Part shown: piece after piece, positions 1-31,580 of the stretch
How positions within the stretch are numbered: position 1 is the stretch's first letter
Layout of the letters: each line of letters starts with the position of its first letter
IMG/VR virus record: IMGVR_UViG_3300007640_005613
Coordinates: 1-31,580 of that record
DNA: 31,580 nt
Direction: 5' to 3' (one strand)
DNA from: a virus
Lineage: Duplodnaviria; Caudoviricetes
The notes under the pieces: generated by a model
Database searches by the model: none
The model's input: the letters and a program-made list of their open reading frames with translations, nothing else
What the model was told of the DNA's origin: nothing
Program-made: the position numbers and the translations under genes

Positions 1-25
1 GCCTTAGAATTGTCTCATGCTCTGT

Positions 26-60
26 AGCCTAACCCTATCAACCCGGGTTATGCTAGGCTA
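26..60. repeat. Imperfect inverted repeat / hairpin with an AACCCGGGTT palindrome
   Basis: TAGCCTA (26-32) and TAGGCTA (54-60) are reverse complements and enclose the perfect palindrome AACCCGGGTT (40-49). Confidence 0.55.
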
Positions 61-73
61 TAAAATTCTATAA

Positions 74-110
74 TATTACATTAGACATTACATTACATTA
101 TACATTACAA
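74..110. repeat. Short tandem (A)CATTA repeats
   Basis: tattacattagacattacattacattatacattacaa contains five CATTA copies. Confidence 0.7.
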
Positions 111-352
111 CCATTCTGTAATTCTTTTCGTAATTATGCAAAATATAGCCTATTTAACGCGTTTAGATTAGATTATAGCACAGTGTACTATTGTATCATG
201 CTATTTTGGTTATAGTGCCTTTTTTACGCTATTTTGGACTATATCAGTGTGGTAGTTGCCTAGTGATTTTAGGGTTATCACCGATACAATGCCAATGATT
301 TTATATTACTATGATTGTAATATGTGTGATTAATAGTTAGAATTAAGTTAGA

Positions 353-380
353 TTGACGTGTGTTATATGTTTGTTACAAT
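353..380 (+). promoter_or_regulatory. Sigma70-type promoter, extended -10
   Basis: TTGACG (353-358), 16-nt spacer, TG-t-TACAAT (-10 at 375-380). Confidence 0.5.
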
Positions 381-516
381 CTGCATTACTATTAATATAT
401 TATATTACGAACCCCTTAGTGAAGTTGTGGCATGCTCGGGCAGATAGGTCGTAGCATTTTTGGGTCTATTATGTACTACCGCCTCCCCCCTTTTCATATT
501 AAGTTTACTGGGATGC

Positions 517-650
517 TTTTTTGACAAAAAATTTTGATTTTTGACACTTTTGGTTGAAAACTCTTATAGTATTTTTGACCAAAAGTGACAATTTTCAGTC
601 TAAATCACCAGTTTTGACATTTTTATGTAGGTTGCCGATGTTGTCAATTT
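517..650. repeat. Cluster of TTTTGAC direct repeats (iteron/operator-like); includes a TTGACA-18-TATAGT promoter candidate
   Basis: TTTTGAC recurs at about 519, 539, 573 and 612, each flanked by A/T tracts. An inverted TGTCAA lies at about 642. TTGACA 541-546 pairs with TATAGT 565-570. Confidence 0.55.
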
Positions 651-661
651 CATATTCGTAC

Positions 662-690
662 TAGACAAGTATGCGTAAAAATGGTAATAT
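662..690 (+). promoter_or_regulatory. Sigma70-type early promoter
   Basis: TAGACA (662-667), 17 nt, TG-g-TAATAT (685-690), just upstream of SD GGAGGT (705-710). Confidence 0.55.
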
Positions 691-715
691 TAAGTATATG
701 GAACGGAGGTGTTCA

Positions 716-946
716 TTGGTTCAGCATGACAAGGTGTTTTCGCTTATTTCATTGTATGATGAGCAAGATGCACGGGATGTGTTGCGCTCGTATACGGTGA
801 CGCTAAATAAGGCGTTGGTACAATATGATAGTTGTGAGGTAGGGTATTTGTCTAAAGACACACATGAGATGATTACACATCGTTTTAAGGGGGCGGACGG
901 CTTGTTTTTTATTCATTTGCTGTTGCCTGTTGGTATAGGTACATGA
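716..946 (+). CDS. Hypothetical early protein
   Basis: ORF 671..946. Start reassigned to TTG 716, which follows SD GGAGGT (705-710); ATG 671 lies inside the promoter. ATGA overlap with the next gene. Confidence 0.65.
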   Translation: MVQHDKVFSLISLYDEQDARDVLRSYTVTLNKALVQYDSCEVGYLSKDTHEMITHRFKGADGLFFIHLLLPVGIGT

Positions 947-1161
947 TCAATCGTGATATTGTAGCGGGTATCGAGGTGTTTGCTCAGTGTGATGATGGGG
1001 TATGGCGGGGTGCTTACCTCTTACCAGTTGATGGTAGTGAGGTTGTTGTCTGTACTGATGAGTTTGATAATGAGGGTATGGCGCGTCGTAATGCGTTAAA
1101 TCATGGGATTACGGCGTTGTTGTCTCATATATTAAAGGAGATGGTGCATAGGGATGGTTAA
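943..1161 (+). CDS. Hypothetical protein
   Basis: 72-aa ORF translationally coupled to both neighbours. Confidence 0.7.
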   Translation: MINRDIVAGIEVFAQCDDGVWRGAYLLPVDGSEVVVCTDEFDNEGMARRNALNHGITALLSHILKEMVHRDG

Positions 1162-1549
1162 ACGGCAGTTTGTACACGATACGCGGGAGATTAATCCGCA
1201 TACAGGGTTGCCTAAGCATGTGTATTACTACCCGACGAAGCGTAGTGCGTTACGGGGTAGCTTTCAGATGAACGGGAAGAAGTACAATACACCTGCTGTG
1301 TACTATGATGATAACGGGGTCACGTTAGAGGACGCTTGTGATGAGGTAGTCAGTATGTTAACGGCTATCAAGGATGAGCTGGGGTATGACCAGTGGCTTA
1401 AAGAAGAGGGGTATCTTAAAGAGAGTAGAAAGAGGTCGCAAGATGAGTGGTATGCTACACACGATGGCAAAGACGACTGGGCAGACCTGTCCAGCATGGA
1501 AGATGTACGCTACACTTCAAGTGGGAGACGGATTACCCACATTGACTGA
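1154..1549 (+). CDS. Hypothetical protein, possible AP2-like DNA-binding domain
   Basis: 131 aa with SD upstream. TGLPKHVYY...RGSFQMNGKKY resembles the AP2-type domains found on phage HNH proteins (weak match). Confidence 0.65.
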   Translation: MVKRQFVHDTREINPHTGLPKHVYYYPTKRSALRGSFQMNGKKYNTPAVYYDDNGVTLEDACDEVVSMLTAIKDELGYDQWLKEEGYLKESRKRSQDEWYATHDGKDDWADLSSMEDVRYTSSGRRITHID

Positions 1550-1565
1550 GGATGGGGTTCAGGGT

Positions 1566-1892
1566 ATGCCTACCCTCATTGAGGGCTTAACGACATTTGA
1601 GTTAAATCGTGATAATGTTGTTCGTATGGTCGCTCGTCAGATTGAAGCATTTAAGCGTGAGAGCATCAGTCTATTTGGCTACACTGACGATGACTTTATG
1701 GGAGAGGTCGCTGTGATGTGGGATGTGTTGTCGCCTACGGACTCGCGGGCGTTGACATCGTTGCAAGATGGTAAGCGTTTGGCAGTGGCTACGGTGTATG
1801 GGTCATACGAGGATACCAGTTGGGTGACAACACTGTATTTGACTAAGGGCACGGCGCAACCTATGCACCAAGTGTATATACAGGTGTACTAG
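1566..1892 (+). CDS. Hypothetical protein
   Basis: ORF 1374..1892. Likely start is ATG 1566 after a purine-rich SD; the upstream part overlaps the previous gene. Confidence 0.7.
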   Translation: MPTLIEGLTTFELNRDNVVRMVARQIEAFKRESISLFGYTDDDFMGEVAVMWDVLSPTDSRALTSLQDGKRLAVATVYGSYEDTSWVTTLYLTKGTAQPMHQVYIQVY

Positions 1893-2183
1893 ATGTTTAA
1901 GATGTATATCTTTCCCATAATCATGTACATACTTGTGTCTGCGGTGACGCTGGCGGTTAATGTTATCCTCGCTGTGATGTGTTCGGCGGTGTTCTTCGGT
2001 GCGTTCGCTGTAATCGTGGGCGCATTTACAGGGTCATACACCACATCGGTCGATTTTATCATGTATTGTATTCGGCTTGTGGTGATTGGCATCAGCTTTG
2101 GGTCACTCGCAACGTCGTGGGTACGTTTTCCTACATATTTGAGTAAGTACCAGCAATCGCTGGAGAAAAAGGGGGGTAAGTAA
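1893..2183 (+). CDS. Small membrane protein (2-3 TM helices)
   Basis: 96 aa with long hydrophobic stretches and a basic C-terminal tail. Abuts both neighbours (TAG-ATG, TAATG). Confidence 0.7.
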   Translation: MFKMYIFPIIMYILVSAVTLAVNVILAVMCSAVFFGAFAVIVGAFTGSYTTSVDFIMYCIRLVVIGISFGSLATSWVRFPTYLSKYQQSLEKKGGK

Positions 2184-2605
2184 TGGAGCTTAGTAAAGCG
2201 CAACGTAAGGTGATGAACGAGTTAAAGGTGGGGTCACTACCCGTAAGTGAGGTACACCCGTCTACATTAGAAGCACTCAAGCGACTAGAGTTGGTGGATG
2301 TACGTGATGATGAGGTATATGCAGTAGACCAGACGGCACAACCTGCCCCATCACAGGATGATATGATGGTAGAGAACATTATCGTACTAGGTGTTGAGGT
2401 TAGTGTCAACACGTCTGATGGTATGGTGACACTACCTAAAGGGTCAGAGCATCCGATTGTGTCGTATACTGAGGAAAAAACACCTCGTATGCTGTTGAAG
2501 TGGTTTACGTGCTTACATGTGCCGTCAGGCGCATATTTTGTGGTAAACAGTATTGCCAGTTCGTCAAAGATTGTTGAACCACGTCCGCTTAGCAGTTTTA
2601 AGTAA
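2183..2605 (+). CDS. Hypothetical protein with a wHTH-like N-terminus
   Basis: LSKAQRKVMNEL...STLEALKRLELV pattern; TAATG coupling to the previous gene. Confidence 0.7.
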   Translation: MELSKAQRKVMNELKVGSLPVSEVHPSTLEALKRLELVDVRDDEVYAVDQTAQPAPSQDDMMVENIIVLGVEVSVNTSDGMVTLPKGSEHPIVSYTEEKTPRMLLKWFTCLHVPSGAYFVVNSIASSSKIVEPRPLSSFK

Positions 2606-2611
2606 GGTGTT

Positions 2612-2635
2612 GGGTGGGGGCAACCGCCCCCTTTT
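2612..2635 (+). terminator. Rho-independent terminator candidate
   Basis: GC-rich hairpin GGGTGGGGGCAACCGCCCCC followed by TTTT, right after the stop at 2605. Confidence 0.55.
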
Positions 2636-2646
2636 AAGGAGTAATT

Positions 2647-2997
2647 ATGGCTACGGGAGCAAGTAAGGCGATGTTTAGTAGCATGTTGACGTATTATATT
2701 GAGAACGTGAACATGTACTTGCAAGATGATGAGATTAAGTTGCTGTTGTATATCGCAAAGCGGTGTTTTAACGACCCTGTTGCGGACGATGGGGGTGGTT
2801 ATCGGGCACGTATTCACTATGCCGATATGGCACAAGCTACAGGGCTAGATATGGCAGTGGTGTATTTTGCGATGGAACAACTGACGATGTACGATATTGT
2901 GATTGTTTTAGACCAACCGACTGAAGACGGGTCGCTGTATGGTATCGGTGCATCACCTAATATTGAGGATTTACGTAGACGACTAGGAGCTAGTTAA
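2647..2997 (+). CDS. Winged-helix DNA-binding protein (resembles a phage replication-initiator N-terminal domain)
   Basis: SD AAGGAG. EIKLLLYIAKR...IHYADMAQATGLDMAVVYFAMEQL is an HTH signature. Confidence 0.65.
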   Translation: MATGASKAMFSSMLTYYIENVNMYLQDDEIKLLLYIAKRCFNDPVADDGGGYRARIHYADMAQATGLDMAVVYFAMEQLTMYDIVIVLDQPTEDGSLYGIGASPNIEDLRRRLGAS

Positions 2998-3000
2998 CCC

Positions 3001-3504
3001 ATGATAGACTTGTACCCATCAACGCTTAATGATAGAGAACGTAAGTTGCTACATTACCTGTATACGCATCCTATGGCAGGTATTAAGGAGATTACTGATG
3101 CTACTGATACGACGTTACGTGTGCATACAGGGGCGGTTCATAAGGTGTTAAAAGGACAACCACTTAAAACACGTAAGCGTATTAACATATTTACTCGGGC
3201 AGGCTACATTACGTTGCCGAAACTTGAGGATTTAGACGTGAACGTGTTAAATCCTGTACACCAGTTGATGTATAATGAGTTACAACAACAACCTGACATA
3301 AGCTATGCGGAGCTTGCGGACACATTAGGGTATGCTAAGGGGTATATGCGCGTAGAAATGTCGAAAATGTACGGTGTGTTTGGGTATCGTGTTGACCAGA
3401 CTAAAGGCTCACTTTTGGGATTACTTGGCTTTTATAGCCAGTATGGGTGGTTTGATAAAGACAGACTAGCTGAAGATGCGGAGATGGTGTATACTAAGGA
3501 ATAA
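3001..3504 (+). CDS. Tandem-HTH DNA-binding protein (paralog of 4338..4802)
   Basis: Two HTH-like units: LNDRERKLL...GIKEITDA and PDISYAELADTLGYAKGYMRVEMSKMY. Confidence 0.7.
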   Translation: MIDLYPSTLNDRERKLLHYLYTHPMAGIKEITDATDTTLRVHTGAVHKVLKGQPLKTRKRINIFTRAGYITLPKLEDLDVNVLNPVHQLMYNELQQQPDISYAELADTLGYAKGYMRVEMSKMYGVFGYRVDQTKGSLLGLLGFYSQYGWFDKDRLAEDAEMVYTKE

Positions 3505-3506
3505 AG

Positions 3507-4337
3507 ATGTCAAAATACACAATCGGTAGCTTGTTTAGTGGTATTGGTGGTATTGACATCGCATTTCAGTACGCTGGTTTTGACATCGCATGGCAAGTAG
3601 AGATAGATGAGTATTGCCAGCAAGTGCTGGCAAAGAACTTTCCATCAGTACAGCGTTATGATGACGTATGTACGGTACGAAACTTACCCCATGTTGATGT
3701 TATTACTGCAGGATTTCCATGCCAACCGTTTAGTATAGCGGGTAAACAACTTGGCAGTGATGATGAGCGGTTTGTAATCCCTGATATGTTACGAGTTATA
3801 CAGGAGGTACGACCCAGTGTGGTTTTTCTCGAGAATGTACCGCATTTTGCAAAAATCAATGATGGGTACGAGTTTAAGCAATTGCTTAAATGGTTTGCCG
3901 AAAACGGGTACGATGCACAATGGCAACATATACGAGCTTCAGACGCAGGTGCGCCTCATAGACGAGAACGGTGGTTCTGCGTTGCGTACATTCCCAACTC
4001 CGACAGCAAGCGATGCAAAGAACACGGGGCAGGTGGGGAGTATATCTCATACTCACGACCTACAGAAGGGTCACTTGAGAGCTTACGTGAAGCTACGGGA
4101 GTATCCGTTTCATCATCTGAACCCAGATTGGACGGAGATGTTGATGGGCTACCCTATCGGTTGGACAGACATCAGTTCCCAGCAGGATTCGGACAAGGAC
4201 AGTTAGCCAGTGAGCCCCCAAGAGTAACTGAAACCATGCGTAATCATCGTAATAGGCTAATAGCATTGGGGAACGCGGTTGTTCCTCAAGTAATTTATCC
4301 GACAGCGTTATCTATCTTAGAGTATTTGGAGTCTTAA
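3507..4337 (+). CDS. DNA (cytosine-5)-methyltransferase, large (alpha) polypeptide
   Basis: Motif I SLFSGIGG, II VEID, IV AGFPCQPFS, VI FLENV, VIII PHRRERWF, X ALGNAVVPQV. No motif IX in this frame. Confidence 0.93.
   Translation: MSKYTIGSLFSGIGGIDIAFQYAGFDIAWQVEIDEYCQQVLAKNFPSVQRYDDVCTVRNLPHVDVITAGFPCQPFSIAGKQLGSDDERFVIPDMLRVIQEVRPSVVFLENVPHFAKINDGYEFKQLLKWFAENGYDAQWQHIRASDAGAPHRRERWFCVAYIPNSDSKRCKEHGAGGEYISYSRPTEGSLESLREATGVSVSSSEPRLDGDVDGLPYRLDRHQFPAGFGQGQLASEPPRVTETMRNHRNRLIALGNAVVPQVIYPTALSILEYLES
3817..4206 (+). CDS. Nested +1-frame ORF: putative small (beta) polypeptide of the C5 methyltransferase
   Basis: SD AGGAGGT (3802-3808) lies 8 nt before GTG 3817. Encodes FPTPTASD and motif-IX-like LNPDWTEMLMGYPIGWT. 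The true start could be a downstream ATG. Confidence 0.75.
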   Translation: MWFFSRMYRILQKSMMGTSLSNCLNGLPKTGTMHNGNIYELQTQVRLIDENGGSALRTFPTPTASDAKNTGQVGSISHTHDLQKGHLRAYVKLREYPFHHLNPDWTEMLMGYPIGWTDISSQQDSDKDS

Positions 4338-4802
4338 ATGCTATACAACAATGTGAAAGACCACTATCGCGACATCTTGAAAGACGTGTATCTTAATCCG
4401 TATGATTCAGTCCCTGACATTGCCAAGCGTAATTACACGTCAGAGTCAACAGTGAACATGGTATTTACAAGAGCATGGGGTTCAGCGTCTCGTAAAGATT
4501 GGTTACTTTCGTCTGGGTATATAACTATTCCTACTGAAGTTCTACAATATGAGTATAAACCTGTCACGAATATCATGCGGGCGTTTCAAGCGTCTCCTTT
4601 CGCAGGTATTGAGGAGATTTCTGCGTTTACAGGTTACTCTGTTGCGACAATTGGGCAAGCGGTGCTTAAAACCTACCGCTACTTCAATTTTAACAACAGT
4701 GCAGTACGATGCCCCCGACAGTTCCAACGCATCGCATTTTACGAGTTTTTGGGGTGGTTTGGTCGTAATCGTTTAGCTAAAGATGCTATGGAGCAATACT
4801 AA
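4338..4802 (+). CDS. Tandem-HTH DNA-binding protein (paralog of 3001..3504)
   Basis: Shares GYIT(L/I)P and FY...GWF...RLA.DA with 3001..3504. HTH-like PFAGIEEISAFTGYSVATIGQAVLKTY. Confidence 0.7.
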   Translation: MLYNNVKDHYRDILKDVYLNPYDSVPDIAKRNYTSESTVNMVFTRAWGSASRKDWLLSSGYITIPTEVLQYEYKPVTNIMRAFQASPFAGIEEISAFTGYSVATIGQAVLKTYRYFNFNNSAVRCPRQFQRIAFYEFLGWFGRNRLAKDAMEQY

Positions 4803-4882
4803 TGGGTGACAAACCTATCTCAAAGTGGCATTTTAACGTGTTTAAACAGTTTGGTGCTGTAGTGTTAGACACAATAACCTAA
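4802..4882 (+). CDS. Possible 26-aa peptide MGDKPISKWHFNVFKQFGAVVLDTIT
   Basis: TAATG stop/start overlap with the upstream gene and GGAG at 4790-4793. Ends just before the next promoter. Confidence 0.35.
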   Translation: MGDKPISKWHFNVFKQFGAVVLDTIT

Positions 4883-4889
4883 TTTTCAC

Positions 4890-4930
4890 TTGCCATTTGC
4901 TGTACTATTTGATATACTGATAGTACAGCA
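4890..4930 (+). promoter_or_regulatory. Sigma70 promoter overlapped by an 11-bp perfect inverted repeat (operator-like)
   Basis: TTGCCA (4890-4895), 17 nt, TG-a-TATACT (4913-4918). TGCTGTACTAT (4898-4908) and ATAGTACAGCA (4920-4930) bracket the -10 box. Confidence 0.7.
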
Positions 4931-4936
4931 CATTAT

Positions 4937-5039
4937 GGGGTTGCCACACTGTGAGGTCTGCCGTCGGTGGCTGTTAACGCTCTGGGGAGGGATAGTTAAC
5001 GAAACTGGCGAAACACGGGAGCGTTGCCCGTCAACTCCA
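4937..5039 (+). ncRNA. tRNA-like RNA with alanine identity (resembles the tmRNA tRNA-like domain; no canonical anticodon arm)
   Basis: Acceptor stem GGGGTTG (4937-4943)/CAACTCC (5032-5038) with G3:U70 and discriminator A5039. T-arm ACGGG-AGCGTTG-CCCGT (5015-5031). Internal stems GCC/GGC and GTTAAC/GTTAAC. Promoter directly upstream. Confidence 0.65.
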
Positions 5040-5112
5040 CTGGGGATACACTACTAACCTCGTATCGCCCTCAACAAAAAGAGTAGACTAATATCCCCTA
5101 AATATATTTATT

Positions 5113-5151
5113 GACACTTAAATTTATTTTTAAGTGTCTTTATTATTTTTT
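5113..5151 (+). terminator. Rho-independent terminator candidate
   Basis: GACACTTAAA (5113-5122)/TTTAAGTGTC (5129-5138) 10-bp stem followed by a T-rich run. Confidence 0.55.
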
Positions 5152-5176
5152 GTCCATTAATATATAGGGGAACTAT

Positions 5177-6076
5177 ATGAGTAGACATATTGTCAGTTTT
5201 AGTACAGGTGTGCCTAGTGCAGTAACAGCATATTTAGTAACGCAACAACACCCTGATGCTATTGTTGTGTTTGCGGACACTCTCTGGGAAGATGATGATA
5301 ATTACCGTTTCTACAAAGACGTAGAGACTTTGTTAGGTAAACCTATTGTCTCGTTAACAGGTGGTCAAAATCCACTAGAAATAGCTAATAAAGAAGGGTA
5401 TTCTTACATACCTAACAGTAGAACGGCTACTTGTACACTAAAAGCTAAAATTAAGGTGTTACGTGAGTTTATGCAAGAAGGTGACACTTTATATTTAGGT
5501 ATGGATTTAAGTGACAAGAAAAAAGGTAGATTAGCCTCTCCTATTAAAAACTGGGGTAAAGTAGGCGTTAACATTCGGTATCCAATTATTGAGCAGAACA
5601 TACAAGATGTACAAGCATTTGCTAAAAGTTTAGGGCTTAATCCTCCTCGCATGTATAGCATGGGGTACAAACACGCTAACTGTGGTGGTCGCTGTGTTAA
5701 ACAGGGACGTGGAGATTGGATACGCACACTTGAAAACTTTCCTGAACGTTACCTCGAGGTTGAGACTTGGGAGTGGGAAAAAATTACACTTCAAGCAGTA
5801 CGAGTATTTTTCCAAATGTACATTGCTATGTTGCACCCGATGAATATTGCTTGGGTCAAAATTCCTAGCATGTACTCTTTGGTTAAACGGCAGATTAACA
5901 AGCAAAAAGTTATTGCGCCTTTGCGCTATCTACGTTTAGAATATTTAGCGGGTGAAATAAAATCTAACCGATTGCTAGATATGATGGATGAGTTAGATGG
6001 TTACGGTTGTACTGTAGAATGTGGTTCAGGGAATGAATTGGAGTTGAGCTTGGCTTTCGACGATATAACTAATTAG
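5177..6076 (+). CDS. PAPS-reductase-like / adenine-nucleotide alpha-hydrolase (PP-loop) family protein
   Basis: N-terminal VSFSTGVPSA PP-loop, FADTLWED, CTLKAK, and Cys motifs HANCGGRCVK and CTVECG. SD AGGGG. Confidence 0.8.
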   Translation: MSRHIVSFSTGVPSAVTAYLVTQQHPDAIVVFADTLWEDDDNYRFYKDVETLLGKPIVSLTGGQNPLEIANKEGYSYIPNSRTATCTLKAKIKVLREFMQEGDTLYLGMDLSDKKKGRLASPIKNWGKVGVNIRYPIIEQNIQDVQAFAKSLGLNPPRMYSMGYKHANCGGRCVKQGRGDWIRTLENFPERYLEVETWEWEKITLQAVRVFFQMYIAMLHPMNIAWVKIPSMYSLVKRQINKQKVIAPLRYLRLEYLAGEIKSNRLLDMMDELDGYGCTVECGSGNELELSLAFDDITN

Positions 6077-6086
6077 GACATCATCT

Positions 6087-9000
6087 ATGCACCCTCAAAT
6101 ACCACAATTTAAACCTAATCCGAAATCGGGTGTCCCCAGCAAACTAGATGAAACTACGTTAATTGACTACTACAACAAATTAACGTCGCTAGGTTTTCAG
6201 GTTGTTGCTAAACGACGGACTGCTAAGTTTCCTATGCAAGCAAATTGGCAGAACTTACCACGCCATGAACTAGCAGGTAACATGCAATTGCAGTTACAAA
6301 GCAAAAATTCGGCTTCGGGCTGGTGCGTGGTAACAGGGCATAAATCTAACCTAGTGGTAGTTGATTTAGATTTTCAAAGTATACGTGACGGTGGTAATGA
6401 CCCAACAGACGTATATGAGAAGATTCAAGAACTTTCCCCTTGTAGTTTCGTCCTATCTACACCAACAGGGGGGCTACATTTATACTATCGCCCTATACCT
6501 GACAAGAAAATACGTAATAGAACAGATGCAGGGTATAAAGGGGTAGACGTTCGTGGTGACGGTGGTCAGGTTGTGTCTTTAGGTGGTTTTAACCGCTATG
6601 AGGATAACCACGAAAGTAAGGGTGTACCTTTTATGCATGAAGGTACATACGAGATGCTACCTGACGGTAACTATGATAGCTTACCACCTATGTCTGATGA
6701 CCTATATGTGTTCCTTTACGGTACTGATAAAGATGACGTACCTGCAGGGACGGCTTTCTCAGGTGATGCGATGGTATTTAACTATCGGCACACTGAAGAA
6801 GGTAACAAACGCATAGACGACCACTTTGCTGAACCGATGGCAAAACGTGAGCAAGTAGTTATCGAATGTATTGAAGTTATCTTTAACAAGTGGAAGCAAC
6901 TAAGCAACGATGAGTGGACACAGGTATGGATGTCCGCATTTCATGGTGCGCCTACCCAAGCGGTATTAGAAACCATTATAGAGAAAGCCCACTGGAAAGA
7001 TGGTGCTGTAGGTATACGTAACTTTCGTAAACGGTGGAACACACATCAGTGGCATGACGATGGGTACACTGTAGCGTCTTTGTTCTGGATTGCACGTAAA
7101 GCAGGATGGCTACGTACTACTAGCTACGAGATACCTGAACGGTACATAGAGTATTTTAACAAGCAGTATGTATCCGATTGGGTAGCAGAACAACCTACCC
7201 TACCTAAGCACTTACTGATTGAATCACAAACAGGTAGTGGTAAGACACAGGCGTTTAAGACTATATGGCTACGTCTAGGTAAACCTAAGACCGTTATCTT
7301 TGTACCTACCATTAAGTTAGCTACTGAACTGTACTATACACTAACTAACGAGCTACACCTACCTGCTACCCTATACCGTGATGATGATGCAGGTAAGACA
7401 ATTGCAGTAGACCTAATGAAGGACGCTACCATACTTGTAACTACCCTACAGACGTTCGCTACTAAGCTATACGATAGTGGTGTAGACATACGTACCTACG
7501 GGCTAGTGTACATAGAGGAGATAGACCAACTTATATCAGGGTTTGCGCTAGGTGGTGGCGGTGCTAGTAAACTAGGGTACAACTCACATGTAAGTGACAA
7601 GCAAGCTACGCTAGGGTTTAAGGTGCTACAGGATGCGTATGCTATGGCAGGACATGTGTACGGTGTAGATGCTACTATGTCACAGGTATCATCATCTCTA
7701 GCTTTTCAGATGACAAACCAGACAGTGAAGATTATACGTAACACCTACGTACATAAGAAAGCGCATGTAAAGTTCTTAAACGAAGCTAACGAAGCGTACC
7801 AGATAGCTTATGAAGCACTAGGTAGGGGTGAACGTGTAGTTATGATAGCGGACAAGGCTAGTAAGGCTAACGAAGCATATGAAGCTATGATAGCACTAGG
7901 TTGTGTTAAACCAGAAGAAGCTATCGTAATCAACAGGTACACTGCGGGTAAGAAACGTGTAGTCAAGTTTATGCAGGATGTAAACGCAGGTGCGGAGCAG
8001 TATAGGCTAGTTGTATATAACTCTATCATGGGGAGTGGTGTAAGTATAACTAAGGTAGTACCTGATACCATTGTACAGATATGTGAGTACCTACCACCAC
8101 GTAACAACCTACAGATGCTTAACCGCTACCGTAAGCAAAACAAAGTGTATGTATACATGGCTAAGTCAGAGAAGTTATACGTACATACGGCTAAGGATAT
8201 ACTAAACCGTGCTAGAGAGTTTGTAGACATAGAGTCTGGCTTAGTACGTCTACCTGCTATAGACCGTAGTAAGGTAGCTAAGACTAGAGATAGCCTAGCT
8301 AGTATATCTATAGCAGATAAGCAAGCGCAGTGGCGGTCACCCTACATTATGTATCAGTCTTTGTTAGAACAGGACGGACGTACATATACAACAACAGACG
8401 TTGTACTAGAAGGTGACCTACAGCATACAATAAAGGATGTACGTAAGATACAAAAAGAGAAAGCTAAGTACATAAACGCTAATTGGCATACAGTACGACC
8501 TGTTACACAGGACGACCCTGCTACTGCGGATATGTCGGACATGGAAGTAGCACTAGGGTTACAGCATGGTAAGATATACAAAGTATTAAAAGGTAACGTA
8601 CCAGATGTATTGACAACAGAACATGCAGAGTACATTAGTGAGGTTGTTAAAACTTTAAAATCTCACGGGTATGCGTTAAGTGAGTTTATGGAGCAAGAGA
8701 AAGCGTTAAATCGTTCCGAACGATTTTTGCTTAACAGCGACAAGCCATTTACCTCGCTAAATGGTAGCGTGGCTAAGATTACTGCGGTGTCTATGTTGTC
8801 TATGCTGTACACCGATATGCGACAGGCTATTACGGACGTAGAGTTAGCAGAGATTGCACCTAAGTTCGTAGATGAGATACGGTTAAAAAAGCAACTGTAC
8901 AATTCAGTTGTGGGTAGAACACGAGAACATTTTGAAGCTATTTACGACCCAGAAGATATACCGAACACTGCGATTAAATTAGCCAAGACCCTTTTACGCC

Positions 9001-9308
9001 AGATAGGGTTAAAGCAAAAGAAAAAGCGTGTCCGTAAATCAGGGGTTGCATACCAGATAGAGATAGATAACATTGGTATGGTAGAAGATTTTTTAGCATG
9101 GCGTAATGCAGATAGTCCAGAATTTAAAATCACGTATACATTTAATACAAAAACGATTGAAGATGAATTGAACAAGCGTAAGTCAGCAGATGAAATATTT
9201 GCAGATATGAGTGATGGAGATGTAGAACGGGTGTTGAATATGATGAAAGAGGAACGGTGTGCATTTGAATATGCTGTGAACACCGTACATTCAGGTGTAC
9301 TGATGTAA
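6087..9308 (+). CDS. Bifunctional primase-polymerase + PriCT-2 + superfamily-2 helicase (origin-binding-like) replication protein
   Basis: Prim-Pol motifs VVDLD, TPTGGLHLYY, GVDVRGDGGQVV. PriCT-2-like NDEWTQVWMS...TVASLFWIARKAGW. Walker A SQTGSGKT, Walker B YIEEID, motif III DAT, motif V GSGVSI, motif VI QMLNRYR. Confidence 0.88.
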   Translation: MHPQIPQFKPNPKSGVPSKLDETTLIDYYNKLTSLGFQVVAKRRTAKFPMQANWQNLPRHELAGNMQLQLQSKNSASGWCVVTGHKSNLVVVDLDFQSIRDGGNDPTDVYEKIQELSPCSFVLSTPTGGLHLYYRPIPDKKIRNRTDAGYKGVDVRGDGGQVVSLGGFNRYEDNHESKGVPFMHEGTYEMLPDGNYDSLPPMSDDLYVFLYGTDKDDVPAGTAFSGDAMVFNYRHTEEGNKRIDDHFAEPMAKREQVVIECIEVIFNKWKQLSNDEWTQVWMSAFHGAPTQAVLETIIEKAHWKDGAVGIRNFRKRWNTHQWHDDGYTVASLFWIARKAGWLRTTSYEIPERYIEYFNKQYVSDWVAEQPTLPKHLLIESQTGSGKTQAFKTIWLRLGKPKTVIFVPTIKLATELYYTLTNELHLPATLYRDDDAGKTIAVDLMKDATILVTTLQTFATKLYDSGVDIRTYGLVYIEEIDQLISGFALGGGGASKLGYNSHVSDKQATLGFKVLQDAYAMAGHVYGVDATMSQVSSSLAFQMTNQTVKIIRNTYVHKKAHVKFLNEANEAYQIAYEALGRGERVVMIADKASKANEAYEAMIALGCVKPEEAIVINRYTAGKKRVVKFMQDVNAGAEQYRLVVYNSIMGSGVSITKVVPDTIVQICEYLPPRNNLQMLNRYRKQNKVYVYMAKSEKLYVHTAKDILNRAREFVDIESGLVRLPAIDRSKVAKTRDSLASISIADKQAQWRSPYIMYQSLLEQDGRTYTTTDVVLEGDLQHTIKDVRKIQKEKAKYINANWHTVRPVTQDDPATADMSDMEVALGLQHGKIYKVLKGNVPDVLTTEHAEYISEVVKTLKSHGYALSEFMEQEKALNRSERFLLNSDKPFTSLNGSVAKITAVSMLSMLYTDMRQAITDVELAEIAPKFVDEIRLKKQLYNSVVGRTREHFEAIYDPEDIPNTAIKLAKTLLRQIGLKQKKKRVRKSGVAYQIEIDNIGMVEDFLAWRNADSPEFKITYTFNTKTIEDELNKRKSADEIFADMSDGDVERVLNMMKEERCAFEYAVNTVHSGVLM

Positions 9309-9310
9309 CA

Positions 9311-9339
9311 TTGACATTCAGTGTTGACGTTGTTATAGT
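9311..9339 (+). promoter_or_regulatory. Sigma70 promoter, extended -10
   Basis: TTGACA (9311-9316), 17 nt, TG-t-TATAGT (9334-9339). Confidence 0.75.
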
Positions 9340-9357
9340 AAACTAAAAAGGTGTTGC

Positions 9358-9726
9358 ATGTTATACGAGTATCCATACGGTAACAGGAACATATTTACAG
9401 GGATGACTAAGCAGTTTTTACTGCGGGGTCATCCTTACGCATGGTGTTTATGGAGAGAGTTACAAAATGACTCTACTTATAAATACAAACAGGTTGCTCA
9501 GGGTAAGTATGTCGAACGTGACAAGGTAGAATTACAGACAGAAATACGAGAAGCATTTGAGTTACATAATATTAGCTACATTATGCCTGCTGGTGACTTT
9601 CGTATTTACATGGCATTTGACACATGGGATGACACGACCCCATATTTCGTATATATGATGGATGGGTTTTCGGTAGCCCATAAATACCGACAAATTAACT
9701 ACAAAGATGATTGGGGTATCCTATGA
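9358..9726 (+). CDS. Hypothetical protein
   Basis: 122 aa after a promoter and SD AAGGTG; ATGA overlap with the next gene. Confidence 0.7.
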   Translation: MLYEYPYGNRNIFTGMTKQFLLRGHPYAWCLWRELQNDSTYKYKQVAQGKYVERDKVELQTEIREAFELHNISYIMPAGDFRIYMAFDTWDDTTPYFVYMMDGFSVAHKYRQINYKDDWGIL

Positions 9727-10331
9727 CATTACAGTATCGTTTAGTACCGATGTTACAAACTGAGCCACCTAAAGCGTCTCCTGTACACGTTACAGAAGTA
9801 TCTGATTTTATGTTAATCAGTTACATAGAAAACGTACAAGCGGACTTTATAGACCCAGAGACAGATGAAATAATTGATAGCCAGAACTTAAACATGGTGA
9901 CAGTTGTTACATATTGGCTTGAACAACCTATGCGTTACCACCTACTTGTTGTAGTAGACCCCATAACTGACGTATCTACACTACATTCAGAAGAAGATGC
10001 AATTGCGTACAGTCAGTTTATCCATCAAGAATTTGAGAACTATATGGTAGGAGAATCTTCTGAGTTTCCAAAGTATCGTGCATTAGGTTGGCTACTTGTA
10101 CCTGCCACTGCTGCAATAGACATCAAAATGGCAGAGGAACGCGCGTATAACATGGCTAAACTAGATGGTGATCATGATTACGATGCTACAGTGGTATGGG
10201 CAGAGTTAGACGGTATTTTATTAGAGTCTGAACCCCCTCTTGAAGAAACTCCTCCACCTGATATACAATTAAATAAGTCTATAACAGACTTTTTAGATAA
10301 ATTGGAAGGTAGCGATGACAAGCATGAGTGA
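9723..10331 (+). CDS. Hypothetical acidic protein
   Basis: ORF 9711..10331; likely start is ATG 9723 (ATGA overlap, GGGG SD). Confidence 0.72.
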   Translation: MTLQYRLVPMLQTEPPKASPVHVTEVSDFMLISYIENVQADFIDPETDEIIDSQNLNMVTVVTYWLEQPMRYHLLVVVDPITDVSTLHSEEDAIAYSQFIHQEFENYMVGESSEFPKYRALGWLLVPATAAIDIKMAEERAYNMAKLDGDHDYDATVVWAELDGILLESEPPLEETPPPDIQLNKSITDFLDKLEGSDDKHE

Positions 10332-11010
10332 TGAGATAAACAATATTAATAAAGTAGCATCTGACCACGCTGAACGTATCACAAAAGATACTGGCGAGCG
10401 TGAGGTCAACCCAGCATCAGGTTTTCGCCGTGACGTGCAGGATGACAAGTTTAAGTTTAGCGAGCATGGTATCGTACTCATTGAAGAGTTTTTGAAATAT
10501 CAGGGGGTAGACAATCGAGAATACCTTAACACAGACTATGACCCACTGGTAGATGAAGGTGACGTATCATTAATTCACCCACTACTATTAAATCGGCTAC
10601 AATCATTGTTGTATCGTGGTGCTGAAAAGTACGGTGAAGGTAATTGGGAACGTGGTGACTATATGTCACGTACCTTTGACAGTCTAGTACGTCACATGTT
10701 GCAATTTTACTTGGGCGACACTAGCGAAGACCACCTAGCAGCGATTGTGTTTAATACAATGTGTTTAATGGTGTATGAACACAACATCCAGCATGAGCTA
10801 CCATTTTTTGACGAGGATGGTAATGCACTTGGGTATTTTAAAGAGTTTGCGGACATCGGTGCGTTGTGGTTAGACGATGAGAAATACGACATGCCACATG
10901 GTAGCTCAGAAATGGACATTGACGCAGAAGATACAATGACACAATCTACTGTATCTATGAATTACGGCGTTGGCGACATCCTCAACATATTTAACAACTT
11001 AGACCAATAA
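10324..11010 (+). CDS. dATP/dGTP diphosphohydrolase-domain protein (DUF5664-like)
   Basis: GAEKYGEGNWERG...FDSLVRH...EDHLAAIVFN signature. Start is 10324 or 10315. Confidence 0.82.
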   Translation: MSDEINNINKVASDHAERITKDTGEREVNPASGFRRDVQDDKFKFSEHGIVLIEEFLKYQGVDNREYLNTDYDPLVDEGDVSLIHPLLLNRLQSLLYRGAEKYGEGNWERGDYMSRTFDSLVRHMLQFYLGDTSEDHLAAIVFNTMCLMVYEHNIQHELPFFDEDGNALGYFKEFADIGALWLDDEKYDMPHGSSEMDIDAEDTMTQSTVSMNYGVGDILNIFNNLDQ

Positions 11011-11018
11011 GGTTAACT

Positions 11019-11750
11019 ATGACAAATAGCCCCATCGGAAAGCGTGTAGATGTACTGGATAAAGGTTGGATTGAACTCGTGGATGTTATGCCACATCCTG
11101 ATAGCAACGTCAGTGGTGATCTAGCAATCGTAAACGCGGCACGTGTAAGTTTCTTAGGCGAGAGCAAAGGTGATGTACAGGACAAAAAACTGTTGTTTTA
11201 TTTGCTACGCAACCGTCACACGACACCATTTGAGATGGTAGAGTTTAAGTTTCGTGTACGTGCGCCACTTGTGACATGGTGGCAATGGGCACGTCACCGT
11301 ACTTGGAGTTTTAATGCACAGTCAGGTCGGTATACACCGTTTGATGAAAACGACTTTTACGTACCAGACGTATGGCGTAAACAATCTAAGGATAACAAGC
11401 AAGCTAGTGAGGGTGAAGTTAACCAGTGGGTAAATACTGAGCTTAACTCTAGACTATCTAAGCACTATGAAGATGCGTATGCTGAGTATGAACATGCGTT
11501 AAAAGTAGGGGTGTCTAAAGAGATGGCACGTCTGTTCTTGCCAGCGTTCGGTGTCTACTATACATGGGTAGTTAAAGTAGATGCACATAACTTGATGCAC
11601 TTTTTGAAACTACGCATGGCAGATGAAGCACAATATGAGATAAGGGTGTATGCAGAAGCAATCTATGAACACTTCTTTAAACCTACTCTGTCGTGGACAG
11701 CAGAGGCGTTTGAGAAGTATATGCTACACACCGTTATCGTTGACAAATAA
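11019..11750 (+). CDS. thyX: FAD-dependent thymidylate synthase
   Basis: AARVS, HTTPFE, ThyX motif RHRTWSFNAQSGRY, KEMARLFLP, AQYEIR. Confidence 0.96.
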   Translation: MTNSPIGKRVDVLDKGWIELVDVMPHPDSNVSGDLAIVNAARVSFLGESKGDVQDKKLLFYLLRNRHTTPFEMVEFKFRVRAPLVTWWQWARHRTWSFNAQSGRYTPFDENDFYVPDVWRKQSKDNKQASEGEVNQWVNTELNSRLSKHYEDAYAEYEHALKVGVSKEMARLFLPAFGVYYTWVVKVDAHNLMHFLKLRMADEAQYEIRVYAEAIYEHFFKPTLSWTAEAFEKYMLHTVIVDK

Positions 11751-11767
11751 GTTAAGCATGTTATAGT
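11740..11767 (+). promoter_or_regulatory. Sigma70 promoter for the packaging genes
   Basis: TTGACA (11740-11745, within the last thyX codons), 16 nt, TG-t-TATAGT (11762-11767). Confidence 0.65.
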
Positions 11768-11771
11768 ATGT

Positions 11772-11808
11772 AATAGCCACTACTAATAGTGGCTATTTGT
11801 GTTTTATA
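11772..11808 (+). terminator. Hairpin, terminator or attenuator candidate
   Basis: AATAGCCACTA-CTAA-TAGTGGCTATT, an 11-bp perfect stem, followed by TGTGTTTT. Confidence 0.6.
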
Positions 11809-11821
11809 TTATGGGGCAGGT

Positions 11822-12388
11822 ATGAACGAATTAGATTATAACGCTTATGCTGAGTTTTTTGACCGCCCAATGACAGACCCAAAAGAAAGTCCAAAACAGT
11901 TTGCACGTTACATGTTGTATCGTAACATGCCAAAGCACGAACGGTCAGTAAAACTTGCATGTGAGCTACTTAACGAGAAAGGCGACGATGTAGCTTGGAA
12001 AACGCTTAAGAACACGTCGCAAAAATTCCACTGGACAGACCGAGTAAAAGCCTACGAGATACACATGGCTAACCTCGAGATTGAGGTATTAGAAACAAAC
12101 TTAGAACAAGCGGTAGATTACGTATACGGGCAAGAAGATATAGAACTTGTGATGGCAACCCGTATGATTCAGCGTATGCTAGGGGCGCAAAGTGGTATTA
12201 ACTTTGATAATATGGACGGGGAGGAGTTACAGAAAGTAACACAAACTGCACAACGCCTAATTAACTCACTAGATAAACTACAATCTATGCGTAGACGACG
12301 GGCAGGACTTCCTACTAACTATATTACAAAGGAAGCAGAGCCACAAGACTTTGAAAACCAAACGTTTATCATCGGTGGGGGTAATTAA
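11822..12388 (+). CDS. terS: Putative terminase small subunit
   Basis: Directly upstream of and coupled (TAATG) to TerL. ESPKQF...YR...RS...WTDRVKAYE HTH-type N-terminus. Start is ATG 11822 (the GTG at 11789 lies inside the hairpin). Confidence 0.7.
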   Translation: MNELDYNAYAEFFDRPMTDPKESPKQFARYMLYRNMPKHERSVKLACELLNEKGDDVAWKTLKNTSQKFHWTDRVKAYEIHMANLEIEVLETNLEQAVDYVYGQEDIELVMATRMIQRMLGAQSGINFDNMDGEELQKVTQTAQRLINSLDKLQSMRRRRAGLPTNYITKEAEPQDFENQTFIIGGGN

Positions 12389-13902
12389 TGTGGTATCAAG
12401 ATCATTTGTTAAAAGGTAAGCGTCACAGGTTTTACAAAAACTTAGAATGGGGTATGCGACCCTACGAGAAACAGCAAGAGGTTGTAGATTACCTCTGGGG
12501 ACACCGCAGAAACAGCAAAGGTGGATTATATAAATTCTTTTTAGCTGTATTTGGTCGTCAGTCAGGTAAATCATTCTTAGGTAAATACGTCGCGCTTAGA
12601 CGGTCTATTGAGTTCTCCCATAAAGTAATGTGGGTAGCTCCGACATCTAAAAATATGCGTAGTCACTGGAACGAATTAAAACAGTTAATACTAGATGCAG
12701 GTATTCCCTACGTGAAAATCAGTGAGGTAGACAAAGAGATTAGCTTTCACGGTGGTGGGTTTATCCGTGTGCGTTCGGCTTTGGAAGGTGACGGCTTACG
12801 TGGTGGTACAATGGATTTAATTATTTTAGATGAAGCTGCATTTTATGAAAGCGGTAAAGGAGTTTACTATAGTATTATTCTACCTATGGTGACGGCTAGT
12901 GGTGGGCAAATATTGTTTACAACAACACCAAACGGGCGTAATTATGTCTATGACTTGTTTCAACTAGGCTTAAACAACAAAGATGATTTACATATTAGTT
13001 GGCACATGAAATCTATGGATAGTCCGTACCAAGACAAGGAAGTTTTAAAAGCTATTAAGCGTACAATGCCTAACATGCAGTGGCGAGAAGAGTTTGAAGC
13101 TGAGTTCTTGTCTGATAGCGGTGGTGTGTTCGCAGGTGTTGACCGCGCCAGTGTTGTGCCTATGCAAACTGAACCTGTACCTAATGGTATCTACAGCATG
13201 GGTGTCGATTGGGGAGATATTAAAGATTTTACTTGTGTGACGATTATTAATACACTGACAGGTGAACAGGTGTTTGGTACACGATTTACAGGCATTGGCA
13301 CAAAGTACCAGCTTGAACGTATTATCAACTTAATGTACCACTGGCAACCTGACCATGTCTATGTAGAACGTAATGGTATGGGTCAGACTTACTATAAATT
13401 GCTTGTAGAGACAGTACAGAACAAAATACCACTAGATGAATTAATTAACAGCATAGATGATAGCGACCTTTTAGATAATGCGTTTAATGACAAATTTGAA
13501 TGGTGGGATACGTCAAAAGAGTTCGGTAAGAAAATTATGATTCATGGCGTACATGTTGATAATCGTAACAAACGAGAGATGGTAGAGTCTGCTGCAAGTC
13601 ACATTGAGTACGGGCGTTTACGACTGTTAGCAGAAGGTGAAAACGTTCAAGATTACGGTAACGTACAAAAGTCTGAACTATCCACCTTTGAACGTAAGCG
13701 TACCGCTATAGGTAACGTCACATATGGCGCATCTGACGAGAACCATGATGATACGGTATCCGCTTTAATTTTAGCGGCACGTGGGCTACCTAAACCGCAG
13801 ATGATAGATAAGCAAGCATCAAAAAAAGTATCTGACATAAAACAAAGTAACAAGAACCCGTTCCGTCAAAAAAGTAAAAGTCGTATCGCAAATAGGAGAT
13901 AA
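12388..13902 (+). CDS. terL: Terminase large subunit
   Basis: Walker A GRQSGKS, LRG, Walker B IILDEAA, TTPNGRN, RNase-H-like nuclease GVDWG...HDDTVSA. Confidence 0.96.
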   Translation: MWYQDHLLKGKRHRFYKNLEWGMRPYEKQQEVVDYLWGHRRNSKGGLYKFFLAVFGRQSGKSFLGKYVALRRSIEFSHKVMWVAPTSKNMRSHWNELKQLILDAGIPYVKISEVDKEISFHGGGFIRVRSALEGDGLRGGTMDLIILDEAAFYESGKGVYYSIILPMVTASGGQILFTTTPNGRNYVYDLFQLGLNNKDDLHISWHMKSMDSPYQDKEVLKAIKRTMPNMQWREEFEAEFLSDSGGVFAGVDRASVVPMQTEPVPNGIYSMGVDWGDIKDFTCVTIINTLTGEQVFGTRFTGIGTKYQLERIINLMYHWQPDHVYVERNGMGQTYYKLLVETVQNKIPLDELINSIDDSDLLDNAFNDKFEWWDTSKEFGKKIMIHGVHVDNRNKREMVESAASHIEYGRLRLLAEGENVQDYGNVQKSELSTFERKRTAIGNVTYGASDENHDDTVSALILAARGLPKPQMIDKQASKKVSDIKQSNKNPFRQKSKSRIANRR

Positions 13903-13903
13903 C

Positions 13904-15442
13904 ATGCCAGCAGTATTTGAGTATACACCGCCTACGTCTAAACTGAGAAATCAGTTTCAGACAGAGGTAGTACGAGAACGCCAAACCAGAGAAAAAGATT
14001 ATAAGACCGCATTAAAATATTACTTAGGTGAGCATGATGCTATGCTCAAATTCGATAAAGACGTAAACGATGTTGATGACAATGTTATCATTAACATGGT
14101 TAAGATGACAGCAGACCGTACAGCAACATTTTTGTTTCCAAGTGTCCCTGCTATTGAACTAGACCCATCGTCAGTAGAACGCACTGAAGAAGAAATATGG
14201 GTAGATAATTTTCTTGAGTTTAACGGTGGGCTAAAACTATTTAACAAGTGGGCGTTACGTGGTTTTCTTGCAGGTCATACGTTTATGCGTGTACGTCCTA
14301 AGCGAGTATCAGCTTTTCGGGAAACCTACCCACGTATAAATTTGATAGACCCATTGTCCGTCACTATTTATTGGTCAGTCAACGACCCTGACGAGGTGGT
14401 ATGGTACGAGATACGGACATTAACAGGTGAGCAAGTTCACATTTACGACTATGTACATGACTTAGACACAGACACGTGGACTATTTACCACTACGCTAGT
14501 TTGAAAAAGCCACTAAACCCGTTAGACAATATTGTCGAAACGATTACACAGCAAGCCTACACAGATTACAAAGGTGCGTTAGACCGTATCACGTTTGGTG
14601 ACGATGGTTGGTCACTAGAAGATGTCAGTGAGTTCCCTGACGTAGGTATTCCACCGATTATCGAAACTGCACACCTGCCACACCCTACAGGGCGTTATGG
14701 TTTACATGAAGTTGGGCTAAAAGAACTACAAGACACAATTAATCTAGTTGCTTCTTTACGTAATGGTGTAGCACGTGAGTCAGGCGTTCCTATTGATGTT
14801 ATTCTCGGCGCAGGTATCGGTGACGTAGATAACAAAGACGACATCTGGGTTGTAGACAATCCAAACGCATCAGTAGAACGGCTACAACTACGAGGTGACG
14901 TACAATCCCTTAACAGTATGCTAGAAACACTGATGGAAACGTACTTGTCGATTAGCCGTGTTGTTCTCCTTAAAGGTGAAGCTAAAGATTTGCAACGTGT
15001 GACAAACGCCGCAGTTCGTACATTGTTCCTCGACCAGATTGCTAAAAATGGGGTACTACAATCTGCGTATGGGTCATCGTTACAGCAACTTATTAAGTTA
15101 GGTATTAAAATGTCTGAACTACCAACCGCAGGAGCTGACCACGACGTAATGATTAAGTTCCCGAACTCACTGCCAACTGATTACACAGAACTGGCTAACC
15201 AACTGGCAATCATCCATAACATTGGTGCTGTATCGAAACGTACTGTCGCTACTGAGATGGGTATGAACTGGGAATTTGAACGTGCTACGATGGAAACCGA
15301 ACACGCTGATAATATGGAACGTCAACGTCAGCAGATGGAATTGGTTCAATCTATGCAACCAGAACAACCTAATAACGATAACAATAACGATAACAATAAC
15401 GAAAGTAATAACACAAATAACAACAATAATTTGACATCGTAA
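13904..15442 (+). CDS. Portal protein (SPP1 gp6-like)
   Basis: Follows TerL; 512 aa. YYLGEH...INMVKMTAD N-terminus, LQDTIN, and C-terminal IKFPNSLP...SKRT pattern. Confidence 0.88.
   Translation: MPAVFEYTPPTSKLRNQFQTEVVRERQTREKDYKTALKYYLGEHDAMLKFDKDVNDVDDNVIINMVKMTADRTATFLFPSVPAIELDPSSVERTEEEIWVDNFLEFNGGLKLFNKWALRGFLAGHTFMRVRPKRVSAFRETYPRINLIDPLSVTIYWSVNDPDEVVWYEIRTLTGEQVHIYDYVHDLDTDTWTIYHYASLKKPLNPLDNIVETITQQAYTDYKGALDRITFGDDGWSLEDVSEFPDVGIPPIIETAHLPHPTGRYGLHEVGLKELQDTINLVASLRNGVARESGVPIDVILGAGIGDVDNKDDIWVVDNPNASVERLQLRGDVQSLNSMLETLMETYLSISRVVLLKGEAKDLQRVTNAAVRTLFLDQIAKNGVLQSAYGSSLQQLIKLGIKMSELPTAGADHDVMIKFPNSLPTDYTELANQLAIIHNIGAVSKRTVATEMGMNWEFERATMETEHADNMERQRQQMELVQSMQPEQPNNDNNNDNNNESNNTNNNNNLTS
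15370..15430 (+). repeat. AAY/GAY trinucleotide low-complexity repeat (Asn-rich portal tail)
   Basis: Encodes NNDNNNDNNNESNNTNNNNN. Confidence 0.8.
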
Positions 15443-15458
15443 CATATCATGTTATACT
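15431..15458 (+). promoter_or_regulatory. Sigma70 promoter for the head genes
   Basis: TTGACA (15431-15436, last portal codons), 16 nt, TG-t-TATACT (15453-15458). Contains the palindrome TAACAT-atc-ATGTTA. Confidence 0.7.
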
Positions 15459-15480
15459 GTAATATGATGGGGCGGTCTAT

Positions 15481-15520
15481 GACTGAAAATGGGTTAGCCT
15501 AGTGGCGACCCATTTTAGTT
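15481..15520 (+). other. Long hairpin in the scaffold/capsid leader
   Basis: AAAATGGGT/ACCCATTTT stem, extended inward by GCC-TAGT-GGC and outward by GACT/AGTT. Confidence 0.6.
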
Positions 15521-15648
15521 ATTACTCTAGCTAGGTAATACCCCTATCTACTATAAAACAATGGTATTGTATATAGTATTAAAAATCAATATATAAATCG
15601 AAAACAAGTGTTTTCCGCAATGGCACAAGTGTGCGAAAGGTAGTATCC

Positions 15649-16203
15649 ATGACCGAATTATACCAACCTATCTATAATGATGATGGCGAAATTACAGGCT
15701 ATGAACCTGTTGAACGTATTCCTGACGAAGTGATTGTAGAACATCCTAAATACCGTAAGGTAGTAGATGAAGCATACAAACGTCGCCAGCGTGTACGTGA
15801 GCTAGAATCTAAACTAGAGTCAAGTGACGAACAGGAAGTTGATATGCAACCGCAAGAACAACCCGAAGCAAAAGAGCCTGAACCTGAGCAACCTGCACAA
15901 CCTGTTATTGATACTGAATCGTTATACGAGCAGTTCAAAAACCGTTTGTATGCAGAGCAAGAGGCAGAGCGCAAAGCTAAACAAGACCATCAAGCGATGG
16001 TAAATCGGGTGGCTAAAGAGTACAATGTCAGTCCACAAATCTTACGTGGACAAACTGAGGATGAAATTACAGCACACGCTAAACAAATTGCGGATGCTCA
16101 GTTAAAGTTTCAAGACGTTGGGGCAAGCCCTGACAGTTCAGTTGAAATTAATGATGACCTCTGGGCGCGTATTGATGGTAAGTTAGGTCTGGGCAAACGA
16201 TAA
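15649..16203 (+). CDS. Head scaffolding protein
   Basis: Acidic coiled-coil protein between portal and capsid; LRGQTEDEITAHAKQI motif is typical of scaffolds. Start is ATG 15649 after AAGG. Confidence 0.78.
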   Translation: MTELYQPIYNDDGEITGYEPVERIPDEVIVEHPKYRKVVDEAYKRRQRVRELESKLESSDEQEVDMQPQEQPEAKEPEPEQPAQPVIDTESLYEQFKNRLYAEQEAERKAKQDHQAMVNRVAKEYNVSPQILRGQTEDEITAHAKQIADAQLKFQDVGASPDSSVEINDDLWARIDGKLGLGKR

Positions 16204-16234
16204 CTAACTAATATAATCTGAGGAGTAGCCTACA

Positions 16235-17494
16235 ATGGCAGTAAATCAATTAAGCCAAATCTTTGGCGGTAATCTTGATTTAATCCCTCATATCGAAGAA
16301 CGTGCATTTATGTACACCATGCGTAACTACGCTATGGCACAGCGCGTTACAACATACACCGATATGACAGGATTTAACAATCGTAAAATTTCTGAATACA
16401 TTCGTACCCGTCGCGCTCAAGACTTAAGCGAGGATACGGCAATTCCTGACCACATCATTAACCGTGTTCGTGAGTCAAGCATTGCGCCAAAAGAAGTCGG
16501 TGATCGTTATCGTATTTCTGACCGTCGCATGATGACAGACTTGGAAAATATCCTGTCTGATACTATCATGTTCTTGGGTCAGGCAATCGGTGACCGTAAA
16601 GAAGCTGACTTAATCAAAGTAGCAAATGACTCATTCAAACTCGGTACAATTGGTAGTGCGTCTACTGATTTTACAATCGACTTGCCTATTCAAGGGCAGT
16701 TTGTGTTCCAACAAAACGCAGTACGCGACCAAATTTACTTGGTTGTACATCCGTTCCAAGTTATGAACGTTGTAAATGACCTCGCTGGGTATCGTGGTAC
16801 AGATGCTGGTGTTAACATGAACTTCCGTGAGCAATCACTACAAGGGTTCACCATCCCAGTATTTCAAGGTCTTAACATCGCAGTTAGCGAGTTCTTGCCA
16901 CGTAAACTTGTTTACAAAGTTTCCGTTTATGGTACAGGTGGTACATTCCGTCTTGAGATTGGTACAGACCAAGAAGTTGGTACTACAATCACAGGTGAAA
17001 TCACTGCTGCATCAAGTGGCGACACAACTGCAAGCAACATCCAAACGGCACTGAACGCCCTTACAGGTCAAACAGGTTGGACAGCAACAGCAACAGACGA
17101 CGACCCTGCACGTATCACTGTTACAGCACCTGATTATGTAGATGCTGAATCACAATTGCGTGTAGCAATCGACATTGACAATCCAACATTGCCAGCACGT
17201 AAATCCGCATACGACCAAATTACAGGTCTTAGTGGCGCACCTACTGACAACGCAGGCGACAGTCTCGGTGTAACAGTACATGAAGTTAGCGGTTCTGCTA
17301 AAGCACTTATGTTTACTCGTGACGCTTTGGTTTACGATATTCGTCAACCAGTACAAGCATTTAGCGAACTTGAACATCAAGGGCGTACAATGGAAATCTC
17401 CGCTTACGAAAAATATGGTGTAGGTCACTGGCGTGACGAACGTGGCTTGTTTATTGAAACTAAAGCTAACAGTCCGCTATCAGTAACTGTTTAA
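16235..17494 (+). CDS. Major capsid protein (HK97 fold) with an inserted domain
   Basis: Strong SD GAGGAG and codon usage suggesting high expression. LSEDTAIP, LGQAIGDRKEADL, YLVVHPFQ, C-terminal YGVGHWRDERGL. Confidence 0.88.
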   Translation: MAVNQLSQIFGGNLDLIPHIEERAFMYTMRNYAMAQRVTTYTDMTGFNNRKISEYIRTRRAQDLSEDTAIPDHIINRVRESSIAPKEVGDRYRISDRRMMTDLENILSDTIMFLGQAIGDRKEADLIKVANDSFKLGTIGSASTDFTIDLPIQGQFVFQQNAVRDQIYLVVHPFQVMNVVNDLAGYRGTDAGVNMNFREQSLQGFTIPVFQGLNIAVSEFLPRKLVYKVSVYGTGGTFRLEIGTDQEVGTTITGEITAASSGDTTASNIQTALNALTGQTGWTATATDDDPARITVTAPDYVDAESQLRVAIDIDNPTLPARKSAYDQITGLSGAPTDNAGDSLGVTVHEVSGSAKALMFTRDALVYDIRQPVQAFSELEHQGRTMEISAYEKYGVGHWRDERGLFIETKANSPLSVTV

Positions 17495-17519
17495 TACTAA
17501 CCTAGAAAGGGGGTCATAA

Positions 17520-18071
17520 ATGGCAGTACGCTCAGGTATGACCTCACTTGTATCACATCTGCGCCAGCATAGTAATGCTAGTACATCAGATGTTTTCAAT
17601 GGGGTTACGTACTGGACAGACGACCAATTACAGGATGTGTTAGACCAGTATGCAATGATTGGTCAAACGATACCGCTAGTTAAAATCAGCGCGTATGACA
17701 AAACGAATTATAAGCTAAATCTAACAATGCCCTACTGGCTTGAAAGCGGGTTTAAAATATACGTCCGCGATACGACAGTAGAAGAAACAACAGGGTTTAC
17801 TTATAACCCGTTAACACATCAAATTGTTTTTGATAGTGACATTGCAGAGACCCGTGATTTAGTAGCTCATGCTACGGTGTATGTCATGACAGATGCGATT
17901 GCATCGGTATGGGAGCAGAAAGCTCAGCACCGTGAGAACTTTATCACAAACAAAGCAGGGTCTAATCGTTTTCAAGCAGAGCAAATTGTAGAACACTGTA
18001 AAATGCAAGCCTGTTATTGGCGCAATTTACGTGTTCGTTCGTTTAAACGTCGTAGTAGTAGGTTTGCATAA
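17520..18071 (+). CDS. Putative head-tail adaptor
   Basis: Follows the capsid gene; helical N- and C-termini (YWTDDQLQDVLD; DAIASVWEQKA). Confidence 0.65.
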   Translation: MAVRSGMTSLVSHLRQHSNASTSDVFNGVTYWTDDQLQDVLDQYAMIGQTIPLVKISAYDKTNYKLNLTMPYWLESGFKIYVRDTTVEETTGFTYNPLTHQIVFDSDIAETRDLVAHATVYVMTDAIASVWEQKAQHRENFITNKAGSNRFQAEQIVEHCKMQACYWRNLRVRSFKRRSSRFA

Positions 18072-18469
18072 TGAACCCAACAACATTCTATGATGACCAA
18101 ATGGCAATTATCCGCAAGTTAACGTTAGACACGTTAATTGATACATGCAACATTAAACGGTTGGGTGTATCAACAGTAGACGGGCGAGGTATCGCAACTA
18201 AAAGTACACCTACGGACGTTACATATAATGGTAGCACAGAAATTCCGTGTCGTGTAGATGTAGCTCGGGCATTTATGAATGACCGTACACTGCCGCAAGT
18301 TGTCGTAACAGATAACTATGCGTTATTTCTACCTCACGACATTGACATTCAAGAGAATGACAATGTTATATGGAAAGAACAGCAGTACGACATTCGCAAA
18401 TTGATACGAGCAGGTGAGATGGGTGCTTACACAGAAGCTATGATAGTAGTCACGGATAGAGTTCAATGA
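18071..18469 (+). CDS. Putative head-closure protein
   Basis: DTCNIKR...DGRG...IPCRV...LPHDIDIQENDNVIW...YDI pattern of head-tail joining proteins. Confidence 0.72.
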   Translation: MNPTTFYDDQMAIIRKLTLDTLIDTCNIKRLGVSTVDGRGIATKSTPTDVTYNGSTEIPCRVDVARAFMNDRTLPQVVVTDNYALFLPHDIDIQENDNVIWKEQQYDIRKLIRAGEMGAYTEAMIVVTDRVQ

Positions 18470-18945
18470 TAAAGATAAAAGCAAAGCTGAACTATGAACA
18501 CAAAAAAGCATTTGAGAATACTACCATCAAACTAGAACGTATGATGGAAAACGATGCTATACAGGTTACACGTGAAACTGCAGAGGAAATTGTCAAGTAT
18601 ATAACAGAAAATTGGAGTCCTCGCCCATCTCGAGAAGGTCAGTTCCCTGCAAAACGTGATGGGTATCTTAACGATGGTATCACTGTTGAAAAACAAGGGC
18701 GTAACAGAGGGCGGTTTGCTGGTAAATATGGTACATCGCACTTTATCCGTTTTGATACAAGTGACTCTGGTCGTGGGCAGTATGCGTTAGCGGTTAACGA
18801 TGGTAACAGAATAACAAATGCAGCAGAACGTCCATACATTGAACCTACTATGAAAAAGTTTGCTTCTGTTTATGAAGATAAACTTATAGAACGTATTCGG
18901 TTACAAACCATTGGTGGCAAGAAAGTACCACGACCTAGAGGTTAA
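18466..18945 (+). CDS. Neck / tail-completion protein (HK97 gp10-like)
   Basis: PAKRDGYLNDGI...YALAVNDG...AERPYIEP motif; basic protein. Confidence 0.75.
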   Translation: MIKIKAKLNYEHKKAFENTTIKLERMMENDAIQVTRETAEEIVKYITENWSPRPSREGQFPAKRDGYLNDGITVEKQGRNRGRFAGKYGTSHFIRFDTSDSGRGQYALAVNDGNRITNAAERPYIEPTMKKFASVYEDKLIERIRLQTIGGKKVPRPRG

Positions 18946-18948
18946 CTT

Positions 18949-19749
18949 ATGACAAGTATTTTAGCAACCCATATAACATATAGAGGTACAACCTATACTA
19001 ATGATGGGTCGCTTGTCATTAAAGAGACCCGTCCTGTTATTGACATTAGATTTGAGTGTGACGACCCAATCACTGGTTTAGATTTAATTGTGTCAAATAC
19101 AGATACTGACGAATATGACGACCCGTTATTTTTCTACCGTGAAATACGCGCAGGGGGTAATGGGGTAAACGGTGTTATATATTTAGGTGATTGTACCTTT
19201 CGAGTACGCCCAGAGGTGAATGAGAATTGTAATAATTTCTACATTCGTGGTTACGATAAGCATACAGTCGGGGGTCATGTAAACTTTACGTTTAGCGTGG
19301 ATTTGACTACAGGATATACAAATTCATGGCAATACTTAGGGTCTACAATACTCAGAGATACACTGATAGCAAATCTAGATGAACAAGCGTTGATTACAAT
19401 CACTGAAAACGATGTAATCAAAATTTTCTGGGAGGGAGCAGACGAATCTTGGGAACAACCGTTTATAATCATCGAATTGCTTTCGGGGGGTGATTTAAAT
19501 TCTTCACGGGTTGCATATGCCGAAATGTTGTGGCGCGTGGTTTGCCATTCTCCAGAATTGGCTACGGCAGGTCAGTTGGAGGACGCGATATACAAATCTT
19601 TATCAGGTGAAGACCCTGTGGTTAATTTCACAGACATCACGAGTACGAAAATAGAAGAAATTGCACCCGTCACTGATAGGTATCAGGTGCAAAACGTACC
19701 ACTATTTATAAGTGGAGGCGTTTATCAAATACGGCTTACTAAGGAGTAG
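18949..19749 (+). CDS. Tail terminator-like protein with an extra N-terminal domain
   Basis: C-terminal half (IFWEGA...PFIII...WRVVCHS...LEDAIYKSL) fits the tail-terminator pattern; lies before the tail tube gene. Confidence 0.65.
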   Translation: MTSILATHITYRGTTYTNDGSLVIKETRPVIDIRFECDDPITGLDLIVSNTDTDEYDDPLFFYREIRAGGNGVNGVIYLGDCTFRVRPEVNENCNNFYIRGYDKHTVGGHVNFTFSVDLTTGYTNSWQYLGSTILRDTLIANLDEQALITITENDVIKIFWEGADESWEQPFIIIELLSGGDLNSSRVAYAEMLWRVVCHSPELATAGQLEDAIYKSLSGEDPVVNFTDITSTKIEEIAPVTDRYQVQNVPLFISGGVYQIRLTKE

Positions 19750-19752
19750 AAT

Positions 19753-20505
19753 ATGCCACGTATTACCAGTGCGAAAACATACGCTGAGTTTAAACACGGT
19801 CGCGGTGCTGACCCACAGCCACACATCGCTCAGTTTGTATTTAATGATACACTCACGGGTGGGACTTTCCGCCTACGTGTAAACGGTGAGGAAACTGCTG
19901 ACATCACATTTAGCGATACTGAAGCAGACCTCATCACAGCAGTAGACGCAGCTCTCGATGCACTCGCAGGTCTTGATGCAGGTGAGCTTGCAATGACAGG
20001 TACTGACCTTGTCGATATGACTTTGACATCAAACGTTAACAAGTTCTATCGTATTGAAAGCGTTTCTGATGCTGAAGCACTCACAGGCGCATCAACAAAT
20101 GACGCACATCTAACCATCAACACAACACAAATTGGTGGCGATTGGATTGCATTATCTGCTGACATGTCCGAGTTCTCTTACGAGGAAACATCCGAAACAA
20201 CTGACGTAACAGGTTTGTCACAACTCGAAACCGAGATGCTTGTCGTAAAATCCAACGCATCATTTAACCTGTCGCTATACGAAGCAAATCAAGATTGGTC
20301 ACCACAAATTTACAGTGGTATCGAAGGACGTTTGCGCGTATTTAACGAAGGTAAAGTTGTCGGCAAGAAATACTTGGAAATGGAAGTATTGCTTGAAACC
20401 GTTAGCGGTACAACCCCTGACCATGACGTACTCGAAAAAGAACTTTCAGGTATGCGTCAAGGCGCGTGGATTGCACCACCAGATAGCTACTGGAAAGGTA
20501 GCTGA
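19753..20505 (+). CDS. Major tail (tube) protein with an inserted domain
   Basis: SD AAGGAG and capsid-like codon usage. LSADMSEFSYEETSETTDVT tube motif; upstream of the chaperone and tape measure. Confidence 0.8.
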   Translation: MPRITSAKTYAEFKHGRGADPQPHIAQFVFNDTLTGGTFRLRVNGEETADITFSDTEADLITAVDAALDALAGLDAGELAMTGTDLVDMTLTSNVNKFYRIESVSDAEALTGASTNDAHLTINTTQIGGDWIALSADMSEFSYEETSETTDVTGLSQLETEMLVVKSNASFNLSLYEANQDWSPQIYSGIEGRLRVFNEGKVVGKKYLEMEVLLETVSGTTPDHDVLEKELSGMRQGAWIAPPDSYWKGS

Positions 20506-20534
20506 TAATTAATTTTTGTAGTATAATATAGATA

Positions 20535-20557
20535 AGAGGGTCAATTGTTGACCCTCT
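20535..20557 (+). other. Hairpin between tail tube and chaperone genes
   Basis: AGAGGGTCAA-TTG-TTGACCCTCT, a 10-bp perfect stem with no U-tract. Confidence 0.55.
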
Positions 20558-20579
20558 CCCCATCAATATAGGAGACCCC

Positions 20580-21059
20580 ATGAACGTAAATTTTAAACTG
20601 TCCGATTGGACTTATATGGAATACAACGAATTTCTTTCTGCTTTTGGTAAGCAAGATTTTCGTGGCGCAGGACATTTGATTGAGAAGATCGTAAAAGATT
20701 GGTCAGCATTTGACGGTGTACCAGCAGATGCAGAACACCCATTTGACCACATGGCTTTAGAAGATGCGACAGCGTTGATTCATGCAATTCAAGCCAACGC
20801 AAAAGCATACGTAGACGAACTAGACACTAGCGACGACGTAACAGTTGACTTGTCAAAGTGGCGTTGGCTTGAGTTTAACATTTTTCAAGAAGCTATCTCT
20901 GGTGGTAACACTAAGAAAGCTGTTGAAATGATGTTAGAAGTAACTCGACTTAAAAAAGGACACCCTAAGTCTATTGAAACACTAAATGCTGTGCAAGGCA
21001 TGGTGTTGATGCAAGCCCTGAGCCAGAAAATTCAGAAAGTATTCTCTGCAAAAAACTAG
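20580..21059 (+). CDS. Tail assembly chaperone (gpG-like)
   Basis: Lies between tube and tape measure; ends in slippery GCA AAA AAC TAG. Confidence 0.8.
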   Translation: MNVNFKLSDWTYMEYNEFLSAFGKQDFRGAGHLIEKIVKDWSAFDGVPADAEHPFDHMALEDATALIHAIQANAKAYVDELDTSDDVTVDLSKWRWLEFNIFQEAISGGNTKKAVEMMLEVTRLKKGHPKSIETLNAVQGMVLMQALSQKIQKVFSAKN

Positions 21060-21292
21060 ACGACGCTATCTACAAATCTCGCATTTACAAAGCCCCACTA
21101 ACCCCAGAACAGACACAAAAAATTATAGAAACAAAACTGTGGTTGGTGGGTCAACCCATGAGCGAGGTGCGAGGATTAAGCCTTGAAGATATTGGCAACA
21201 TTCTCGGGTTCTGGGAAGAAAATAACAGAGCAGATGAGAAAGAGCGTCGTACTAGAGACAAGTTGTCAAAAATGAACAAAGGCAAAAAGTAG
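21050..21292 (+). CDS. Tail assembly chaperone -1 frameshift extension (gpGT-like; full product 20580..21292)
   Basis: A AAA AAC heptamer at 21050-21056. The -1 frame stays open for 78 codons (LDDAIYKSRIYKAPL...KMNKGKK) to TAG 21290-21292. Confidence 0.8.
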   Translation, partial: KKLDDAIYKSRIYKAPLTPEQTQKIIETKLWLVGQPMSEVRGLSLEDIGNILGFWEENNRADEKERRTRDKLSKMNKGKK

Positions 21293-21317
21293 ATAGCGTA
21301 CATCTAAGGAGAAAGAC

Positions 21318-24300
21318 ATGGCAGAAAGATTAGCCTACTTAGAGGCGGTTGTCGGCGCGGATATTACACAGTTCCGTAAAGGTATGCGCGACATCCGTAA
21401 TGAGACAGGCATTTTATCTGAGACTATATCAGGGATTAGCGGTGCGGCACGTACCGCCACCTTTGCAATCTCAGCTCCCCTAGCCACACTCGGCACATAC
21501 ACAGTACAAGCGGCATCAGACTTCGATGCTGCTATGCGTAACATCAACTCCATTACGGGCATGTCCGAAGCACAATTGAAGAGTTTGTCCGATGAAGTTC
21601 GGGCGTTTAGTTCCACTACTCGTGGTGGTGCTGTAGACGCTGCTAATTCGTTGTACACTGTATTTAGTGCAGGTGTTACTGATATTGAATTAGCAATGAA
21701 CACGATGGAAGTTGCGACTAAGACAGCAGATGCTGGTCTTGCTGATATGGAAACTACCACTGAAGCATTGGTAGCATCTATGTTGTCGTATGGCACTGAA
21801 GTAGTTAGTGCTGAACGTGCGAGTGATTCATTAACCCAGATGGTTCAAATTGGTGTGGGGTCGATGCAGAACTTTGCAAACTCCCTATCTAAAGCATTAC
21901 CATCAGCGGCGGCGTTAGGTGTTGAGATTGAAGATTTGTACGCATCTATGGCGTACATGACACAGCGTAGTTTTAGCGCATCAGAAGCGGCGACTGCTAT
22001 CAATCAGGGTATGTCATCACTGATGAAACCAACTGAGGACATGGAAAAAGCCATGCGTAGTTTGGGTGCTAACGGCGTTGAAGAATTGATGGAAAAATAT
22101 AAAACATTAGGTGGTGCTGTTAAAGCTCTTGTTGACACTACTGATGGTAGTAGCGCATCTATTGCGAAACTGTTTTCTAACATTCGTGGTAAACGTTTTG
22201 TTGATACTATCCTGAATGATTTTGATACGTATAACAAGACACTAGAAGAGTTTAACCGTACAGTAGAAGGTGCTACTGAAAGAGCTTATGCTGAGCAGAT
22301 GAAATCATTTGCAGCGCAATGGGACTTGATGACAAGTGCTGTAGAGAACGCATCCATTGCTATAGGGCTTGAACTGTTACCTGTACTAGCCCCAGTGATA
22401 GGAAAAATAGCTGAAATTTTTAGTGCTATATCTCAGTTAGAGCCTATTACGCTTAAAATGGGTGTTGCTTTTAGCGGTTTATTAATTGTCTTACCTCCGC
22501 TTATATGGTTACTATCATCACTGGTGAATCCTATTGGTGGTTTAATAACACTGTTTGGTGTTGTTACAGGGAAAATGGTAGCTGCTGAAGGTGGCATTGG
22601 TGGCTTTGTTGATAGTTTAGAAAAAGCTGTCCCTGAGCTATCTACTATTCGTAGAGAGATAGATAGAATCTTTGGTGCGCCCTATCAAACAGAAACACCT
22701 ACTGCTGAAGATTTAGGTCTATATGCGTATGAAACCGCGCCTATTGACTTTGCAACTATGCAATCAGGTGACACAATATGGGATTACTTTTTAACACGTA
22801 CAGATACAAACCAAACGTGGGATGAGTTTAAACAAGAGTGGATTGACCGTAATGGTAAGCTAACCTTTAGTGTGGGCGATTTAGTTGAACTCCCAACAGG
22901 CTCATTTATGGAATGGGTCGGTGAAGAGTTAATGAGTGCTAGTGAGTTACGTGAAGCATACCGTAAACAAGAAGTGTACACAAGTGACTTTTATGAAATG
23001 AATACTGATACAGAAGCATGGAGTGTCCCTATGGAAATGCAGATGTTGCAGTTGCGGCAGACCATAGATGACAATATTAAACCTGCTATCATAGGCATTG
23101 CTAAACAAGTTAGTACATGGTTTACTAACTCGTTTAATCTTGTAATTGCATCTATTGATGAATTTGGCAGTGAAATGTTTGATTCATTGACACAAGCCAT
23201 GCAGTTAATGGTAACGGGTAAACTTCTGGGGTTATTTAGTACCGATATTTTAAGTGAAAAAGTTGGTGACTTTTTTAACATAGATGTTAGAACTCCTTTT
23301 AAAAACTTAATTTCATCGTTTAATACGTTCTTGTTAAACTTTGGTGACTGGTTAGTCAGTGTTGGACTACCTGTACTGTTTAGAGGTATCGGTAGATTCG
23401 TATCAGAAAGTGCGAATCTAGGTATCAAATTGTTGTCAAAGTTTGGTGACTTTTTAAAAGATGTTAACCTTACGACGCTTGCTAATGATATACAGTATGC
23501 CATTATTGACCCGTTTTTACAAGGTTTTGACGACCTGTTCGGGGCTAAAACAGGAACAATTTTAAAGAACAAGTTTCAACTTGCGGGTCTAAAAATTGTT
23601 CAAGGCTTAACTAATATCTTTGACCAGATAAAAAGTAACTTTACTATAGATTCACTAAGTGACTTTATTGGGGATATTTTCGATATTAACCCAGCTAAAT
23701 CAATGCCTACACTATTTTCAAGCCTGCGTACACTAGCGGATAACATCGGCTCATGGTTAATTGACGTAGGTATACCTATGGTAGCTAAAGGTGCAGGTCG
23801 GTTTATTAGTGAAGTGGCAATTTTATTTGTAAAAGGGTTTGCAAACCTAACAAGTCTAATTGGTGCGGGTAACTTTCAAACACTTATAGATACCATTGTA
23901 ACACCATTTACCGACGGGTTAAAGGCTAGTTTTGATACAGCATTTTCGTTTAACGATTTTATTGCAACGTTTGAAAAAGGTGTTGTAAACATCATTACGT
24001 TCTTACGTAATGTGTTTGCAAACCTAACACAATATATCAGTCCGACGCTTATTGGTGATGCTATTGGCTTATTGTTTAACCTAGATGACAATACAACAAT
24101 ATTACCAAACATTACAGCTAATTTCTCTACATTGCTATCTGAAGTAGGGAATTGGATAATCACTGATGGTATACCATTACTTACTTATGGTATTGGTAGA
24201 CTTTGGGGTGAGCTAGGTATCTTAATGGGTGAAGGTCTCGCGGGGCTTGGAAACTACATTGAAAGTGGAAATTTTGGTAACGCAACACAAGCACTTGCAG

Positions 24301-26147
24301 ATGGTTTTAATGACGCAATGGCAGACAGTGGTGTAACAGGTTTTAATGCTTATGTTTCAGCATTTGCTGGGGCTATTGTTTTTGCATTAGGTGCGGTAGC
24401 TCTTTATCATGACGTAGGTAAGGCTATTACTACTGGAATTACAGGGGCTCTTGCTATAGGGAAACTAATTACACTACCTGTGAGATTTGGGATAAACTTA
24501 ATATTAACAAAAGTTTTAGGTGATGCTGCTGTAGCAGCTATTGCGACAAAAGGATGGGGTGCATGGATTGCTACAAAATTGGGGGCGGCTGTAGGAGCTA
24601 CTGTAGCCACAGCAGGTGCTAAACTAGCTGGTGGTGCTGGTGCAGTAGCAACAGGGGCAAAAGCAGTGGGAGCTGCTATTGCAGGTGTTTCTGGAGCTAA
24701 ACTACTTGCCATTGTGGGTGTAATAGTATCACTAGGTTTGATGCTCGGTGCTATTTTTATGAGTGATGAGCAAAAAGAAAGTGTCACTCAAGGTATTGCC
24801 GATTTTTTTGCTGGATTTGGGCTTGATTTTGGTATTGGTGCGAGAAGTACCCCAACAGTAGAAACTGATTTAACTGTTGACCCAACTATTGCCTTATATG
24901 ATCCAGCTAAAAATCTCGCACCTGAAATACAAACTGCGTTACAAAACCTTATTGATTCTGGCGATTATACTCCCGAAGAAATTACTACTGTTATTGATTA
25001 TTTAAATGTAGGCTTAGCGGAAGATGCAGATGTTACTGTTGATCCAGCTTTTTGGCAAGACGTTTTTAGTAAGATAAGTGCTGAATTTGGTACAACAGGG
25101 GCTGTTTATGATTTAGGTGAAGAAATACCAAATAGCGTAATGCCTGAAGGTCAAATAGCTATGCCTGAAAGCAATAAATTAATGTTAGAACTAAGTAGAA
25201 ATGCTATTAACGCTTTAATAGACCAACTACCCGAAATAGTAGAATTGACTGAAAGCCAAAAAGCTGAATTACAAGCATCAGGGCAACTAGTGGGCGAAGC
25301 TATGATGCGTGAATGGCTTGGAAGTTTAGAAGCAAGTATAGCGGGTATTGGCAGTGAAACCAGTGATACAGTAGAAGATGGTGTTACTGATGAAGCTAGT
25401 AACGGATTTACACCTTATGTAATAGAAACAGGTGAAATTGTTGTATTTGACGCTACTATTAATGAAGAACAAGCAGAGGAAGTTGGTGCAGAAACACTGG
25501 ATTTATTCACTGATGCTTTTAACAGGGGTATGACATCTGAAGATTATAATGCAGAGGTTTTAGTTCCTTTTGAAACGAATTGGTTAAATTTATTCGGTGA
25601 TGAAGGAACAGTAAAGAAAGCTATAGTAGATTTCTTTACAGCATTTTCAGTAGGCATGGCAAGCCTTGAAACCCAAATGACTGCGGCATCAACTGGTATT
25701 ACAGAGCCTGCGAATCAAATATGTACCAAAATAAGCACGATGGCAGACTGTATTGAAACATCTATGATTGGTGCAAGAGATGAGGTTTCTAAACTACTTG
25801 CTGAGTTACGTAAACTTGCATCTATATCAACTAATCTTGTTATCAACGTAGCGGTTACAGGTGCGATTAACGTACCAGACCCTGCAGACAACAGTAACCC
25901 ACGAGCTAAAGGGGTTTACACAGTACCTCGTAATGGTTGGAACGCTACCCTACACAGAGGTGAGATGGTTATACCAGCAAATATGGCAGACCAAATACGC
26001 GACATTGGTAATGTACCATCGTCAACTATCGGCAACGTTAAATCCAACGGTGGTAGTACGTCAGGTGTAACGAACGTATACATCGAAGGTGTCGTCAGTG
26101 TTGACGAACTTATGGAAGAACTAGAACGTCGAGGTATTGAACTGTAA
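21318..26147 (+). CDS. Tail tape measure protein (TP901-family N-terminal domain)
   Basis: 1609 aa; AASDFDAAMRNI TP901-type core, hydrophobic segments, internal repeats, C-terminal ATLHRGEMVIPA. Confidence 0.95.
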   Translation: MAERLAYLEAVVGADITQFRKGMRDIRNETGILSETISGISGAARTATFAISAPLATLGTYTVQAASDFDAAMRNINSITGMSEAQLKSLSDEVRAFSSTTRGGAVDAANSLYTVFSAGVTDIELAMNTMEVATKTADAGLADMETTTEALVASMLSYGTEVVSAERASDSLTQMVQIGVGSMQNFANSLSKALPSAAALGVEIEDLYASMAYMTQRSFSASEAATAINQGMSSLMKPTEDMEKAMRSLGANGVEELMEKYKTLGGAVKALVDTTDGSSASIAKLFSNIRGKRFVDTILNDFDTYNKTLEEFNRTVEGATERAYAEQMKSFAAQWDLMTSAVENASIAIGLELLPVLAPVIGKIAEIFSAISQLEPITLKMGVAFSGLLIVLPPLIWLLSSLVNPIGGLITLFGVVTGKMVAAEGGIGGFVDSLEKAVPELSTIRREIDRIFGAPYQTETPTAEDLGLYAYETAPIDFATMQSGDTIWDYFLTRTDTNQTWDEFKQEWIDRNGKLTFSVGDLVELPTGSFMEWVGEELMSASELREAYRKQEVYTSDFYEMNTDTEAWSVPMEMQMLQLRQTIDDNIKPAIIGIAKQVSTWFTNSFNLVIASIDEFGSEMFDSLTQAMQLMVTGKLLGLFSTDILSEKVGDFFNIDVRTPFKNLISSFNTFLLNFGDWLVSVGLPVLFRGIGRFVSESANLGIKLLSKFGDFLKDVNLTTLANDIQYAIIDPFLQGFDDLFGAKTGTILKNKFQLAGLKIVQGLTNIFDQIKSNFTIDSLSDFIGDIFDINPAKSMPTLFSSLRTLADNIGSWLIDVGIPMVAKGAGRFISEVAILFVKGFANLTSLIGAGNFQTLIDTIVTPFTDGLKASFDTAFSFNDFIATFEKGVVNIITFLRNVFANLTQYISPTLIGDAIGLLFNLDDNTTILPNITANFSTLLSEVGNWIITDGIPLLTYGIGRLWGELGILMGEGLAGLGNYIESGNFGNATQALADGFNDAMADSGVTGFNAYVSAFAGAIVFALGAVALYHDVGKAITTGITGALAIGKLITLPVRFGINLILTKVLGDAAVAAIATKGWGAWIATKLGAAVGATVATAGAKLAGGAGAVATGAKAVGAAIAGVSGAKLLAIVGVIVSLGLMLGAIFMSDEQKESVTQGIADFFAGFGLDFGIGARSTPTVETDLTVDPTIALYDPAKNLAPEIQTALQNLIDSGDYTPEEITTVIDYLNVGLAEDADVTVDPAFWQDVFSKISAEFGTTGAVYDLGEEIPNSVMPEGQIAMPESNKLMLELSRNAINALIDQLPEIVELTESQKAELQASGQLVGEAMMREWLGSLEASIAGIGSETSDTVEDGVTDEASNGFTPYVIETGEIVVFDATINEEQAEEVGAETLDLFTDAFNRGMTSEDYNAEVLVPFETNWLNLFGDEGTVKKAIVDFFTAFSVGMASLETQMTAASTGITEPANQICTKISTMADCIETSMIGARDEVSKLLAELRKLASISTNLVINVAVTGAINVPDPADNSNPRAKGVYTVPRNGWNATLHRGEMVIPANMADQIRDIGNVPSSTIGNVKSNGGSTSGVTNVYIEGVVSVDELMEELERRGIEL

Positions 26148-26848
26148 TGGCATATAAACCTGACATACGAGTAGGCATTGATTGGAATAATGACGGAGTT
26201 GTACATCTTACAGGCAAGTCTGATACCATCGTATCAAGTAGTACACCGCTTGTGTTAAACGGGTCTAGTTTCTTTGCCCCTGATGACAACTCAGTACAGA
26301 AAGCAACGTTCTCCCCCGCTTTAGGGGGAGAGTACGACTTAATACAAGGAACAGCTAGTCTTATAGGTGAGTATAGTGGTGATGGCTCATTTATTTATAC
26401 GACAATACGAAATGATGAGTTCGCACTAAACTATGACCCACCAACAGGAGATGTATACACATCGTTAGCCCATCAGTTATCGCCTGTAGCAGGACACCCA
26501 GTAAGTAGTATATCATTGTATATGCGTAAAGTAGGCACGCCTACAGGTACACTTACATTACGTGTTGAGACAGACAATGCTGGAGAGCCATCAGGTGAGT
26601 TAGTTAACTACAATGCAGAAGCAACTGTAGACGTATCTACATTAAATACATCGTTTGCTAACGTATCGTTTGACTTTAATGGATTTTTTAATGTAAGAAG
26701 TGCATACATTTACTGGCTTGTATTAACATCGGACAGCGTGGTATCATCAACAGACTATGCTGTATGGGGTGTTTTCTATAACACTAATGTTGATAACTTT
26801 GTTTTGAACTTTAATAGTATAAACGATACGTCAGTTACGTTACAATAG
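26147..26848 (+). CDS. Minor tail protein (beta-sandwich / adhesin-like domain)
   Basis: Coupled to the tape measure (TAATG). N-terminal VGIDWNNDG; SSISLYMRKVGTPTGTLTLRVETDNAGEPSG...YWLVL resembles the choice-of-anchor-R-type domain. Confidence 0.65.
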   Translation: MAYKPDIRVGIDWNNDGVVHLTGKSDTIVSSSTPLVLNGSSFFAPDDNSVQKATFSPALGGEYDLIQGTASLIGEYSGDGSFIYTTIRNDEFALNYDPPTGDVYTSLAHQLSPVAGHPVSSISLYMRKVGTPTGTLTLRVETDNAGEPSGELVNYNAEATVDVSTLNTSFANVSFDFNGFFNVRSAYIYWLVLTSDSVVSSTDYAVWGVFYNTNVDNFVLNFNSINDTSVTLQ

Positions 26849-26857
26849 GAGGTTACT

Positions 26858-27322
26858 ATGGCGTGGTCAACACCTAAAACATGGGGTACTGAGGTGCTAA
26901 CCTCAGCAGATATGAACCAATATATTCGGGACAACCAAAACTTTTTAAAGGATGCTGTAGACCCTTTACCTTTTCAAAACAATCCACGTAATGTTACATA
27001 TAGCACAAATGTTACGTCTTGGGCAAATGTAGACGCTACCAATTTAAGTGCCACTTTAACTACTACAGGTGGTAACGTGTTACTAGGGTTACAAGCGTCT
27101 TGTCGTACTGCAGCTAACAATGAAATTAACCTACGTGTAGCTATTGATGGCGATAACCCATTTTATATCAGAGTTCAACGCAATGAGTATAACGTCAACG
27201 CATCTTTTGTAGGGGTAGCCTATGGTCTTACCGCAGGAAGTCACGTATTTCGTTTACAGTGGAAAACTACAGGTGGCACGAACTATTTAGTTGCTCCTTT
27301 GTTCTGGGTAAGAGAGGTATAA
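26858..27322 (+). CDS. Putative short tail fibre / receptor-binding protein
   Basis: SD AGGAGG. MAWSTPKTW...VLTSADMNQYIRDN anchor followed by a beta-rich head ending GLTAGSHVFRLQWK. Paralog of 29919..30458. Confidence 0.65.
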   Translation: MAWSTPKTWGTEVLTSADMNQYIRDNQNFLKDAVDPLPFQNNPRNVTYSTNVTSWANVDATNLSATLTTTGGNVLLGLQASCRTAANNEINLRVAIDGDNPFYIRVQRNEYNVNASFVGVAYGLTAGSHVFRLQWKTTGGTNYLVAPLFWVREV

Positions 27323-27323
27323 C

Positions 27324-27779
27324 ATGCTAGACATTAACAAGGATATTTTAACGTCTATTAATGCACTTATTGTTGTTGCAGACACTATTCTAGGTGAGGC
27401 TACAGCAGGAGTGACAACAGGCAATGGTGCAACAATACACCTATTAGACGAATCTGAATTAGCACAAGCTACAGCAAATAGTATCCTAGACAATTGGTCA
27501 GCACTAACTGTTACGGCGGATAGCCCTGTCATTGATGAAGGTGCTGGCAATGTGACAATTACATGTAACGACGTAGCGATTGCGGATGACACAGAGGTTG
27601 GATATGTTGTACTTCTAGACGGTGAATTGTATGATAATGGCACAGATACAGTTACAGGGAACAGTGTAAGTTTGATTTTAGCTGACCCAGTAGATGGTAC
27701 ATATGAAGTTTATGTGTATCGTTTAGTAGACACATTTGCATCAGGGTATGCTATAATAACAGTAAACGAGGTAGCCTAA
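27324..27779 (+). CDS. Hypothetical acidic protein (tail region)
   Basis: 151 aa with a beta-rich C-terminal half; tightly coupled to neighbours. Confidence 0.7.
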   Translation: MLDINKDILTSINALIVVADTILGEATAGVTTGNGATIHLLDESELAQATANSILDNWSALTVTADSPVIDEGAGNVTITCNDVAIADDTEVGYVVLLDGELYDNGTDTVTGNSVSLILADPVDGTYEVYVYRLVDTFASGYAIITVNEVA

Positions 27780-27970
27780 TGCCTAAACGAATAGAAGCAA
27801 CAAGTGATGATGCACAACTGTTAGTAGAACGCAAGCGTCTACGTAAGTATATAAAAACCTTACGACAAGACTTTGATGACCTGCCTAATGCACAAAAGTG
27901 GAAGTTAGTCAAACAGGTGCTGATTGCGTTACTACGTATAGAGATGACGCGTATACCTCGAAAGGATTAA
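27779..27970 (+). CDS. Small basic helical protein
   Basis: 63 aa; SD GAGG and TAATG overlap. Confidence 0.65.
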   Translation: MPKRIEATSDDAQLLVERKRLRKYIKTLRQDFDDLPNAQKWKLVKQVLIALLRIEMTRIPRKD

Positions 27971-27972
27971 TC

Positions 27973-29910
27973 ATGGCAATGCTAACCCAGACAGATGGGG
28001 CGTGGACATCCCAACCGTATTCCAATGGTATATTTTCAACAGTCACTGGCGACGAAAAAGGTGATGCACGTTATATTGAGATAGACTACGATGAGTTTGT
28101 CGTCCCTAGCAACGTTAAATGTAGTGTAGGGTTCTATGCTAGATGTACAGCAGGTACACATGATGTAGACTACGAGCTAGTGGACTACAACGCTGAGACA
28201 CTAGCTGAGACCGTGTACACAGGTACAATTAGTCTAACAACGACATTTCAGTTAATTACAATTGATGCGACTACCCGTAAACTGAACCCGCATAGTGTAC
28301 GTTTAACGTTATCCCCATCTGCTGGTGAGCCTGAAACTATTGTTCAAATATACGGTTATACCGTGTTCAAAACAGCAGATGGATATACGTATGAACCATC
28401 AAATACATCAGTCTATGATGATATATCGGGGGACTTGCTTAATTTAAGATGGCAGTTGGGGCATAATAACTTTTATGGAACAATTCCATTTGAAGGTACG
28501 TTAGAACTAACATTAACTAATGTAGACAAGAAATATAGTCCTGCATACACGGATAGCCCGTTACATGGTAGTCTAAAGATGAACCTGCGGACTATTGTTC
28601 AAATGAAAGACCCTAGTGAAACTGAGTGGACTACCATGTGGACAGGGTGGACTGAATCTTATCAGGTTAGCGTCGGTAGTGCTAGAGAACGTAACGCTAG
28701 AATTAAAGCTCGGCAGGGTGTATTTAGATTTAGAGAAGGTTCGTTAGTCATTAACCCATACAGAAACTCGCGTATCGACCCAGTGATGCACGACTTAGTT
28801 GTTAACTCAGGTTGGTTGCTAGGATACTATAACGACGATTTCGACCCTGATGATTATGGTATCTATGACGTATGGGAACGTATTGACAAAGGGGTTACTT
28901 CTTACGAGTACATAGGTGACGGTTGGAATAACACAGTTGACCTAGAAGCTGGAATGAAAGACCTGCTAGAAGCTGAAAACGCTAAATTAATTATCAATCG
29001 GCGTGGTGCATTAGAATTACACAACCGTAACAGTACAGCATATACTGGCTTTCCTAAAGCTGTAATCAACATAGACGAATTAAACAAAACAGACTATGAG
29101 TACGGGGCTAAAATGATTAACACCGTAGAAGTGTCTGTAACACCTAAAGAGTCCGCCACTGACGAAGTGATATGGGATAGTAAAGGGGACATTTATGTAC
29201 CCGCTAACGGAACATCTGAACAGTTTAAGTTAGAGTTCACATTTGAAGAAGGGTTGCCTAAATCCATAGAAAACATCCAGTTAAATCAAGATAATATGGA
29301 GGTACGTGTAGCAAGCGGAAAAAGAGACGAACCAACCGAAGAGTACGACAACCCATTTGAGATTACTGATCCTGTTGTATTGGCAAATGTGACTATACAA
29401 GCAGAACAATTAGCTACAGGCGAGGTGTTTGTCTATGTACAAAATGATAATGATTTCAAAGTCTATGTTGCGTTTAAAATCAAAGGTAACTATATTCGTT
29501 CGGGAGAAGGTATCATCTATGTATACAAAGATGAAGATGCGATTGCTGATAGTAAAGCAGTATTTACTGAAAAGATAACGACTAAAATTGCAACAACAGG
29601 GGCGCAAACTAAAGGTTTAGCAGAGTATAGATTGCTAAGAGATGCCTACCCTAGTGGCGAATTTAAGTCAATTGAACTAATAAGCAAAGACACGGCTAAT
29701 TTTAATATGATAAAATCTATGACTATTGGTGACATCATATTAGTTAGTGAAAGCCAAACAGGTGAGCAAAACAAACCACACATTATTGTTGGTGAGCAAT
29801 CTAATGCTAAAAATGGTATGTTAAAAATTACCTTTCAATTAGCACGTACTTTGGAAACTGCATACTTTAGATTAGGCGACCAACTAGACGATAAGCCATT
29901 ATTTTTATAG
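27973..29910 (+). CDS. Tail tip / baseplate hub-like protein
   Basis: ORF 27898..29910 with likely start ATG 27973 (SD AAGGA). Carbohydrate-binding-like N-terminus, then DDISGD...GTLELTLTNVDKKYSP...WTGW and C-terminal IGDIILV, typical of tail hub proteins. Confidence 0.75.
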   Translation: MAMLTQTDGAWTSQPYSNGIFSTVTGDEKGDARYIEIDYDEFVVPSNVKCSVGFYARCTAGTHDVDYELVDYNAETLAETVYTGTISLTTTFQLITIDATTRKLNPHSVRLTLSPSAGEPETIVQIYGYTVFKTADGYTYEPSNTSVYDDISGDLLNLRWQLGHNNFYGTIPFEGTLELTLTNVDKKYSPAYTDSPLHGSLKMNLRTIVQMKDPSETEWTTMWTGWTESYQVSVGSARERNARIKARQGVFRFREGSLVINPYRNSRIDPVMHDLVVNSGWLLGYYNDDFDPDDYGIYDVWERIDKGVTSYEYIGDGWNNTVDLEAGMKDLLEAENAKLIINRRGALELHNRNSTAYTGFPKAVINIDELNKTDYEYGAKMINTVEVSVTPKESATDEVIWDSKGDIYVPANGTSEQFKLEFTFEEGLPKSIENIQLNQDNMEVRVASGKRDEPTEEYDNPFEITDPVVLANVTIQAEQLATGEVFVYVQNDNDFKVYVAFKIKGNYIRSGEGIIYVYKDEDAIADSKAVFTEKITTKIATTGAQTKGLAEYRLLRDAYPSGEFKSIELISKDTANFNMIKSMTIGDIILVSESQTGEQNKPHIIVGEQSNAKNGMLKITFQLARTLETAYFRLGDQLDDKPLFL

Positions 29911-29918
29911 GAGATGTT

Positions 29919-30458
29919 ATGGCATTAGAACCTACATGGACTGAGCCCGTAGAGCTAAGTACAAATGACGTACTAACAGCTACTGCTATGAACCAGCAAG
30001 TCTATCAAAATATTTTGTACTTGCGAGAGCCTTATGAATTAAAAATTGCAACTATGACGGCTAACCAAAATATTGAAAATCAGCAAGAATGGGCAAATAT
30101 TACAGATTTACTAATTAGTATTGTTTGTCCACTTGGTAAAGCCCTAGTAACAGTTAATTTGCCTTACTTGTATCGTGAAGATACCAATGATGCTAGATAT
30201 GTTCGTTTTGGGCTTGTCTTAAACGAAGATACAGCAACCCGAAAAATCATACATACAAACTCATCTCGAGAAGCTACTGATGGTGTGTGGGGTACAGTAT
30301 CTAGTACGGTGTTTTTAACTGGACTAGAAACAGATACAGCAACAGCTTTTCGTATTCAAGTGTACAATGACTCAGCTACAGGTAGTAGTAGTGACATCCT
30401 TACTGTCTATGGTGGTAATCCTTACCTAAGTCAACTAGCGGTGCAGGCTATAGGATAG
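29919..30458 (+). CDS. Putative short tail fibre / receptor-binding protein
   Basis: SD AGGAG. WTEP...DVLTATAMNQQVYQNILYL anchor; paralog of 26858..27322. Confidence 0.65.
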   Translation: MALEPTWTEPVELSTNDVLTATAMNQQVYQNILYLREPYELKIATMTANQNIENQQEWANITDLLISIVCPLGKALVTVNLPYLYREDTNDARYVRFGLVLNEDTATRKIIHTNSSREATDGVWGTVSSTVFLTGLETDTATAFRIQVYNDSATGSSSDILTVYGGNPYLSQLAVQAIG

Positions 30459-30476
30459 TTTATGATAGATTATAAT

Positions 30477-30505
30477 TTGACGCTAGTTGCTTACTATGAT
30501 ACAAT
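30477..30505 (+). promoter_or_regulatory. Sigma70 promoter, extended -10
   Basis: TTGACG (30477-30482), 17 nt, TG-a-TACAAT (30500-30505). Confidence 0.7.
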
Positions 30506-30537
30506 AGTCTTAGACCATTTACCTATCAGGAGACACT

Positions 30538-30969
30538 ATGGAAAACTTAGAACTTATTATTGCTGGTTTAGATATTAGCTCTGTTTTAATTAACGGCGTA
30601 CTTGTGGCGATTATTGTTGGCGTACTTGCTATTGTGCGTACACTAGGACTAGATAACCTATACGCCCGTCATGAAAAACAGCTAAAACTGATTACTGAGG
30701 TTGCACCTGACGTATTTATGCGTATTGCGTTCCCAGCAGTTGACGACCTAGAGTTTCAACAAGCATTAGATTATTACGAAGGGGTTGCTGCTGAACGTGC
30801 TAGCTCAGGGCTATCTTGGATTGACCCACGTATGCTATACGCTATTGACCGTGTAGAAGAAAGTTTACCTGAAGGATATAAGGTAGACCTGAATATCATC
30901 ATTGATAAACTAGAAACTATCTACCGTAAAATGAAAGCTGACGGCGTGTTTGACGGACGTAGTAACTAA
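30538..30969 (+). CDS. Membrane protein, putative holin (LL-H-like topology)
   Basis: One N-terminal TM helix and a soluble helical tail ending IIIDKLETIYRKMK. Follows the tail genes; has its own promoter and terminator. Confidence 0.55.
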   Translation: MENLELIIAGLDISSVLINGVLVAIIVGVLAIVRTLGLDNLYARHEKQLKLITEVAPDVFMRIAFPAVDDLEFQQALDYYEGVAAERASSGLSWIDPRMLYAIDRVEESLPEGYKVDLNIIIDKLETIYRKMKADGVFDGRSN

Positions 30970-30987
30970 AATAAAGACAAGTAATGC

Positions 30988-31019
30988 AAACGCCTGCTTA
31001 TAGTGGGCGTTTTTTATTT
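30988..31019 (+). terminator. Rho-independent terminator
   Basis: AAACGCCTGCT-TAT-AGTGGGCGTTT stem (with G:U pairs) followed by a T-run. Confidence 0.75.
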
Positions 31020-31029
31020 AGGGGGTATT

Positions 31030-31580
31030 ATGTTAGACCGTAGACAATTGTTAAAACAGCACGTTATTGACGGTGTTACCCGTGACAAATTAGTAGAAGC
31101 ATACGACACGAATATGGATAGAATACGCGGACAATTAAGTAAAGCATGGGATGATAACGCTGTGGTGCAAGACACACTAAAAACAGCGTTAAAATCAGCA
31201 AAAGGGCAAGAACAATACAAACTATCACAACGTCGCATTGTGACTGAATCAACTGCGTTTTTAGAGGATTACAGGGATAGTTTAGCCGATGAAGGGGGTA
31301 CACGACTTGCAGTATTCGCATCTGACCAGCATTTGCCATTTATACGCCTAGACTATTTTGACCTGTTACTACAAATACTAGAATATTTTTCAAATGATAT
31401 TGCGTACTATTCATCCTTAAATGACTTGTTTGATTTTGAAGGTATGGGTCGCTGGGAACAACTACCTGACGAACGGCGTGCTGTCTTTGATAGTAACATA
31501 GAAAACAACTACGTATTAGCGCGGATTATTACATCTGCTATTAAACGTAAAATACCTCATGCTATGCTTGTCGGTTTGAC
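31030..31580 (+). CDS. Calcineurin-like metallophosphoesterase (3'-truncated by the window edge; absent from the ORF track)
   Basis: ATG 31030 after AGGGGG; open to the end of the window. Translates to MLDRRQLLKQ...VFASDQHLPF (DxH)...SLNDLFD (GDxxD-like). Confidence 0.75.
   Translation, partial: MLDRRQLLKQHVIDGVTRDKLVEAYDTNMDRIRGQLSKAWDDNAVVQDTLKTALKSAKGQEQYKLSQRRIVTESTAFLEDYRDSLADEGGTRLAVFASDQHLPFIRLDYFDLLLQILEYFSNDIAYYSSLNDLFDFEGMGRWEQLPDERRAVFDSNIENNYVLARIITSAIKRKIPHAMLVGL

Follow-up and report, generated by a model that had tools for sequence, protein, structure and literature searches.

A putative divergent TLD-only tmRNA-like RNA gene in a phage genome and a set of phage RNAs of the same anatomy

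The window analyzed here, meaning the whole 31,580-nt stretch of DNA, contains at positions 4937–5039 a putative RNA gene that has the ends of a tmRNA and a single helix in place of the message. Judged from its predicted fold and its model alignment, the TLD-only (tRNA-like domain only) anatomy of this element is real; the element is an outlier—long (103 nt), alone, and with the rarer G55 type of T-loop. We put the chances at about even (roughly 0.5) that it is a tag-less, TLD-only derivative of tmRNA that would be charged by the host and would act as a competitor of host tmRNA–SmpB. Because the TLD-only kind has already been published from mycobacteriophage DS6A, the window element is not a new class, and taken alone it represents one outlier of a known kind.

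Phage setting, anatomy, and conservation

The window is a linear virus record of 31.6 kb (72% complete), and this phage is also represented by a longer record (G002; 37.4 kb, 85% complete) with an identical copy of the element. Among the 35 window proteins scanned were terminase, portal, scaffold, head-tail, and tape-measure proteins, together with a C5 methyltransferase, a PAPS-reductase-like protein, a primase-helicase, and ThyX. The element sits in a 374-bp gap between a 154-aa gene with no assigned family (4338–4802) and the PAPS-reductase-like gene (5177–6076). ARAGORN called no tRNA genes, either across the window or at four loci from the two records; a tyrosine integrase was neither found in the longer contig nor named among the window proteins, and no SmpB gene was detected in this phage, the longer contig included. 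Upstream lie two HTH-type genes, at 3001–3504 (Pfam HTH_24) and 4338–4802 (a weak HTH lead), and the first 670 nt of the window are AT-rich and free of ORFs of 50 aa or more, with short repeats and T runs.

A sequence-only reading of the region had described a 7-bp acceptor stem with G3:U70 and discriminator A, a T-arm of 5 bp and 7 nt stacked upon it with A54, C56, and U58, an AAAC connector, and a 3′ end without encoded CCA, all of which were confirmed in the sequence (Table 1). Acceptor and T-stem pairs are intact throughout (12/12), and the trailer after position 5039 begins with CT, hence CCA is not genomic. This architecture is both the minimum-energy and the centroid fold, with pair probabilities of 0.89–1.0 in the acceptor, 0.75–0.88 in the T-stem, and 0.83–0.88 in the basal central helix. 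An mRNA-like domain or tag frame is absent, as are a D-stem and a 5-bp/7-nt anticodon arm. The irregular helix of about 50 nt was recovered at 49 nt, but the GCC/GGC register (G24-C73) proposed for it is 3 kcal/mol worse than the favored one, a single helix over nucleotides 26–74 whose base runs from C26-G74 to U32-A68. A model rebuilt from 41 members (R2, see below) aligns the element in the GCC/GGC register despite the energy cost, and the AG elbow is lost there. The elbow itself, taken previously as GG at nucleotides 19–20, is better read as A18-G19 (4954–4955), because G55 of the T-loop then has a matching A18 in the D-loop. A proline-anticodon-like apical loop of 7 nt (CT-GGG-GA) was considered and set aside: a loop of 4 nt is favored in the predicted fold, and an anticodon arm would have roughly half this length. 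Part of the central helix (4984–4997) resembles the 5′ terminus of G55-type TLD-only RNAs (L066), with agreement at 14 of 15 letters. This likeness, found after the fact, scores 23 against a shuffle mean of 15.8 (12 of 2000 shuffles); the segment pairs only 5/7 with the acceptor 3′ strand and may be what is left of an earlier 5′ end nested in the helix.

Table 1. Features in and around the element, in window coordinates
Feature	Positions	Strand	Basis
Sigma-70-type promoter-like site, extended -10, TTGCCA-17-TG-TATACT	4890..4918	+	10/12 consensus letters plus TG
Possible operator, an inverted repeat spanning promoter spacer and start site	4895..4933	.	14-nt arms, 93% complementary, 11 nt apart
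Predicted 12-nt 5′ leader, which RNase P would remove	4925..4936	+	Promoter spacing; tmRNA maturation
Whole element, putative tag-less tmRNA-like RNA gene, 103 nt	4937..5039	+	Predicted fold, R2 alignment
Acceptor 5′ strand, G3 of the G3:U70 alanine mark	4937..4943	+	7/7 pairs with 5032-5038
D region, stemless, 18 nt	4944..4961	+	All pair probabilities <=0.33
Irregular helix, 49 nt, replacing tmRNA helix 2 and message	4962..5010	+	Fold
Connector AAAC, 4 nt	5011..5014	+	Family connector is 3 nt
T-arm, 5 bp, G55-type loop AGCGTTG	5015..5031	+	AGC-type loops in tmRNAs and TLD-only RNAs
Acceptor 3′ strand with U70, discriminator A5039	5032..5039	+	Sequence; CCA not encoded
Second hairpin in 3′ trailer	5042..5098	+	z -2.64 for 5040-5105
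Intrinsic terminator-like hairpin	5113..5138	+	10 pairs plus T-rich tail; z -7.6 for 5105-5150

Folding energy by itself does not set the element apart: the whole 103-mer is no more stable than its own shuffles (z = -0.25), where 12 family members range from -0.4 to -3.3, and segment 4962–5010, chosen after the fact, reaches z = -3.45 when excised and folded alone. A loose acceptor and T-arm descriptor found 0.33 matches per shuffled window, falling to 0.07 when C56 was required, while a strict one asking for tmRNA-type GG..CC and GGG/CCC letters, a level defined post hoc, matched none of 300 shuffles; the real window gives exactly one match at every level.

The sigma70 promoter and leader of about 12 nt that had been claimed were borne out as a candidate site that is the best of the region, ends 18 nt 5′ of the element, and predicts a start near 4925. 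Four promoter-like sites occur in the 601 bp searched against 1.6 in shuffles, the consensus used being sigma-70-type. Elsewhere in the window the inverted repeat over the promoter has no more copies than expected by chance. The trailer hairpin has no Rfam identity; related strains retain it with a single change, at 5092, which lies in the outer pair. A 55-codon frame (4890–5057) begins within the promoter and was set aside.

Conservation, proposed earlier as a check on the element, held in close strains. The phage occurs in marsh or freshwater samples. Its region is present in 24 sequencing runs, of which four were examined, and the contigs derive from mixed populations, such that strain identity across contigs is unassured. 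No changes were listed within 4937–5039 in runs X14, X15, and X23. In X15, 27 changes were listed across 940 nt of the flanking genes, and 23 of these fall at third codon positions (23/313, 7.3%), against which 0/103 in the element is significant (Fisher p = 0.002); the same comparison with all coding sites is not (p = 0.10), and zero changes across 4890–5091 against all sites gives p = 0.009. Loose ends near 4795–4869 and at 5150 mark places where intergenic DNA on both sides has been replaced in those strains, and we therefore consider the segment from the promoter through RNA and trailer hairpin to the terminator a cassette that moves as a unit. RNA-library contigs cover 4866–5103 and 4602–4775 (X23) and 5497–5664 (X24). 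Because these contigs start 5′ of the promoter and cover parts of both neighbor genes, carry neither end nor strand information, and may be DNA, they do not demonstrate a discrete RNA.

A wider set of phage TLD-only RNAs and the divergence of the window copy

As the sequence-only reading had anticipated, standard finders miss the element: neither ARAGORN nor Rfam reported anything in the window at default thresholds, and ARAGORN with lowered thresholds returned overlapping mitochondrial-type noise only. Relevant Rfam models (RF00023, RF04321/RF01849, RF00005, RF02544, and RF02553) gave no match to the element at E≤10. This absence says little about its kinship, because five of six G55-type controls also lacked an RF00023 match and the sixth fell below threshold. 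Several identities were nevertheless rejected on additional grounds. A standard tmRNA (RF00023; threshold 47 bits) is excluded by the missing mRNA-like domain and tag frame as well as the missing match, and a canonical tRNA (RF00005) by the lack of D-stem and anticodon arm together with the negative ARAGORN and Rfam results. For a permuted tmRNA (RF04321/RF01849), the model finds its controls and not the element, and a downstream GGGGATA pairs 5/7 where the upstream strand pairs 7/7. A bacterial Y RNA (YrlA) was set aside given no RF02553 match and no Ro60 family among the matches of the 35 window proteins scanned in this incomplete genome.

Direct relatives of the window copy proved elusive. 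BLASTN of the element gave no relevant phage match and no plasmid match, and in 185,579 genomes the same 3′ end was found at only five sites, without a tRNA or tmRNA call at any of them. A pattern search of metagenomes yielded two matches, of which one was an identical copy and the other weak and GC-rich; nine capsid-related records yielded the identical copy only (0/8 others), plus two weak matches overlapping ordinary tRNAs; and a primase-helicase query returned the same phage only. Of 79 other phage loci with the PAPS-reductase-like gene, none carried such an RNA at E<0.5, nor did any of five whole records, and we therefore see no link between that gene and the RNA. The pattern, capsid-relative, and neighbor-gene searches recovered identical copies and no diverged homologue, so that the covariation described below for the central helix is that of the family.

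Elements of the same anatomy were, on the other hand, readily found. Patterns taken from the element's ends were run over a viral collection in five scans (at least 40, 29, 41, 2, and 35 loci). ARAGORN called two of the first 40 loci as tRNA-Ala, and most others were elements of 72–103 nt that had tmRNA-type ends but lacked a message. We built a model, R1, from 35 TLD-only sequences, with DS6A included and the window element excluded, and ran it on 70 of 113 loci (near-duplicates and element copies left out) plus 22 later loci. Counting only rows with R1 scores of at least 45 bits, training sequences included and lower rows dropped beforehand, we obtained at least 53 distinct phage TLD-only sequences (54 rows), two of them from cultured phages. 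ARAGORN called 0/54 of these rows; CCA is encoded in 32/54 and absent in 22/54, and a tRNA lies within 1.5 kb in 10. In an unfitted alignment the central helix, which the patterns did not constrain, is 90% paired (31–52% when slid) and shows 101 double changes; family-level covariation of this helix is strong. Two members exceed the RF00023 threshold (72.8 and 64.5 bits). None of 46 records carrying TLD-only RNAs, among them 7 virus records with a completeness of 90% or more, had a detected SmpB, which was found in 10/14 control genomes. Loci L043, L044 (and copies), L046, L050, L208, and L209 were removed from the family as permuted alphaproteobacterial tmRNAs.

Set against the 2025 tmRNA database, reported to hold 97,179 sequences, with nine standard-form CDS-less tmRNAs and 79 phage entries (PMC11915505), these counts suggest that interference of phages with trans-translation may be widespread and absent from annotations. 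The openly accessible literature yielded no description of a broad phage TLD-only family or of the window variant.

Several further observations came from the same loci. The DS6A element was located at JN698994 28478–28557. Streptomyces phage BRock (KX925554, L113:1507–1584, minus strand) carries an unannotated TLD-only RNA within a tRNA array (RF00023, 64.5 bits), making this cultured phage a tractable test system; phages LuckySocke, GiJojo, and Alone3 gave partial matches. A common motif of about 40 nt lies 3′ of the TLD-only RNA at L001, L008, L019, L023, and L039 and may be another small RNA. L229:1498–1853 (minus strand) is a full-length phage tmRNA with an AGC T-loop that ARAGORN missed despite an RF00023 score of 113 bits. 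Phage tRNA-like genes uncalled by ARAGORN and combining AGC or GGC T-loops with D-loop AG occur at L058, L061, L210, L212, L214, L226, L234, and L235, several with shrunken D-arms and a GCAC-containing anticodon loop, and three tandem alanine-identity tRNA-like genes at L011:3001–3246 (minus strand) received no ARAGORN calls.

The family provides a frame for reading the window copy's unusual elbow. AGC-type T-loops occur both in tmRNAs (L229, L208, L209) and in TLD-only RNAs (L048, L051, L216, L218, L227). Among 32 representatives sharing <80% identity, A18 accompanies G55 in 8/10 cases (exceptions L065 and L068) and is found in 0/22 without G55 (p = 4e-6, uncorrected for relatedness). In a later scan, AG was present in the D region of every AGC-loop element that had a partner for its acceptor strand (15/15), a crude count over related rows of which two were already in the first set and six also had GG there. 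The window element, with G55, A18-G19, then 6 nt, then the helix-opening C, shows the modal family spacing in the energy-favored register, where its elbow match is that of A18 with G55, the other type being G18 with U55; the match is lost in R2's register.

Other positions have drifted. The SmpB-side signature U-C-G-A at the 3′ end of the D-loop reads CTGC in the window, only G being kept. C22 and C25, which we take to be the equivalents of tmRNA U17 and A20 (tmRNA-17 and tmRNA-20), are C in 0/32 representatives at each position. The window connector has 4 nt, where 32/32 representatives have 3 nt, and the D region is 18 nt long against 9–15. Still aligned in the energy-favored register are G24 (4960) with tmRNA G19 and a connector A with A334, both described as SmpB contacts (PMC8363625). 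Other variants lacking GA are the L001 group, L022, L029, and L218. R1 matches only 4984–5039 (27.6 bits), and R2 aligns the full 4937–5039 (29.9 bits, E = 1.5e-6). These E values of about 1e-5 to 1e-6 go with scores that equal those of true tRNA-Ala controls (about 23–28 and 27–35 bits, respectively) and lie far below the 43–85 bits of core members, and part of the match arises by construction because the search patterns came from the window element. The earlier description of a mini-tmRNA without message thus stands as to anatomy, a T-arm type shared with tmRNAs and TLD-only RNAs, and full-length alignment by R2, while the D-loop and connector signature partly failed and the scores are no higher than those of tRNA-Ala. 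As the TLD-only anatomy is present and the SmpB-side signature is not, we file the element as a divergent variant rather than a plain member.

Proposed function and alternatives

In the reading we favor, the phage RNA gene is likely transcribed from its own promoter, after which host RNase P and 3′ trimming—the route by which tmRNA ends are produced according to PMC3968760—would mature it and the host would add CCA. The G3:U70 pair and A73 suggest alanylation by host AlaRS, for which G3:U70 with discriminator A is described as the signal (PMC3968760), and the elbow would be closed by A18.G55 and G19.C56 contacts. Once charged, the RNA would probably draw SmpB, EF-Tu, and stalled ribosomes away from host tmRNA, such that stalled (phage) proteins would be spared tagging for destruction during infection. 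No SmpB gene was detected in the phage, and the partner would thus be supplied by the host; SmpB binding is the least certain step, and the drift in D-loop and connector may make it weaker in the window copy. The sequence published from DS6A is described as little more than a TLD, and strong inhibition of tmRNA is reported for a molecule like it, whether or not this can be charged, perhaps through titration of SmpB (PMC4131195; repeated in PMC11915505).

The drift on the SmpB side also opens a tentative alternative, to which we give clearly less credence: a mimic of tRNA derived from the tmRNA end that does without SmpB, likely carries alanine, and is recognized by EF-Tu or tRNA-sensing proteins. 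Such an RNA, its long helix filling the space of SmpB, would act as an anticodon-free decoy for tRNA-targeting defenses or as an alanine donor. It would explain why acceptor and T-arm are intact where SmpB-side positions deviate, is compatible with the lack of change in close strains, and has parallels in the other variants that lose GA; the G19 and A334 equivalents and the elbow AG are, however, kept in family spacing, and no candidate partner for alanine transfer was identified, the RNA being missing (E<0.5) from the 79 other loci with the PAPS-reductase-like gene. Its more specific components fare worse. We think it unlikely that the element belongs to a branch that kept alanine identity and a re-paired A18.G55 elbow while giving up the SmpB joint; it is doubtful that the 49-nt helix replaces a protein or an anticodon arm to yield an RNA-only, anticodon-less mimic; and the odds are similarly long that this RNA would engage EF-Tu, stalled ribosomes, or tRNA-sensing defenses alone. 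The same deviations, with the low model scores, the internal match to a G55-type 5′ end, and the lack of a homologue in eight other capsid-related records, might instead reflect a TLD-only gene in decay that no longer functions and that a local duplication has possibly rebuilt. We judge this improbable in view of the complete acceptor and T-stem pairing, the presence of promoter and terminator, and an element without listed change in strains whose third positions have diverged by 7%.

If the RNA does work with host SmpB, it might assist rather than inhibit, adding one alanine and freeing stalled ribosomes with the protein left unmarked, a role proposed for the mitochondrial CDS-less tmRNA. Tag-free rescue without a stop codon needs a second release route, which weighs against this reading, and we rank it below those above. 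Its anatomy is that of the CDS-less organellar tmRNAs, for which help with incomplete mRNAs has been suggested (PMC11915505); on the other side, the one phage-type RNA reported as tested inhibited tmRNA (PMC4131195, PMC11915505). Least probable of all, and very improbable in our estimate, is that the element arose as a chance fold, as a piece of a host ssrA left at an attachment site, or as the acceptor part of a tmRNA gene in permuted order. The unremarkable whole-molecule z, the frequency of the loose descriptor in shuffles, and the permuted tmRNAs among our pattern matches would fit such origins, but the strict descriptor is absent from shuffles, the five genomic places sharing the 3′ end are not called as tRNA or tmRNA, no tyrosine integrase was seen in the longer contig or named in the window, and the permuted-tmRNA model recovers its controls without matching the element.

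Comparison with known systems

Full-length (RF00023) and permuted tmRNAs (RF04321, RF01849) have the same type of acceptor and T-arm as the window element, which lacks their pseudoknots, resume codon, and tag. The full-length phage tmRNA L229 combines its AGC loop with AG-GTTCGA-C and shares the opening AGGT with the window element, which reads AG-GTCTGC-C. CDS-less organellar tmRNAs (the one-piece form of Jakoba mitochondria, and those of Mallomonadaceae plastids; RF02544) are described as a tRNA-like domain without a tag frame (PMC11915505). They differ in being the sole tmRNA of their compartment, with a dedicated SmpB, and the window element has no RF02544 match. Closer in detail are the phage RNAs L048, L218, L227, L216, and L051, which share the A54-G55-C56 loop and the D-loop AG; L048 (99 nt) and L227 (97 nt) are also long, and L218 likewise lacks the A of GA. 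These five nonetheless differ in having TTCG, a 3-nt connector, and scores of 46–73 bits, and their central helices are not evidently like that of the window.

The published counterpart is the DS6A "TLD only" tmRNA (tmRNA Website tmID 11587). Like the window element, it is phage-borne and in one piece of standard order, with a G3:U70 acceptor, discriminator A, a stacked T-arm, a stemless D region, and one helix replacing the message without a tag frame. DS6A has 80 nt, a GG elbow, a U55 T-loop, an intact TCGA, a 3-nt connector, and an R1 score of 68 bits (as a training member), whereas the window copy has 103 nt, an AG elbow, a G55 loop, GC for GA, a 4-nt connector, and scores of 28–30 bits. 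The window copy can thus be regarded as a natural mutant in which the alanine marks and elbow are intact and the SmpB side has drifted, and its comparison with a canonical member would bear on whether these RNAs need SmpB, the question left by the DS6A report.
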